64,000 nt of DNA from an uncultured Gammaproteobacteria bacterium (GTDB taxonomy: Bacteria; Pseudomonadota; Gammaproteobacteria; DRLM01), in NCBI GenBank assembly GCA_963729605.1, contig CAVSNY010000004.1, forward strand, positions 256,001 to 320,000, in the 5' to 3' direction. The notes beneath the pieces are model-generated. The model was not told the DNA's origin. It saw only the letters and a program-made list of their open reading frames with translations, and ran no database searches. Position 1 is the stretch's first letter. Every line of letters begins with the position of its first letter. Shown here in pieces: positions 1-64,000 of this stretch. The position numbers and the translations under genes are program-made.

Positions 1-2
1 AT

Positions 3-2144
3 TATCCGGCTTTTTATAAAGAGGTGATCGCCGATGTCATGAAGATGACCGACGCCCGCGGCGGCGTGGTGCATTTGCTGGCTGGCGAAGACCGCGCCGC
101 GGCGGTTTTTTCCCGCAATATGCCTGAAGAGCGGATAAACGATATTGAAGATGCGCTGCGGCGTCGAGATCTTTGGGAACACATTTGCCGCGAGAAAAAA
201 ATCGTGCGCCTGGATGCGCTGGCGGCGAGTGACGGCATCGCCGAGGACGCGGCGCCGGGTCTGCTGGGCGTGCCCTTGGTGGTCAAGCAGACGGTTTTCG
301 GAATCCTGTATTTAGTGGAAGGGGGAAAGCCTTTTTCCGATAACGACGAAATCGCCCTCGGCATGTATGCGCGCGAACTCACCCAAGTGCTGGACCATCA
401 GCGGCTGATGGAGGCGCTGGAACGCGACAACGCCGAGCGCCGCGTCGCCGAAGACAGCCTGGCCCAGGCCCGGGCGCGTATTCAATCGCTGATCGATAAC
501 AGTCCGGCGCTCATCTATAGTTGCCGGCCCGACGACTTCGCGCTCACTTATATGAGCGACAATATCGAACGTATTTTCGGCGCCCGCGCGGCGGATTTCA
601 TCGGCGATGCCAGCTTGTGGATGGAACGCGTGCATCCGGACGATTTGCCGATGGTGATGGCCAAGTCGCAGGACTTGATGGCGAACGGGGAAAGGGTCTT
701 GGAATGCCGGGCGCTGCGTAACGACGGTGAATATTGCTGGATACGCGATAACGCGCGGGTGGTATGCGACGCCGCCGGCCGGCCGGTGGAAATTCTGGGG
801 GTGGTGACCGACATCACTGAATATAAATTGGCGGAACAGGCGATGCGTACGATGGAAGCCTCCGCGCAGGCGACATTGGATGGATTATCCAGCCGCATCG
901 TGTTGCTCAACGAGCGTGGCGAAATCATCGCCGTCAACGCGGCGTGGCGCGCCTGCGCCGAAAGTCCGGACAGTCTTTGGTGCGGCGGCTGCGTCGGTAT
1001 CGATTATTTGGAGCTGGCGCGCCAACGGTCCGGCCAAATCGCGATTCAGGACGGGGAAACCGCCGTGGCGCAGGGTCTTTCGGCACTGATGGCGGGACAG
1101 TGCCAAGAGTATTATCTCGAATATCTGCACGCGGCCGTTTCCGGCGCACGCTGGTACGCTTTGCATGCCACGCGTTTTCAAAACGCCGCCGATCTGCGCA
1201 TCGTGATTTCCGAGCAAGACATCACTCAGCGTAAATTGGCCGAGGCCGAACTCCGACAGCAGCATGCCGCTTTGCAAAGCATCAACAGCCGTTTGGAAAT
1301 GGCGAATCTGCAATTGCTGCAATCGGATAAAATGGCGGCGATCGGCCAGTTGGCCGCCGGAGTCGCCCATGAAATCAATAATCCGGTGGGTTACGTCAGT
1401 TCCAATCTGAGCAGCCTGCAACATTATGTCGATGATTTATTCCGGGTGATACGGGCCTATGAAGAGATTGAACCGGCTTTGCCGGAGCAAGGCGAGGCGT
1501 GGCGGGCCCTTCAGGCCGTCAAGAACGAGGTGGATTTGAATTTTCTCATGGAAGACGTCGTGAGTCTGCTTGGTGAATCGCAGGAGGGTGTGGCGCGGGT
1601 GCGGGATATCGTGCAAAACCTCAAGAGTTTTTCCCATGTCGACGAGCAGGTCTGGGAATGGAACGATCTGCATAAGGGATTGGACAGTACTTTGAACATC
1701 GTCCACAACGAACTCAAATACAAGGCGCAGGTGATCAAGGAATACGGCGACCTGCCGCTGATCGAATGCCGTTTGTCCCAGCTCAATCAGGTATTCATGA
1801 ATCTATTGGTCAATGCGGCGCAAGCCATCGAAGAGCGGGGAACCATTTGGATACGGACCGGTGTCGAAGGCGAGACGGTGTGGGTCGAGATCGAGGACAC
1901 CGGCAAGGGTATTTCGCCGGAACAACTGGGCCGGATCTTCGAGCCGTTTTTCACGACTAAACCGGTGGGCAAAGGTACCGGCCTCGGTCTGTCGCTCTCC
2001 TACGACATCGTCGCCAAACACGGCGGGCGTATCGACGTGAAGAGCACGCCGGGCAAAGGCAGCTGCTTTCGCATTTATTTATCCCGCTGCCGTCCGTCCG
2101 GCGAGGAAATCCGCGTGACGGCGCCCGAGGCATTGGAAAGGTGA
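3..2144 (+). CDS. GAF-PAS-PAS sensor histidine kinase (NtrB/HupT-like), 5' end probably outside window
   Basis: Frame is open from the window edge (ORF track starts at GTG 24). H-box [13 protein letters not shown]-box [30 protein letters not shown]; PAS motifs VHPDD and WIRDNA. Confidence 0.92.
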
Positions 2145-2248
2145 ATGATGAGTGCCGTTGATCGAGCGCGAACCGGGTATCGCGGGCCGGGGCGGATCGC
2201 GCCGCGCCTCGAGCGGCGCGCTGTCCGTGCGGCGGTCGAGCGCTAGCG

Positions 2249-2911
2249 ATGGCGGAATTCGACGAAGCCGCCCGGCGTTTGACCATCAAGCTGGTTTATT
2301 ACGGCCCGGCCCTCAGCGGCAAGACCACCAATCTCATCCGTCTGCACGACATGCTGCGGCCGGAGTTGAAAGGCGAGATGATGACCTTGGAAACCCGCAA
2401 TGACCGTACCTTGTTTTTCGATCTTCTGCCCTTGGGATTTCGCGCGCCTTCCGGTTTGCTGGTGAAGTTCAAACTGTATACCGTGCCCGGCCAGGTGGCC
2501 CACGACAGCACCCGCAAGGCGGTGTTGTCGCGCGCCGACGGCGTGGTGTTCGTCGCCGATTCCCAGCGTTCGCAAGGCGTGAACAACGCCGAGGCCTTTC
2601 AGAATCTGGCGGACAACGCTCAACGGGTGGGCCTGGATTTCGCCAGCCTGCCCTTGGTGGTGCAGTTCAACAAGCGCGATCTGCTCGACGGCGTCAGCGA
2701 AGAGGAGGTGGCGGCGCGCTGGGCGGCGACGCCGTGGCCGGTGATTTACGCCACCGCCATCAAAGGACTGGGAGTGCGCGAGACCTTTCGCTGCTTATTG
2801 GGCAAGGTGTATGAACTTATCGACCGTCAACATCAACTGGCGACGGCGCATGGCATGAGCGGTACCGCCTTCGTGAAGGCGGCGGAGGAGAGCGATGGCG
2901 AGCGTACGTGA
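2249..2911 (+). CDS. mglA: MglA-family Ras-like small GTPase
   Basis: KLVYYGPALSGKTTN (G1), RTLFFD (G2), TVPGQ (G3), NKRD (G4) are the MglA signature motifs. Confidence 0.9.
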   Translation: MAEFDEAARRLTIKLVYYGPALSGKTTNLIRLHDMLRPELKGEMMTLETRNDRTLFFDLLPLGFRAPSGLLVKFKLYTVPGQVAHDSTRKAVLSRADGVVFVADSQRSQGVNNAEAFQNLADNAQRVGLDFASLPLVVQFNKRDLLDGVSEEEVAARWAATPWPVIYATAIKGLGVRETFRCLLGKVYELIDRQHQLATAHGMSGTAFVKAAEESDGERT

Positions 2912-4142
2912 TGCGGGCGACGGGTTGACCGAGTGGTGTTTCGACCGCGATCTGACCCTCAGTGAATTGCTGACCGGCGTGGACGGCGGGCGTTTGTTCG
3001 ACGCGTTGAAGATCCTGCTCGCGGCGCCGCTGCGCCTGGTGGATACCGAGGATCAGGTGTTGTTGGGGACCGACGTGCCCGCCGCGGCGCGGCGAGTGGT
3101 GATCAAGGGTGAACTGGAGCCGCTCGGTTATCTGGAGGCCCTCGCCCCGGAAGAGGCCTTGCGCGCCGCCGCGCAGTTGCTGGAAATCATTCTGCGCGGC
3201 GCGGCGCGTTATCAAATGGCGTCGGACCTGCATCTCGAGGCGGTGAGCGAGGATTACCGCGAATTGCAACGCCGCCACGACGCCTTGCAGATGTCCGAGG
3301 CGCGCTACCGCGCCTTGACGGCGACCTTGGAACAACAAGTGGCCGCGCAGGTGCAGACCATCGACAACGCCCGCCGCCAGCTCTATCAATCGGAAAAACT
3401 CGCCGCGGTCGGCCAGCTCGCGGCGGGCGTGGCCCATGAAATCAACAATCCCATCGGTTTCATCAGCAGCAACCTGTCCACGGCCCTCGCCTATTTGACC
3501 AAGCTCGATGAATTCGGCGGGCGCCTCGCCGAACACGGGACGGCGCCGTTGCGAACGGCCTGGCGCGAGGCGGATCTGGATTATGTGCTCAAGGACTTTT
3601 CCGCGCTGATGCAAGAATCCTTGGACGGCGCGCGCCGGGTGACGCGCATCGTGGCCGATCTCAAAGGGTTCTCGCGAGTGGATAGCGCCGCGGTCGCGCC
3701 GGCGGACGTCAACGAGATCATCCGCGGGATGTGCAATGTCAGCCGCGGTCAGACCGAGGGTCGGGTCGAGTTGGTATTGGATCTGAGTCCGCTGCCGATA
3801 CTGGAATGTAACGCCGCCGCCTTGGGTCAGGTGTTCTACAATTTACTCAGTAACGCCGCGCAGGCGATGGAGGGCCAGCCGGCGGCTCGTCTGCGGATCG
3901 CCACCGTCCAGCGCGGGGGAGAGATCGTAATCACGCTGGCGGACAACGGCCCCGGCATTCCCGCCGAGGTGTTGCCGCGGATCTTCGATCCGTTCTTCAC
4001 CACCAAGGACGTGGGGCAGGGCACGGGACTCGGCTTGACGGTGTGTACCGATGTCGTGCACGCCCATCGGGGCCGCATCACCGTCCAGAGCCGTGAAAAC
4101 GTGGGGACTGAATTCACGGTGTATTTACCGCTGCCGGGTTGA
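2895..4142 (+). CDS. Cytoplasmic sensor histidine kinase
   Basis: [47 protein letters not shown]; overlaps the mglA stop; no transmembrane segment visible. Confidence 0.92.
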
Positions 4143-4214
4143 ATCAGCCGGAAACGCGACAGCGGTACCGCACTACGACTACTACGCCAATCGGGAACCG
4201 ATTTCGAGATCGCC

Positions 4215-6458
4215 ATGTCACGTTATGCCTCCTTATTCACCGACGCCTCGGCGCCGCCGCCCGAGTCCAGTCCGCCGGACGTGACCTATCGCATCCTGCT
4301 GGTGGACGACGAGCCCAATGTGCTGCGCGCCCTGCGGCGGGTGTTTCATCGCGAGCATTACGAGATCGTCACCGCCGCCGACGGCAATCAGGCCCTCGCC
4401 CTGCTCGCCGAGCGGGAATTCCAGCTCATCATCTCCGATTACATGATGCCCGGCCTCAACGGCGCCGAGCTGCTGAAACGCGCCAAGAACATGCGGCCCG
4501 ATATGATCCGCATCATGCTCACCGGCCATGCCGACGCCGGCGCGGTGATGGGCGCGGTCAACGAGGGCGCGGTCTATAAATTCATACTCAAACCCTGGAA
4601 CGACGACGATCTGCGGGTGACCACGGCCTTGGCCCTGGAGCAATATGATCTGATCCAGCGCAATCGCCGTTTGCAGAGCGAGAATACCAAGCAGGGCCAA
4701 GAGATCACCCGGCTCAGCAAACTGACGGTCACCAACCGCAGCCAGTTGGCGATCATGCTGCACAAGCGCGGCCTGCTCAACGACGCCCAGGTGCAGGAGC
4801 TGTATAAGCTGTATCAAGTCCGTAAAGAACCTTTGATCAAGCTGCTGTTGGAGAAGGGCTGGGTGGAGGAGCGGGCGATACGCGCCATTCTGCGCAAGGA
4901 CCTGATGGTGGACGAGGTGCAACTCGCCGAGTTCCAGGTCGATCCGGCGGTGACGGTGCTGCTGCCGCGCAGTTTTTGCGAACGGCAATGGGTGATCCCG
5001 CTCAAGCTGCAAGGACGGCGGCTGATGCTGGCGGTCGCCGATCCGATGGACCAGGGCCTGGTGGACGATCTGCGTTTCATCTCCGGTTTGGAGGTGCAGC
5101 CGGTGATGGCCGACGTGGCCGCCATCCAGGCCAAGATCAAGGAGGTCTACGGCGACCGCGACGACACGTCGCTCGTCGAGCTGAATACCGTGGTGGGATC
5201 GAGCGATCCGCTCGACACCATCGAGATCGTGATTGAAGACGAGGAAGACGTCGCGCTGGACGAACTGCTGCGCAGCACCGAGGAGCCGCCGGCCATCCGT
5301 CTAGTAAACGCGGTGATCCTCGAGGCCCTGCGCATGGGGGTGAGCGATATCCACATTCAACCCCGCACCAAAAACGTGGTGGTGCGTTACCGCCTCGACG
5401 GCGTGCTCACCGACAAGATTCAGATACCCCATTATCTCTATCCGTCCCTGGTGTCGCGCATCAAGATCATGGCGGAGCTCAACATCGCCGAGCGGCGGCG
5501 CCCGCAGGACGGCCGCATCGCGGTGAAGACGCCGAACCGTATCGTCGATCTGCGCATCTCGACCTTGCCGACCATCAACGGCGAGAAGATCGTGATGCGT
5601 ATCCTCGACCGCAATTCGGCGATCCATCGCATCGAGGAACTGGGTTTCGCGGCGAACGATCTGGACAAGGTGCTGGCCATGGTCACCCGGCCGCAGGGCA
5701 TCATACTCGCCACCGGTCCCACCGGCAGCGGCAAGACCACCACTTTGTATTCTTTGTTGCAGCACGACGCGACGCCGACCAAGAACTACATCACCATCGA
5801 AGACCCGGTGGAGTATTACCTCGACATGGCCGGCCAGGTCCATGTGCGCGAGAAAATCGTGGATTTCGCGGGGATACTCCGCGCGGTGCTGCGCCAGGAT
5901 CCGGACGTGATACTGCTGGGCGAGATCCGCGACACCGCGACCGCCGACGTGGCGTTTCAAGGCGCGCTCACCGGCCATCTGGTGTATTCGACACTGCACA
6001 CCAATTCCGCGGCGGCCACCATCGCCCGCCTCTTCGACCTCGGTCTCAAGCCTTATGTGGTGGCGTCCGCGCTGGAAGGCATCATCGCCCAACGGCTGGT
6101 GCGGCGCATCTGTCCCGAATGCCGCGAGCCCGCGGCGGCGGAGCCGACCCTGCGGCGCCGGCTGGGTGCGTTGTTCACGGAAGAGCTGACCGCCAGCTTC
6201 CGTGGTCGCGGCTGCGGCCATTGTCACAACAGCGGTTATCGCGGCCGTTTGCCCCTCTACGAGGTCTTGGTGCCCGACGATGAATTGCGCCATCTGATCG
6301 GTAGTGGCGCCACGGTCCTGGATCTGACGCGACTCGCCCGCCGGCGCGGCGCCGGCAGTTTGCTGGAAGACGCCCAGCGCAAGGCCAACGCCGGCTTGAC
6401 CACCTTCGAAGAAGTCCTGCGGGTCTTGGGCGCGCAGTCCCCGGAGACCGTGATCTAG
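4215..6458 (+). CDS. Receiver domain fused to MshEN-like region and PilB/GspE secretion ATPase
   Basis: REC motifs [21 protein letters not shown]; ATPase motifs SDIHI, RRPQDGR, Walker [31 protein letters not shown], His box [15 protein letters not shown]...CGHC zinc motif. Confidence 0.93.
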
Positions 6459-6701
6459 CGCCGCGACATCATTCGCGCACGCCCGGCGGTCCTCTCATTC
6501 GGTTGAATGTCACTGTCCGCATCCCCCTTGGCCAGCGTCGTTCTGGTAAAAATACGCGGACACACCGCGCCTGTGACCGCCGTCGCGACGCCCGCGCCTT
6601 CCGCCGCCGCGATCTTGTATACTCCGGGGGCGTATCAGCAAGGCACCGGCAACGGATGCGAGTGGCGCTCTCGCCACCTCAACACAGGGAAGGATGAACC
6701 T

Positions 6702-7971
6702 ATGTCTTATCGGAAGAGTCTCGAAACAATTCTGGCGGCGGTGCTTGCCGTCTTCTCCACCGGCGCCTGGGGAGACGGTTTCAACGACGTATATGTGATC
6801 GGCGATAGCTTGTCCGACCAGGGCAACTTGTTCAACGCCACGCAGCAGAGCACCGGCAACGGCGTGCCGGCCGACGATCACTATTATCAGGGACGCTTTT
6901 CCAACGGCGAGATTGCCGTGGGCCTGCTGGCGCGGAAACTCGGCGTGCATTTGAAGGCGTCGAGTGAAGGCGGCAACAATTTCGCCTACGGCGGCGCGCG
7001 CACCGACTTACAACGTGGTGGAAGCGGATGTCGTCAAACCCTTTCCGGTGTCTCTGCTGCCGCAGGGCGGCGCCTTTCCCGAGGACGCCTTCCCGTGGAC
7101 CATCAATGGCCAGAGCGCCGTGTTCGCCGCCCGTCCTGTTTCCAACCCCGATGCGCTCTACGTGGTGTTCACGGGTTCGAATGACGTCGCCGATCTGATC
7201 AACATGGTGGCGGCGCACGCGGTGAATCCGGCCTTCCCGGCGGTCGATGTCCATGCCGTGATCGCGAACGTGGTGCAGGATATCGACGCGGCCATCGCCG
7301 CCGCGGTGGCCGCCGGGGCGCGGGACGTGCTGCTGCCCAACGTCCCCAACTTCGGGATCGTGCCCCGCGTCACTCGCTCAGGTCCCGCGGTGGCCGCTCT
7401 CGCGAGTGGCCTGGCGCGGCAATACAACGCGGCCTTCGCCGCCATGCTGGCCGGTTGGACGGGGCGGGTGAACATCATCCCCTTCGATATGTATGCCCTG
7501 TCGTCCGCGGTCGCCGCGCGTCCCGCCGCCTTCGGCTTCAGCAATGCCACGCTACCCTGCTACTCCGGTTTCGTCGCTCCCGGCGGACCCGACGCCACGG
7601 TTTGTCCCACCCCCGCCAGCTACGTGTTCTGGGACGATGAACATCCCACCGCGGCCTTCCATGCCCTGCTGGCGGAACGCCTGTATGCCGCCGTCATGAT
7701 CGATATCTTCGATGACCTCGCCGAGCGCGTGCACGGCGTGCCCGCGCCCAAGGGCGTGACGGCCGCGCTCGCCGCCAAATTGGAGGGCGTCAGACGGCTG
7801 CTGACGGATGCCGGTACCGCCAATGACGCGGGCGCCGTCAACAAGCTTAAAAGTTTCGTCCTCGCGGTGGAGGCTCAGCGGCGCAAAGGCAAGTTGTCCG
7901 CAGCCGAGGCCGCCGTCCTCAGCGAGCGGGCGGAGAAGCTCATCTTTCTAGTGAAGCGGCCGCAGGGTTGA
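6702..7971 (+). pseudogene. Secreted SGNH/GDSL lipase-esterase with C-terminal FIMAH-like helical domain; +1 frameshift near 7009 (real or sequencing error)
   Basis: Signal peptide, GDSLSD, GRFSNG, NFAYGGART in the first frame; GSND and WDDEHPT in the next frame. ACCGACTTACAAC carries one extra T. Confidence 0.85.
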
Positions 7972-8050
7972 TGCGCTCGACGATGTCGCCGCGCCGGTGA
8001 GCGCGACGGTTTTCAAATAACCTAAACCGGCGCGCTGCCGCCGCCTGCAT

Positions 8051-8626
8051 TCAGAAGCCCATACGCTGGCCGGCGCCCAGCAGCGTGGCGATGCCGAGTA
8101 TCGCGAAAATGGCCGCCGCGATGCCGTGAACCAAGCGGACGGGCATGCGCCGGGCGATGCGGTCTCCCAGCAGGACGGCCGGTACGTTGGCGATCATCAT
8201 GCCGAGGGTGGTGCCGGCGACCACGTAGAAGAAGGCCTGGTATTGCGCGGCGAGGGCGACGGTCGCGATCTGGGTCTTGTCGCCCATCTCGGCGAGGAAG
8301 AAGGCGACCAAGGTCGTGCCGAAGACACCGAAGCGGGCGAGCTTGGCGTCGCCCTCGTCGAATTTATCGGGAACGAGTATCCACACCGCCATCGCGATGA
8401 AGGACAGGCCGAGTATCCAACGCAAGGTCTCGGGCGCGAGCAAGGACGTGAGCCACGCCCCGAGCGCGCCGGCGAAGGCGTGATTGGCCAGGGTGGCGAC
8501 CAGGATGCCCAATACGATAGGCAGGGGTTTGCGGAATTTGGCCGCGAGGAGGAAGGCGAGGAGTTGGGTCTTGTCGCCGATTTCGGCGAGGGCGACCACG
8601 CCGGTCGAGATGAGGAAGGCTTCCAA
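8051..8626 (-). CDS. TMEM165/GDT1 (UPF0016) Mn2+/Ca2+ exporter
   Basis: Two E-x-G-D-K-T motifs (LAEIGDKTQ, LAEMGDKTQ); TTG start after an AAGGAG RBS. Confidence 0.93.
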   Translation of the reverse strand: MEAFLISTGVVALAEIGDKTQLLAFLLAAKFRKPLPIVLGILVATLANHAFAGALGAWLTSLLAPETLRWILGLSFIAMAVWILVPDKFDEGDAKLARFGVFGTTLVAFFLAEMGDKTQIATVALAAQYQAFFYVVAGTTLGMMIANVPAVLLGDRIARRMPVRLVHGIAAAIFAILGIATLLGAGQRMGF

Positions 8627-8689
8627 AATGACTGCTCCTTGGCCGGACACGATCCCATGACCATACGCCTCCCCGGCCAAATCCGGAGG

Positions 8690-8810
8690 CGGTATGGTCA
8701 AAGGTCTTGCCAAGCAAAGGCACCGCTTGCGCCATGACCGTGAGGTCAAGTGTGTTGACGCAAGCCCCTTCCGCGCGGTGCGAAGGGCGGCTACTCCCCA
8801 ATGACGGGCG
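8690..8810 (-). ncRNA. yybP-ykoY manganese riboswitch
   Basis: Minus strand reads TTGGGGAGTAGCCGCC...GCGTCAACACACT...GGCAAGACCTTTGA, the conserved yybP-ykoY blocks, directly upstream of a UPF0016 gene. Confidence 0.88.
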
Positions 8811-8978
8811 GGATTTTACGCAGCCGGGCTTCCCGCGTCCATCGAAAATTTTCGTTAAGCGGGACCGCCGACGCCGAAGCCGTCCAGGCCAATGCCACAA
8901 CATTATTTATTCTCCGTGTCCTCCGGGATCGATATCCGCATTTTTCAGGATCGATGACGCCGGCCCGTAGCGGAAAGC

Positions 8979-9296
8979 TCAGCGCGGCTGGAAGGCGATG
9001 ATGCCCATGCCGATCAAGGCGACGCCGGCGCCGACCACGTCCCAGGTCGTCGGCCGGATGCCGTCCACCGCCCACAGCCAAACCAGCGCCGCGCCGATGT
9101 AGACGCCGCCGTAAGCGGCATACACCCGGCCCGCCGGGTGGTCGTGCAAGGTCAACAGCCAGGCGAACAGCGCGAGGCTGGCCGCCGCCGGCAGCAATAG
9201 CCAGACCGAGCCTTGGCGCTGCAACCACAGATAGGGAAGGTAGCAGCCGACGATCTCGGCGAGGGCCGTCGCGAGGTAGAGCAAAAGGGTTTTCAT
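8979..9296 (-). CDS. ynfA: YnfA/UPF0060 small membrane protein
   Basis: [10 protein letters not shown] and [12 protein letters not shown] motifs; four TM helices. Confidence 0.9.
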
Positions 9297-9323
9297 GCCG
9301 TGTTAACGCGGCCGCGCCGCGAG

Positions 9324-11033
9324 TTAACGCGCATCATCTTCGACCGCCGCGCCCATGCGGGCCAGCACATGGCGGGTCATGCCCTGCGCCAATTCGTGTT
9401 CGCCGAGGAAGACTTTGCCGACGTTTTCCTTTTGCAACAGTTGCGCCTCTTCTTCGCTGTGGGTGCGCAAAACCGTTTCAATGGCTGGATTGAGGGTGCG
9501 GGCGATCTCCACCATCTTGCGGACATGAAAGGTGTCCGGCGTGGCGATGACCAGCATGCCGGCCCGCGCGATATGGGCCTGGATCAACACCGCGGGATCC
9601 GATGCATCGCCCGAGACGGCCGGGATGTTGCGGGCGCGCAATTTTTCCACTATCTCGCGGTTCTGCTCGGCGACGACATACGGAATATGTCTCGCGGTGA
9701 GCGCCTCGGCGATGCGGCGGCCGACCCGCCCGTAACCCACCAGCACCACTTGGCCGGTCAGTTGAGACTGATCGACCGACATCGGCAATTCAGCGAGCGG
9801 ATCGGTTTTTTGCTCGAGTTTCCGCGCGAGGCCGGAGCGGGTGCGGACCCAGGCCTGCGCCGGCTCGATGGCCGCGAAGACCAGCGAATTGAGCGCGATG
9901 GAAATCAAGGCGCCGGCGAGGATCAGGCTTTGCCCTTCGAGCGGCAGCAGATCCAGCGCGACGCCGAGTCCGGCCAGGATGAAGGAGAACTCGCCGATCT
10001 GGGCCAGGCTCGCCCCGACCGTGAGCGCGGTGTTGAGCGGATAACGGAAGGCCAGCACCAGGGCGACGGCGGCGAGGGTCTTGCCGACCATGATGATGGC
10101 GACCACCGCCAGCACTTTGAGCGGTTCATCGACCAGCACCATGGGGTCGAACAACATGCCGACCGAGACGAAGAACAACACCGAGAAGGCATCGCGGAGC
10201 GGCAGGGATTCGTCGGCGGCGCGGTGGCTGAATTCCGACTCGCGCATCATCATGCCGGCGAAAAAGGCGCCCAGCGCGAAGGACACATCGAACAATACCG
10301 CCGAACCGTAGGCGACCCCGACCGCCGCCGCGATCACGCACAGCGTGAACAGCTCGCGCGAACCGCTGCGCGCCACCAGCCAGAGTATGTGGGGAAACAC
10401 CCGGCGTCCCACCACCAGCATCAAGGCGATGAAGGCCGCGACCTTGGCCAGGGTGAATCCCAGCGTCGTCCACAGATTGCCGGCATCGGCCGCATCCGGC
10501 TTGCCGCCCAGCAGCGCGGCGAGGGGCGGCAGCAACACCAGCGCCAGGACCATCACCAGATCTTCGACGATCAGCCAGCCCACCGCGATGCGGCCGTTGA
10601 CCGATTCCAATACGCCGCGGGCCTCGAGCGCGCGCAGCAGCACCACCGTGCTGGCGACCGACAAGGCGAGGCCGAACACCAGCGCCGCGCCCAGGTTCCA
10701 GCCCCAGAAGTGAGCGGTCACCATGCCCAGCGCGGTGGCCACCGCGATCTGCACGATGGCGCCGGGGATGGCGATGCGGCGGACGGCGAGCAAGTCGTTC
10801 AAGGAAAAATGCAGCCCCACGCCGAACATCAGCAGCATCACCCCGATCTCGGCGAGCTGCACGGCGAGTTCCATATCGGCGACATAACCGGGTGTGGCAG
10901 GGCCGATCATGATGCCCGCCAGCAGATAGCCGACCAGCGGCGGCATCTTCAAACGCGACGCAAGGTAGCCAAAAATCATCGCCAACCCCAGCCCGGCTGC
11001 AATGGTGGTGATCAGGTTGATGTCGTGAGGCAT
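9324..11033 (-). CDS. ybaL: CPA2 cation:proton antiporter with TrkA-N domain (YbaL/RosB family)
   Basis: MPHDINLITTIA start, LAEIGVMLLMFGVGLHFS, LAQIGEFSF, C-terminal VGYGRVG. Confidence 0.9.
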   Translation of the reverse strand: MPHDINLITTIAAGLGLAMIFGYLASRLKMPPLVGYLLAGIMIGPATPGYVADMELAVQLAEIGVMLLMFGVGLHFSLNDLLAVRRIAIPGAIVQIAVATALGMVTAHFWGWNLGAALVFGLALSVASTVVLLRALEARGVLESVNGRIAVGWLIVEDLVMVLALVLLPPLAALLGGKPDAADAGNLWTTLGFTLAKVAAFIALMLVVGRRVFPHILWLVARSGSRELFTLCVIAAAVGVAYGSAVLFDVSFALGAFFAGMMMRESEFSHRAADESLPLRDAFSVLFFVSVGMLFDPMVLVDEPLKVLAVVAIIMVGKTLAAVALVLAFRYPLNTALTVGASLAQIGEFSFILAGLGVALDLLPLEGQSLILAGALISIALNSLVFAAIEPAQAWVRTRSGLARKLEQKTDPLAELPMSVDQSQLTGQVVLVGYGRVGRRIAEALTARHIPYVVAEQNREIVEKLRARNIPAVSGDASDPAVLIQAHIARAGMLVIATPDTFHVRKMVEIARTLNPAIETVLRTHSEEEAQLLQKENVGKVFLGEHELAQGMTRHVLARMGAAVEDDAR

Positions 11034-11501
11034 TACTTCTCTTCCTTCCTGGCGGGTTTCGGCCGCGTCGCTTGGCCGGGACGTCCTGATCGGCGGCCGA
11101 TGCGGCGGCGTCCCCGCGATTTATCTATGTGAATTGAGGTTTGACTAAGCGGCAGATCGCCGGCGGTGGCCGGGACTGCCGTGAGGATTTTATAGACCGA
11201 CCGCGATTTAGGACAGCGCCGACCGCGGCAGGGTCAGCGGGATATGGTAACCCGGTTGTCCCGGTCTGGCGATGAGTTACTGAAACCCCGTTACCGAAGC
11301 CGCCTTCATTTTGCCTTGTGCGTTCTAACAAGAAGGTGGGCCGGGGCCGGGCGAGTGAGAAAGCATTTTCAGCACACTCCAGTGCATGGGCGGCGTGGGG
11401 AGTGAGGAAATCGCGCGGCGTACCTCTGGCCTCAGGCCCGGGTTTGCGTGATGCGTCGGCCCGCCGATGCGGCCTGTGATGCCAGGGCTCTAATACATCA
11501 T

Positions 11502-11543
11502 GCTCTGAAAATTCCAGGATGGAATTATTCAGAGCTTCCTTAA
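11502..11543. repeat. 42-bp palindromic MITE end, near-identical to 35477-35518 in reverse orientation
   Basis: Reverse complement TTAAGGAAGCTCTGAATAATTCCATCCTGGAATTTTCAGAGC differs at 3 positions from the copy at 35477. Confidence 0.8.
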
Positions 11544-12050
11544 TAAATACATGGGCGTAAACGGGGCTGCGATCGCCCCGGCGGCGCTGGCTAAGCTTCT
11601 CGATGCGGGGCCGATAATATTGCAGCGGCATCAGCGGCGCAGGGAAGCCTCGGGGGTTTTCCCGCCCCGTCCCGGCTTGGGGCGGCAGCGCTGGCGATGA
11701 AGCGCAGGGATATGGTTATCACCTCCCGTGGAGTTTGTAATACGGATGTTTGTATTCGCCGACCGGCCCATGCCTCTTTTCATTATTATTTCGCTATCGG
11801 AAATAATGCAGCCGTGGTTGCGCGCCTCGATCAGGGCCCGCGGCAATCCAAGTCGGACCTCGACGACTCTCCGCCTTGCGCGTTTTCCTTCTCGCGCCCT
11901 GTCCGTCTTCGCCCCCAGGTTTACCTCGCCGCCGCCGTGCTCGATCGGCCGGTGGGCGGTGGATGAACCGAGCCACGTCAGTACCTCGGCGCGGATACCG
12001 GTTGCAGCGGTCGCAATGTTTCAACGGCATAGGCGGCGCGGAGTGGGGAT

Positions 12051-15000
12051 TTGAACGCGGCGGTTAATTACTTAGGCAAGGTCGCGTTGTTCGCCGCGGC
12101 TTATTATCTCACCGGCCGCTTGGGGTTGTTATTGGCCGTGCCGCCGGGTTACGCCACGGCGATGTGGCCGCCCTCCGGGTTTGCCTTGGCGGGATTATTG
12201 TTGCTCGGTTATCGCTACTGGCCCGCGGTGTTGCTGGGTTCGTTCGGCGTCAATCTATTCACTTCATTCGATCCCAGCAATAACGAGACGATGCTTTTTT
12301 CGAGCATCATCGCGGTGATCATCGGCGCCGGTGCCGCCCTGCAAGGGGTGGTCGGCGCCTGGCTGGTGCGGCGTTTCGTCGCACTGCCCAATTCGCTGGA
12401 GCAATTGCGCGATATCAGTCTGCTGCTGTTGTTCGGCGGGCCGGTGAGCTGTCTGATCAATTCCCTGATCGGCGCCGGCACGCTGACCTACTTCGGCAAG
12501 ATCGGGTTCGAGCTGATGCCGTTCACGTGGTTGACCTGGTGGACGGGCGACGTGATCGGGGTGCTGGTGTTCACGCCGATCTTACTTTTATTGTTTGGAC
12601 CGCGCGGTTTGGTGAGTGTCCAACGCAAGGCGGTGATCAGCGCCGTGTTGTTTTTGATTTTCTCCATCGCGGTCGCCATATTTTTCGACGCGCGGGATCG
12701 GGAGCACCAACGTCAGCTCAACGAGATCGAGCAGGTATACGATCGCGCGGCGGCCAATCTGCAGGGCGTGATGGCTCAATATGCCGACATTCTGCATGAC
12801 ACGGCCAGTCTGTTTAAAATTTCCCGGCCGATTTCGCGGGAGGATTTTAAAAAATTCACCGATGATATCCTGACCCGTTATCCCGGCATCCGGTTGTCCT
12901 GGAGCAAACGGGTCGCGGATTCGGAACGCGCCGCTTATGAAACGGCGCAGCGCGCCGAAGGATTCACCGATTTTTTCATTCGCGAGCGCGACGAGAACAA
13001 TCGATTCGTTCGCGCTCGACGGCGCGCCGAATATTTTCCGGTGACATATATCGAGCCTTATCATCCCCAGGTGCACGGCTACGATAATAATTCGGAGGCA
13101 CAGCGCAAACGCGCGCTCGAAGCCGCCCGCGACAGCGGCGAGCTGAGGGTCACCGGCAGAATCAATATTATCCAAAAGGACCAAGACAAATTCGGATTGC
13201 TGTATTTCATGCCTTTATATCAGGGCTCGCCGCCTGCCACGCTGGAGGAGCGTCGCCGCCGCCTCGACGGCTACGTCGCCGGCGCCGTGATCATCCCCGA
13301 GATCATCACCGTGAATTTCGCCGAATTTTCTAAGCGACAGATCAGCTTCGTCATATACGACGATGACGCGCCGGCGGAGGCGCGGCTGTTGTATGACTCC
13401 CGCACCCCCGACCATAGAGCAGACCTCGCTTTGACCAAGGCCAAGGCCAAGAGCCAGGGACAGGATCAACGTTGGAGTAAACAAATCACCGTCGGCGGCC
13501 GTCATTGGACCGTGGAGTATTTCCGCAGTCAGACCGCCACGGCCGCCGATCAGAACTGGACGGTTTGGTTGACCCTGGTGGGCGGTCTGTTGTTTACCGG
13601 TTTCTTCGGCGTGTTCGTGTTGGTCTTCACCGCGCAAACCGATGTGGTGAAACGATTGGTGGATGAAAAAACTGCCTTGTTGCGGCGCAGCGAAGAGCGG
13701 TTCCGCCTGCTGGTGGAGGCGGCGCTCGATTACGCCATCGTCATGCTCGATCCCGACGGTAAAGTCGTCAGTTGGAATGCCGGCGCGCAGAAAATCACCG
13801 GTTATCGCGCCGACGAAATTCTCGGCCGGAATTTTTCCGTGTTTTATCCGCCGCAACTGGTGGCGCAGGGTTGGCTCGAATATGAACTGGCGCAGACGCG
13901 GGACAACGGCCGCTTTGAAGATGTCGGCTGGCGGGTGCGCAAGGATGGCACGTTGTTCTGGGCTGATGTGGTGATCGCGGCCTTATACGACGAAAACGGC
14001 GCGCTTTATGGTTACTCCAAAATTACCCGCGATCTCAGCGAGACCTGGCAGCAGGAAGAAAAACTCCGCGAATACACCGCGCTGCAACGCGCCATACTCG
14101 ACAGCGCCGGTTATTCGATCATCGCGACCCTGCCGGACGGCACGATCACCTTATTCAATCCCGCCGCCGAGGCGATGCTGGGTTACCGCGCCGACGAGGT
14201 GATCGGCCGTATGACGCCGGCGCTGATCCATGACGCGCAGGAAGTGGCGGCGCGCGCTCAAACCCTGGCGATGGAACTCGATGAGCCGATCGAACCCGGT
14301 TTCGAGGTCTTCGTCGCCAAGGCCCGCCGCGGCGGTTCGGATGCCAATGAGTGGACTTATATCCGCAAGGACGGCAGCCGCTTTCCGGTGTTGTTGACCG
14401 TCACCGTCTTGCGCGGGGATAACGGGCAAATTTTCGGTTTTCTGGGCATCGCCGCCGACCTGACTGATAACAAATTGGCCGAGGACCGTTTTCGCAGCGC
14501 GGTGGAGACCGCGCCGGCCGCCATCATGATTTTCGATCATGGCGGCCGGATCAGCATGGCCAACGACGAAGCGAACCGCGTCTTCGGCTATCGGCGCGGT
14601 GAGATGCTCGGTTTGCAGGCCGAGGACTTGTTGCCGGAAACGGCGCGGGCCGGCCACGTAGTATACCGGGAAAAATTTCAGCGCGACCCGCAAGCCCGCC
14701 GCATGGGGGTCGGACGGGAATTATACGCCTTGAGAAAAACCGGCGAACAGTTTGCGGTGGAGGTCGGACTCAGTCTGATTGAAACCCCGCAAGGCGCCAA
14801 TATCATGGCCATGGTGTTCGATATCACCGAGCGTAAGCAGTACCAACTGCAACTTGAACAGGCCAAGGCGGCCGCGGAAAACGCCGCGCGCGCCAAGGCG
14901 GAATTTTTGGCCAATATGAGCCACGAAATCCGCACCCCGATGAACGGCATTCTGGGCATGACCGCCCTGGTATTGAACACCGCTTTGACGCCCCAGCAGC

Positions 15001-16841
15001 GGGAATATCTCACGCTGGTGCAGGATTCGGCCGACTCCTTGCTATATCTGCTCAACGACATTTTGGATTTCTCGAAAATGGAAGCCGGCAAACTCAAATT
15101 GGCGCCGCTGGATTTTGATTTGCGGGAGAAACTGGCGATCACCTTGAGCCGTATCGCGCCCAGCGCCGGCCAGAAGGGCCTCGAACTGATTTTCCATGTC
15201 GCCGACGACGTGCCGCGTTTGATCTACGGCGATCCGGATCGCCTGATGCAGATCGTCATTAATCTGGTCGGCAACGCCATCAAATTCACCGAGCGGGGCG
15301 AGGTGGTGGTCAACGTCGACAACCGGCGTCACGACGACGGCATCGAGCTTTATTTCAGCGTGCGCGACACCGGCATCGGCATTTCCGCCGCGGTGCGCGC
15401 CCGCATCTTCGAGGCCTTTGCCCAAGCCGACACCTCGACGACGCGCCGCTACGGCGGTACCGGTCTCGGCCTGAGTATTTGCAAACAGATCGTCGATCTG
15501 ATGGACGGCCGCATCTGGTTGGAGAGCGAGGAGGAGAAAGGCAGCACCTTTCACTTTACCTTCCGCTTCGAAACCGCGACGCAAAGCGAAATCCCGCCCC
15601 CGGCGGACGATGACGACGTTTTGCACGATCAACCGGTATTGGTGGTCGATGACAATGCCGCCAATCTTGCATTGGTGGGAGGGATGCTCGCGGCGTGGCG
15701 GATGCGCCCCAGCTTACATAGCGACGGGACGGCGGCCCTCGCGGAGGCGGCGCGCGCGGAAGCGGCCGGTGAGGGCTATGCCTTGATCGTGCTCGATCAG
15801 CACATGCCCGGCTTGGACGGTTTGACGATCGCCGATCGGTTGCGGCGGCGGCACGGCGCGGGACTGCCGGTCATATTGATGTTGTCCGCCGGCGATTCGG
15901 CCGACAGCGTGGAATATTGCCGGCAAAACGGGATCGACGTTTATTTGCGCAAACCGATTCGACGGTCGGAGTTGTTGACGGCCGTCCGCACCGCGCTGAG
16001 CGGCGGGACCACCGCTCATGCCGCCGCGCCGGCGATGGACGTCGCGCCGGCCGCGGCGGGCCGAGCCTTGAACATCCTGTTGGCCGAGGACCATCCGGTC
16101 AATCAGAAACTGGCGCTGGCCGTGTTGTCCCAGGGCGGACACCGCGTCAAACTGGCGGAGAACGGGCGGCAGGCGATCGAGCTTTATCAAAAAGAGGCGT
16201 TCGATTTGATATTGATGGACGTGCAGATGCCGGAAATGGACGGCGAAGAGGCCACCCTGGCGATACGCGAACTCGAACGCGGCACGGGCCGGCATGTCCG
16301 TATCGTGGCGTTGACGGCGCATGCCCTGGTCGAGGATCAGCAGCGGCTTTTGCAGGCGGGTATGGACGGTTATCTTTCCAAGCCATTTCGTCCCGCGCAA
16401 TTATTGGCGGTGGTGTCCAATGCGTCGGAGGCCGTCGACCCGCCGATTTTATCGACCCGGCCCTCCGGCTTATTGTCCGCGCCTCCGGCCAAATTCGGAC
16501 TCTGCTTTAATCTCGACGCGGCCTTGGAGCGCTCCATGCACCAAATAAATTTTCTGAAAAAGCTGGCGGCGGTTTTCATAAGCAGCGTGCCGCCGATGCG
16601 CGAGCAAATGCATGCCGCGCTCAAGGCGCGGGACGCCACCGCCCTTGCCAGGACGGCGCATGCCTTGAAAGGTTCGGTGGGCAACTTCATGGCCGCTGAT
16701 TGTTTCGAGGCGGCTAAACAAGTGGAGGCCGCGGGCCGCGCGGGCGATCTCGGCGCCGCGCGATCTTCGCTGGAGCGTTTGGACCTGGAAATCGATAGAC
16801 TGGTCGCCGACCTGCAGACTCTGGGATTGGAGCAGACGTGA
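12051..16841 (+). CDS. Hybrid sensor kinase: MASE1-CHASE-3xPAS-HisKA/HATPase-REC-REC-Hpt
   Basis: MWPPSG and WWTGDVIG (MASE1); YFPVTYIEP (CHASE); FLANMSHEIRTPMNG; YGGTGLGL; two receivers; AHALKGS (Hpt). Confidence 0.93.
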   Translation: MNAAVNYLGKVALFAAAYYLTGRLGLLLAVPPGYATAMWPPSGFALAGLLLLGYRYWPAVLLGSFGVNLFTSFDPSNNETMLFSSIIAVIIGAGAALQGVVGAWLVRRFVALPNSLEQLRDISLLLLFGGPVSCLINSLIGAGTLTYFGKIGFELMPFTWLTWWTGDVIGVLVFTPILLLLFGPRGLVSVQRKAVISAVLFLIFSIAVAIFFDARDREHQRQLNEIEQVYDRAAANLQGVMAQYADILHDTASLFKISRPISREDFKKFTDDILTRYPGIRLSWSKRVADSERAAYETAQRAEGFTDFFIRERDENNRFVRARRRAEYFPVTYIEPYHPQVHGYDNNSEAQRKRALEAARDSGELRVTGRINIIQKDQDKFGLLYFMPLYQGSPPATLEERRRRLDGYVAGAVIIPEIITVNFAEFSKRQISFVIYDDDAPAEARLLYDSRTPDHRADLALTKAKAKSQGQDQRWSKQITVGGRHWTVEYFRSQTATAADQNWTVWLTLVGGLLFTGFFGVFVLVFTAQTDVVKRLVDEKTALLRRSEERFRLLVEAALDYAIVMLDPDGKVVSWNAGAQKITGYRADEILGRNFSVFYPPQLVAQGWLEYELAQTRDNGRFEDVGWRVRKDGTLFWADVVIAALYDENGALYGYSKITRDLSETWQQEEKLREYTALQRAILDSAGYSIIATLPDGTITLFNPAAEAMLGYRADEVIGRMTPALIHDAQEVAARAQTLAMELDEPIEPGFEVFVAKARRGGSDANEWTYIRKDGSRFPVLLTVTVLRGDNGQIFGFLGIAADLTDNKLAEDRFRSAVETAPAAIMIFDHGGRISMANDEANRVFGYRRGEMLGLQAEDLLPETARAGHVVYREKFQRDPQARRMGVGRELYALRKTGEQFAVEVGLSLIETPQGANIMAMVFDITERKQYQLQLEQAKAAAENAARAKAEFLANMSHEIRTPMNGILGMTALVLNTALTPQQREYLTLVQDSADSLLYLLNDILDFSKMEAGKLKLAPLDFDLREKLAITLSRIAPSAGQKGLELIFHVADDVPRLIYGDPDRLMQIVINLVGNAIKFTERGEVVVNVDNRRHDDGIELYFSVRDTGIGISAAVRARIFEAFAQADTSTTRRYGGTGLGLSICKQIVDLMDGRIWLESEEEKGSTFHFTFRFETATQSEIPPPADDDDVLHDQPVLVVDDNAANLALVGGMLAAWRMRPSLHSDGTAALAEAARAEAAGEGYALIVLDQHMPGLDGLTIADRLRRRHGAGLPVILMLSAGDSADSVEYCRQNGIDVYLRKPIRRSELLTAVRTALSGGTTAHAAAPAMDVAPAAAGRALNILLAEDHPVNQKLALAVLSQGGHRVKLAENGRQAIELYQKEAFDLILMDVQMPEMDGEEATLAIRELERGTGRHVRIVALTAHALVEDQQRLLQAGMDGYLSKPFRPAQLLAVVSNASEAVDPPILSTRPSGLLSAPPAKFGLCFNLDAALERSMHQINFLKKLAAVFISSVPPMREQMHAALKARDATALARTAHALKGSVGNFMAADCFEAAKQVEAAGRAGDLGAARSSLERLDLEIDRLVADLQTLGLEQT

Positions 16842-17722
16842 AAATCCTCATTGCCGAAGATGAAGAATTGATGCGGCTGTGGCTGGAAACGGTGTTGGGC
16901 ATGTGGGGCTACGAATGTATCTCCTACACCGACGGTGAACAGGCCTGGCGGGTTTTGCAGCAACCGGAAGCGCCGCAGCTCGCGATTATCGATTGGGAAA
17001 TGCCGAAACTGGACGGCATCGAAGTCTGCCGCCGGGTGCGGGCCGATCCGGATATGCGCTACACCTATATCATCATGCTGACCGGAAAATCGGAAACCGC
17101 CGATATCGTCGAAGCCCTGCAGGCCGGCGCCGACGATTTTATCGTCAAACCCTGTCACCCCGAGGAACTCAAGGTCAGATTGCGGGCGGGTTCCCGGATC
17201 ATACAATTGCAGGAAGAGCTGTTGCTCAAGGCCAGCCATGATCAACTCACCGGGATTTTTAATCGCGGGATGCTGATGGAGCTGGCCGCGCGCGAGCTGG
17301 ACCGCACCACGCGCACCAAGGCGCCGCTGTCGCTGCTGTTGCTGGACATCGATTTTTTCAAACATATTAACGATCGTTACGGCCATCAGGCCGGCGATGC
17401 GGTGTTGCGGGAAACGGCGCTGTGCATCAAATCCGATTTGCGCGGCATCGATATCGCCGGCCGTTATGGCGGCGAAGAATTCATGGTCGTCCTGCCGCAC
17501 TGCGACACCCAGGCGGCATTCCATGTCGCGGAGCGTTTGCGGACTAAGCTCACGGCGCATTCGATCGTTTATGCCGGCACCGCGCTGAAGATTACCGTCA
17601 GTATCGGCGTGGCCAGCGGGGCAGCCCCTGCCGTGGGTTTGGAAGACTTGGTCCGCGAGGCCGACCGCGCGCTCTATCGAGCCAAAAATGCCGGCCGCAA
17701 TCGCGTCGAAGTGGCTGGCTGA
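16838..17722 (+). CDS. REC-GGDEF diguanylate cyclase
   Basis: ILIAEDE and IIDWEMP receiver; DIDFFKHIND; RGID I-site followed by RYGGEEF; GTGA overlap with the kinase. Confidence 0.93.
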   Translation: MKILIAEDEELMRLWLETVLGMWGYECISYTDGEQAWRVLQQPEAPQLAIIDWEMPKLDGIEVCRRVRADPDMRYTYIIMLTGKSETADIVEALQAGADDFIVKPCHPEELKVRLRAGSRIIQLQEELLLKASHDQLTGIFNRGMLMELAARELDRTTRTKAPLSLLLLDIDFFKHINDRYGHQAGDAVLRETALCIKSDLRGIDIAGRYGGEEFMVVLPHCDTQAAFHVAERLRTKLTAHSIVYAGTALKITVSIGVASGAAPAVGLEDLVREADRALYRAKNAGRNRVEVAG

Positions 17723-17990
17723 ATTAAAAACCCGGCGCGGCCTTGCACCCGCCGTTCGATTTTTAAAGCTGGGTTGTCATCGTTTAGATCTTAAATTCCC
17801 CCGTGCGCCGTCAGACCCGTTTAATCGCCCATTTCCAAAAAATGGATTCCGGCCTCCTTGACCCACTCTGGCGCATGAACCGAGCCGCAGCGAAGCGCGT
17901 GAGCGCCGTGCCTTGTCTTTTACGCGGGAAGGATTACTCTGTTCGGGTGAACTCGCGAGTGCGCGGGAAAATAAACCGGGAGGATGGATC

Positions 17991-18626
17991 GTGGCTAAAG
18001 AAATCGTGCGGGGAAAAGCGGCGGTCATTCACTTCGACGGCGCGCTGTGCATTCACGCCCGCCACTGCGTATTGTCGCGGCCGGATGTCTTCGTGCCGAA
18101 TGTGAAGGGGGAGTGGATCCATCCCGATGCCGCCTTGCCTGAAGAAGTGGCGGACTTGGCCATGCATTGTCCGTCCGGGGCGATCCGTTATGAGCGCCTG
18201 GACGGCGGGCCGCAGGAACGGCCTCCCTTGGTGAATACCGTACGGGTCCGGGAAAACGGGCCGCTGGCGATACACGCCGATGTGGCCATCAACGGAGTCG
18301 AATCCGGTTATCGGGTCACCTTATGCCGCTGCGGCGCCTCCAAGAACAAGCCGTTTTGCGACGGCAGCCATGGGCCGGCGGCCTTTGCCGCAACCGGCGA
18401 ACCGCCTTCCGTCGAGGCCGCGACGCTGCAACGGCGCGATGGGCCGTTAAATGTTCAAACCACCGCCAATGGGCCATTGCATGTGAGCGGCAACCTGGAA
18501 TTGGTGAGCGGTACCGGCCGCATGCTGAACAAAATGTCCGAAGCCTGGCTGTGTCGCTGCGGGCAGTCTAAGAACAAACCTTATTGCGACGGCAGTCATA
18601 CCGCCAGCGGTTTTGTCGCCGAGTGA
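17991..18626 (+). CDS. CDGSH iron-sulfur protein with N-terminal divergent 4Fe-4S domain
   Basis: CIHARHC...CPSGA plus two LCRCG-x-SKNKP-x-CDGSH motifs; GGAGG RBS before GTG. Confidence 0.92.
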   Translation: MAKEIVRGKAAVIHFDGALCIHARHCVLSRPDVFVPNVKGEWIHPDAALPEEVADLAMHCPSGAIRYERLDGGPQERPPLVNTVRVRENGPLAIHADVAINGVESGYRVTLCRCGASKNKPFCDGSHGPAAFAATGEPPSVEAATLQRRDGPLNVQTTANGPLHVSGNLELVSGTGRMLNKMSEAWLCRCGQSKNKPYCDGSHTASGFVAE

Positions 18627-19230
18627 TTAACAATAAGTGGGGAAAACCACCTTCATCGGCGAAGACGTCATCAAATGTGATTTCTAAAAATGAATCACCG
18701 CGTATTTTTTGAACACGCTCTTCGTTCTCGGCGCCCTCCCCCTAGCGGAGAGGACGGCCATTATTTTGCAAGAACGCCTTCCTCCTTTTCATTCTTTCCC
18801 ACCCTGACGGCTGCGACCCCTCGCCGCACTCTCCCCGCTCGTGGAAGAAGGAATGTGTTCTGAGATTTTTTGTATTAAACAGATCAGTTTGACGACTCGG
18901 CTATTCAATCGCTCGCAGAATCGCAACAGGGCCTCAAGCCCGTTGAGGGCCCTCGGAAAAATAATCCATCGTCGTGGTTATCACGCCCGCCCCCTATTTT
19001 CAAAATCGATTTGAGGGGGTTCTGAATGCCGCTTATTATCAGCGCCTTATTTAAGCATCATCCTGCAATGAGCCCCGCGCTGCATGGTCACACCGGTTTC
19101 CGGTCTCGGTTCCGGGTGAGCGGCGGGAGCGGCGAAGAGGACTTCCCTGGCGCGCCGGGTTGGCCGGACCGGTGTGTTCACGACGGTTGCCGGCAGGGTG
19201 GGATCTCCTCCATTAAATTTACATTGAAAT

Positions 19231-19249
19231 TAAAAATGATTCTCATTTA
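19231..19249. promoter_or_regulatory. Putative Fur box
   Basis: TAAAAATGATTCTCATTTA resembles GATAATGATAATCATTATC and lies upstream of hemP-tonB. Confidence 0.7.
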
Positions 19250-19408
19250 GAATGTGGCAATGTGCTTTAAGCGTATTAGCCAGCTAACTGGTGTCGCCGT
19301 CTCATTAGCCCGCATAGAAGAGAACTGTCAGGAGAGCCCAATGGATTTTGCCGGACCATTTCACAGCGGAATCCCTCGTCGCCGCGGGATTCCCGTGAGG
19401 TCGCGGTC

Positions 19409-19588
19409 ATGAATCCGCCGCGTATCGACAAGCCCGAGACCGGGTTCCCCGCCCGGGTCCCGGCGCAGACCCCGGTATATGAGAGTAGCCAATTGTTCGG
19501 CGCGGGTCGGGAGATTCTTATCCGTCACGCCGGCGAGCTTTATCGCCTGCGGATCACCCGTCTGAACAAACTGATACTCACCAAGTGA
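19409..19588 (+). CDS. hemP: Hemin uptake protein HemP (59 aa, below ORF-track cutoff)
   Basis: Hand translation ends SSQLFGAGREILIRHAGELYRLRITRLNKLILTK, the HemP motif. Confidence 0.9.
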   Translation: MNPPRIDKPETGFPARVPAQTPVYESSQLFGAGREILIRHAGELYRLRITRLNKLILTK

Positions 19589-20280
19589 GCGCAAGCATGG
19601 CCGCTTCCACATCGCCTTTCATGGCCTCCCGCATGCGGCGCGGCGACTGGGCGATCTTGGCCGCGGTCATCGCCCTGCATGGCCTGGTATTCGGCCTGCT
19701 GTGGTGGTTGCCGTCGCCGCCGCCCGAGCCGTTGTGGCGTCCGGCGCTGGTCGCCGCTCTGATACAGCCCGAGGCCCCCGCGCCGGTCATCATCCCGCCT
19801 AAACCCCTGCCGGCGAAGCCGCGGCCGGTGGTGCAGCCCACGCCCACCCCGCCTGTGCTGGCCGCGCCGGAAATCTCCCCGGCCCCCGAACGTGTGCTGG
19901 TCCCCGCGCCGGTCGAAGAACCGCCGACCCCGGCGCCGCCGGAACCTGCCCCGATCATCGCGGCGCCACCCGCGCCGGCGGTTGAGCCGGTGGCGGTCAT
20001 CCCGCCGCGTTTCGACGCGGATTATCTCGACAACCCCGCGCCGCCGTACCCGCTGTTGTCCAAGCGCCTGCGTGAGGAGGGGACCGTGCTGGTACGGGTC
20101 TACGTCGAGGCCAACGGCTTGCCGGCGCTCGTCGAGCTGAAAAATTCCAGCGGCTATCGGCGCCTCGACGACGTCGCGCTCGCCACGGTGCAGCAATGGC
20201 GCTTCGTCCCGGCGCGGCAGGGCAGCGCGCCGGTCGCGGGCTGGGTCATCGTTCCCATTTCATTTAGTTTGAGGAGTTGA
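19585..20280 (+). CDS. tonB: Energy transducer TonB
   Basis: TM with ALHG, Pro-rich linker, YLDNPAPPYP...EEGTVLVRV...SSG C-terminal domain. Confidence 0.92.
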   Translation: MSASMAASTSPFMASRMRRGDWAILAAVIALHGLVFGLLWWLPSPPPEPLWRPALVAALIQPEAPAPVIIPPKPLPAKPRPVVQPTPTPPVLAAPEISPAPERVLVPAPVEEPPTPAPPEPAPIIAAPPAPAVEPVAVIPPRFDADYLDNPAPPYPLLSKRLREEGTVLVRVYVEANGLPALVELKNSSGYRRLDDVALATVQQWRFVPARQGSAPVAGWVIVPISFSLRS

Positions 20281-20283
20281 AGT

Positions 20284-21009
20284 ATGGAGTCACCGTTGGG
20301 CATTACCCATTTTCTCACCCAGAGCGACGGCGTCGCGCGCTTTTTGCTGGCCGTTTTGATCGTGATGTCCATCGCCACCTGGTATCTCATCGTCATCAAG
20401 GCCTACCGCTATTGGCAAATGCGCAATCACAGTGCGCGTTTTCTTTCCTATTTCTGGCAGGCCGCCGACTTCGACCAGGTGAGCAAGTATCTGCGCGACA
20501 CCGGCGTGCACGATCCGTTTTCGCACCTCACCCACCACGGCCTGCGCGCCGCCGAGCAGTACCGCAAGCGCGACGGCAGCCGCATGATCGAGTCGGGTTC
20601 CGCCGATGAATTTCTCACCCGTGCCCTGCGCCGCGCCATCGAGCAGGACACCGCCCGCCTCGAATACGGCTTGACCGTGCTGGCGTCGGTGGCGTCCTCG
20701 GCGCCGTTCGTCGGCCTGTTCGGCACGGTGTGGGGCATTTATCACGCGCTGCTCGCCATCGGCATGTCCGGCCAGAGCGGCCTCGATCAAATCGCCGGCC
20801 CGGTCGGCGAGGCCTTGATCATGACCGCGCTCGGCCTCGCGGTCGCGATACCCGCGGTGCTGGCCTACAACGCCTTCAACCGTTCGAATCGGCTGATCCT
20901 CGCCGAGCTCGACGGCTTCGCCCACGACTTTTTCGCCTTTATGTCCACCGGCATCCGCACCGACCATCGCGTGTCGACGGCCGATGCGCCTTTAGCGAGG
21001 GGCGTGTAA
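20284..21009 (+). CDS. exbB: ExbB (MotA/TolQ/ExbB family)
   Basis: SAPFVGLFGTVWGI and GEALIMTALGLAVAIPA. Confidence 0.93.
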   Translation: MESPLGITHFLTQSDGVARFLLAVLIVMSIATWYLIVIKAYRYWQMRNHSARFLSYFWQAADFDQVSKYLRDTGVHDPFSHLTHHGLRAAEQYRKRDGSRMIESGSADEFLTRALRRAIEQDTARLEYGLTVLASVASSAPFVGLFGTVWGIYHALLAIGMSGQSGLDQIAGPVGEALIMTALGLAVAIPAVLAYNAFNRSNRLILAELDGFAHDFFAFMSTGIRTDHRVSTADAPLARGV

Positions 21010-21431
21010 TGGCCTTCGGCGGATTTACCAAAGGCCAGACCGGCCAGCCGATGGCGGAGATCAATATGATTCCGCTGATCGACGTGATGCTGGTGTTGCT
21101 GGTGATTTTCATGATCACCGCGCCGCTGTTGAGCCACGCGGTGAAGATCGACCTGCCCAAGGCCTCGAGCTCGCTCAATGTCGTCAAGCCCGAAAATATT
21201 CATCTGAGCTTGGATGCGGAGGGACAAGTCTATTGGAACGATCAACCGGTCGAACCGGCGGAATGGCGCAGCCGCATGGCCGAGGCCGCCAAACAACAAC
21301 CGCAACCCGAGGTGCAGATCCGCGCCGACGGCGAACTCGCCTATCGCAAAGTGGTGCAGGTGATGTCCGACGCGGCGCAGGCCGGGCTCACCCATTTGGG
21401 TTTCGTCACCGACCCGCGTGATGCGCCGTGA
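21009..21431 (+). CDS. exbD: ExbD
   Basis: ATG overlaps the exbB stop; EINMIPLIDVMLVLLVIFMITAP; IRAD. Confidence 0.93.
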   Translation: MAFGGFTKGQTGQPMAEINMIPLIDVMLVLLVIFMITAPLLSHAVKIDLPKASSSLNVVKPENIHLSLDAEGQVYWNDQPVEPAEWRSRMAEAAKQQPQPEVQIRADGELAYRKVVQVMSDAAQAGLTHLGFVTDPRDAP

Positions 21432-21599
21432 ACATGTCCTGATACTCAAAGAGTCCGTGTATGTCGCTGAGCGGTCCGTCCGCCGAGGTGTAAATGCAAA
21501 TGAATTAATCGAAATCAATGAGCCAGCCCGCCTGTTTTCAACTCGCCAGCCCGCCACAAGCAAGGCCTATCAGCCTATCAATAGAAGAGGAGCGAGCGA

Positions 21600-23855
21600 G
21601 TGAAAAGAAAACCATCCATACAACGGCGCAAAGCCAAGCAAACAGCGCCGGCGGCGCCGATGACGAGTGTTTTGCCTTTGGGGGCGATGATGTTGGCCGG
21701 CCTGTCGTTGACGGCCTACGCGGAAGAACCCGCCGCCGTGTCGCAGGACGAACAGGTGATGTCGGCCGTCAAGGTGCAGGCCGACGGCGAGATTCCGCAG
21801 GACGGTTATCAAGGCACCAGCACCCGGGTGGGCAAGGTGCTGCAAAATCCCCATGACGTGCCGCAGGCCGTGACCACCGTCACCCGCACCCTTATGGACG
21901 AGCAGAAGGCCAGCTCGCTGCGCGAGGCGCTGCGCAACGTCTCCGGCCTGACCTTCAACGCGGCGGAGGGCGGCCGCTCCGGCGACAACATGATGCTGCG
22001 CGGTTTTTACACCTTCGGCGACATCTATCTCGATGGCATCCGCGACACCGCGCAATACAATCGTGAGGTATTCAACCTGGAGCAGGTGGACGTGCTGCGC
22101 GGCGCGGCGGCGATGTTGTTCGGCCGCGGTCAGGCCGGCGGTGTCATCAATCAGGTCAGCAAGACACCCTTCCTCGCCGACCGCGGCAAGGTCGGCGCCG
22201 CGGTCGGCACCGACGATTATTACCAGCTCACCGGCGATTTCAACCAGCGTCTGGGTGAGACCACTGCGCTGCGTCTCAACGTGATGAAACGTGACGAAGG
22301 CAGCTGGCGCGGCAACCCGGCGAGCGGCGACGGGCCCGATATCCATCGTGACGGCATCGCGCCCAGCATCGGCTTCGGTCTCGGCACCGACAACGAATTC
22401 ATCCTCAGCCACGTCCTAACCCGTACCGACGATATTCCGGATTACGGCATCAGATTCAACACGGACACGCGTAAGCCGAGCACCAACTTTCCCGCGAGCA
22501 CCTTCTGGGGCACCGATCGCCACTTCGACGAAAGCGAGACCAACATCTCGACCGCGACTTATACCCATCACTTATCGCCCCGCAGTGCATGGCGCACCCA
22601 ACTGCGTTATGGCGATTATGAACGCAGCTATTGGGCGAGGACGCCGAGCGCGACCGATGCCCCCAATGCGCAAGGCACCGTGCTGGGCGGCAACGGCGCG
22701 CCGAACGGCGGCCCGACCCGCGCCATGGAATATAAGACGGTGACCCTCCAGACGGACTTCAACAACGCGTTCCAGGCCTTGGGCATGCAGCACGAATTCC
22801 TGGTGGGCGCCGAATATTTGAAGGAAGACAGCTTCCGCCACAGTCTACAAAACTTGGGAGGCACCACCGTCGATAATCCGCCTTTCTTCCTGCCCTATCA
22901 GATTAACAGCGCGGGTACGCCGGTCGAGTTCGACGCCAATTCCTACGCCTTGTACGCGCAGGATACCGTGGAGTTCATCCCCAAATGGAAGGCCACGCTG
23001 GGCGCGCGCCGCGACGAGTTGGATGCGGATTTCTCCAGCACCACCTCGCCGCAGCTTTCCTACGGCGAATGGAGCACGCGCGCCGCGCTGTCATTCCACC
23101 CCGCGGACGAAACCCACTATTACGTGGCCTACAGCGATTCCTTCAGCCCGACCGCGGACCTCTATCAACTCACCGTCGTGCCGCAGCCGCCGGAACGCAG
23201 CCGAGTCCTGGAGCTGGGCACCAAGTGGATGCTGTTCGACGGTGATTTGGCGGTACGTGCCGCAGTCTATCGTGCCGAGAAGGAATGGGAACGCAACAAC
23301 GATCTCGAATCCACCGCGGCCATCTTGACCAAGGAACGCCGCACCGATGGCGTGGAACTCGAACTCGCCGGACGCGTCACCGACAAGTGGGAGGTCTTCT
23401 CCGGACTGGCCTTGATGGATTCGGAGATTTTGGAAGTGGCCGAGAACGTCAACCCCAACACCGGGGCGACCACGGTCGGCAATCCCGGTTATAAAGGTCA
23501 GCGCGCGCGCAATACCCCGCCCTACACGTTCAACGTGTGGACGACCTATAAATTGGTCGGCGGCTGGAAGATCGGCGGCGGTGCCGAGGCCAAGGGTGAA
23601 CGTTACGGCTACAACCCGAGCGGCGCGGGCGCGATACCGACCTTGCCGAACCAGACCGCGTTCCACCCCAACACCGCCCCGGCCTATGTGCGCTGGGATG
23701 CGATGCTGGCCTACGAACAGCGTAAATATGCGTTGACCTTGAACGTGCAGAATTTGTTCGACGAGGTCTACTACGACGCCCTGTACGACAACGGCACCCT
23801 GGTCGTGCCGGGTCAGGGACGCAGGCTGATCGTGTCCGGCGAGTACAAGTTCTAA
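21600..23855 (+). CDS. TonB-dependent siderophore receptor (Fiu/PiuA-like)
   Basis: Plug VPQAVTTV...LRNVSGLTF...EQVDVLRG...GGVINQVSK; C-terminal YKF; upstream of piuC. Confidence 0.9.
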   Translation: MKRKPSIQRRKAKQTAPAAPMTSVLPLGAMMLAGLSLTAYAEEPAAVSQDEQVMSAVKVQADGEIPQDGYQGTSTRVGKVLQNPHDVPQAVTTVTRTLMDEQKASSLREALRNVSGLTFNAAEGGRSGDNMMLRGFYTFGDIYLDGIRDTAQYNREVFNLEQVDVLRGAAAMLFGRGQAGGVINQVSKTPFLADRGKVGAAVGTDDYYQLTGDFNQRLGETTALRLNVMKRDEGSWRGNPASGDGPDIHRDGIAPSIGFGLGTDNEFILSHVLTRTDDIPDYGIRFNTDTRKPSTNFPASTFWGTDRHFDESETNISTATYTHHLSPRSAWRTQLRYGDYERSYWARTPSATDAPNAQGTVLGGNGAPNGGPTRAMEYKTVTLQTDFNNAFQALGMQHEFLVGAEYLKEDSFRHSLQNLGGTTVDNPPFFLPYQINSAGTPVEFDANSYALYAQDTVEFIPKWKATLGARRDELDADFSSTTSPQLSYGEWSTRAALSFHPADETHYYVAYSDSFSPTADLYQLTVVPQPPERSRVLELGTKWMLFDGDLAVRAAVYRAEKEWERNNDLESTAAILTKERRTDGVELELAGRVTDKWEVFSGLALMDSEILEVAENVNPNTGATTVGNPGYKGQRARNTPPYTFNVWTTYKLVGGWKIGGGAEAKGERYGYNPSGAGAIPTLPNQTAFHPNTAPAYVRWDAMLAYEQRKYALTLNVQNLFDEVYYDALYDNGTLVVPGQGRRLIVSGEYKF

Positions 23856-24050
23856 GCGTGTGCTGCTGGCACAGGGACGTGCTGGCGCCGTTCAAATGTG
23901 TTTGAACGACAGGTAAAGCGAGTTTTTTGCTTTGCAATCTGAAAAAGTCCAGGATGGGTTTTTCAGGAATTATTTAAGCAAGCCGAGCGCACCGGCGTTC
24001 CGCAGGGGCGGGGCGAAGGTGGCGCGGTGCGGTATCAAGGAGTGTTGGTC

Positions 24051-24734
24051 ATGCTCATCACCATCGACGAGGTGTTGACAGCCGCGGAACTCGCGGCCAT
24101 GCGGGATTTGCTGAAGCGTTCGCGGTGGGCGCACGGTGAGATCACCGCCGGCACCCAATCGGCCAAGGTGAAAAACAACCAGCAGTTGGCCGAGGATGCC
24201 GAGCATTTACCGGCGTTGCGCCGGATGGTGCTGAGTGCCTTGAATCGCAATCCGCTGTTCTTCACCGCGGTGTTGCCGCGGCGGATATTTCCACCGCTGT
24301 TTAATCGTTACGGAGGAGAAGCCAACTCCTTCGGCAACCATATCGACAATGCCATGCGGCCGCTACCCGACGGCAGCGATTACCTTCGCACCGATGTCTC
24401 CGCCACCTTGTTTCTCGCCGAAGCGGATGAATACGACGGCGGTGAATTGGTGATCGAAGATACCTTCGGTACCCATGGAGTCAAACCCGCGGCCGGCAGC
24501 ATGGTGGTGTATGACGCGTCGTCCGTCCATCAAGTCACGCCGGTCACGCGCGGACAGCGGCTGGCCTGTTTCATGTGGATGCAAAGCATGGTGCGCGACC
24601 CCGGTCGGCGCCGTTTGCTGTATGAAATGGATATGGCCTTGTTACAGCTGCGCCAAACGCACGGCGACACCGACCCGGTCATCCGCCTCACCGGCACCTA
24701 CCATAATTTGTTGCGGAGCTGGGCGGAGATCTGA
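24051..24734 (+). CDS. piuC: PKHD-type Fe(II)/2OG dioxygenase PiuC/YbiX
   Basis: [47 protein letters not shown]. Confidence 0.92.
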
Positions 24735-25102
24735 TCTAACCTCAGCTGCTGACCGGCGATCCACAGGGTAGTGGAGAAACGTCGGGGTGAAAATCCGGCG
24801 TCAGATGCACCCGTTGGTGTTCGCCGCCCGACAGGCTGGGATAACGGCGGGTCGCGAGATGGGTCACGCCCGCCATGGCCATAGTCTCGGCGGATGGCCC
24901 GATCGGGAAAAATCCCTTACTGACGCAGTATTCAAAGACAAGACTATACTTTGACGAGCCGGGATTTAAATTGAAGCGGCGTGGATGAAGATCGCAGTGT
25001 GCCTGTCCGTCGCGCGGGGCTTGAAAATCAAGCCGCCGCGCGTAGCATGAATCCCACGGCGGGTGAATTTAAAATGATCCGCCATGACCCCGGAGGGCGC
25101 TG

Positions 25103-26050
25103 ATGAAATATAAAGATTACTACGCTATCTTGGGTGTCGAGCGCGGCGCCGAGCCCGCGGAGATCAAAAAGGCGTACCGCAAACTCGCGCGCAAATACCA
25201 TCCGGACGTCTCCAAGGAAAAGGGCGCGGAGGAAAGATTCAAGGAAATCGCCGAGGCCTATCAAACCCTCAAGGATCCGGAAAAACGCGCCGCCTACGAT
25301 CAATTGGGCAATTATCAGCCCGGTCAAGAATTCAAACCGCCGCCGGATTGGCGGCAGCAGTATAGCGATCAACCGTTTTCCTTCGATGATATCGATCTCT
25401 CCGATCTGTTCGCCGGCCTGCGTGGCGGCGGGCGGCGTGAACGCGGCAGTATGTCCGGCCAGGACTACGAGGTTTCGGTGCACCTCACGCTTGAAGAGGC
25501 CTATCGCGGCATCGAGGTAAATCTGGATTTGACCGTGCCCGAATACGATAAGCAGGGTTACGTGCACCGGGTGCCGCACGCCTTCAAGGCGCGTATCCCC
25601 AAAGGCGCCACCGACGGGCAACGTTTGCGCGTGGCGGGCAAGGGCGGCAAAGGATTGCACGGGGGGCGCGATGGCGATCTCTATCTCAACATCGTGCTGC
25701 ATCCCCATCCCCTGTTTCGCGTGAGTGGCCACGATTTGTATTTGGATTTGCCGCTCGCGCCCTGGGAGGCCGTGCTCGGCGCCACGCTGCAAGTGCCGAC
25801 ACCGGGTGGATCGGTACGGCTCAAGGTGCCGCCGGGTACGCGTGCCGGGCAACAATTGCGGCTGCCCAAACGTGGTCTGCCGCGCCCGCGCGGGGAAGCG
25901 GGCGACCTCTTCGCGATCGCGCAGATCGTCGTGCCCGGTGTAGTGAACGAACAGGAGCGGGCGCTATTTCAACAACTCGCCGACAACTCGGCGTTCAACC
26001 CGCGCGCGCATTTCGAACAGGAGGCAGGCCATGCGCATCGAACTGACTGA
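25103..26050 (+). CDS. cbpA: Curved DNA-binding DnaJ-class chaperone CbpA
   Basis: MKYKDYY, KYHPD J-domain, PPPDW, DnaJ C-terminal domain without zinc finger; followed by cbpM. Confidence 0.93.
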   Translation: MKYKDYYAILGVERGAEPAEIKKAYRKLARKYHPDVSKEKGAEERFKEIAEAYQTLKDPEKRAAYDQLGNYQPGQEFKPPPDWRQQYSDQPFSFDDIDLSDLFAGLRGGGRRERGSMSGQDYEVSVHLTLEEAYRGIEVNLDLTVPEYDKQGYVHRVPHAFKARIPKGATDGQRLRVAGKGGKGLHGGRDGDLYLNIVLHPHPLFRVSGHDLYLDLPLAPWEAVLGATLQVPTPGGSVRLKVPPGTRAGQQLRLPKRGLPRPRGEAGDLFAIAQIVVPGVVNEQERALFQQLADNSAFNPRAHFEQEAGHAHRTD

Positions 26051-26357
26051 GCTGCTCTGGCTGGATCAGCAGCGCGATTTTTCGCTGGTGGATATCGTTG
26101 AATTATCCGGATTGCCTGAAGCGGAGCTGCGCGCATTGGTGGAGTGCGGGGTCCTGGCGCCGGCCGATCCCGCCGCCGCGGAGTGGCGGTTCGGCGCCGA
26201 CTGCTTGTTGGCCGCCCGCGCCGCCTGTCGCTTGCGCGAGGATTTCGAACTCGATAGTCAGGGTTTGGCGGTGGCCTTGACGCTGATGGAACGGATTCAC
26301 GATCTCGAAAGGCAATTGGGCGAACTGCGCGCGCGATCGCCGCGGCGCATGGCTTGA
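26031..26357 (+). CDS. cbpM: Chaperone modulator CbpM
   Basis: MerR-like HTH (LVECGVLAP, RLREDFEL); overlaps cbpA. Confidence 0.88.
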   Translation: MRIELTELLWLDQQRDFSLVDIVELSGLPEAELRALVECGVLAPADPAAAEWRFGADCLLAARAACRLREDFELDSQGLAVALTLMERIHDLERQLGELRARSPRRMA

Positions 26358-26501
26358 CCATGATTTATGGGAAGTGCCGATTCCTTTCCTCTTGAAATTT
26401 TCAGAATACAAAAACGCAATACGGAATTTTATTTCCCCGCATTTTCGATAGCGCTACATCCGTGCCGCAGGAATTCTCGATTGATATGGATGTTGCGGCG
26501 T

Positions 26502-28109
26502 TTAATGCAGCCGGGGCATGATTTCCAGTAGCGTTTTCAAGTCCACCTTGCGCAAAGACACCCATCCCTCCGATGTCAACGCCTCGATTTTGTCGGGTGA
26601 GATGGGGATGTCTTTTATCAATCTGACGTATTTATCCTTGGGATGTTGCGGATCGATTTCCATGGCGGGTATGTGATCGGCCTCGATCTTGAACCGCAAC
26701 AAGATCGGCTCCCGCTCGGTGACGTCGTGTTCGGAATAAAGACCTTTGCCGAATTGCTCCTCCGTGTATTCGAAGCGCTGATTGGTATACAGCTTGATGT
26801 TGTCGCGGCTGGAGGTGGTGGCTATTCTCCTCACCGAGTGTTTTTGTGAACCTTCTATCATCTCTCGGTCGCCGGTAACTTCGCTGGTTTCGCTGGCGCC
26901 GCCCTTGCCACCGCCGAGTTTGGGATCCAGGCCGGAACCTAGGACACCCGAGCCCGGTTTGGCCAGTTCGGGATGGGACAGGATGTTGCGCAGCGTGGTC
27001 AGATGAAAGACGTATTTCCCGATATTGTCTTCCCGGGCATAACCTACCGAAACGCCGCCCGCCTTGGGCGCGCCGCTGGTCTCTTCGAATTCGGATTGCT
27101 TCAATTTTTGTTTGTGCGAGGTCAGGGTGGTGACCTGGCCTTTCTCGATCCGGTGGGCGACGGTGGTGATGATGAAGGGGGAATAGTCGTGCTTGGGGAG
27201 TTCATCGGGTGTTTCATCGCGCTCGACTATGCTGTTGTCGGTGTCGAGCGGGGTGAAACCCAGTTCTACCCAGGCCGTATAAGGCCGGACGATTTTTTGG
27301 AATTTCAGCAAGGCCCGGTTCTCGTCCGAAAGATGTTCTATGACGAAATACATGTCGTCGGCGTGTTTGCCGGCATACCATCTCACCCCCGCCAAGGTGG
27401 TATGCCACTGATAATAATCCTGGTGAAAAGGCGAGGGTTTCCATACTCCTTGCAGTGGAGCGGCGTGATCCTGCGTGCCGCGGTTTTGTAAAGGCGTCAG
27501 CGCGCCGGTTTGTAAATTCTCGCCGCCGGCTTGCAGCGCGCGTGCCCCCATCCTGTCCGCCTCGCTTTCCAAACGGGCATCATCGTTGATCTGGGCGCCG
27601 GCCATCTGCAGGGTGGGTTTGACCCGCCCCTGTTGTTGCTGCACCACATGCCAGGCTTCGTGGGGCAGGTGTTTTTCCTGGCCCGTCGCCAGATGGATGT
27701 CGCGGCCTTGGGCAAAGGCATGGGCGTTTAATTGCGCGGGCTTGGAAGAATGATAGTGAACCTTGACATCGTGCATGGCGACGCCCGACAGATGTTCAAT
27801 ACCGGTTTGCAGTTTTTGAGGTAAGCCGCTTTTGGAAGGCGATCGCCGCGATGAATCCTGTAGTGCCTCTATGCGAGAACGCTGCAAGGTGGCGCCCGGG
27901 CTGACATCCGCCATGGATTGCGCGCGGGCGGCGAGTTGGAAATCAGGGCCACTCGGGAGGCCTGACCGCAATTTGTTTTGGACCACGGACGCGGGCCGCT
28001 GGTCTTGAAAAGCAAGCGCGGCCGGCGACGAGTTGGCGGTGCGGTTACGGATGGAGTGAACGATCCCGCTTTCGGCGACGGCGGTTTGCCGGTCCTGGCC
28101 TGTTTTCAT
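26502..28109 (-). CDS. DUF4157 (eCIS core domain) protein with uncharacterised, possibly ADP-ribosyltransferase-like C-terminus
   Basis: GLPQKLQTGIEHLSG, DVKVHY, AHAFAQG, HLPHEAWHVVQQ, LESEADRMG identify DUF4157; the C-terminal call is inferred. Confidence 0.85.
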   Translation of the reverse strand: MKTGQDRQTAVAESGIVHSIRNRTANSSPAALAFQDQRPASVVQNKLRSGLPSGPDFQLAARAQSMADVSPGATLQRSRIEALQDSSRRSPSKSGLPQKLQTGIEHLSGVAMHDVKVHYHSSKPAQLNAHAFAQGRDIHLATGQEKHLPHEAWHVVQQQQGRVKPTLQMAGAQINDDARLESEADRMGARALQAGGENLQTGALTPLQNRGTQDHAAPLQGVWKPSPFHQDYYQWHTTLAGVRWYAGKHADDMYFVIEHLSDENRALLKFQKIVRPYTAWVELGFTPLDTDNSIVERDETPDELPKHDYSPFIITTVAHRIEKGQVTTLTSHKQKLKQSEFEETSGAPKAGGVSVGYAREDNIGKYVFHLTTLRNILSHPELAKPGSGVLGSGLDPKLGGGKGGASETSEVTGDREMIEGSQKHSVRRIATTSSRDNIKLYTNQRFEYTEEQFGKGLYSEHDVTEREPILLRFKIEADHIPAMEIDPQHPKDKYVRLIKDIPISPDKIEALTSEGWVSLRKVDLKTLLEIMPRLH

Positions 28110-28510
28110 GGCGATTCCCTGGTGATTTATACGCCCGAAGAGATGATCTTACCGCGCGCCATGCCACGTCAACCTGAAAATTATGGTCGCGGCGAAGATA
28201 TCGTGAAACTACCGGTTGCCGTGTAAAAACTTCTCTTTCATGGCAAACACTACAGCCGACTCGCGGTTAACTTTACGCGATGCGCGTGATGAGTGGCGAT
28301 GGCCTTTTTTATTTTAAATGATCACGACTCACTCAAGTCTTTGCCGAGCGGGATAAATATTCGAAGGTGGCGCTAAAGATCCGGATTTTTCCGTCTCCAT
28401 GTACTGAAGTGGCATTCCATGTGCAACCCAACAAGCAGCGACTGTGATAACGACAGCGTTGATGAAAAATTCTGGTTGTAAATTTTATTTGAATCAATTA
28501 GGAGGATGTC

Positions 28511-28906
28511 ATGAAAAAACAACTCGCTATCACCGTTCTTGCGGTGAGTTTCAGCATGGCGGCCGGCGCGGATTCCCTGTCGGGCAATGCCTCGGGCAAG
28601 GCCGGCGTGGGTGTGCAAGGCCAAGCTCAATTTAAGGACCTCGATACCAACGGCGATGGTGTCATCAGCAAAGAAGAGGCCCAGGGCCACTCCCAGATCT
28701 CCAGCAAGTTTTCCGATCTGGACAAGAATCGCAACGGTAAACTTGAGCAAGGCGAGTTCGCTCGATTCGAGACCGCTCCGCGCGATGGCACCAGCGCCCC
28801 GTCGGGTGCCGATCGCGACCGTATGCTGGATCGTAATGCCGATCCCATGAATCGCGGTGATGGTACGGGTTCGACTACCCGGCCGAACACCGGAGGCATG
28901 AATTAA
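28511..28906 (+). CDS. Secreted EF-hand calcium-binding protein
   Basis: Signal peptide; DTNGDGVISKEE and DKNRNGKLEQGE loops; AGGAGG RBS. Confidence 0.88.
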   Translation: MKKQLAITVLAVSFSMAAGADSLSGNASGKAGVGVQGQAQFKDLDTNGDGVISKEEAQGHSQISSKFSDLDKNRNGKLEQGEFARFETAPRDGTSAPSGADRDRMLDRNADPMNRGDGTGSTTRPNTGGMN

Positions 28907-29437
28907 GTCGATCGGATACGCGCATGACGCGATCAGCTAATGGCATAAGGATGTGCCGACGCAACCCTCCCCCCTCCCCGGGTTGCGGAGAGTCCCGAGG
29001 GGCTCCAGGGCGTGGCTGGGCGGCGTGCAGCCGTCCAGCCACTTTTTTTCGCGGTATTTGGCGATAAAGTCTTGTGTGGAATCTCCAGACTGGATAAGGG
29101 AAATATTGAAACCCGTCGCGCAAGTCCGGATTCAATTGTAAGGAGAACGACGTGGGAAAATATTTTATCGCGTGGCTGCTCGGCGTTCCGGGGATAGTTT
29201 TGATCCTTATTTATTTTCTAATGAATTAAACCGCGGCCGATTCGGCTGATTTATTTTCATTGATCAATTCTATTTAGAACGGTGCCGTTTCAAGCACGAC
29301 TGTAACAGGCAACCGCCGACGGTTTTTTTATCCACGACCAGGTGAATAATGTTCTTGGATGACGGCTTATATCCGCGTCCACGTATGCTGTGGACGATAG
29401 CGTCTAAGCGTTTCAATCAGCGGTGAGAGATTCCGCT

Positions 29438-30847
29438 ATGGGCACCCACGTTAAGCAGCGAATTAAGCGCGACGGAGTCGCCGCTTGTTGGGGAATGATC
29501 GCGGCGGTGAGTCTGACCGGATGCGCATCCTTGCCGGTTCTGGTGCCCGATATGGCCGCTCATCCGTCCCACCCCATCCGGCTCGAGGGCGCGCGTGGTC
29601 CGCTCTCGGTCAAACAAAGCCGTATGATCCTCGACGGGCTCAAAAGCCGGGACAAAGACAGCGATATTTTCGAGCGGCATCTGGCCTTGGAGGAAGTGAT
29701 CGTCGGCAGTCCATTGGTGGTCGGCAATGATGTATCGCTGCTGGAGGACGGTCCGGCCACTTTTAAGGCGATGTTCGACGCCATCCATAATGCAAAAGAC
29801 CATATCAATATGGAAACCTATATCCTCGACGATGACGAGGTGGGCAGGCGTTTCGCCGACGCGCTCATCGCGAAACAGGCGCAGGGGGTGCAGGTAAATT
29901 TAATTTATGACAGCGTGGGCACGCTTTATACCCCTCGCGAATTTTTCCAGCGTCTCGCCGACAACGGGGTTCAACTCCTGGAATTCAACCCCGTCAATCC
30001 GCTGAAGGCGAAAAAAGGTTGGGAGGTGAATCATCGCGATCACCGAAAACTATTGATCGTCGATGGCGAGACCGCGTTCCTCGGCGGTATCAACATCAGC
30101 AGCGTCTATTCGAGCAGTTCGTTCCGTCAGCGCCCCAAACCGCCCAGGTCGGACGGCCTGCCCTGGCGCGACACCCACTTCCAAGTTCAAGGGCCGGTGG
30201 TCGCCGAGCTGCAAAAGCTGTTTATCGAGACCTGGAAGAAACAGCAGGGCGCGCCCCTCGCGCCGAGGAATTATTTTCCTCCGCTCAGCAACCGGGGCCG
30301 GGAAGTGGTGCGCGCCATCGGCAGCTCGCCCGATTATGGCTATAGCCTGATTCATACGACCTTGCTTTCGGCGATCGGCAGCGCCGAGACCAGCATCTAT
30401 TTAACCAACGCGTATTTCGTTCCCGACCCGCAGTTGCTGGCCGCGCTCAAGCAGGCCGTTCGGCGCGGCGTGGATGTCAAAATCATCCTGCCGAGCAGTA
30501 CCGATTCCGGCTTGGTGTTCCATGCCGGACGTTCCTATTACGATGAGCTGTTGAGCAGCGGCGTTAAAATTTATGAACGCCATGAGGCCCTGCTGCACGC
30601 CAAGACCGCGCTGATCGACGGGGTATGGTCGACCATAGGATCGACCAACCTGGACTGGCGAAGCTTTCTGCACAACGATGAACTGAACGCGGTCGTCCTC
30701 GGTCCTAATTTCGGTAAGCAGATGTTGGCCATGTTCGAAAAGGACCTGGCGTCGTCGCGGCTAGTCACCCTCGAGCAATGGCGCAACAGATCGTTGACCC
30801 TGCGTTTAAAGGAAATGGCGGCGAAGATCTGGGCATATTGGTTATGA
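29438..30847 (+). CDS. cls: Cardiolipin synthase (ClsB-like phospholipase D)
   Basis: HRKLLIVD and HAKTALID HKD motifs, WRDTH, GSTNLDWRS; N-terminal LTGC lipobox. Confidence 0.9.
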   Translation: MGTHVKQRIKRDGVAACWGMIAAVSLTGCASLPVLVPDMAAHPSHPIRLEGARGPLSVKQSRMILDGLKSRDKDSDIFERHLALEEVIVGSPLVVGNDVSLLEDGPATFKAMFDAIHNAKDHINMETYILDDDEVGRRFADALIAKQAQGVQVNLIYDSVGTLYTPREFFQRLADNGVQLLEFNPVNPLKAKKGWEVNHRDHRKLLIVDGETAFLGGINISSVYSSSSFRQRPKPPRSDGLPWRDTHFQVQGPVVAELQKLFIETWKKQQGAPLAPRNYFPPLSNRGREVVRAIGSSPDYGYSLIHTTLLSAIGSAETSIYLTNAYFVPDPQLLAALKQAVRRGVDVKIILPSSTDSGLVFHAGRSYYDELLSSGVKIYERHEALLHAKTALIDGVWSTIGSTNLDWRSFLHNDELNAVVLGPNFGKQMLAMFEKDLASSRLVTLEQWRNRSLTLRLKEMAAKIWAYWL

Positions 30848-31857
30848 CGAACCGTAAGTTTTATTCGCCGGTCCGCGGCTATCACCAGCCAGATTGGCGG
30901 AATAAATTGGAAGGGATTGATTTGGGTATTCACTCTCGCTTGCCGCGGCATCGCTGGATTAGCCGGTTCAACCAGGCGGTGCTGAGTTTTTTGTTAATTA
31001 TGGTCTTGTATCCGGCCGTGGGCTGGACCCGGGCCGAGCCGGAGCAATCCGATCCGGTCGCGGCGCTGCGCAGTCAATATCAAGCCTTGAGCGATCAGTC
31101 CAAGGATAACCAGTTTCATGAGCCGCTTTATCTGCATTCCAATGAGACCGAGGATAAGCTGACGGGCGATATCCATGCGCTGATCGATCACCCGTTTTCA
31201 ACGGTGGCCGCGATGCTGGCCAAGGCGGAAAACTGGTGCGACATCCTGATCCTGCACCCCAACACCAAATATTGCCGCGCGGCGCCCGCCGAACCCGCCA
31301 CGGACATCGCCGTGTATGTCGGCCGCAAGTACGACCAGCCGCTGGAGGAGGCCTCGCGGGTAAATTTCAAATATAAGCTCGCCGAGAAGAATAGCGATTA
31401 TTTGCAAGTGCAATTACATGCCGACGCCGGTCCGCTCGGTACCCACGATTATCGAATCATGATCGAGGCCGTGGCGATGGACGACAAGCGCACCCTCATT
31501 CACTTTGCCTATTCTTATTCCTATGGCCTCATGAGCCGCCTGGCCATGCGGACCTATCTCGGCACGGTCGGCCGGGACAAGGTGGGATTCACCATCACCG
31601 GCCGCCAAGCAGACGGGCAACCCATTTACGTCAAAGGCATGCGCGGGGTGGTGGAACGCAACACCATGCGTTATTACCTGGCCATCGAAAGTTTTTTCGA
31701 TACGGCGGCGGTACCCGCGCCGGATAGGCTCGAAAAGCGGCTGAGCGATTGGTTCGCGGCGTCGGCGGTCTATTCGAAGCAACTTCATGAAATGGAACGC
31801 GATGAATATCTCGAAATGAAACGCAGTGAATATCGGCGGCAGAGCGAGACGCAATAG
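30844..31857 (+). CDS. Hypothetical exported protein coupled to cls
   Basis: ATGA overlap with the cls stop; hydrophobic N-terminal segment; long ORF with globular-looking motifs (NWCDILILHPNTKYC, ERNTMRYYLAI). Confidence 0.75.
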   Translation: MTNRKFYSPVRGYHQPDWRNKLEGIDLGIHSRLPRHRWISRFNQAVLSFLLIMVLYPAVGWTRAEPEQSDPVAALRSQYQALSDQSKDNQFHEPLYLHSNETEDKLTGDIHALIDHPFSTVAAMLAKAENWCDILILHPNTKYCRAAPAEPATDIAVYVGRKYDQPLEEASRVNFKYKLAEKNSDYLQVQLHADAGPLGTHDYRIMIEAVAMDDKRTLIHFAYSYSYGLMSRLAMRTYLGTVGRDKVGFTITGRQADGQPIYVKGMRGVVERNTMRYYLAIESFFDTAAVPAPDRLEKRLSDWFAASAVYSKQLHEMERDEYLEMKRSEYRRQSETQ

Positions 31858-31916
31858 CCATCCGCCGTACCGATGATGGCCAATCACGGTTGCGGCGGCG
31901 TGCGCGGAGGTGGGTC

Positions 31917-32063
31917 ATGGGGATGGAAATAGTCATCGGTTTAAGCGTGCTGGCGTTCGCCGGGGTGGGTTTCATTCTCTATTTGATCAAGCTCGATCGG
32001 CGGGCGAAGAAGCAGCAGAGCGAGGTCGATCCCGGCAAGCTGCGCAGGTGGGACGATAATTGA
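31917..32063 (+). CDS. Small single-TM protein (48 aa)
   Basis: GGAGG RBS; MGMEIVIGLSVLAFAGVGFILYLIKLDRRAKKQQSEVDPGKLRRWDDN. Confidence 0.6.
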   Translation: MGMEIVIGLSVLAFAGVGFILYLIKLDRRAKKQQSEVDPGKLRRWDDN

Positions 32064-32187
32064 GCAGTTCCATGAATTCGGGCGCGTGTTAAAAGAAGAG
32101 GCAAAGAAAAGGCGTTGCCGACTTGCCCCGTTTGAATAGGAGTCGATAGTATCCGCTTTTGGAAAACACCTATTCAGAGGACAGGTC

Positions 32188-32571
32188 ATGAGGCGCAGTA
32201 TTCTCGATGAAAACCACCTTCATCCCGCGATTCGCGAGGTGATCGCCGCTTACCAGCTCGACCTGATCCGCGAAGTTCAGGCCGCGATCGCCGCGCACGA
32301 TATCGTCATAATCGGCATGAGGCAAAATCCCTTCCCGCGCAAGGCGAGAAAGACGCTGGACGCGCGCGATATCGCTTACCGGTATCTGGAATACGGCAGT
32401 TATCTCAGCCAATGGCGCCGCCGTTTGGCGCTCAAATTGTGGACGGGCTGGCCCACCTTTCCGATGATCTTCGTAAAAGGCGTGCTGGTGGGCGGAGCCG
32501 ACGAACTGGCGCGCTTGCTCGACACCGGTGAGTTGGCAAGGATGCTGGCGGCGGCCCGGCCGGACGGGTGA
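32188..32571 (+). CDS. Glutaredoxin-like protein lacking cysteine
   Basis: WTGWPTFPMIFVKGVLVGG monothiol-Grx signature; active-site position reads QNPFP. Confidence 0.82.
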   Translation: MRRSILDENHLHPAIREVIAAYQLDLIREVQAAIAAHDIVIIGMRQNPFPRKARKTLDARDIAYRYLEYGSYLSQWRRRLALKLWTGWPTFPMIFVKGVLVGGADELARLLDTGELARMLAAARPDG

Positions 32572-32611
32572 AGAAGCAGGCCGCATGCGCTGGGTACATT
32601 CATCCGCTGGT

Positions 32612-33340
32612 TTATAGATAGATCATCTTCCGCGTCATACCGCCGTCGACGATCAATTCCGTGCCCGTGATGAATCCGGCGTTTTCCGAGATCAACCAGG
32701 TTATGGCGGCGGCGACGTCGTCGGCCCGTCCGACGCGACCGACCGGATGCTGGGCGTGATCCGTTTCGGACAAGGTTTCGCCCGAAGTATCGATCCAGCC
32801 GGGCGAGATGCAATTGACGCGGACGTCGGGACCGAGGCTGATCGCCAAGGAATGAGTGAGGGCCAACAGGCCGCCTTTGGAGGCGGAGTAGGCGTGGGTG
32901 TCCGGTTCGGACATGTGCGCGCGGGTGGAGGCGATCAACACCATCGCGCCTTGCGCCTCGCGCAGGGCGTCTTCCGCGTATTTGGCGAGCAGAAAGGCGG
33001 CGGTCAGATTGGTGGCGAGCACCATGTTCCAATCGCCGAGCGTGGTGTCCTTTAAACTGCCGAAACGGCCGACGCCGGCATTGGAAACCACCGCGTCCAA
33101 GCGGCCGTGGCTGCGCAAGGTGGCTTCGATCAGCAACTCGATGTCCGCCGCGATGCTGACGTCCACTTCCGCGGCGTGACCGCGGCTGCGTGCCGCGACC
33201 CGGTCCGCGGCGGCCTTGTCCTTGTCCGCCGCGATCGTCCGCCAGCCGTCAGCCGCCAAGCGTTGAACCGTGGCGGAACCGATACCGTGACCCGCGCCGG
33301 TGACAATGGCTACCGGTTGAGATTTTCTATTCTGGGGCAT
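32612..33340 (-). CDS. Short-chain dehydrogenase/reductase
   Basis: TGAGHGIG, SNAG, ASTRA, YSASKGG, NCISPGWI. Confidence 0.93.
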   Translation of the reverse strand: MPQNRKSQPVAIVTGAGHGIGSATVQRLAADGWRTIAADKDKAAADRVAARSRGHAAEVDVSIAADIELLIEATLRSHGRLDAVVSNAGVGRFGSLKDTTLGDWNMVLATNLTAAFLLAKYAEDALREAQGAMVLIASTRAHMSEPDTHAYSASKGGLLALTHSLAISLGPDVRVNCISPGWIDTSGETLSETDHAQHPVGRVGRADDVAAAITWLISENAGFITGTELIVDGGMTRKMIYL

Positions 33341-33897
33341 ATGGACCTCCCGCTATCCTTGCGATGCTGTATTTCTTCAGCGATGAATGGGGCGCCATCC
33401 TCGGCTCAAAGAGCGACTGCTGGTCAGCGTGCGGCGACTCACGGTGACGATGTCGCACTACTTCGGGCGGAATTGCCCGGCGATGCGGGCCGCTTCAAAT
33501 CCGTCCCATGAGTGGTAACAATATACTCATGCCCGCGGGCCGTGTCCCGTTGTCGTCCACCACCAGAATAAACAGCGAACGGGTCGTGGTGGTGACGTTC
33601 GCGCTTTGGTGAGGAGAAGTTCTCGCGACGGAGTCATCGCCGCGGACGGACGCACGATGAATTCACTGCCTTTGAAAGGCAAATTGGCATAAATAATAGG
33701 CCTGGTCAAGAAAGCGCTATGACGCATTGAGTGGTCTCTACAACGATGGGTCCGCCGGCCATGAGCGTCCATTCCAAGCGCGCTATAGGCTGTGCCGTGA
33801 GTAGGTTGACAAGCGCGCCATGGTAAATCATGCCGATTCGATTAAACGCGATGCGCGTTACGGCCGTCGAATACGGCAGGCCGGCCAGGTAGATGCT

Positions 33898-34545
33898 TTA
33901 AGCCAGTAATACGGCGACGATGCCGGTGATGAAAATCCCGTCGAAGGTGCCGGCGCCGCCGATGGAGGCGATGGGCGCGCCCATTTTGCGGATGTCGCGC
34001 AGCCGCAGTAAATCCGCGCCGATGAGCACACCCAGCGTGCCGCAGATGTAGGCCAGTGGCGCGCTTTGGTCGGGGTTGATGCCGAGCGCGGTGACCGCTG
34101 CGGCGAGCGGGCCGACGAAGATGGGCATGGCGATGCCCACGCCCGGCACCGGCCGGCTGGTGAGGCGGCTGATCAGCGCGACGATGAGCGTGGCGACGAT
34201 CACGTCCGGTATCGGCAAGGGGTGATGATAAATCAGATAGTAGGAGAAAATGACCGGGATCAGGCAGCCGCCGGCGTTGATGGCGATATGGGTCGTGCCG
34301 TTAAAACGCTGTAGATTGCGTTCGACCAACTCGCGCAGATGCGCGGGGATGCTGTCGGCGGATGGCCGTTCGGCGCTGACCTTCATGAACGGTAAATTGA
34401 TGGCGCTGCCGATCAGCGAGGAGAACAGCAACAAAAAGGCCGATTGCGCCGAGAGCCCGAGTTTTTCAAAGGCCACGGTGAGCGCGCCGACTTGAATGAA
34501 GGCCAGCAGCAAGCCCAGCGCGATGGCGAACAAGATCATTTGCAT
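33898..34545 (-). CDS. DUF1614 membrane protein
   Basis: GSAINLP, AINAGGCLIP, GVLIGADL, SIGGAGTFDGIF. Confidence 0.85.
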   Translation of the reverse strand: MQMILFAIALGLLLAFIQVGALTVAFEKLGLSAQSAFLLLFSSLIGSAINLPFMKVSAERPSADSIPAHLRELVERNLQRFNGTTHIAINAGGCLIPVIFSYYLIYHHPLPIPDVIVATLIVALISRLTSRPVPGVGIAMPIFVGPLAAAVTALGINPDQSAPLAYICGTLGVLIGADLLRLRDIRKMGAPIASIGGAGTFDGIFITGIVAVLLA

Positions 34546-34569
34546 GGGATTGGCCGGCAGGCGGCGGGC

Positions 34570-35448
34570 TTAATCGGCGAGCGCCGCGGCGAGCAGGGGC
34601 GCGAGTGCGAACGCGTTGCTGGCGTGGGACACGCTGTCGCTGCTCCAAATCTGTTGTACGCCCGCCGCGCGCAATACCGCCACGGCGTCGCCGACGAACA
34701 AAGGGTGGGTGACGCAGCAGTGCACCGCCGTCGCGCCGGCCTGGTACAACAGCGCGGCGGTGGTGGCGAGGGTGCGGCCGGTGCTGGCCATGTCGTCCAC
34801 GATCACCGCCGTGCGGCCGCGCAGCTCGCCCGGCGGCAGGGCGATGTCCACCTCGTGATCCGAGCGCCGCTGTTTTTCCGCGATGAGGAAATCGAGCCCG
34901 GCATGGGCGGCGATGCGCGTCACCCATTGCCGCGATTCGCTGTCGGGCCCCACCAGCAGCGGCGCGCCCAGCCGTGCCTTCAATAAGTCGCCGATCAGAT
35001 CGCCCGCGCTGAGGGTGATCGCCCGCGCCGCGGGCATCACCTCGCGTAATTCGTCGATGCGGTGCAGATGCGGATCGACGGTGATCACCGTATCGAACAA
35101 ACGGCCCAGCCACGGCGCGATGATGCGCTGGCTCACCGCCTCGCCGGGCTCGAAGGCGATGTCCTGGCGCATGTAACAAAGATACGGCGCCACCAGGGTG
35201 AGATGCCTGACGCCGGCGGCGCGCGCGGTCTCCGCCGTCAACAGCAGTTCGATGAGTTTGTCGTTGGGATGATCCAGGCTGCGGCAGACGATCACCCGTT
35301 CCGGCAACACCGCCGGCAGGCGCAATTTGCTTTCACCGTCGGGAAAGCGATGCAGGACGACGATTTCGCAAGGCAGGTTCAGATGTTCGGCCAGCCGTTG
35401 GGCGGCTTCGGCATAGTCGGGAAATCCCAGCAGCAAGGTTTTTGGCAT
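34570..35448 (-). CDS. prs: Ribose-phosphate pyrophosphokinase (deoA-associated type)
   Basis: RFPDGES, PYLCYMRQD, VDPHLHR, GPD, IVDDMASTGRT. Confidence 0.9.
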   Translation of the reverse strand: MPKTLLLGFPDYAEAAQRLAEHLNLPCEIVVLHRFPDGESKLRLPAVLPERVIVCRSLDHPNDKLIELLLTAETARAAGVRHLTLVAPYLCYMRQDIAFEPGEAVSQRIIAPWLGRLFDTVITVDPHLHRIDELREVMPAARAITLSAGDLIGDLLKARLGAPLLVGPDSESRQWVTRIAAHAGLDFLIAEKQRRSDHEVDIALPPGELRGRTAVIVDDMASTGRTLATTAALLYQAGATAVHCCVTHPLFVGDAVAVLRAAGVQQIWSSDSVSHASNAFALAPLLAAALAD

Positions 35449-35480
35449 GGTGACTCGTCGCGCTCCGTATTTAATTTTAA

Positions 35481-35631
35481 GAAAGCTCTGAATAATTCCA
35501 TCCTGGAATTCTCAGGGCGCGGAAAGCGAAAAATGTCATTTTCGCTTTCCATCATTTTGAATGGCTGACCGCCATTGAAAATGGCGGCACACCCGGGTGC
35601 CGCAGGGGCCTCTGAATGAATCAGAGGTTCC
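35481..35631. mobile_element. MITE-like element of about 150 bp
   Basis: Terminal inverted repeats GAAAGCTCTGAATAATTC and GAATGAATCAGAGGTTCC (14/18 match), internal hairpins, no ORF; one end repeated at 11502. Confidence 0.7.
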
Positions 35632-35775
35632 TCAATTTTTCCGACCGCACGGGGAATGAATCCCCTGACCATGGCCCAGTTAACGGCCCGCCGGGAAATA
35701 ATCCATAGTCATGATGATCACCCGCGCTGAATATTCGCGAAGTCGATTTTGAGAGGGGCTCGTCGCCCGCTTCAT

Positions 35776-37335
35776 TTAAAACTCCACATACAATTTCGGC
35801 ACCTGATCCGCCGTGCCGATGCGGTAGCCGCTGCCGTGTTCGGCGTTGAAGGCGCGGGCGAATTTGAAGTCGGCGTTGAATTCGGCATGGACCCGATAAA
35901 GCGGTTCGCCGCGTTCCACCGCGTCGCCCAATTTTTTCAGCAGGTCCACTCCCGCGCCCTTGTCCATGGGCGCGCCGGCCATGCGCGCGACGCGCGCCAG
36001 CAGGAAGTTGTCGATGGCGGTGACCACGCCGGCGCGTTCGGCGCTGACTTCATAGGTGATGGCGCCCGCTTGCAATACCTGATCGCGCCGGCCCTGGGCG
36101 TCGATGAGGGCGTTCATCTTGGCCAGGGCGCGGCCCGAGTCGAGGATGTCGCGGGCGATGGCGAAACCTTCGCCGCCGCGTACGTCGGGGTCGAATTCCA
36201 GCACCCTTCCGGCGAGACGCAGGGCTTTTTGCCGCAGATCCGCCGGCGCCTGCGGATGGTTTTCCAATACTTGCATGACATCGCGGGCCTCCAGCACCGG
36301 GCCGATGCCGCGGCCGATCGGTTGACGGCCGTCGGTGATGATCACTTGGAGATGCACCCCCAGCCGATCGCCGACGTATTCGAAGAGTTTGCGCAATTGC
36401 AAGCCGTCGCGCATGTGGCGCACCTTGGCGGTGGGGCCGACGGGGATGTCGATGAGCAAGTGGGTGGAACCGGCGGCGAGTTTTTTGGCGAGGATGGAGG
36501 CCACCAGTTGTCCCGGTGCATCGATGCCGAGCGGCCGTTCCACCGAGATCAGCACATCGTCCACCGGGGCGAGGCGGGCGGTGCCGCCCCAGGCGAGGCA
36601 GCCGCGGTGATGACGCACGATGTTGTGCAACGCCTCGGGGGTGAGATTCACCTCGGCCAGCACTTCCATGGTGTCGGCGGTGCCGGCGGGGGAGGTGATG
36701 GCGCGGCTCGATGTTTTGGGAATCAGCATGCCGTGGGCGGCGACGATGGGTACCACCAGCATGGAAGTGCGGTTGCCGGGGATGCCGCCGATGCAATGTT
36801 TGTCCGCCACCAGCGGCTCCTGCCAGTCCAGCCGGTCGCCGGATTCCACCATCGCCTGGGTGAGGTGCAACACCTCGTCGCGGTCGAGGCCGGCTTGCGC
36901 CGCGGCCACCAGAAAGGCCGCCATCTCCATTTTTGAATAACGGTGGTCGGTGATCTCGAAGGCGATGGCGCGGAAGTCCTCCGGGGAGAGACGCTCGCCG
37001 AGTATCTTGCGCCGCACCGCGTCCATGGAACGGGGCGGTTCGGCATGATCAATCCTGATGGGCGCGCCTTGCGGCAGGCCAAGCTGGGCGAAGGCTTGTT
37101 CCGAGAGGCCCAGCTCGCGTTCGGTGACGATGGCGCTGTCGTCCACCACGTTCAGCACCGCGAGGATGCGGGTGCCGTTGGCGCAGACTTCCACTTTGGA
37201 AAGCGCTTGAAAACCTTCGGCGCGATATACCGCGCAGTCGCGGTGCAAGTAGGCGACGTTCTCGCGATAGGTGTCGATCGCTATGCGGCGCAGCGTCAGC
37301 GGTTCACCGGGGGGGAGGGCGTTGGACTTGTCCAT
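35776..37335 (-). CDS. deoA: Thymidine/AMP phosphorylase family protein
   Basis: [55 protein letters not shown]; N-terminal extension of the AMP-phosphorylase-like type. Confidence 0.9.
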
Positions 37336-37474
37336 GAATCTACGTTAACACAGCCCGGGCCGCGTTGGCGTGCCGCGCGCATCCCACGCTTGAGCGCGTC
37401 GTCGATACGGTTGAACGGTTTTTTGGCGGGGATGCAGCGAACCGATCGCGTTTCGCACCGGCATCGGGCCGCGC

Positions 37475-37502
37475 AAAAAAGGGCGGCCTGCAGGCCGTCC
37501 TT
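37475..37502 (-). terminator. Intrinsic terminator
   Basis: Minus strand AAGGACGGCC-TGCA-GGCCGCCCTT followed by a T-run. Confidence 0.7.
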
Positions 37503-37537
37503 CATAAACGCATTTTGTTACGGTTGAGTGTTTTTTC

Positions 37538-37753
37538 TCAGGCCGCGCGGAAGGCCGTCAGATATAGCGGCCCGCCTTCCAGCGGTTCGGCCCCGTGTGC
37601 ATCTTCCACGATGACGCCGGAGTTCTCTTCGTTCTGGGCGAGGAAGGCCGGCGCGCCGGGCAAGAAACGGTTGCGGTCGGACTCGACGATTTGCACCGCC
37701 GCCAGCGGATCGGCCGGATCGAGCCTCCAGGTCTTGGTGATCTGGGCGCTAAT
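37538..37753 (-). pseudogene. Start-less 3' gene remnant, possibly the C-terminus of a PhoX-like secreted protein
   Basis: Translates ISAQITKTWRLDP...DRNRFLPGAPAFLAQNEENSGVI...LEGGPLYL...stop with coding-like codon use and a terminator downstream; no in-frame start. Confidence 0.4.
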
Positions 37754-37864
37754 GGAGAAAGATGAAGAGGCGGCGGCGCCCCGACGGCAGTAATGCGATG
37801 TGATGCACGGTGTGGATGGAGTTCGCCGTCGCGGGTGCGTCGGTTGTCTACCGCGATGGTGTAC

Positions 37865-38425
37865 TCAAAGCGGCGGGACGTCCTCGTAAATGACGGCGAG
37901 CGGCACGGCGATGTCGAGACATTGCAGGGCGACGGTGCCTTCGCTGACGATCTGCCGGTGCCAGTTGTCTTCGCGTAAATGGATTTCCGCTTCCATCTTG
38001 TCCTGCGAGAGCAGCAGGTATTGACGCAGACTGGGAATGCTGGTGTAGGCCAGCAGTTTTTCGCGGCGGTCGATGCGGGCGGTGGCCTCGGACAAGACCT
38101 CCACGATCAGACAGGGATGGCTGCGGTAATAAGGCGCGCGATCCGCCGGGTCGCAGCAAAGCAGCAGGTCGGGATAATAAAAGGCATCCTGTCCGGCCAC
38201 GTTCAAACGCACTTTCATATCGGCCATGAACAATTGACAGGCGGTGCCGCGCACGTGAGGGCGCAGGGCCGTCGCGAGATTGACGGAGATGAGATTGTGC
38301 CGGTCGCCGGTGCCCACCATGGCGTGGACCCTGCCGCCGAGATATTCGTGACGCACCTCGCTCACGAGTTCGTCTTGCAGGTATTCGTCGATGAGGATTA
38401 GCTGTGCCGGCGCTCGGGTTTCCAT
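37865..38425 (-). CDS. Uma2 family (DUF820) PD-(D/E)xK endonuclease-like protein
   Basis: RHEYLGG, YYPD, LIVEVLS, DRREKLLAY. Confidence 0.9.
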   Translation of the reverse strand: METRAPAQLILIDEYLQDELVSEVRHEYLGGRVHAMVGTGDRHNLISVNLATALRPHVRGTACQLFMADMKVRLNVAGQDAFYYPDLLLCCDPADRAPYYRSHPCLIVEVLSEATARIDRREKLLAYTSIPSLRQYLLLSQDKMEAEIHLREDNWHRQIVSEGTVALQCLDIAVPLAVIYEDVPPL

Positions 38426-38490
38426 GGGACGGCCTCTGTTTTCAGCGCTAACTACACCTTAGCGCGGACCTTGCCCCGCGGGCAAGCGGC

Positions 38491-40299
38491 TCATTCCATA
38501 ACGGCGGCCGGCGGTGCCGATTTGCGGCGCTCTTCCTGCTGCAAGGCCCACATGTGGGCGTAAGTGCCGCCGCCGGCGAGCAGGGCTTGATGGGTGCCGC
38601 GCTCGATGATGCGGCCCTGGTCCATCACCAGGATTTGATCGGCATCGACGATGGTGGAGAGGCGATGGGCGATCACCAGCGTGGTGTGGTCGGTGGCGAC
38701 GCTGCGCAGTTCGGCGAGGATGGCCTGTTCCGATTTGGAGTCCAGCGCCGAGGTGGCTTCGTCGAAGATGAGGATGCGCGGGTTTTTGAGGATCACCCGC
38801 GCGATGGCGATACGTTGTTTTTCGCCGCCGGAGAGTTTGAGGCCGCGCTCGCCCACCATCGCTTCGTAGCCTTCCGGCAAGGATTCGATGAAGTCGTGGA
38901 TGTGGGCCATCTTGGCGGCGCGAATGACTTCCTCGCGCGGCGCGTCGGGGCGGGCGTATTGGATGTTGTAGTAGATGGTGTCGTTGAACAGCACGGTGTC
39001 CTGCGGCACGATGCCGATGGCGGCGCGCAGGCTTTTTTGAGTCACGGCGCGGATGTCCTGGCCGTTGATCAGGATGCGGCCGCCGCCCACGTCGTAGAAG
39101 CGGAACAGCAACCGCGCCAGGGTGGATTTGCCCGAGCCGCTGTGGCCGACCACCGCGACTTTGTGGCCGGCGGGCACGTCGAAATCCATGTCGAAGAGGA
39201 TTTGGCGGTTGGGATTGTAGCTGAACGCGACGTGTTCGAAGCGCAAGGCGCCGTCGCCGACGACCAGGTCGCGGGCGTCGGCCTGGTCGCGCACTTCCAG
39301 ATTTTGATCGAGCAGGCTGAACATCTTTTCCATGTCGGCCAGCGAGTGTTTGATCTCGCGGTAGACGAAGCCGAGGAAGTTCATGGGAATGAACAGCTGC
39401 AATAAATAGGCGTTGATCAGCACCAGGTCGCCCATGGTGAGACTGCCGTCCACCACGCCGTCGGCGGCGAGGAACATCAGCCAGGTGATGCCGACGGCGA
39501 TGATCGCGCCCTGGCCGAAGTTGAGGAAGGACAGCGAGGTTTGATTGCGCACCGCGGCCTGTTCCCACACCGCGAGGTTTTCGTCGTAACGCCGCGCCTC
39601 GAACTCTTCGTTGCCGAAATATTTCACCGTTTCGTAGTTGAGCAGGCTGTCGATGGCGCGGGTGTTGGCCTTGGAATCCATGTCGTTCATCTGGCGGCGG
39701 AACTTCATGCGCCATTCGGTGATGATGAGGGTGAAGGCGATGTAGAGCGCCACGGTGACGAAGGTAATGATGGCGAACGAGGCCTGATAATTGATGAACA
39801 GGATCAAGGCCACCAGCGCGATCTCGACCAGGGTGGGAATGACATTGAACAACATGAAAGTGAGTAGAAAGCTGATGCCGCGGGTGCCGCGCTCGATGTC
39901 GCGCGAGACGCCGCCAGTCTGGCGCTCCAGATGAAATTTGAGGGCGAGGTTGTGCAGATGGCGGAACACCTGCAGGGCGACCCGGCGGATGGCGCGCTGA
40001 GTGACCTTGGCGAAGATGGCGTCGCGCAGTTCGCTGAAGGCGGCGTTGGCCAGCCGCATGGCGCCGTAGCCGATGAGAAAGGCGACGGGCAAGACCAGCA
40101 GCGGATTGCGGGCCGCGTCCAGATTGTCGACGATGCCCTTGAGCATGAGGGGGATGGAGACGGTGGCGACCTTGGCCAGCACCAGGCAACCCATGGCCCA
40201 CATCACGCGGGTGCGGTATTCCCAGAGGTAGGGTAGGAGGGTGCGGATGGACCGCCAGTCGTGGCGACCGGTTGGGGTCGGGGTACTCGAGGGACGCAT
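38491..40299 (-). CDS. Atm1/ABCB7-type ABC exporter
   Basis: FHLERQTGG, DSLLNYETVKYF, GHSGSGKST, VPQDTVLFNDT, LSGGEKQR, FDEATSALD. Confidence 0.93.
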   Translation of the reverse strand: MRPSSTPTPTGRHDWRSIRTLLPYLWEYRTRVMWAMGCLVLAKVATVSIPLMLKGIVDNLDAARNPLLVLPVAFLIGYGAMRLANAAFSELRDAIFAKVTQRAIRRVALQVFRHLHNLALKFHLERQTGGVSRDIERGTRGISFLLTFMLFNVIPTLVEIALVALILFINYQASFAIITFVTVALYIAFTLIITEWRMKFRRQMNDMDSKANTRAIDSLLNYETVKYFGNEEFEARRYDENLAVWEQAAVRNQTSLSFLNFGQGAIIAVGITWLMFLAADGVVDGSLTMGDLVLINAYLLQLFIPMNFLGFVYREIKHSLADMEKMFSLLDQNLEVRDQADARDLVVGDGALRFEHVAFSYNPNRQILFDMDFDVPAGHKVAVVGHSGSGKSTLARLLFRFYDVGGGRILINGQDIRAVTQKSLRAAIGIVPQDTVLFNDTIYYNIQYARPDAPREEVIRAAKMAHIHDFIESLPEGYEAMVGERGLKLSGGEKQRIAIARVILKNPRILIFDEATSALDSKSEQAILAELRSVATDHTTLVIAHRLSTIVDADQILVMDQGRIIERGTHQALLAGGGTYAHMWALQQEERRKSAPPAAVME

Positions 40300-40512
40300 G
40301 CCCGCAGTGTACTCGTAACAAGATGCTTGGTGGAAACCCTCGGCGGGCTATAATTGGCCGCCCTTGAAAAAGGGGATGGTTAACGCCATTCAGCCGGATT
40401 GAATGGCGGCCGCGATGGCCGGTGCCGGGACTTGAGTATGCAGGGGTGGTCGGGGTCGATCGGCCAGCCGCGGGTAAGGCCGGCATGAGTCGCCGGATGG
40501 ATACCGCCTTGT

Positions 40513-40546
40513 AAAAAAGTGGAGTTGCCGTGGCAACCCCACTTTT
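40513..40546 (-). terminator. Intrinsic terminator (possibly bidirectional)
   Basis: AAAAGTGGAGTTGCC-GT-GGCAACCCCACTTTT hairpin with T-runs. Confidence 0.7.
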
Positions 40547-40614
40547 GGATCGCGTGTTAGAGGGTCAGTCTCTGCTTTATGCCTGGTTCACATAAGAACC
40601 AAGCGAGCAGCTGG

Positions 40615-40719
40615 TTATAAAGTGATTGCGTTGAATACGAACCCTAGGAACACAAAGATGGCGATGAGTCCTACGCAGATGGGCCAGTCGTCTTGGGAAA
40701 CGAGTCTTTCAGTCGTCAT
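40615..40719 (-). CDS. Small membrane peptide (34 aa)
   Basis: AGGGG RBS; MTTERLVSQDDWPICVGLIAIFVFLGFVFNAITL; terminator downstream. Confidence 0.55.
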   Translation of the reverse strand: MTTERLVSQDDWPICVGLIAIFVFLGFVFNAITL

Positions 40720-40933
40720 GGTAATCCCCTATTTAATAGTGAAGAATCGATGGGATTGTTGAGTAAATTCCCAGGCATTAAGTATGTATAACAGGCGCTA
40801 CGGCATTAACAGTAGTATCGCTAAGTTAATTATGCAAGTACGATTTTTCAAAAAATAGTTAATTAAATTAGTAGGATAATTTTAGTTCGGATGTCATGCG
40901 GAGTGCCAAAAATGGAAAAACCGGAGATTTATC

Positions 40934-41197
40934 ATGCCTATATATGAGTACGAGTGCGCGGCCTGCCATCATCGTTTGGAAACCATGCAAAAGATGAGTG
41001 AGGCGCCGCTGACAGAATGTCCTCAGTGTCATGAGCCCACGTTGCGCAAATTGGTTTCGGCCGCCGGTTTTCAGCTCAAGGGCAATGGTTGGTACGCTAC
41101 CGACTTCAAGGGCGGCGGCAAAAAACCCGCCGCCGCGGAGACCGCGTCGGATGCGACGGCGAAGCCCACGCCCGTTCCTCCCTCTTCGGCCGAATGA
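40934..41197 (+). CDS. FmdB family zinc-ribbon protein
   Basis: MPIYEYECAAC...CPQC...GFQLKGNGWYATDF; upstream of aspS. Confidence 0.92.
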   Translation: MPIYEYECAACHHRLETMQKMSEAPLTECPQCHEPTLRKLVSAAGFQLKGNGWYATDFKGGGKKPAAAETASDATAKPTPVPPSSAE

Positions 41198-41499
41198 GGT
41201 CTTGGGCGGCTTCCTGAACAGGTGCCGGGTTTTCACATTCCGGGTTTGGGGCGCTGCTGTTGGTCTTGGTGATTCCGTGATTCCGGCCAGGGGCGTAATC
41301 ATGGCGCGCTTCTTCGATCAGCGAGCTTCACGGCCTGGGTTTTGAATCGTATTTCCTTGGGGTGATCGTGCCCGAATGGCGACGGCGATCCCCTTCGCCG
41401 TCGCGGCCGCCGTTGCGGAAATTCCGCTCAAAAAGTAACATTGGCCCCCTTCGCGGCGGCAAAATCGCGGCCTTCTAAAATAATCGGGAACACATATCG

Positions 41500-43302
41500 A
41501 TGCGTAGCCACTATTGCGGGCATGTCAATGAGTCTTTGGCGGAACAAGAGGTGGAAGTATGCGGCTGGGTGCGTCGCCGCCGCGACCACGGCGGGGTGAT
41601 CTTCGTCGATTTGCGTGACCGCGAAGGTGTTTTGCAGGTGGTGTTCGACCCCGACTCGCCCGAGACCTTCGCCACCGCCGAGCGCGTGCGCAGCGAATAT
41701 GTGCTGCGGGTGAAGGGCACGGTACGGCCGCGTCCCGCGGGTACCGAGAACGCCAATCTGCCCACCGGCCAAGTCGAGGTCATCGCCCGCCAGGTGGAGA
41801 TACTGAATCGCTCCGAGCCGTTGCCGTTCCAGGTGGAAGACGACAGCGAACTCAACGAAGAGATCCGGCTGCGCTACCGTTATCTCGATCTGCGCCGCCC
41901 GCAGATGCAGCGCCGTTTGCAGATGCGCGCGCAGACCACGCGCACCTTGCGCCGCTTCCTCGACGATCGCGGCTTCCTCGACATCGAGACGCCGATGCTC
42001 ACCAAGTCCACACCCGAAGGCGCGCGCGATTATCTGGTGCCGAGCCGCACCTATCCCGGCGAATTCTTCGCGCTGCCGCAGTCGCCGCAGCTGTTCAAAC
42101 AAATTCTCATGATGGCAGGCATGGACCGCTATTACCAAATCGTGCGCTGCTTCCGCGACGAGGACCTGCGCGCCGACCGTCAGCCCGAATTCACGCAGAT
42201 CGATATCGAGATGTCGTTCATCAACGAAGAGCAGATCATGAACCTCATGGAGGACATGATCCGCGAGCTGTTCGCGCAGGTGCTGGAAGTGCCGCTGCAC
42301 AGCCCGTTTCCGCGCATGACGTATGCCGAGGCCGTGGCGCGTTTCGGCATCGACCGTCCCGATCTGCGTATTCCGCTCGAACTGGTGGAATTGAAGGACG
42401 TGATGGCCAAGGTCGATTTCAAGGTGTTTTCCGCGCCGGCGAACGATGTGAACGGCCGCGTCGTCGCGCTGCGCCTGCCGAAGGGCGGCGAGCTGTCGCG
42501 TAAAGAGATCGATGATTACACCGCCTTCGTCGCGCGCTACGGCGCGAAGGGCCTCGCTTATATCAAAGTGAACGAAGCGGCCAAGGGCCGCGACGGTTTG
42601 CAATCGCCCATCGTCAAATTCCTGCCCGACGACGTGATCGCCGCCATCATGCAGCGCACCGGCGCCGAGGACGGCGATTTGATTTTCTTCGGCGCCGACA
42701 AGGCCAAGGTCGTCAACGAATCCATGGCCGCGCTGCGCGTGAAGCTCGGCCACGATCGCGATCTGGTGGAGCGCGGCTGGCGCCCGCTGTGGGTGGTCGA
42801 TTTCCCGATGTTCGAATACGACGACAAGGCCAATCGCTGGGTCGCCCTGCACCATCCCTTCACCGCGCCCAAGGTCAACGACATCGCCGACGTGACGCGC
42901 GACCCCGGCAACTGCATCTCGCGCGCCTACGACATGGTGCTCAACGGCACCGAACTCGGCGGCGGTTCGATCCGTATCCATCGTCCCGAAATGCAGCAGG
43001 CGGTGTTCGGTCTGCTCGGTATCGATGAACAAGAAGCGAAGGAAAAATTCGGTTTCCTGCTCGACGCGCTGTCGTTCGGCTGCCCGCCGCACGGCGGCCT
43101 CGCCTTTGGCCTCGACCGTCTGGTGATGCTGATGAGCGGAGCCGGTTCGATCCGCGACGTCATGGCCTTTCCGAAAACCCAATCGGCCTCCTGCCTGCTC
43201 ACCTCCGCGCCCTCGCCGGTGGCCGATACTCATCTGCGCGAACTCGGCATCCGCCTGCGCAAAGCGGAAGGGGAGAAGGCCGGCCAACCGGCCGGCACAT
43301 AA
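41500..43302 (+). CDS. aspS: Aspartate-tRNA ligase
   Basis: [53 protein letters not shown]. Confidence 0.98.
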
Positions 43303-43380
43303 TCCTTGCCTGCGTGGAACATTAGGCTTTAGAGTGAATCCATAGTGATGGACGGGGGTTCGCCGTACAGCGCTATCGAT

Positions 43381-43410
43381 GTAGGGCGGGTGAACGCAGC
43401 GTAACCCGCC
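43381..43410 (+). repeat. GTAG-type REP element
   Basis: GTAG followed by the palindrome GGCGGGT...ACCCGCC in the aspS-nadA gap. Confidence 0.6.
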
Positions 43411-43444
43411 AATACGCTTTACTTCTCGTGAACAGGTAATAAAC

Positions 43445-44548
43445 ATGGCCGCCAACGCACTCGCACTTCAACAATTCGCCGACATCGACGAGGCCGAGAT
43501 CGAGGCGCGCATCCGTGCGGCGAGGGAGAAACTCGGCGAGCGCGTGGTGATCTTGGGCCATCACTATCAACGCGAAGAAGTATTCCGCCACGCCGATGTC
43601 TCCGGCGATTCGCTGAAACTCTCGCGTTATGCGGCGCAGTCGAAAGCGGAATACATCGTGTTCTGCGGCGTGCACTTCATGGCCGAGGTCGCCGACATCC
43701 TGTCGCGGCCCGAACAGATTTCAATATTGCCCGACCTCGCCGCCGGCTGTTCGATGGCCGACATGGCCAATCTCGCCAAGGTCGAACGCGCGTGGCGCGA
43801 ATTGAACGAAGTGCTGGGCGACGCCGAGCAAACCATCACTCCCGTCACCTACATCAACTCCGCGGCGGATTTGAAGGCCTTTTGCGGCCGCCACGGCGGC
43901 ATCGTCTGCACCTCGTCGAACGCCAAGCAAGTATTGAGCTGGTCCTTCGCCCAGCGCGAAAAAGTGCTGTTTTTCCCGGACCAACACCTCGGCCGCAACA
44001 CCGGCTACGGCATGGGCATTCCGCTCGACGACATGGTGACCTGGGACTTCACGCGGCCCATGGGCGGCCTCACCGCCGAGCAAATCAAACAGGCGAAGAT
44101 CATTCTGTGGAAGGGTTTTTGCTCCGTGCACCAGATGTTCCAGCCCCAGCACATCGACGCCTTCCGCGCGAAGTATCCCGAGGGCAAGGTCATCTCCCAC
44201 CCCGAGTGCATGTTCGAGGTCTGCCAGAAATCCGATTACGTCGGCTCCACCGAATACATCATCAAGACCATCGCCGCCGCCGAAGCCGGCAGCCGTTGGC
44301 TGGTCGGCACCGAACTCAACCTCGTCAACCGCCTCGCCGAACGCTTCAAGGCCGAAGGCAAACACGTGCACTTCATGTCGCCGACCATTTGCATGTGCTC
44401 CACCATGTTCCGTATCAATCCTCAACACCTGTTATGGGTTTTGGAAAATCTGGTGGAGGGTAAGGTGGTGAATCAAATCAAGGTGCCGCCGGAGGAAGCG
44501 CGTTACGCGCGGATTACCTTGGAACGCATGCTGGAAGTATCGCCTTAG
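43445..44548 (+). CDS. nadA: Quinolinate synthase
   Basis: GHHYQ, FCGVHFMAE, AGCSMAD, YINS, VCTSSN, CSVH, HPEC, CSTM. Confidence 0.96.
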   Translation: MAANALALQQFADIDEAEIEARIRAAREKLGERVVILGHHYQREEVFRHADVSGDSLKLSRYAAQSKAEYIVFCGVHFMAEVADILSRPEQISILPDLAAGCSMADMANLAKVERAWRELNEVLGDAEQTITPVTYINSAADLKAFCGRHGGIVCTSSNAKQVLSWSFAQREKVLFFPDQHLGRNTGYGMGIPLDDMVTWDFTRPMGGLTAEQIKQAKIILWKGFCSVHQMFQPQHIDAFRAKYPEGKVISHPECMFEVCQKSDYVGSTEYIIKTIAAAEAGSRWLVGTELNLVNRLAERFKAEGKHVHFMSPTICMCSTMFRINPQHLLWVLENLVEGKVVNQIKVPPEEARYARITLERMLEVSP

Positions 44549-45125
44549 GCGTGTAAACAGCTCCGACTTGATCCGACGGTCTGTGTCAGATGGAGCTAAG
44601 CCTGGAGCTTGCCTTGTCCGAGTTCGGCCAGGAGCAACAGTTTGTGACCGTGCAGCCCTGTGACCGCTCTTGGCCATAGCGGGTATTGAAGGCTTGCAGC
44701 TTGTGCGACCGCTCATCTTCATGTTCCAGCCGTTCGCACATTTCCAAGAAAAACTTAGTTGTCTTCAGCCGGAACGACCGCTTGTCGAAAATGCCTACCC
44801 ACCCTTTCGACCTCGAACAGTCAGTTACGCTCAAGCTGTCTAAGGCCTGTTCTGCAGCGTAAAAGCAGTCACCCCATTCCAAGTTGTCTAGTCGGCACCC
44901 ACTGGCCTTTTTGGTGTGCCCTTGCTCCGCCGCAGAAGAGCCACGACACATGCAGCGAAGCAAAAAAGCCGTGCTGATTTTTAGAGTCGGCACAATCAGC
45001 TCTACCCATGGGTTTTGGACGGTTCGCTCCCCTCTTGACCACTTTTAGCCCCACTAGAGAATTATGTTGGGGTAATATTGGGCAAAGAAATTGGTACGAA
45101 CTGGCGGCACTAGCCAGCCCGTCCT

Positions 45126-45602
45126 TTGTTCGAGGGAGAACATTATTTGATTTTTCTAGATCAAACCAGGCGTCACCGGAAATTCTACGTTATCACTCTA
45201 TCCATCCTACTGGCGCTATTCTGCTTTCGCGTGCTAGCACAGTTGCTACAGCGTTACATCGAGATTTCTTTCTTGCCACCATTTGATGCATGGCAAAGTG
45301 GTGCCGTGCCTTACAATGCCTTATTCGCATCACAGGTGGTGATTATTGTTGTCTACGGGTGGATTCTGCGGCGTATCATGATGGATAAAATTCAACCGAG
45401 CAGCAGGCAAGGATGGATATTTCTCATCATCGGCCTGATTTATTTTTTTGTCATGGTGGCGCGCCTGTTCATTGGTTTGACCGGTCTTTCCGAACACCAC
45501 TGGTTCCATAGTTATTTGCCTACCCTGTTCCATTTTGTACTTTCGGGCTATTTAATTGCATTGGGTTATTTTCATCTCCAGGCTGCGGGGCAACGACTAT
45601 GA
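45126..45602 (+). CDS. Four-TM hypothetical membrane protein (start uncertain)
   Basis: Four hydrophobic segments with FLPPFDAWQSG and FHFVL motifs; ATGA overlap with the next gene. Confidence 0.7.
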   Translation: MFEGEHYLIFLDQTRRHRKFYVITLSILLALFCFRVLAQLLQRYIEISFLPPFDAWQSGAVPYNALFASQVVIIVVYGWILRRIMMDKIQPSSRQGWIFLIIGLIYFFVMVARLFIGLTGLSEHHWFHSYLPTLFHFVLSGYLIALGYFHLQAAGQRL

Positions 45603-48202
45603 GCTACGCGGCTTCCGCGACCCCATCAAATGCCCAGCGTCCTCTGTGGCAGGAATTTATTGCTCTGATCGCCTACCCGGCCTCGTTTTTTCTCGCTGTC
45701 GCGGCGTTTCTCTGGTTCAACGCAAACGGCTATCCGAAATGGATTAGCGCCTATCTTCCGGTGATTGTCTGCGCGGTGGTGGTATTGCCCTTGCTGGAGC
45801 GTGTTATACCGCATCGCCGCGACTGGCGGCCGGGCAGACGGGAATGGTTTACCGATGCGCTCTACACCATCGTCATACAAATCGCTATGCCGCCCCTGCT
45901 CGCACTGCTCGTGGTGCTTGGTTTGAGCGATTTTACCCAACCGTATCTGCATTCCTCCCTGTGGCCGCATCAATGGCCGATACTGGCCCAGGGCATTTTG
46001 ATGGTGCTGCTAGTTGATCTCATGCGCTATTGGTTGCATCGGTTCGCACACACCAATCCAACCCTGTGGCGATTGCACGCGGTGCACCATTCGCCCGATA
46101 AGCTTTATTGGCTCAATACGGCGCGCTTTCATCCGCTGGAGAAGACCTTGCATTTTGCATTGGACTCGATGCCGTTCATTCTTTTGGGCGTCAATGAATA
46201 CGTCCTGGCATTCTACTTCGTCTGCTACGCGGTGAACGGCTTTTACCAGCACAGCAACGTTTACCTCCGTCTAGGTCCACTCAGTTACATTTTCAGCACT
46301 GCCGAATTGCACCGCTGGCATCACTCGAAAATCGTGCGGGAAGCTAATCACAATTACAGCAACACCACGATATTCTGGGACATCGTGTTCGGTACGTATT
46401 ACCGCCCGCGTGACCACAATATGGCGCGTGCTGGCATACAAAATGATCGCTACCCGATGAGTTTCGGCCGTCAACTGCTCGGGCCCTTCATGAGAAATCT
46501 GGAAAGTCGAGACGTGTTTGTGCCCACGCTGCGCGAGGCCACGATGAATCTCCTGCTGCGGCTAGGCTTCGCGAAAATCAATCGTACGTATTGGCGCGAC
46601 CTAGAAAAGGCCACGCACGACGTTGCGGAGACGCAAAATAGGGTGTTGCGAGGAATCATGCAACAGAACCGGGAGACTGTGTTCGGCCAGCGCCACCATT
46701 TCGCCGAGGTCCTTTCCATCCCCGATTATCAACGCCTGTGTCCGGTGCAGACCTACAACAGCCTGCGCCCGTACATCGATGAGCAGGAAAGTGACAGCAA
46801 ACCTGCCATCACGGCGGAACAGGCGTTGTTTTACGCCAAGACCAGCGGCAGTACCGGCACAGCGAAACTTTTACCGGTTACGCCTACTATGGTCGCGCAA
46901 ATCAAGCACCAGCAGGCCGTGGCCGGATTTCTACAATACCGCGCCTGTCCGCGCGCATTCCTGGGTGCGTTGCTCGGCATCACGGGTGCAGTCGAGGAGG
47001 AAAGAACCGCTACTGGAAAGGTGGTCGGTGCTATCTCGGGAGTCATGTTCGAAATGCTGCCCTGGCCGATGAAACGGAAATTCATCGTGCCGTCCGTGAC
47101 GTTCTCCATCAAGGATCATCTGACGAAGTATATGTTGATTTTGCGTTTGGCGCTGGCTGAAAGAGGCATCACCTATATCGCCACCGCCAACCCGTCCACG
47201 TTCGTATTGCTGCTGGAGTTGGCGCACAAGTATCGCGACGAATTGTTGGTGGGAATTGAGACGGGACTGTGGCCCGCCGAACGCCCGCTACCTCCCGAAG
47301 TTTTCGAGGCGGTGAAGCGCAAGCTCCGGCCGGATCAGGCTAGGGCCACCGAGTTGAGGGAATTGTTCGCTGCAAAGGAACAGCTAGTGATACGGGACAT
47401 CTGGCCCCATGTTGCACTGCTGGCAACATGGACGGGGGGCAACTGCCGCATTCCACTACAGACCATCAAGGCGCAATTGCCCGAACAGACCGTTACGATG
47501 GACCTGGGTCTTATGGCGAGCGAGTGTCGCACTACGCTGGCGGTTGAAGCAGGCACTTCCTCCGGCCTGCCGGTTTTCATGGATTATTTCTTCGAGTTCG
47601 TCGAGCGTGATCGCTGGGACAATAAGAAGCCGGAATTCCTGACGCTGGACCGGCTGGAACAGGGAAAGGAGTACTACATTTTCGTCACGACTACAGCTGG
47701 ACTCTATCGTTATGACATGAACGACATTGTCATCGTGACCGGCCGCCGCCACGACGTCCCACTGATCGAGTTCCTCCAGAAGGGCCGTGGCGTGACTAAT
47801 ATCACTGGCGAGAAAATATACGAAACCCAGGTGATACAGGCCACCGCGGATACAGCGGCACAATGTTCACTGACCTTTCCGTTTTTTATCGTGCTCGCTG
47901 ATCGCTTCGCCGGATGCTATGAATTTTACTTCGAGTTGAACGGTTCATCTGCGTTGGACATCGAGGAACTAAGCCGCCTGCTCGATGAGAATCTCTGCCG
48001 TCAGAACGACGAGTACATGCAGAAACGCGCCAGTAGCCGACTTAAGCCGCTGATGGCGTGGCAGCTCAAGCCGGGGACGGCCACGAATTTCCGTACGCAC
48101 CTAGTGAAGCGCGGCCAGAAGGAAGGCCAGTTTAAGGTCCAGTGCCTGGCTTACAAGGACGAGGTCGATTTTGATTTCCATCCACAACTCATGACGGAGT
48201 AG
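45599..48202 (+). CDS. Fatty-acid hydroxylase/sterol desaturase fused to GH3 acyl-adenylate amido synthetase
   Basis: His boxes HRFAH, HAVHH, QHSN, HRWHH; GH3 motifs TSGSTGTAK, GLMASE, FFEF, GLYRYDMND, GEK. Confidence 0.88.
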   Translation: MSYAASATPSNAQRPLWQEFIALIAYPASFFLAVAAFLWFNANGYPKWISAYLPVIVCAVVVLPLLERVIPHRRDWRPGRREWFTDALYTIVIQIAMPPLLALLVVLGLSDFTQPYLHSSLWPHQWPILAQGILMVLLVDLMRYWLHRFAHTNPTLWRLHAVHHSPDKLYWLNTARFHPLEKTLHFALDSMPFILLGVNEYVLAFYFVCYAVNGFYQHSNVYLRLGPLSYIFSTAELHRWHHSKIVREANHNYSNTTIFWDIVFGTYYRPRDHNMARAGIQNDRYPMSFGRQLLGPFMRNLESRDVFVPTLREATMNLLLRLGFAKINRTYWRDLEKATHDVAETQNRVLRGIMQQNRETVFGQRHHFAEVLSIPDYQRLCPVQTYNSLRPYIDEQESDSKPAITAEQALFYAKTSGSTGTAKLLPVTPTMVAQIKHQQAVAGFLQYRACPRAFLGALLGITGAVEEERTATGKVVGAISGVMFEMLPWPMKRKFIVPSVTFSIKDHLTKYMLILRLALAERGITYIATANPSTFVLLLELAHKYRDELLVGIETGLWPAERPLPPEVFEAVKRKLRPDQARATELRELFAAKEQLVIRDIWPHVALLATWTGGNCRIPLQTIKAQLPEQTVTMDLGLMASECRTTLAVEAGTSSGLPVFMDYFFEFVERDRWDNKKPEFLTLDRLEQGKEYYIFVTTTAGLYRYDMNDIVIVTGRRHDVPLIEFLQKGRGVTNITGEKIYETQVIQATADTAAQCSLTFPFFIVLADRFAGCYEFYFELNGSSALDIEELSRLLDENLCRQNDEYMQKRASSRLKPLMAWQLKPGTATNFRTHLVKRGQKEGQFKVQCLAYKDEVDFDFHPQLMTE

Positions 48203-48209
48203 TGCGTAC

Positions 48210-49410
48210 GTGAAAATTGCGAGCCTTGACCTGGCACCGTTGCGGATTCCCTTCCGGGTATCCTTTAAGCACGCCTCAGCAGAACGTAACATCACACAGA
48301 GCTTTATGGTTATCGCCCGTTCAGAAGCAGGCTTCTTTGGTTACGGCGAAGGCTGTCCGCGCGACTATGTCACGGGCGAGACCGATGCCAGCGTTGCCGC
48401 GTTCTTCGGCAGATATCGCGATGACATCGCGGCCAAGATCGTCGGTTCGTCGAGCCTGCAGGAATGGATACGGGCCCATCAACGGGATATCGATCAAAAC
48501 CCGGCGGCATGGTGCGCGATAGAGCTGGCACTGCTCGATCTATTTGCTCGGCAAGACAATGTTCCCATGGAAATGCTGCTGGGCTTGCCGCCGCTCGCAG
48601 GACCGTTTGTTTACAGCGCCGTGCTCGGCGCCACTGACACGAAACGGTTTACCGAGATATTGGAACGCTACCGGAAGTTCGGTATGCGCGATTACAAGAT
48701 CAAGCTTTCAGGCGATGTCGACCGCGATCGCGGAAATCTTGCCGCTCTGTACTCCGCGGGCATCGTACCGGCGCAGGTGCGGGCAGATGCGAATAACCTC
48801 TGGTCCGATCTCAATGTCGCGCAAGACTATCTCAAATCCCTAGACTATCCCTTCGCCGCCATCGAAGAACCGCTCCGGCCCGGTCAGTTCGCCGATCTGG
48901 CGACGCTTGCCGACTCCCTCGCGGCCCGCATCGTGCTGGACGAAAGCATCACGCGGGAGAATCAGCTCGCGCAGTTGCCGGCACCGCCCGGTCGGTGGAT
49001 CGTCAATCTCCGGGTTTCAAAAATGGGCGGCTTGTTGCGCTCGCTCGCTGTGGCGAACCGTTGCCGCGAAATGGGGCTCGCGCTGGTTGTCGGCGCTCAG
49101 GTGGGCGAAACTAGCCTGCTCACGCGCGCAGCGCTGATTGCCGCCCTGAAAAGTTTCGGCGTTGACCTGGGCGAGCCTGCTCACGCGCGCAGCGCTGATT
49201 GTGGCGCAGGCAGCGCGCGACAGCGTGATTGCGCAGGAAGGGGCGTTCGGTACCATGTTGTTGGAATCCGATGCCGTGCAACCAATGCTCATGTTCGGCG
49301 CAAAGGGTGAGCTCGATATCCTTTCAGCGCGACTTGACCGGTCACCGGGCTTTGGTTTGACGCCGATACCGGATCTTGCTGATCGTTATCTCAAGCACGG
49401 AGTAGGCTAA
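48210..49410 (+). pseudogene. Enolase-superfamily (MLE/dipeptide epimerase-like) enzyme disrupted by a 61-bp insertion
   Basis: FKHA, GYGEG, KIK, DANN, EEP, DES, SKMGG, VGETS. Removing 61 bp joins ORF 48210 to ORF 49162-49410, giving 379 aa. Confidence 0.88.
49113..49201. repeat. Exact 28-bp direct repeat flanking a 33-bp insert (repeat-spacer-repeat)
   Basis: AGCCTGCTCACGCGCGCAGCGCTGATTG at 49113-49140 and 49174-49201; insert CCGCCCTGAAAAGTTTCGGCGTTGACCTGGGCG. Confidence 0.95.
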
Positions 49411-49412
49411 AG

Positions 49413-49556
49413 TTGGTCGCAGCGATAGGCTTTCTCGGCATGCTCCTCTCCGGCTGCCAGAGTATCGTCGGCGCTCTCGTGTTGCCCAAAGATGGTATCC
49501 GCTCAAGTGAATACCGCGTGCACATAAATCGCGACGCGGCCATATCTTGGCATTGA
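49413..49556 (+). pseudogene. Truncated lipoprotein gene (47 codons)
   Basis: TTG start after GGAG; MVAAIGFLGMLLSGC lipobox, then an early stop into degenerate sequence. Confidence 0.45.
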
Positions 49557-49948
49557 GGTAGACGACGCGCTGGATATTTCCGAGCAAACTGACATCTAGC
49601 CAACAATTTGCGGCCGCACGTAACTTGGCGTGCGGCCGCTTTATGGCATCATGCTGTGTGCGTACTCCTGGTCAAAAGCGAGCTTTGAGTTCTTTTCAAT
49701 GCAGGGTGGGCTCGCATCGCGGAGCCCATCAAGCGTTGCCCGGAACACAATGCCGTAGCCTTGTTTATTTGGTGCAATGCACTGCGTCTATTGCACCCCA
49801 CGGTCCTCGCCATCCCGAATGCCAAGCAAGCCGCTTCATGATCAAGTCGGCGTTGGCGGCGGCTGATCACCCTTAATCCGGCAAGCACTGCTTTTTGAGT
49901 TACGCTGAAATAGCGCCGCGCTACTTTCAAGTGAACCTTGAGTTGTGT

Positions 49949-50473
49949 TCAATCCACGAAGGTGACGATCTCTCCCAGGCGCCGCCGCGGTGTGTTTTCC
50001 GGCAACTCCGCCGGATAACCCACGCTGAGCAGGGCCACCGGCACCATGCCGGTCGGCAGGGCAAGCAGCTTCGCGACTTTCTGATCGTCGAATTGACCGA
50101 CCCAGGTCGAGCCCATGCCCGCCGCGACGATGGCGAGTTGGGCGTAGGCGGCGGCGATGGTGGCGTCTTGCACGGCGTAGAGTTGCGCGCCGCGCGGACC
50201 GAATTCTTGCGCGGAGCGCGCCGGGTCGGCGGCGAATACCAAGCAGAGCGGCGCCTGGCCGATGAAGGGTTGGTCACCGGCCGCTTGTTGCAAGGCGAGC
50301 CGCAGGCTGCGATCGCTCACCACGCTGATGCGGTAGGCTTGCAAGTCGCCGGCCGACGGCGCAGCCACCGCCATTTCCAAAACGGCGTGGAGTTTTTCCT
50401 GTTCCACCGGGAGGTCGGCCTGATATTTCCGGACGGAGTGGCGGTGGCGTACGGTCTCGAAAAAATCCCACAT
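49949..50473 (-). CDS. Nitroreductase family protein
   Basis: RHSVRKY, APSAGDLQ, AAGMGSTWVG, SVGYP. Confidence 0.92.
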   Translation of the reverse strand: MWDFFETVRHRHSVRKYQADLPVEQEKLHAVLEMAVAAPSAGDLQAYRISVVSDRSLRLALQQAAGDQPFIGQAPLCLVFAADPARSAQEFGPRGAQLYAVQDATIAAAYAQLAIVAAGMGSTWVGQFDDQKVAKLLALPTGMVPVALLSVGYPAELPENTPRRRLGEIVTFVD

Positions 50474-50520
50474 GCGGGTCTCCTTCTTTTATTTGACGCC
50501 GGTCGGGGCTCGGCGTCCCG

Positions 50521-51300
50521 TTACGGCGCGCCGCTTTCCGTCGTCCGGTTTTCTTTCGCGGCGCGCTCGGGGAAATTGAGCGCCAGTACCCGCCGCGCGT
50601 CGGCGGCCAGGTCGTTCACGCCCAATTTGTCGTAGGCCTCGGCCATCAACACCAAGGCATCGGGCACCGAGGGGGTTTGGTCGTAGTGTTCGATGATGTA
50701 TTTGGCGCGGCCGGCGGCGGCGACGTAGGCGGCCTTTTTCATGTAGAACTCGGCGGTGTACAGCTCGCCGCGCGCCAGGGTGTTGCGCAGGTAGATCATC
50801 CGTTGCGCGGCGTCCGCGCTGTAGGGGCTGGCGGGGAAACGTTGAACGAGTTCGGAGAAGTATTGAAACGATTCCTGCACCGCGCGCGGGTCGCGCTGCG
50901 CCGGGTCGAGGCTGAATTTTTTCTCGAAATAATCTTCTTTCGGAAAACGCGCCAGGCCTTTTATGTAATAGGCGTAGTCCACCCGCTCATGGCGCGGATA
51001 GAGTTTGATGAACTGGTCGGCGGCGGCGATGGAGGATTCCGGCTCCTCGAATTTGTAGTAGGCGTAGGCGATGTCCAACTGGGCCTGTTGCGCGTAAACG
51101 CCGAAGGGATGGCGGGCCACCAGGTTTTCGAAATATTCGACGGCCCTTTTGTAATCGCCGATCGACATGGCCTGCTGGCCTTCTTCGTAGAAACGGCTGG
51201 CGGGCCAGGCATCCTGGTTGTCTTCGGATTTGCTGAACATCGCGCAGCCCGAGAGCAGGGCGGTGGCAAGCATCACTACGAAAAAACGTTGCATCATCAT
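50521..51300 (-). CDS. bamD: Outer membrane assembly lipoprotein BamD
   Basis: LSGC lipobox; HPFGVYAQQAQLDIAYAYY, YAYYIKGL, RDP, FPASPYSADA; next to rluD. Confidence 0.93.
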   Translation of the reverse strand: MMMQRFFVVMLATALLSGCAMFSKSEDNQDAWPASRFYEEGQQAMSIGDYKRAVEYFENLVARHPFGVYAQQAQLDIAYAYYKFEEPESSIAAADQFIKLYPRHERVDYAYYIKGLARFPKEDYFEKKFSLDPAQRDPRAVQESFQYFSELVQRFPASPYSADAAQRMIYLRNTLARGELYTAEFYMKKAAYVAAAGRAKYIIEHYDQTPSVPDALVLMAEAYDKLGVNDLAADARRVLALNFPERAAKENRTTESGAP

Positions 51301-51558
51301 TCTGGCGTCCACTGGATTGTCGAGGGTAAATAATACGCGTTGACGGCGCCGGGCGTTAGGGGCGCTCGAAAAATTTCTCCGGCCGCCGGTAGATTCGCGA
51401 TTTGACATGGCGCGCGAGGCGGGTTTTTCGCGGCTTGAGAAATGTTTTACCGGAGGACTAGAACCTATCTCAACTCCCTTCTCCCGCCAAGGGGGGATGA
51501 CGGCGGACACCTGTTTAAAGCGCGATGATTCCTTTGAGATAGGGCCAATAAAATCGTG

Positions 51559-52644
51559 TCAGCGCGTGGCGGCGTTGAGGGCGCCGTCCCCGTTCAAGGC
51601 GGACTGCACCTCGCCCAGCCGGCGGATTTTGGGTGTCGGCAATCCCCAGCGTTTGCCGAGTTGCCGCGCCGCCAGGCGGGCGCTCTCGGCGTCGGGATAA
51701 AGGCCGTGGATCAAAGTCTGGCGTCCGCCCTTCGTTGCGGGATAACGGGCGCCGCCTTGGATCCGGTGGCGGGTGACGAAGATGTTCACGGTGTCCGGCT
51801 CGGCGCTCAGCAATTCCACGGTGTAGCGCTCCGGCCGCTGCTGCAATATCCAGCGCGGGTCGTGTATGGCGATGGGCGGTTCGAGGGGCGGCAGGTTGCC
51901 CGCGCTGGCCTCGGCGTTGGCGAGTTGAGTCGCGGCCGGCGACGCAACGGCCTCCGCCGGTTTCGGCGACTGGAGTAGTGCGAGGGCCTCCTCCGCGGCG
52001 GGGGTACCGCGAAACTCTTCACTGATCGTATGGAGATGCGACACGGCGGCGGCGTCATCAGGTTGACTCAGTCCGGCCTTGGCGTGTTTGAGGTGGGTGA
52101 GCGCCAATTGCTGACGGAGGAAGGCCAGGTTGTGCAGGGCGTTTTCATTGAAATCGCTGGACGGGAAACGCTCGGAGATGTCCTGAAACAGCGCATAGGC
52201 CTCGCGCAGGGCGAGATCGTGTTGCTCGAGCGCGGCCCCGTCCTGTTGCACGGCCTGCCGCAAGGCCGCCGAGGCGCGCAGGTAATAGATGTAATCGGCG
52301 CGCGGATGCGCGGCGTAGCGTTGGATGAACTGGTCGCCGCTCTCCCGAGCCGCGGAATAGTCGCCTTGTTTGTAATAGGCATAGGTCAGTTCCAGGGCGG
52401 CCTGCGAACCATAGGGTTCCGGCGCGCCGTCGGCGAGGCGTTTGAGCTGAGCGGCGGCGGCGGTGAAATCCCCCGCCTCCAGGGCGCGGTGACCGTCGAG
52501 ATAGCCTTGGCGGAGGGCGGCGGGGTCCGCGCCGGCCGGTTTCCCGCTATGATGCGCGCAGCCGCCGCTCAAGGCGGCGAGCAGGCAGGCCGCGATGAGG
52601 CCGCGCGCGACAGGGGACATAGCGGTGGTCGTCAGCGTGTGCAT
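51559..52644 (-). CDS. BamD-like TPR lipoprotein with C-terminal SPOR-like domain
   Basis: LSGGC; PYGSQAALELTYAYYK...HPRADYIYYL parallels BamD; C-terminal WILQQRPERYTVEL...HGLYPDAESA resembles DamX SPOR. Confidence 0.72.
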   Translation of the reverse strand: MHTLTTTAMSPVARGLIAACLLAALSGGCAHHSGKPAGADPAALRQGYLDGHRALEAGDFTAAAAQLKRLADGAPEPYGSQAALELTYAYYKQGDYSAARESGDQFIQRYAAHPRADYIYYLRASAALRQAVQQDGAALEQHDLALREAYALFQDISERFPSSDFNENALHNLAFLRQQLALTHLKHAKAGLSQPDDAAAVSHLHTISEEFRGTPAAEEALALLQSPKPAEAVASPAATQLANAEASAGNLPPLEPPIAIHDPRWILQQRPERYTVELLSAEPDTVNIFVTRHRIQGGARYPATKGGRQTLIHGLYPDAESARLAARQLGKRWGLPTPKIRRLGEVQSALNGDGALNAATR

Positions 52645-52738
52645 TAGCGGTGGTGGCCGTGGGTGAGGAGGCAGGTTCCTGAGTCATTCATGCCCGCCCC
52701 GAATTATACTGGCTTTTTCCCAGGCGGATACGCATAAG

Positions 52739-53713
52739 GTGACTGACGTAAATAAAGCGCGGACGGCCAGGCTGTTGGCGGCCAAAGTGCCGCCGGAGGC
52801 GGCGGGGCGGCGGCTGGATCAGGTGTTGGTGGAGTTATTTCCCGATTATTCCCGCAGCCGTTTGCAGGCCTGGATCAAGGACGGCCAGGTGACGGTGGAC
52901 GGCCGTCTCCCCCGGCCGCGCGACAAACTGTGGGGCGGCGAGGCATTGGCGCTCAACGCGGTCGAGAGCGTGGAGACCCCGTGGGCGGGCGAGGCCATCC
53001 CCCTGCACGTGATCTATGAAGACCAGACGTTGCTCGTCATCGACAAGCCGGCGGGCCTGGTGGTGCACCCCGCCGCCGGCAACTGGGAGGGCACCCTGGT
53101 AAACGCCCTGCTGCATTACGCCCCCGAACTCGCCAATCTGCCCCGGGCCGGGGTGGTGCATCGCCTCGATAAAGACACTAGCGGCCTGCTGGTGGTGGCG
53201 CGCACGCTGGCGGCTCACAAAAGCCTGGTCGCGCAATTGCAGGCCCGCACCGTCAAGCGCGAATACGAGGCGGTGGCGGCGGGGGTGATGACCGCGGGCG
53301 GCACGGTGGAGGCGCCCATCGCCCGTCATCCGGTGGACCGCAAACGCATGGCGGTGGTGGGCGGCGGCCGCGAGGCGGTGAGTCATTATCGGGTGGTGCG
53401 GCGGTTTCGCGCCCACACTCACATCAAGGTGCGGCTCGAGACCGGCCGCACCCATCAGATCCGCGTCCACATGGCCCATATCCATTATCCGCTGCTGGGC
53501 GATCCCGTTTACGGCGGACGGTTGCGCATGCCGGCCGGATGCAGTGAGGCTTTACGCGAGGCGCTGCACGCTTTCAAACGCCAGGCCTTGCACGCGGGCG
53601 CGCTGGGTTTGGTGCATCCTGAGAGCGGCGAGGCGATGGACTGGCGGGTGCCGCTGCCGGCGGACATGCAAAATCTGTTGGAGGTGCTGGGTGACGACGC
53701 CGAGTCGGTCTGA
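52739..53713 (+). CDS. rluD: 23S rRNA pseudouridine synthase RluD
   Basis: S4 RLDQ...YSRS, VHRLDKDTSG, LETGRTHQIRVH, RQALHA. Confidence 0.96.
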   Translation: MTDVNKARTARLLAAKVPPEAAGRRLDQVLVELFPDYSRSRLQAWIKDGQVTVDGRLPRPRDKLWGGEALALNAVESVETPWAGEAIPLHVIYEDQTLLVIDKPAGLVVHPAAGNWEGTLVNALLHYAPELANLPRAGVVHRLDKDTSGLLVVARTLAAHKSLVAQLQARTVKREYEAVAAGVMTAGGTVEAPIARHPVDRKRMAVVGGGREAVSHYRVVRRFRAHTHIKVRLETGRTHQIRVHMAHIHYPLLGDPVYGGRLRMPAGCSEALREALHAFKRQALHAGALGLVHPESGEAMDWRVPLPADMQNLLEVLGDDAESV

Positions 53714-53723
53714 TGCGGTACAG

Positions 53724-54464
53724 ATGAGCTGGCTGCTGCCGGAGTGGCCCGCGCCGCCGCGGGTGCGCGCCTGCTCCACCACCCGCTTGGGCGGGGTGAG
53801 CGAGGGGCCGTACGCCTCGCTCAATCTCGCCGGCCACGTCGGTGATGGCGCCGCGCGCGTACTGGAAAACCGCCGCCGTTTACACGCGGCTTTGCAGCTG
53901 CCTTCCGAACCCTTGTGGCTGCAACAGGTGCACGGCGTCGCCGCCGTGGACGCCCGTTGCGGCAAAGCCGAATGCGAGGCCGACGCGAGTTATACCGGGC
54001 AGTCCGGCGTGGTGTGCGCGGTGCTTACCGCCGATTGTCTGCCGCTGTTGTTGTGCGACGTGGACGGCGGCGTGGTGGCCGCGGCCCACGCCGGTTGGCG
54101 CGGCCTGCTCGACGGCGTGATCGAAAACACCGTGCGCGCCATGCACCGGCCGGGTTCACGCATCTTGGCGTGGCTGGGACCGGCGATCGGCCCCGCGGCC
54201 TTCGAAGTGGGCGATGAAGTCCGCGCGGCCTTCGTCGCCCGCGACCCGCTCGCCGCCGCCGCGTTTCGCCCTACCCCGGCGGGCCGCTGGCTGGCGGACA
54301 TCTATCAACTGGCGCGCCAGCGTTTGAGCGAGGTGGGGGTCGAGGCCGTGTACGGCGGACATTGGTGCACCGTGAGCGACCCGGCGCGTTTTTATTCCTA
54401 CCGCCGCGATCGCGTGACCGGCCGCATGGCGAGTCTGATCTGGCTGGACAGCCGGGGCGAATAA
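53724..54464 (+). CDS. pgeF: Peptidoglycan editing factor PgeF (YfiH)
   Basis: WLQQVHG, TADCLP, HAGWRG, GPAIG, FYSYRR; follows rluD. Confidence 0.94.
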   Translation: MSWLLPEWPAPPRVRACSTTRLGGVSEGPYASLNLAGHVGDGAARVLENRRRLHAALQLPSEPLWLQQVHGVAAVDARCGKAECEADASYTGQSGVVCAVLTADCLPLLLCDVDGGVVAAAHAGWRGLLDGVIENTVRAMHRPGSRILAWLGPAIGPAAFEVGDEVRAAFVARDPLAAAAFRPTPAGRWLADIYQLARQRLSEVGVEAVYGGHWCTVSDPARFYSYRRDRVTGRMASLIWLDSRGE

Positions 54465-54514
54465 GGTAAACTGCCCCGCTTTCCTTGCCACGGCTATCGG
54501 CTGCGATCATCTCC

Positions 54515-55294
54515 ATGAGCTTAATCACCTGGATCATCCTGTTCTGTCTGATAGGCGGTGTCGTCAGCGTGCTGGCGGCCGCGGCGTTTTTGTTGTTCCC
54601 GGAAAAGGTGCGCGCGCGCTTATTGCCTCACTTCATCAGCTACGCCATCGGCGCGCTGCTCGGCGCGGCCTTTCTCGCCCTGCTGCCCCATGCCTTGGAG
54701 GGCCCGGGGGTGGCCGACGTCCATCACATCAGCCTCACCGTGCTGCTGGGCGTGCTGGGATTTTTCCTGCTGGAGAAAATGGTGCTGTGGCGGCATTGCC
54801 ATCACGACCACTGCGAGGCCCATGACCCGGTGATGCCGGTCACCAATAAGTCGGCGGGCACCATCGTGATGATCGGCGACACCGTGCACAATTTCGTGGA
54901 CGGCATCCTGATCGCGGCGGCCTTTCTCACCGACATCCACCTCGGCGTGGTCACCGCCATCGCCGTCGCCGCCCACGAAATTCCGCAGGAACTGGGCGAC
55001 TTCGCGGTCTTGCTGCACAGCGGTTTCAGCCGCGGCCAAGCCTTGTTGTTCAACGGGCTGTCCGGTTTGGCGACCGTGGCGGGCGGCCTGATCGCCTATT
55101 ACGGCTTGCAGAACTACGACCAGGTATTGCCTTACGCCTTGGCCATCGCCGCCTCGAGTTTCATTTATGTCGCCGTCGCCGATCTGATACCCGGCTTGCA
55201 TAAACGCATGGAAATGACCGCGACCGTCCAGCAAGTGAGTTTGATCTCGGCGGGTGTGCTGACGATTTATCTGGTCCACGGCACGCTGCATTGA
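54515..55294 (+). CDS. ZIP family metal transporter
   Basis: WRHCHHDH loop, GDTVHNFVDG, AHEIPQELGDF. Confidence 0.92.
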   Translation: MSLITWIILFCLIGGVVSVLAAAAFLLFPEKVRARLLPHFISYAIGALLGAAFLALLPHALEGPGVADVHHISLTVLLGVLGFFLLEKMVLWRHCHHDHCEAHDPVMPVTNKSAGTIVMIGDTVHNFVDGILIAAAFLTDIHLGVVTAIAVAAHEIPQELGDFAVLLHSGFSRGQALLFNGLSGLATVAGGLIAYYGLQNYDQVLPYALAIAASSFIYVAVADLIPGLHKRMEMTATVQQVSLISAGVLTIYLVHGTLH

Positions 55295-55389
55295 TCGCGC
55301 GGCGGCGCTGGATTCGGTTATTCAAAGGGCCGGCCGGAACCTGTCCCGAAATTGAAATCGATAGATGCAAACCGGACTGACGCGTCATG

Positions 55390-55920
55390 CCAACCTCTCT
55401 TCCGCGGGCGGGGGAGGGAAAGGGCGATGAATTCTGATATCTGATTTTCACCAACCCCTCGCGCGCGGGCGGGAGAGGGTGCCTGATATTGATATGCGGG
55501 ATGCAGCTAACCAACCCCTCGCGCGCGGGCGGGAGAGGGGCCTCAATCCGATGGATCGCCTGCGGTTCCTGGCAATCCCTCGTGCACGGGCGAGAGAAGG
55601 AGATATCGCGTTAATGATTTGCGCGATCGTGCAACCCCCTCTCCCGCAGGCGGGAGAGGGAGGGGGTGAGGGCGCCGGGATGACCGCCATCATTACGCAA
55701 AAACGCTTTATCTCCTCTCTATTCTTACGCGCCAACCTCGCTCTTACGCGCCGACCTCGCCACCCTGGCCATTGCGAGTCCTCCCCGCGCGCAAGGGAAC
55801 GGAGCAACCTTCGACAAGATCGAATGGGGCATCCGCGAATTCTCCCCGCGCGCAAGGGAATGGAAAAATGATTTTCCTGCGCCCGCCGCCGATTGTCCCC
55901 GCCCGCCCGCGAGAGAAGGT
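55390..55920. repeat. Array of about 8 palindromic 29-30 bp repeats at 59-61 bp period with unique spacers
   Basis: Copies of CCAACCCCTCGCGCGCGGGCGGGAGAGGG or variants at 55390, 55451, 55511, 55572, 55631; second variant at 55774 and 55835; degenerate copy near 55893. Confidence 0.85.
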
Positions 55921-56152
55921 ATTCTGAGATTTTTCCGCGTTGAACGGACGAGGTTAGGTTGACCCGGTTACTCAAGTATTCAAACTTCGCGAAATCCCAA
56001 CGGGCCGCGGCGCCGTCACCTGGCGTTCGGCGCCATACGCCGTCCTCCAGCGTATTCTCTGCAAATTGCGAAAAAGTACATTGCCCGCCGCGGGCGGTTT
56101 GCAGTAGCGTAACGAGCACACATCGACAAGCCGTCATGAGGAGAAAAGCGCC

Positions 56153-56674
56153 ATGAAACGCTGGTACATGTTAACCGTGGTCGGCAAAGACCGGCCGGGC
56201 ATCGTCGCCCATGTCACCGCCGCGCTCTACGAAGGTGGCTGCAATCTCGGCGAGGCCTCCATGATGCGTCTCGGCGGCAGCTTCACCATCATGCTCATGG
56301 TGCAACACCCAGGCACGGCCAAAAGCCTGGAGCAGCTACTGGAGACGGTGATCGATTCCATGGACCTGCACATGCACATCGACGCCATCGAAGGCCGTCT
56401 GCACCAACACCTGCTGCCCGATGTGCGCATTACGGTATTCGGCGCCGACAAGCCCGGCATCGTCGCCAAGATCACCGGCGCCTTGTCCAACGCCGGCCTG
56501 CACATCCTCAATCTGGAATCCGACGTCGGCGGCAGCGATGTCCATCCTATTTACATCATGCACATCGAAGGGCAGGCCGGCGCGGGTCTCGACGCCTTGC
56601 GCTCCGCCTTGCAAGTGGCGGCGGGCGAGGGCGTCGAGACCAGCCTCACCGCCATCGACACCTTGGTGGGCTAG
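56153..56674 (+). CDS. Tandem ACT-domain protein (GcvR-like)
   Basis: GKDRPGIVA and GADKPGIVA ACT motifs. Confidence 0.88.
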   Translation: MKRWYMLTVVGKDRPGIVAHVTAALYEGGCNLGEASMMRLGGSFTIMLMVQHPGTAKSLEQLLETVIDSMDLHMHIDAIEGRLHQHLLPDVRITVFGADKPGIVAKITGALSNAGLHILNLESDVGGSDVHPIYIMHIEGQAGAGLDALRSALQVAAGEGVETSLTAIDTLVG

Positions 56675-56676
56675 GC

Positions 56677-57180
56677 ATGGCGGTATTGGAAATCCTCACC
56701 TACCCGGACCCGCGGCTCGCTCAGGAGTCGCAAGCGGTCGCCGAATTCGACGACGCGTTGCGCGCCTTCGTCGCCGATCTGGAAGAAACCATGCGCGCCG
56801 GTCCCGGCGCGGTCGGCATCGCCGCGCCGCAGGTGGGACGCATCCAGCGCATCGTCATCGTCGATTGCTCGGGCAAGAAAAATCTCGCCACCGACCACGG
56901 CCGCATGATCCTGATCAATCCCGAGATCACCGAATGGGACGGCTTCGCCGTCGGCCGCGAAGGCTGCCTGTCCGTACCCGACTTCACCGGCAACGTCATC
57001 CGCGCCGAACGCATCGCGCTCGAAGCGCGCGACGAACACGGCGAAAGCCTGCAATTCAAGTTCGAAGGGTATGAAGCGCGCGCGGTGCAGCATGAGATCG
57101 ATCATCTCGACGGCCTGCTGTTTCTCGACCGGTTGGTGAGCCGGCGCAATGACTTGTTCAAGCGGAAGACGTATAAATAA
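56677..57180 (+). CDS. def: Peptide deformylase
   Basis: GIAAPQVG, EGCLS, QHEIDHLDG. Confidence 0.96.
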   Translation: MAVLEILTYPDPRLAQESQAVAEFDDALRAFVADLEETMRAGPGAVGIAAPQVGRIQRIVIVDCSGKKNLATDHGRMILINPEITEWDGFAVGREGCLSVPDFTGNVIRAERIALEARDEHGESLQFKFEGYEARAVQHEIDHLDGLLFLDRLVSRRNDLFKRKTYK

Positions 57181-57213
57181 AGCAAGCATCCTCGACCGTG
57201 ATCCGCGGCCGCA

Positions 57214-57741
57214 TCAATGGGCGTCTTTCTTGCCTTCCGACATGCGGTCCATCACCGCGAACAACACCCCGGATACCACCAGCACCATGTGAATGGCGAC
57301 CTTCCAGATCAGTTGCTGCTGGCCGTTGTCTTTCGCCAGGATGTCGTCCATGTTGACGAAGGCCTTCAACAATTCGATGGCGGAGATGGCCACGATGGAG
57401 CCGATGAGCTTGAGCTTGAGGGCGGAGAAATCGACCTTGCCCATCCAATCGGGGCGGTCCACGTGGCCGGCGGAGTCGATCTTCGATACGAAGTTTTCAT
57501 AACCGCTGAAGATGATGATGATCAGCAGATTGGCCACCAGCGCCATGTCCACCAGGGTGAGGATGGAGAGAATGGTGGCGCTCTCGCTGGATTCGATGAT
57601 GCCGGGCGCGAAGTGCAGAAATTCCTGAACGAACTTCACCAGCAGCACGACGATGGACAAGACCAGCCCGACATAAAACGGGGCCAGCAGCCAGCGGCTG
57701 TTGAAGATGAGTACCTCTAAAATTTTTTCTATCTTTTGCAT
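57214..57741 (-). CDS. UPF0114 (TIGR00645/YqhA) membrane protein
   Basis: SRWLLAPFY, SGYENFVSK, LKLKLIGSIVAISAIELL. Confidence 0.9.
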   Translation of the reverse strand: MQKIEKILEVLIFNSRWLLAPFYVGLVLSIVVLLVKFVQEFLHFAPGIIESSESATILSILTLVDMALVANLLIIIIFSGYENFVSKIDSAGHVDRPDWMGKVDFSALKLKLIGSIVAISAIELLKAFVNMDDILAKDNGQQQLIWKVAIHMVLVVSGVLFAVMDRMSEGKKDAH

Positions 57742-57986
57742 GATGAGTAACCGCGCAGTGATGGACAGTAGAGCGCCGCCATGGCGCCGTGGGTCGGGGC
57801 ATTGCAGCGATTCCCCACGAAGTATAGAGAATACACCGGCCCTTGCAATGTCCGCGGTTTATTCCTTAGCCCTTTATCCCAGATTCCCGGCCAGACGTCA
57901 TGCAGGGCATCCGGAAGTCGCCGCTTCAGTAGTCGCCGGCCGCGGTCGATGCAGTCATCAACACCATTCGTTGTTACAGGGCTACC

Positions 57987-59360
57987 ATGCAGGCCGCACA
58001 TCCAATACCGGCACCACACACGCCCCGGCTTTTACTCTCGGAGCTGATCGGCGCGTTGACCTATGCGTTGGACCTCACCGAGGGTCAGCCGCCGGGGCAT
58101 TCCCTGCGCTGTTGCTGGATCGGATTCCACGTCGGCCGCAAACTCGGCATGGTGCCGTCGGCGCTTTGGGAACTCTATTACACGTTATTGTTGAAGGATG
58201 CGGGTTGCAGCAGCAACGCGGCGCGGCTCTGCGAACTGTATGGCAGCGACGACCGGCTTGCCAAACACGATTTCAAGACCGTCGATACCGACGATATTTC
58301 GCAACTGGTGCAATTCGTCCTGGCCCACACCGGCGTCAAAGGACCATTGGCGGAGCGTTTCAAAAAACTGCTGCATCTGGCCCGGCACGGCGAACGCCTC
58401 GCCACCGAACTCATTCAAACCCGTTGCGACCGCGGCGCGCAAATCGCCCGCCAACTGGGTTTCGGCGAAGCCGTCGCCTCGGGTATTTTTTCCTTGGATG
58501 AACATTGGAACGGCCGCGGCAAGCCGCAGCGGCTCGCGGGCAAGGACATTCCGATCAACGCCCGAATCGCCTTGCTCGCCCAAGTCATCGATGTATTTCA
58601 TCACATGGGCGGCGCGCGGACCGCGTTGGATGAGGTGCGCAAGCGGCGCGGCAGCTGGTTCGATCCGGAGCTGGTGGATATCGTCTTGAGTTTTGAGCAT
58701 CAGCAGGACTTCTGGGCGGCGTTGCACGACGAGGATATTCGCCCGAGAGTCGTGGCGCTCGAACCCGAGTCGCGGGTGATGGCGGTGGACGACGATAGCA
58801 TGGATAGAATCGCCGAGGCCTTCAGCCAGGTGATCGATGCCAAGAGTCCCTACACCTCGGGCCACAGCGCGCGCGTCGCGCTGTATACCGATATGCTGGC
58901 CGCCAAGTTCGGGTTTGACGAATCCCGCCGCCGCTGGCTGAAGCGGGGTGCGCTGCTGCATGATCTCGGCAAACTCGGCGTCAGCAATTCGGTGCTGGAT
59001 AAGGCCGGCGCCTTGAGCGACGAGGAATGGAAAGAGGTGCGCATGCACCCGGTTTATACTCAGCAGATCTTGGCGCTGATCGCGCCGTTCCAGGATTTGG
59101 CCGTGGTGGCGGGCGCGCATCATGAACGCTTGGACGGCAAGGGTTATCCCAATAATCTGGTCGCCGCCGACTTGAATCTCGAAACCCGCATGATCACCCT
59201 ATGCGACATCTTCGACGCCATCACCGCCGACCGCCCTTATCGCGGCCCTATCCCGGTGCCGCAAGCCTTGGAGATGATGGGACGAATGGTCGGCACCGCG
59301 CTTGATCCCGATTGCTACGCGTTGTTCGCCGAGTGTACGCGCGAGATACAAATGCCCTGA
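57987..59360 (+). CDS. Tandem HD / HD-GYP phosphodiesterase
   Basis: N-terminal degenerate HD (LLKDAG); C-terminal LLHDLGK, HHERLDGKGYP, DRPYR. Confidence 0.92.
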   Translation: MQAAHPIPAPHTPRLLLSELIGALTYALDLTEGQPPGHSLRCCWIGFHVGRKLGMVPSALWELYYTLLLKDAGCSSNAARLCELYGSDDRLAKHDFKTVDTDDISQLVQFVLAHTGVKGPLAERFKKLLHLARHGERLATELIQTRCDRGAQIARQLGFGEAVASGIFSLDEHWNGRGKPQRLAGKDIPINARIALLAQVIDVFHHMGGARTALDEVRKRRGSWFDPELVDIVLSFEHQQDFWAALHDEDIRPRVVALEPESRVMAVDDDSMDRIAEAFSQVIDAKSPYTSGHSARVALYTDMLAAKFGFDESRRRWLKRGALLHDLGKLGVSNSVLDKAGALSDEEWKEVRMHPVYTQQILALIAPFQDLAVVAGAHHERLDGKGYPNNLVAADLNLETRMITLCDIFDAITADRPYRGPIPVPQALEMMGRMVGTALDPDCYALFAECTREIQMP

Positions 59361-59619
59361 TTTTTCGCCAAGCTTTAATTATTGAACCGTGTTATGTTTT
59401 ACCGCGTCGCATAAAAGCGATGATCTTCTTTGTAAATTTTACAAAGCCCGGCGCGACGAAATGCGCGCCCGTTGTTTTTCTCCGCAAACAAATCCCATCC
59501 TGAATTTCACGTTGGCACGCCATGGCCGGACTGCTACGATGATCAACGTAAACGGGAACCTGTCGCGCATCCTCCGCTGGATAACGAGGACAGCGGCTAA
59601 GCGGGTAGGGGGAAGAATA

Positions 59620-61555
59620 ATGACGAACAAATTGCTGCGTGCCCTCCAGACGGGCAACGCCATGCCGCATCGTCGGGCTTGTATTTTATTGTTGATGGCT
59701 ATGCAAACTTACACCGGCGTCACCGCGAAAATGACTTTCGCCGCCGACGAACTCGCCGATTTAAGTCTAGAGCAGTTGGGCAACATCGTAGTCACCTCGG
59801 TGTCGCGGCGCGAGCAGTCGCTCGGTTCCGCCGCCGCTTCGGTTTACGTCATCAACGCCGAGGACATCCGCCGCGCGGGCGTGACCAGTCTTCCCGAAGC
59901 CTTGCGGCTCGCTCCCAATCTCCAGGTCGCCCGCACCGACGCCAATCAATACGCGATCAGCAGCCGCGGTTTCAATAACCCGACCGCCAACCGTCTGCTG
60001 GTCATGATCGACGGCCGCACCGTTTACAGCCCGCTTTTTTCCGGGGTGTTCTGGGACGTGCAGGATGTCATGCTCAAAGATATCGACCGCATCGAAGTCA
60101 TCAGCGGTCCGGGCGCCACTTTATGGGGTGCCAATGCGGTGAACGGCGTCATCAATGTCATTACCCGTCACGCCGGCGATACCCAAGGCGGACTGGTCGC
60201 CCTGGGCGCGGGTTCCCGGCTCGACGGCGGCGCGGCGCGTTATGGCGGAAAATTCGGCGACGACGGCCATTTCCGCGTTTACGGTAAATACTTCGAGCGC
60301 GATCATGCGGAGCGGGCCGACGGCAGCGCGGTACGAGACGCGTCCGAACGGGGTCAAGCGGGATTCCGCGCCGACTGGGGCAGTCCGCACCGCGCCTTCA
60401 CGATACAAGGCGATGCTTATCGGGCCGATATCGAACAGCAAGTCGGCGGTTCCCGTGATCTCGCCGGCGCCAATCTGCTGGCGCGTTGGACCGAACAGCG
60501 CGCCGACGGCTCTACGTTGCGCGTCCAGACTTATTACGATCGGTCCGAACGCGATCAGCCGGGCGTTTTCCACAAAACCTTGGAGATCGCCGACCTGGAA
60601 TTCCAGCACGGCCTGCTGCCGGCCAAGGACCATTGGCTGTTGTGGGGCGGCGGTTACCGCTACGGTTACGATGATCTCGAAGACCAGAATCCCGCCGCCT
60701 TGGCCTTCATGCCGGAGGACCAACGATTGCACTGGTATCACCTGTTCATCCAGGATCAATGGGACCTGCGTTCCGACCTGGCGCTGACCGCCGGCATCAA
60801 AGGCGAGCACAATGATTACACCGGCTGGGAATGGTTGCCCAATCTCCGCCTGGCCTGGGCATTTCGCAAAAATCAATTGGCGTGGGGCGCCATCTCGCGG
60901 GTGGTACGTGCGCCGTCGCGTCTGGATCGGGAGTTGTTCGTGCCCGGCACTCCGCCTTATACCCTGGCCGGCGGTCCTGGTTTCCGTTCGGAAATCGCGC
61001 GGGTCGTCGAGCTCGGCTACCGGTTGCAACCGGCCGATGCCTATTCGCTTTCGATTACCGCATTCCATCACCAGCACGACCGGGTGCGCAGCTACAATCC
61101 GGACACCCGCGTTTTGGAAAATCAGATAAAAGGCGATAGTTACGGCGTCGAGGCTTGGGGTACCTACCAGGTGACGTCCACCTGGAATCTCCATGCCGGT
61201 TGGACCGAGCTGCGCCGGGATTTGCGCAGTACCGAGCGCGAGCAGTACTATCGGCCCCAGTAGCGCCTTGCTTGGCAACGACCCGCGACGCTGGATCACA
61301 TTGCGTTCCACCATGGAAATCACGCCGAGACATGAGTTCGATATTACGGCGCGCTACGTCGGGGCGCTTCCATCGCCCGGCCTCGCCGCGTATACCGCCG
61401 TCGACGCCAGATTGGGCTGGCAGGCCCGCGAAAATTTGCAGCTTTCCTTGTTGATACAAAATTTATTCGACCCCGCGCATCCCGAATGGGGAACCGCCGC
61501 CAGTCCCGTGGAATATCCCCGCAGTGTGTTTTTCGAGGCCGTTTGGCGTCCATGA
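59620..61555 (+). pseudogene. TonB-dependent receptor with +1 frameshift near 61230 (real or sequencing error)
   Basis: LSLEQL, LRLAPNL, LVMIDGR, RIEVISGPGATLWGANAVNGVINVIT; final barrel strands (DARLGW, QNLFD) continue in the next frame to 61555. Confidence 0.85.
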
Positions 61556-62154
61556 GAGTTAGCCGTTTTTCCGTGTTGGCGCGCGCCGCTCGCCCCCCGG
61601 CAGGCCGGCTGTGGGCCATGGTGGTGATGCTCGCCGTGTTTGGCCTCTTGCTGCACAGCGGCGGGGTGCAGGCCGAATCGGAACAGGTATTGGAGCGGCA
61701 AGTTAAAGCGGCTTTTCTCTACCGTTTCACGGAATTCATTACCTGGCCCGAAGAGGTGTCGCCGACGCCCAACCGGCCGTTCGTCATCGCGGTGATCGGC
61801 CCCGATTCGTTGGCCGATGGGTTGCGCCAGGTGGTTTTCGGACGGGCCGTCCAGAACCGCCCCGTGGAGGTCCGCCGTCTGAGCGGTGACAGCGGCTTTA
61901 CCGATGAGAGCATCATCTTTGTCAGTGACGAGCAGCGGCAGCGCTTACCGCATGTCGTCCGCGCCGCGCCGCGCGGCGCGCTCATCGTCACCGAGTCCAA
62001 CGGCGCCTTGTCCTTGGGCAGCATCATCAACTTCGTCTTGGTGGACGGCCGTGTCCGTTTTGAAATCGCCTTGGATGCCGCCGAACGCCGTGGTTTGCGT
62101 CTCAGTTCGCGCCTGCTTGCCGTGGCGCGGACGGTGCGTACCGGGACTCCCTGA
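61552..62154 (+). CDS. YfiR/DUF4154 periplasmic regulator
   Basis: VKAAFLYRFTEFITWP, INFVLVDGRVRFEI, LSSRLL; ATGA overlap. Confidence 0.88.
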   Translation: MRVSRFSVLARAARPPAGRLWAMVVMLAVFGLLLHSGGVQAESEQVLERQVKAAFLYRFTEFITWPEEVSPTPNRPFVIAVIGPDSLADGLRQVVFGRAVQNRPVEVRRLSGDSGFTDESIIFVSDEQRQRLPHVVRAAPRGALIVTESNGALSLGSIINFVLVDGRVRFEIALDAAERRGLRLSSRLLAVARTVRTGTP

Positions 62155-64000
62155 TGTTTAAGCCGATCCAGAAGTCGGTCCGCGCCAAGCTGCTGGTGCT
62201 GATGCTGTCGACGACGCTGGTCGCCCTGATCGTGGCCTTGTTCGTGCTCGCCGTCTACGACGTGCGCAACTACAGCGAGAAATGGGTGAGTGATCTCAGT
62301 ACCCAGGCCGAGATCCTCGGCCGTTCGAGCGCGGCGGCCGTCGCCTTCGACGATCCCAAGACCGCGCACGAAAATCTGAATTTATTGCGGGTGCGGCCGA
62401 TGATCCTCGCCGCCGCGCTCTACGACCCGAGCGGCGGCTTATTCGCGACCTATACCCGCGCCGGCGATGCCGCGAAAGCCTTCCCCGAGTCTCCCTCCGC
62501 AGAGAGCATCACCATCACGGGCAATCAAATCCACTTGTTCAAGAAGATCGTGGAAGGCGATAAGCTCCAGGGTACGGTTTACATCCGGGCCAAATATGAA
62601 TTGCTCGACCGGTTGCTGGATTACCTCGGTATCCTGGCGGTGGTGATGGTGCTGAGCATGCTCGCCGCCCTCTTGATCTGGTCATGGTTGCAGAAAGTCA
62701 TCACCACACCCCTCAAGAACATCACCGACGTCGCCCGCCAGGTGATGGAAAGCCGGGATTTTTCGCTGCGCGTGCACAAGACCACCGACGACGAAATCGG
62801 TTATCTGATGGATGCCTTCAACAACATGCTCGCTGAAATCGGCCGCGGCGCCAATGCGCTGCTGGCCGCCGACCGGATGAAGGATCAATTTCTCGCCACC
62901 CTGGCCCACGAATTGCGCAACCCGCTCGCGCCCATCAGCAATGCCTTGTACCTGCTGGAACAGGGCGGCGACCGGCCCGAAGTGGCGGCCAACGCGCGGC
63001 GGATCATGGCCCGCCAGCTGAAACAACTGGTGCGGCTGGTCGATGATCTGCTCGACGTCTCGCGCATCACCACCGGCAAGCTGGTATTGAAGAAGGAACA
63101 GATCGAACTGCGCAGGGTTATCGACAACGCCGTTGAAATCGCCCGGCCCTTGATCGAAGCGCGCGGTCATCGTCTCACCGTCAAGATTCCCGAGCAGACT
63201 ATCCATCTCAACGGCGATGAAACCCGTCTCGCTCAAGTGTTTTCCAATCTGCTCAACAACGCCGCCAAATACACCGACCTCAATGGCGCCATCGCGGTCG
63301 AAGTCGAGGTCGCGGCGGAGGAGGTCTGGGTCTCGGTGACGGACAACGGCATAGGCATGTCCCAGGAAATTCTGCCGGAGATTTTCGAGATGTTCACCCA
63401 GGCCCATGTTTCGCCCGACCGTACCCAGGCGGGCCTGGGTTTGGGACTGGCCCTCGCCTTGCGGCTGGTGGAGATGCACGGCGGCACCATCCAGGCCTAT
63501 AGCGCCGGGGTCGGGAAGGGCAGCCGTTTCACGGTGCGCTTGCCGCTGCTGCTCGTCCCCGCCTTGACCCCGCCGGAGGCAGTGGCCGGTGATGGCGAGC
63601 CTATGCGGAACACGCAACGGATTTTGGTGGTGGACGATAACCGGGATTTCGCCACGAGTCTGGCGACCATACTCCGCGCCATGGGTCACCATGTCCATGT
63701 CGAACACAACGGTCTGGACGGGCTGCGCGTCGCGGAGACATTCCAGCCGGCGCTCGCCTTCCTCGACCTCGGTCTGCCCGGCATCACCGGTTACGAACTT
63801 GCGCAAGGTCTGCGCACCCAGCCGGGCAATCAGGGACTATTCCTGGTCGCCGTCACCGGTTGGGGGCAAGAGTCCAATAAGCAGCGCGCGACGCAGGCGG
63901 GGTTCGATCACTACATCGTCAAGCCGCTCGACCCGAGGCAGATCGACAGCTTGCTCCAGGCCGCGGCCCGCAAGCGCGCGCCGGTCGCACCCAGCCGGGG
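62154..64000 (+). CDS. Membrane hybrid histidine kinase (periplasmic sensor-HAMP-HisKA-HATPase-REC), runs off window
   Basis: Hand translation: MFKPIQKSVRAKLL..., AAVAFDD, DEIGYL, FLATLAHELRNPL, NLLNNAAKYT, GLGLGL, ILVVDDN, FLDLGLPG. Confidence 0.88.
   Translation, partial: MFKPIQKSVRAKLLVLMLSTTLVALIVALFVLAVYDVRNYSEKWVSDLSTQAEILGRSSAAAVAFDDPKTAHENLNLLRVRPMILAAALYDPSGGLFATYTRAGDAAKAFPESPSAESITITGNQIHLFKKIVEGDKLQGTVYIRAKYELLDRLLDYLGILAVVMVLSMLAALLIWSWLQKVITTPLKNITDVARQVMESRDFSLRVHKTTDDEIGYLMDAFNNMLAEIGRGANALLAADRMKDQFLATLAHELRNPLAPISNALYLLEQGGDRPEVAANARRIMARQLKQLVRLVDDLLDVSRITTGKLVLKKEQIELRRVIDNAVEIARPLIEARGHRLTVKIPEQTIHLNGDETRLAQVFSNLLNNAAKYTDLNGAIAVEVEVAAEEVWVSVTDNGIGMSQEILPEIFEMFTQAHVSPDRTQAGLGLGLALALRLVEMHGGTIQAYSAGVGKGSRFTVRLPLLLVPALTPPEAVAGDGEPMRNTQRILVVDDNRDFATSLATILRAMGHHVHVEHNGLDGLRVAETFQPALAFLDLGLPGITGYELAQGLRTQPGNQGLFLVAVTGWGQESNKQRATQAGFDHYIVKPLDPRQIDSLLQAAARKRAPVAPSR

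What the first reader, a model, noticed from the sequence alone, without database searches (positions are those of the whole stretch)
49113..49201. CRISPR-adaptation-like footprint (28-bp duplication + 33-bp insert) knocking out a gene
Seen: inside the enolase-family gene, AGCCTGCTCACGCGCGCAGCGCTGATTG occurs twice exactly (mismatches on both flanks) around 33 nt. Deleting 28+33=61 bp restores a continuous frame (GETSLLTRAALI-VAQAARD), so this is an insertion with a 28-bp target duplication. Established: type I-E Cas1-Cas2 inserts 33-bp prespacers, duplicates a 28-bp repeat, and can integrate off-target at repeat-like sites in E. coli experiments; IS elements make much shorter duplications. The target is GC-rich, imperfectly palindromic (TCA..CGC..GCG..TGA) and matches the E. 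coli repeat at about 12/28 positions by eye. Inference: a naturally fixed off-target spacer acquisition, a one-spacer neo-CRISPR acting as an insertional mutagen. Caveats: the insert starts with C on both strands, not the G expected from an AAG PAM, and no cas genes lie in this window.
Basis: partly seen in the sequence, partly recalled or inferred. Interest (0 to 1): 0.88.

Follow-up and report, generated by a model that had tools for sequence, protein, structure and literature searches.

The report
CRISPR-style insertion breaks an enzyme gene
A 61-base insertion that looks like a CRISPR spacer added at the wrong place has recently broken an enzyme gene in this bacterium, a natural example of immune-memory machinery acting as a mutagen.

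Summary
Window 49113-49140 and 49174-49201 are identical 28-mers around a unique 33-nt insert. The 61 bp frameshift an MR/MLE enolase-superfamily gene.

The insertion is derived. A 99%-identical intact 379-aa orthologue exists, and contigs from 3 runs of 3 studies skip exactly these 61 nt.

The type I-E attribution fails. No I-E genes were found in the genome or in its order. The host has a complete type I-F system whose 297-repeat array has 28-nt repeats; its spacers are 32 nt in 285 of 296 cases and 33 nt in 9. It also has I-C and III-A systems with 37-nt repeats.

A second footprint has a 37-bp duplication plus a 34-nt insert at the 3' end of mgtE, with empty sites in two congeners. It fits the 37-nt systems.

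Isolated repeats peak at period 61, not the I-F array's 60, mostly at REP-like palindromes, and one such array holds a type I-E repeat as a spacer.

Best reading: natural off-target Cas1-Cas2 integration. The agent is probably the resident I-F integrase, but an I-E-like integrase missing from the assembly is not excluded.

The parts
48210..49410 (+). MR/MLE (enolase-superfamily) gene, interrupted. It is intact at 379 aa in relatives.
   Evidence: ORFs; Pfam MR_MLE_N and MR_MLE_C; intact orthologue P0001 (99% identity, 379 aa).
49113..49140 (+). Copy 1 of the 28-bp target duplication
   Evidence: A single copy is present in contigs of runs X1-X3 (where the 61-nt joint is placeable over 25-28 nt).
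49141..49173 (+). 33-nt unique insert (spacer-like)
   Evidence: No exact match in viral, metagenome or genome contigs. No significant match in phages or plasmids or in the genome itself.
49174..49201 (+). Copy 2 of the 28-bp target duplication
49174..49410 (+). Displaced C-terminal coding part (79 residues up to the stop), now out of frame with the N-terminal part
   Evidence: Translation. By eye it differs at 1 of 78 residues from the C-terminus of P0001.
55389..55600 (+). Footprints of the same class: an array of four REP-like palindrome units (periods 61, 60, 61) where congener G003 has one unit. Units 2 and 3 are identical 30-mers.
   Evidence: alignment with G003.
55781..55860 (+). Footprint of the same class: exactly 61 nt more than in G003. 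A 19-nt exact duplication (30 nt with 3 mismatches) of a palindrome found nowhere else in the genome, around a unique insert.

Best explanation
This is a natural off-target ('non-canonical') CRISPR spacer integration.

Proposed mechanism: a Cas1-Cas2-type integrase with a 28-bp ruler made staggered strand transfers 28 bp apart inside the coding sequence of an MR/MLE gene. It joined a roughly 33-nt prespacer of unknown, probably foreign, origin. Gap repair then duplicated the 28-bp target.

The result is a one-spacer 'neo-CRISPR' unit of 61 bp. It shifts the frame after codon 310 and removes the last 69 residues of the enzyme.

The most likely agent is the resident, complete type I-F Cas1-Cas2/3. 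It lies on the same contig about 134 kb away and has a 297-repeat array of 28-nt repeats.

Shown: the insertion, the duplication, the empty allele in relatives, the resident system and its geometry, and a second footprint that fits another resident system.
Inferred: that an integrase did it, and which one.
For: 1. The duplication of 28 bp equals the I-F repeat length. The insert of 33 nt lies within the native spacer range: 33 nt in 9 of 296 spacers, 32 nt in 285.
2. Cas1f, Cas2-3f and Csy1-4 are all present as open frames over NCBIfam cut-offs, next to the array.
3. Derived state. Contigs of 3 of the 4 runs laid, from 3 studies, skip exactly 61 nt at 98-99% identity. The intact 379-aa orthologue is 99% identical.
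4. An independent footprint lies at C7:642330. It is an exact 37-bp duplication plus a 34-nt unique insert at the 3' end of mgtE. Congeners G001 and G003 have one copy followed by the same downstream sequence. The sizes 37 and 34 are the repeat length and the modal spacer length of the resident I-C array (187 repeats) and III-A array (27 repeats).
5. Isolated direct repeats outside the arrays show a sharp excess at one period. At 22 or more matches of 28, there are 11 at period 61, against 0 at 59 and 62 and at most 2 at any other period not divisible by 3.
6. Two of these loci are insertions relative to congener G003.
7. The insert is not copied from the genome. The best self matches are 13-19 nt, E 0.055 or worse.
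8. Off-target integration by Cas1-Cas2 in vivo is in print (Nivala et al. 2018). I saw it only as described in passages of 10.1101/148544, PMC7054753, PMC6698737, PMC11788318 and PMC9456107.
Against: 1. The I-F array has a period of 60 in 96% of its units, yet the isolated events peak at 61 (11, against 2 at period 60). A 33-nt insert belongs to a 3% class.
2. Only 9% of native I-F spacers start with C. The insert starts with C on both strands.
3. The target shows no likeness to the I-F repeat: 4 of 28 forward and 5 of 28 reverse, below the genomic mean of 8.2.
4. There is no IHF-like motif near the site; the only match in the window is at 19037.
5. The target's hairpin is no better than shuffled sequence (z 0.6; 144 of 200 shuffles fold as well).
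6. No protospacer and hence no PAM was found. Two of 2 native I-F spacers tested also had no exact viral match, so this absence says little.
7. One period-61 REP pair is shared with G003, in which no Cas1 was found (G003 is 75% complete).
8. The inserts here and at C3:215046 share a 9-nt prefix that I cannot explain.
9. No raw reads of the source assembly were seen.
Confidence: 0.45

Rival explanations
1. Same mechanism, different agent. An I-E-like Cas1-Cas2 integrase (28-bp duplication, 33-nt insert, 61-bp period) made this and the other period-61 events. That integrase is not in the assembly, either because it was lost recently or because it sits on a replicon that was not binned.
For: - The geometry is exactly 28+33=61, and 61 is the genome-wide peak.
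- A roughly 9-unit period-61 array at C7:247.8-248.4 kb has 28-nt REP-like repeats and 33-nt spacers. One spacer consists of 6 nt plus an exact 27-nt stretch of a type I-E repeat. That repeat forms period-61 arrays in at least 119 stretches from many taxa.
- The target matches that I-E repeat at 13 of 28 positions (P 0.074). The REP-like targets match it at 12-16 of 28 in their best register, against 10 or fewer for the I-F repeat.
- The assembly is 94.5% complete, in 7 contigs.
Against: - No Cas1e scored over cut-off in any of the 12 genomes of the order, G000 included, with E. coli ringing as control.
- No Cse1, Cas2e, Cas6e or Cas7e hits in G000. These controls rang only in Thermus.
- The event is very young. 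The two 28-mers are identical and the rest of the gene is 99% identical to an intact orthologue, so the system would have to have vanished very recently.
I did not test that rule here.
- The similarity tests used several registers and are not significant.
Confidence: 0.25
2. The mechanism is not a CRISPR integrase. A palindrome-associated duplication-insertion process makes period-61 units at GC-rich hairpins. Candidates are replication template switching at hairpins or an activity tied to the REP-like element family and its Y1 (RAYT/IS200-like) transposase. The gene was hit by chance.
For: - Most period-61 events sit at REP-like palindromes.
- REP-core pairs show a hump at 55-61 nt as well as the spike at 61.
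- One 61-spaced pair predates the split from G003, where no Cas1 was found.
- A Y1 transposase gene is present at C7:53-415.
- In the window 55781 event, the duplication is exact for only 19 nt, and its 3 mismatches all lie at the inner edges.
- Units 1 and 4 of the 55389 array differ from units 2 and 3 by far more than the flanks differ between genomes.
Against: - I recall no known process of this kind that gives a fixed 28-bp duplication plus a unique, non-templated 33-nt insert.
- The inserts have no donor copy in the genome.
- The target here is not a member of the REP family; it is unique in the genome.
- The 37+34 footprint at mgtE matches a different resident CRISPR geometry, which a single non-Cas process would not predict.
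- G000, the only genome of the order with three Cas1 loci, has 11 REP-core pairs at 61, against 0, 0, 1, 0 and 0 in the five relatives tested. Three of those five are fragmented assemblies.
Confidence: 0.2
3. Assembly or sequencing artefact: the 61 bp do not exist in the organism.
For: - No source reads could be examined.
- All 3 contigs that bridge the site lack the 61 bp.
Against: - An artefact would not be expected to give an exact 28-bp duplication around 33 unique bases.
- Footprints of the same form recur at other loci of the same assembly, with empty sites in independent genomes.
- The contigs that lack it come from strains that are 1-2% different, not from the same strain.
Confidence: 0.03

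Closest known systems
Off-target ('non-canonical') spacer integration and neo-CRISPR genesis by Cas1-Cas2 (Nivala, Shipman and Church, Nat Microbiol 2018). The paper is not held; I saw it only through citing passages. Further details are recalled from its abstract.
   Same: A spacer-sized insert flanked by a duplication of repeat length, outside any CRISPR array, in a genome with an active adaptation module. It is a potential seed of a new array and a potential mutagen.
   Different: The published in vivo evidence was obtained in E. coli type I-E with overproduced Cas1-Cas2 and supplied oligonucleotides (passage in PMC7054753); the reported natural cases were called circumstantial (passage in 10.1101/148544). 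Here the event is natural and fixed in an assembled genome. It lies inside a coding gene and has a demonstrated empty allele. The host is I-F/I-C/III-A, not I-E. The target shows no likeness to the resident repeat and has no IHF-like site nearby, whereas a citing paper says such sites favour off-target events (PMC9456107).
Canonical type I-F adaptation (Cas1-Cas2/3; 28-nt repeat, 32-nt spacer)
   Same: The duplication is 28 bp. The resident system is complete and its array is very large.
   Different: The insert is 33 nt rather than 32. It starts with C. There is no leader, no repeat-like sequence and no IHF site. The new repeat is unlike the I-F repeat, so by my inference Cas6f would not process it.
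Canonical type I-E adaptation (61-bp period)
   Same: The period of 61 and the 28+33 split are the same. A relic type I-E repeat exists elsewhere in this genome.
   Different: No I-E cas genes were found in the genome or in the order.
REP / REPIN elements with RAYT transposases
   Same: Most sister events sit at abundant GC-rich palindromes. A Y1 transposase gene is present. Inverted doublets at period 99 with conserved inner sequence look REPIN-like.
   Different: The period-61 units are direct repeats with unique, unrelated inner sequences. The target in this gene is not a member of the REP family.

Membership tests
Off-target Cas1-Cas2 spacer integration (neo-CRISPR) | Target duplication equals the repeat length of a resident CRISPR system | tested here: met
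   The duplication is 28 bp and the I-F repeat is 28 nt. The sister footprint's duplication is 37 bp and the I-C/III-A repeats are 37 nt.
Off-target Cas1-Cas2 spacer integration (neo-CRISPR) | Insert length within the resident spacer length range | tested here: met
   33 nt occurs in 9 of 296 native I-F spacers, so it is a minor class; 32 nt occurs in 285. The sister footprint's 34 nt is the mode of both 37-nt arrays.
Off-target Cas1-Cas2 spacer integration (neo-CRISPR) | Derived insertion: an empty site exists in close relatives | tested here: met
   Contigs of 3 runs from 3 studies skip 61 nt. The intact orthologue P0001 exists.
Off-target Cas1-Cas2 spacer integration (neo-CRISPR) | An intact adaptation module in the same genome | tested here: met
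   Cas1f scores 509 bits and Cas2-3f 1295 bits, both as open frames. Cas1c, Cas2 and Cas4, and a III-A-linked Cas1 and Cas2, are also present.
Off-target Cas1-Cas2 spacer integration (neo-CRISPR) | Target resembles the native leader-repeat site or has an IHF-like site nearby | tested here: not met
   Identity to the I-F repeat is 4-5 of 28. No IHF consensus lies near the site. The hairpin is no better than shuffles.
Off-target Cas1-Cas2 spacer integration (neo-CRISPR) | Insert traceable to a protospacer with the system's PAM | tested here: inconclusive
   No match was found. Two of 2 native spacers tested also had no exact viral match.
Type I-E adaptation product | I-E cas1-cas2 (and effector genes) in the host or its close relatives | tested here: not met
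   No genome of 12 scored over cut-off for Cas1e. There were no hits for Cse1, Cas2e, Cas6e or Cas7e in G000; the controls for these were weak.
Type I-E adaptation product | 28-bp duplication, 33-nt insert, 61-bp period | tested here: met
   The genome-wide peak is at 61.
   The insert starts with C on both strands.
Insertion sequence, MITE or excision footprint | Element ends or inverted repeats, similar copies elsewhere, and a short duplication | tested here: not met
   The 33-mer is unique in the genome. No significant hit in the phage or plasmid collections. I recall no IS family with a 28-bp duplication.
Tandem duplication or replication slippage | The inserted sequence is a copy of adjacent sequence | tested here: not met
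   The 33 nt between the copies are unrelated to the flanks and to the rest of the genome.

The most novel reading that the evidence does not exclude
This genome records ongoing de novo genesis of CRISPR-like arrays. GC-rich palindromes, mostly REP-like elements but also a coding sequence, are recurrent off-target substrates of CRISPR integrases.

This has produced more than ten mini-arrays of 61-bp period. One grew from 1 to 4 units since the split from a congener. There is also a separate class with 37-bp duplications.

The period is 61, not the 60 of the resident I-F array. So either off-target integration selects a different prespacer length, or a second, I-E-like integrase acted and has since vanished, leaving a relic repeat captured as a spacer. 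On this reading, CRISPR integrases help to multiply a REP-like repeat family and act as insertional mutagens in nature.
Probability: 0.35. Interest if true: 0.8.

Novelty: new member of a known kind. Interest (0 to 1): 0.72.

Why it matters
Off-target spacer integration is known mainly from E. coli cells that overproduce Cas1-Cas2. Natural cases have been called circumstantial (passage in 10.1101/148544).

This case is natural and can be polarised:
- The empty allele is seen in near-identical strains.
- A gene is inactivated.
- A second footprint has a duplication length that matches a different resident system.

Together these give a direct view of a cost of CRISPR adaptation, namely insertional mutagenesis. 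They also show how new arrays might start.

The mismatch between the 61-bp period and the resident I-F geometry, and the clustering at REP-like palindromes, can both be tested at the bench. The tests could show what an integrase recognises when no leader is present.

In my searches I found no paper describing a natural gene knockout of this kind. Those searches cover only the held library.

Tried and rejected
**Hypotheses tested and set aside**
- Type I-E in the host: searched and not found. The Pfam and NCBIfam effector searches rang only in Thermus among the controls, so they are weak. The Cas1e search rang in E. coli.
- Joined IS ends or a known mobile element: the 33-mer had no exact match in viral, metagenome or genome contigs. 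BLAST against phages and plasmids gave only chance-level hits (best E 0.3).
- Template switching from nearby or other genomic sequence: the best self matches were 13-19 nt, E 0.055 or worse.
- A link to native spacers: the insert shares an 11-mer with native I-F spacer 25, but 24 of 60 shuffles reach 11.
- IHF site: none near the insertion.
- Special hairpin in the target: not better than shuffles.
- End motifs in native I-F spacers that resemble the shared prefix of the two inserts: no positional enrichment. Among 288 distinct native spacers, 6 nine-nt ends are shared; five belong to 4 allelic spacer pairs and one to a pair sharing only 9 nt.

**Searches that gave no usable result**
- The gene has no DNA match in 40 relatives' genomes.
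- Empty sites for the events at C3:215016 and C6:224654 could not be found. The intergenic regions are absent or cannot be aligned in the congeners.
- Run X9 (100% identical) gave only a 296-nt contig that begins at 49174.
- The donor of the relic I-E repeat spacer: 2 of 2144 repeat instances share its 6-nt flank, which is chance level.
- The insert of C3:215046 has no exact match in metagenome or viral contigs.
- A tblastn search with ORFs flanking fetched I-E arrays was killed by the sandbox and not repeated.
- One search returned nothing; it was redone.

**Tools and papers not available or not used**
- The Nivala 2018 paper is not held. Supplements were not consulted.
- The look-up of encoding contigs was not called (closed).
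- No structure, complex or atlas tools were used.

Full report
**The observation.** Window 49113-49140 and 49174-49201 are identical 28-mers, 61 nt apart start to start. The bases flanking each copy differ on both sides. The 33 nt between them (49141-49173) and the 28-mer itself occur nowhere else in the 3.48-Mb, 7-contig genome, allowing up to 8 and 6 substitutions respectively. The window is G000:C4:256001-320000.

The unit lies inside an MR/MLE enolase-superfamily gene, with Pfam MR_MLE_C at E 1.3e-19 and MR_MLE_N at E 2.3e-7. ORF 48210..49310 reads ..GETSLLTRAALI, then runs into the insert and out of frame. The true C-terminus is read from 49174 in another frame.

**It is an insertion, and a recent one.** The best database homologue, P0001, is 99% identical over the first 310 residues. 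It is an intact 379-aa protein that reads ..GETSLLTRAALIVAQAARD.. straight through. By eye, the displaced C-terminal part differs from it at 1 of 78 residues.

At the DNA level I laid four runs. In contigs from three of them, each from a different study (one groundwater, two wetland), the sequence matches the flanks with 4-9 differences per roughly 400 nt and skips exactly 61 nt. The joint can be placed anywhere within 25-28 nt, which means one copy of the 28-mer. The X1 contig is 12,696 nt, the same length as the longest contig on record for P0001.

The fourth run, X9, gave a single 296-nt contig that is 100% identical but begins at 49174. It decides nothing. No run looked like the source sample (top share 0.56), so the insert has not been checked in raw reads.

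**What the host carries.** The host is not type I-E.
- Cas1 (PF01867) hits three loci.
- On the same contig, about 134 kb upstream of the site, lies a complete type I-F system: Cas1f, Cas2-3f and Csy1-4, all open and over cut-off.
- It is followed by an array of 297 repeats of 28 nt. The spacers are 32 nt in 285 cases, 33 nt in 9, 31 nt in 1 and 26 nt in 1.
- The other two systems are type I-C (187 repeats of 37 nt, spacer mode 34) and type III-A with Cas1-Cas2 (27 repeats of 37 nt, spacer mode 34).
- Cas1e scored over cut-off in none of the 12 genomes of the order, with E. coli ringing as control.
- Cse1, Cas2e, Cas6e and Cas7e gave nothing in G000. The controls for those searches rang only in Thermus.
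- Within the order, only G000 and one congener (G001, one I-C-like Cas1) have any Cas1 (2 of 12).

**A second, independent footprint.** At C7:642330 an exact 37-mer is duplicated around a unique 34-nt insert. The 37-mer covers the stop codon of mgtE. Congeners G001 and G003 have a single copy followed by the sequence that follows the second copy in G000, so they carry the empty site.

The sizes 37 and 34 are the repeat length and the modal spacer length of the resident I-C and III-A arrays. This genome therefore has two clean, polarised duplication-plus-insert events, and their duplication lengths (28 and 37) are the two repeat lengths of its CRISPR arrays. This is the strongest argument that CRISPR integrases made them.

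**The genome-wide picture, and a complication.** I scanned for isolated direct repeats outside the three arrays, using a 28-nt window with at least 22 matches. This gave 11 pairs at period 61. There were 0 at 59 and 62, 2 at 60, and at most 2 at any other period not divisible by 3. Multiples of 3 carry a background of 0-7 (list).

Apart from the gene event, most of these sit at members of an abundant family of GC-rich, REP-like palindromes. Their inner sequences are unique and unrelated to each other.

Two of them lie in this window and can be polarised against congener G003:
- At 55781, G000 has exactly 61 nt more. This is a duplication of a palindrome found only there in the genome, exact for 19 nt and 27 of 30 with the edges included.
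- At 55389-55600, G000 has four units (periods 61, 60, 61) where G003 has one. The two middle units are identical 30-mers.

At C7:247.8-248.4 kb there is a roughly 9-unit array with 28-nt repeats and 33-nt spacers.

REP-core pairs spaced 61 nt number 11 in G000. In the five relatives tested they number 0, 0, 1, 0 and 0. G000 also has more REP cores (273, against 93-131), and the congeners are fragmented assemblies.

The complication is the period. The resident I-F array is 96% period 60, yet the isolated events are overwhelmingly 61. In the 37-nt class, by contrast, the off-target period (71) equals the native mode.

**Pointers to an I-E-like agent.** One spacer of the C7 array consists of 6 nt plus an exact 27-nt stretch. 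That stretch is a widespread type I-E repeat, forming period-61 arrays in at least 119 stretches from many taxa.

The gene target matches that repeat at 13 of 28 positions (P 0.074 against random genomic 28-mers, best of four registers). It matches the I-F repeat at 4-5 of 28, below the genomic mean. The REP-like targets score 12-16 of 28 against the I-E repeat in their best register and 10 or fewer against the I-F repeat. These comparisons use several registers and are only suggestive.

Against an I-E-like agent:
- No I-E genes were found in the assembly (94.5% complete) or in the order.
- The event is very young.
- Neither strand of the insert starts with G.

**Other tests.**
- No protospacer was found for the 33-mer. 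Two of 2 native I-F spacers tested also lack exact viral matches, so this is uninformative.
- No IHF-like site lies near the insertion.
- The target's hairpin (-4.7 kcal/mol) is ordinary for its composition.
- Only 9% of native I-F spacers start with C. The insert does so on both strands.
- The inserts here and at C3:215046 share a 9-nt prefix. That 9-mer has 59 copies in the genome, and only these two are next to a duplication. I estimate such sharing at about 0.002 by chance and cannot explain it. Among native spacers, shared ends are mostly allelic variants of one protospacer, but one pair shares only 9 nt.

**Verdict.**

| Reading | Probability |
|---|---|
| Resident I-F Cas1-Cas2/3 | about 0.45 |
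| I-E-like integrase absent from the assembly | about 0.25 |
| Non-Cas palindrome-linked process | about 0.2 |
| Artefact | about 0.03 |

The best reading is natural off-target integration by a CRISPR integrase with a 28-bp ruler.

The phenomenon is known from E. coli experiments (Nivala et al. 2018). That paper is not held, and I saw it only through citing passages.

This is a new, well-polarised natural member of that kind. It comes with a gene knockout, a sister footprint from another system, and an unexplained 61-bp periodicity at REP-like palindromes.

Noticed in passing
G000:C7:642330-642437 (locus L014:1831-1938): An exact 37-bp duplication plus a 34-nt unique insert at the stop codon of mgtE. 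Congeners G001 and G003 have the empty site. The geometry equals that of the resident I-C and III-A arrays.
   Followed up: yes
window 55389-55600 and 55781-55860: REP-like palindromes expanded from 1 to 4 units, and a separate 61-nt duplication-insertion, both relative to congener G003. The outer units of the 4-unit array differ from the inner ones by far more than the flanks differ between genomes.
   Followed up: yes
G000:C7:247820-248350 (locus L011): A roughly 9-unit array of period about 61 with diverged 28-nt REP-like repeats. One 33-nt spacer holds an exact 27-nt stretch of a widespread type I-E CRISPR repeat, the only copy in the genome.
   Followed up: partly
window 49141-49149 and G000:C3:215046-215054: The unique inserts of two fresh period-61 events start with the same 9 nt and then diverge. 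This is unexplained.
   Followed up: partly
G000:C3:449110-449145 versus G000:C3:75015-75050: The inner sequence of a period-66 REP-like unit matches the start of one of the genome's own genes at 31 of 36 positions, with CC just upstream. It may be a spacer derived from the genome itself or from a homologue.
   Followed up: no
window 45599-48202: The gene just upstream of the broken MR/MLE gene encodes an 867-aa fusion of a fatty-acid-hydroxylase domain with a full GH3-family (acyl-acid amido synthetase-like) protein. The two genes are 7 nt apart, so the knockout probably disables a small pathway.
   Followed up: no
G000:C4:153801-171590: In the native I-F array, 8 spacer sequences each occur twice, and several pairs are allelic variants of one protospacer. 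Spacer base composition shows a 3-nt periodicity, as expected for coding targets.
   Followed up: no
G000:C6:198796-213393: The I-C array of 187 repeats is interrupted once by a 1293-nt stretch, possibly an inserted element.
   Followed up: no
G000:C5:174169, C6:188737, C6:189089, C6:189438 and C7:293794: Inverted REP-like doublets at period 99 with conserved inner sequence. They look REPIN-like and are distinct from the period-61 direct repeats. A Y1 (RAYT/IS200-like) transposase gene lies at C7:53-415.
   Followed up: partly
G000:C3:214335-215172 (locus L012:1335-2172): An intergenic stretch of about 840 nt, rich in REP-like elements, lies between two genes that are adjacent (3-10 nt apart) in congeners G001 and G002.
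   Followed up: partly
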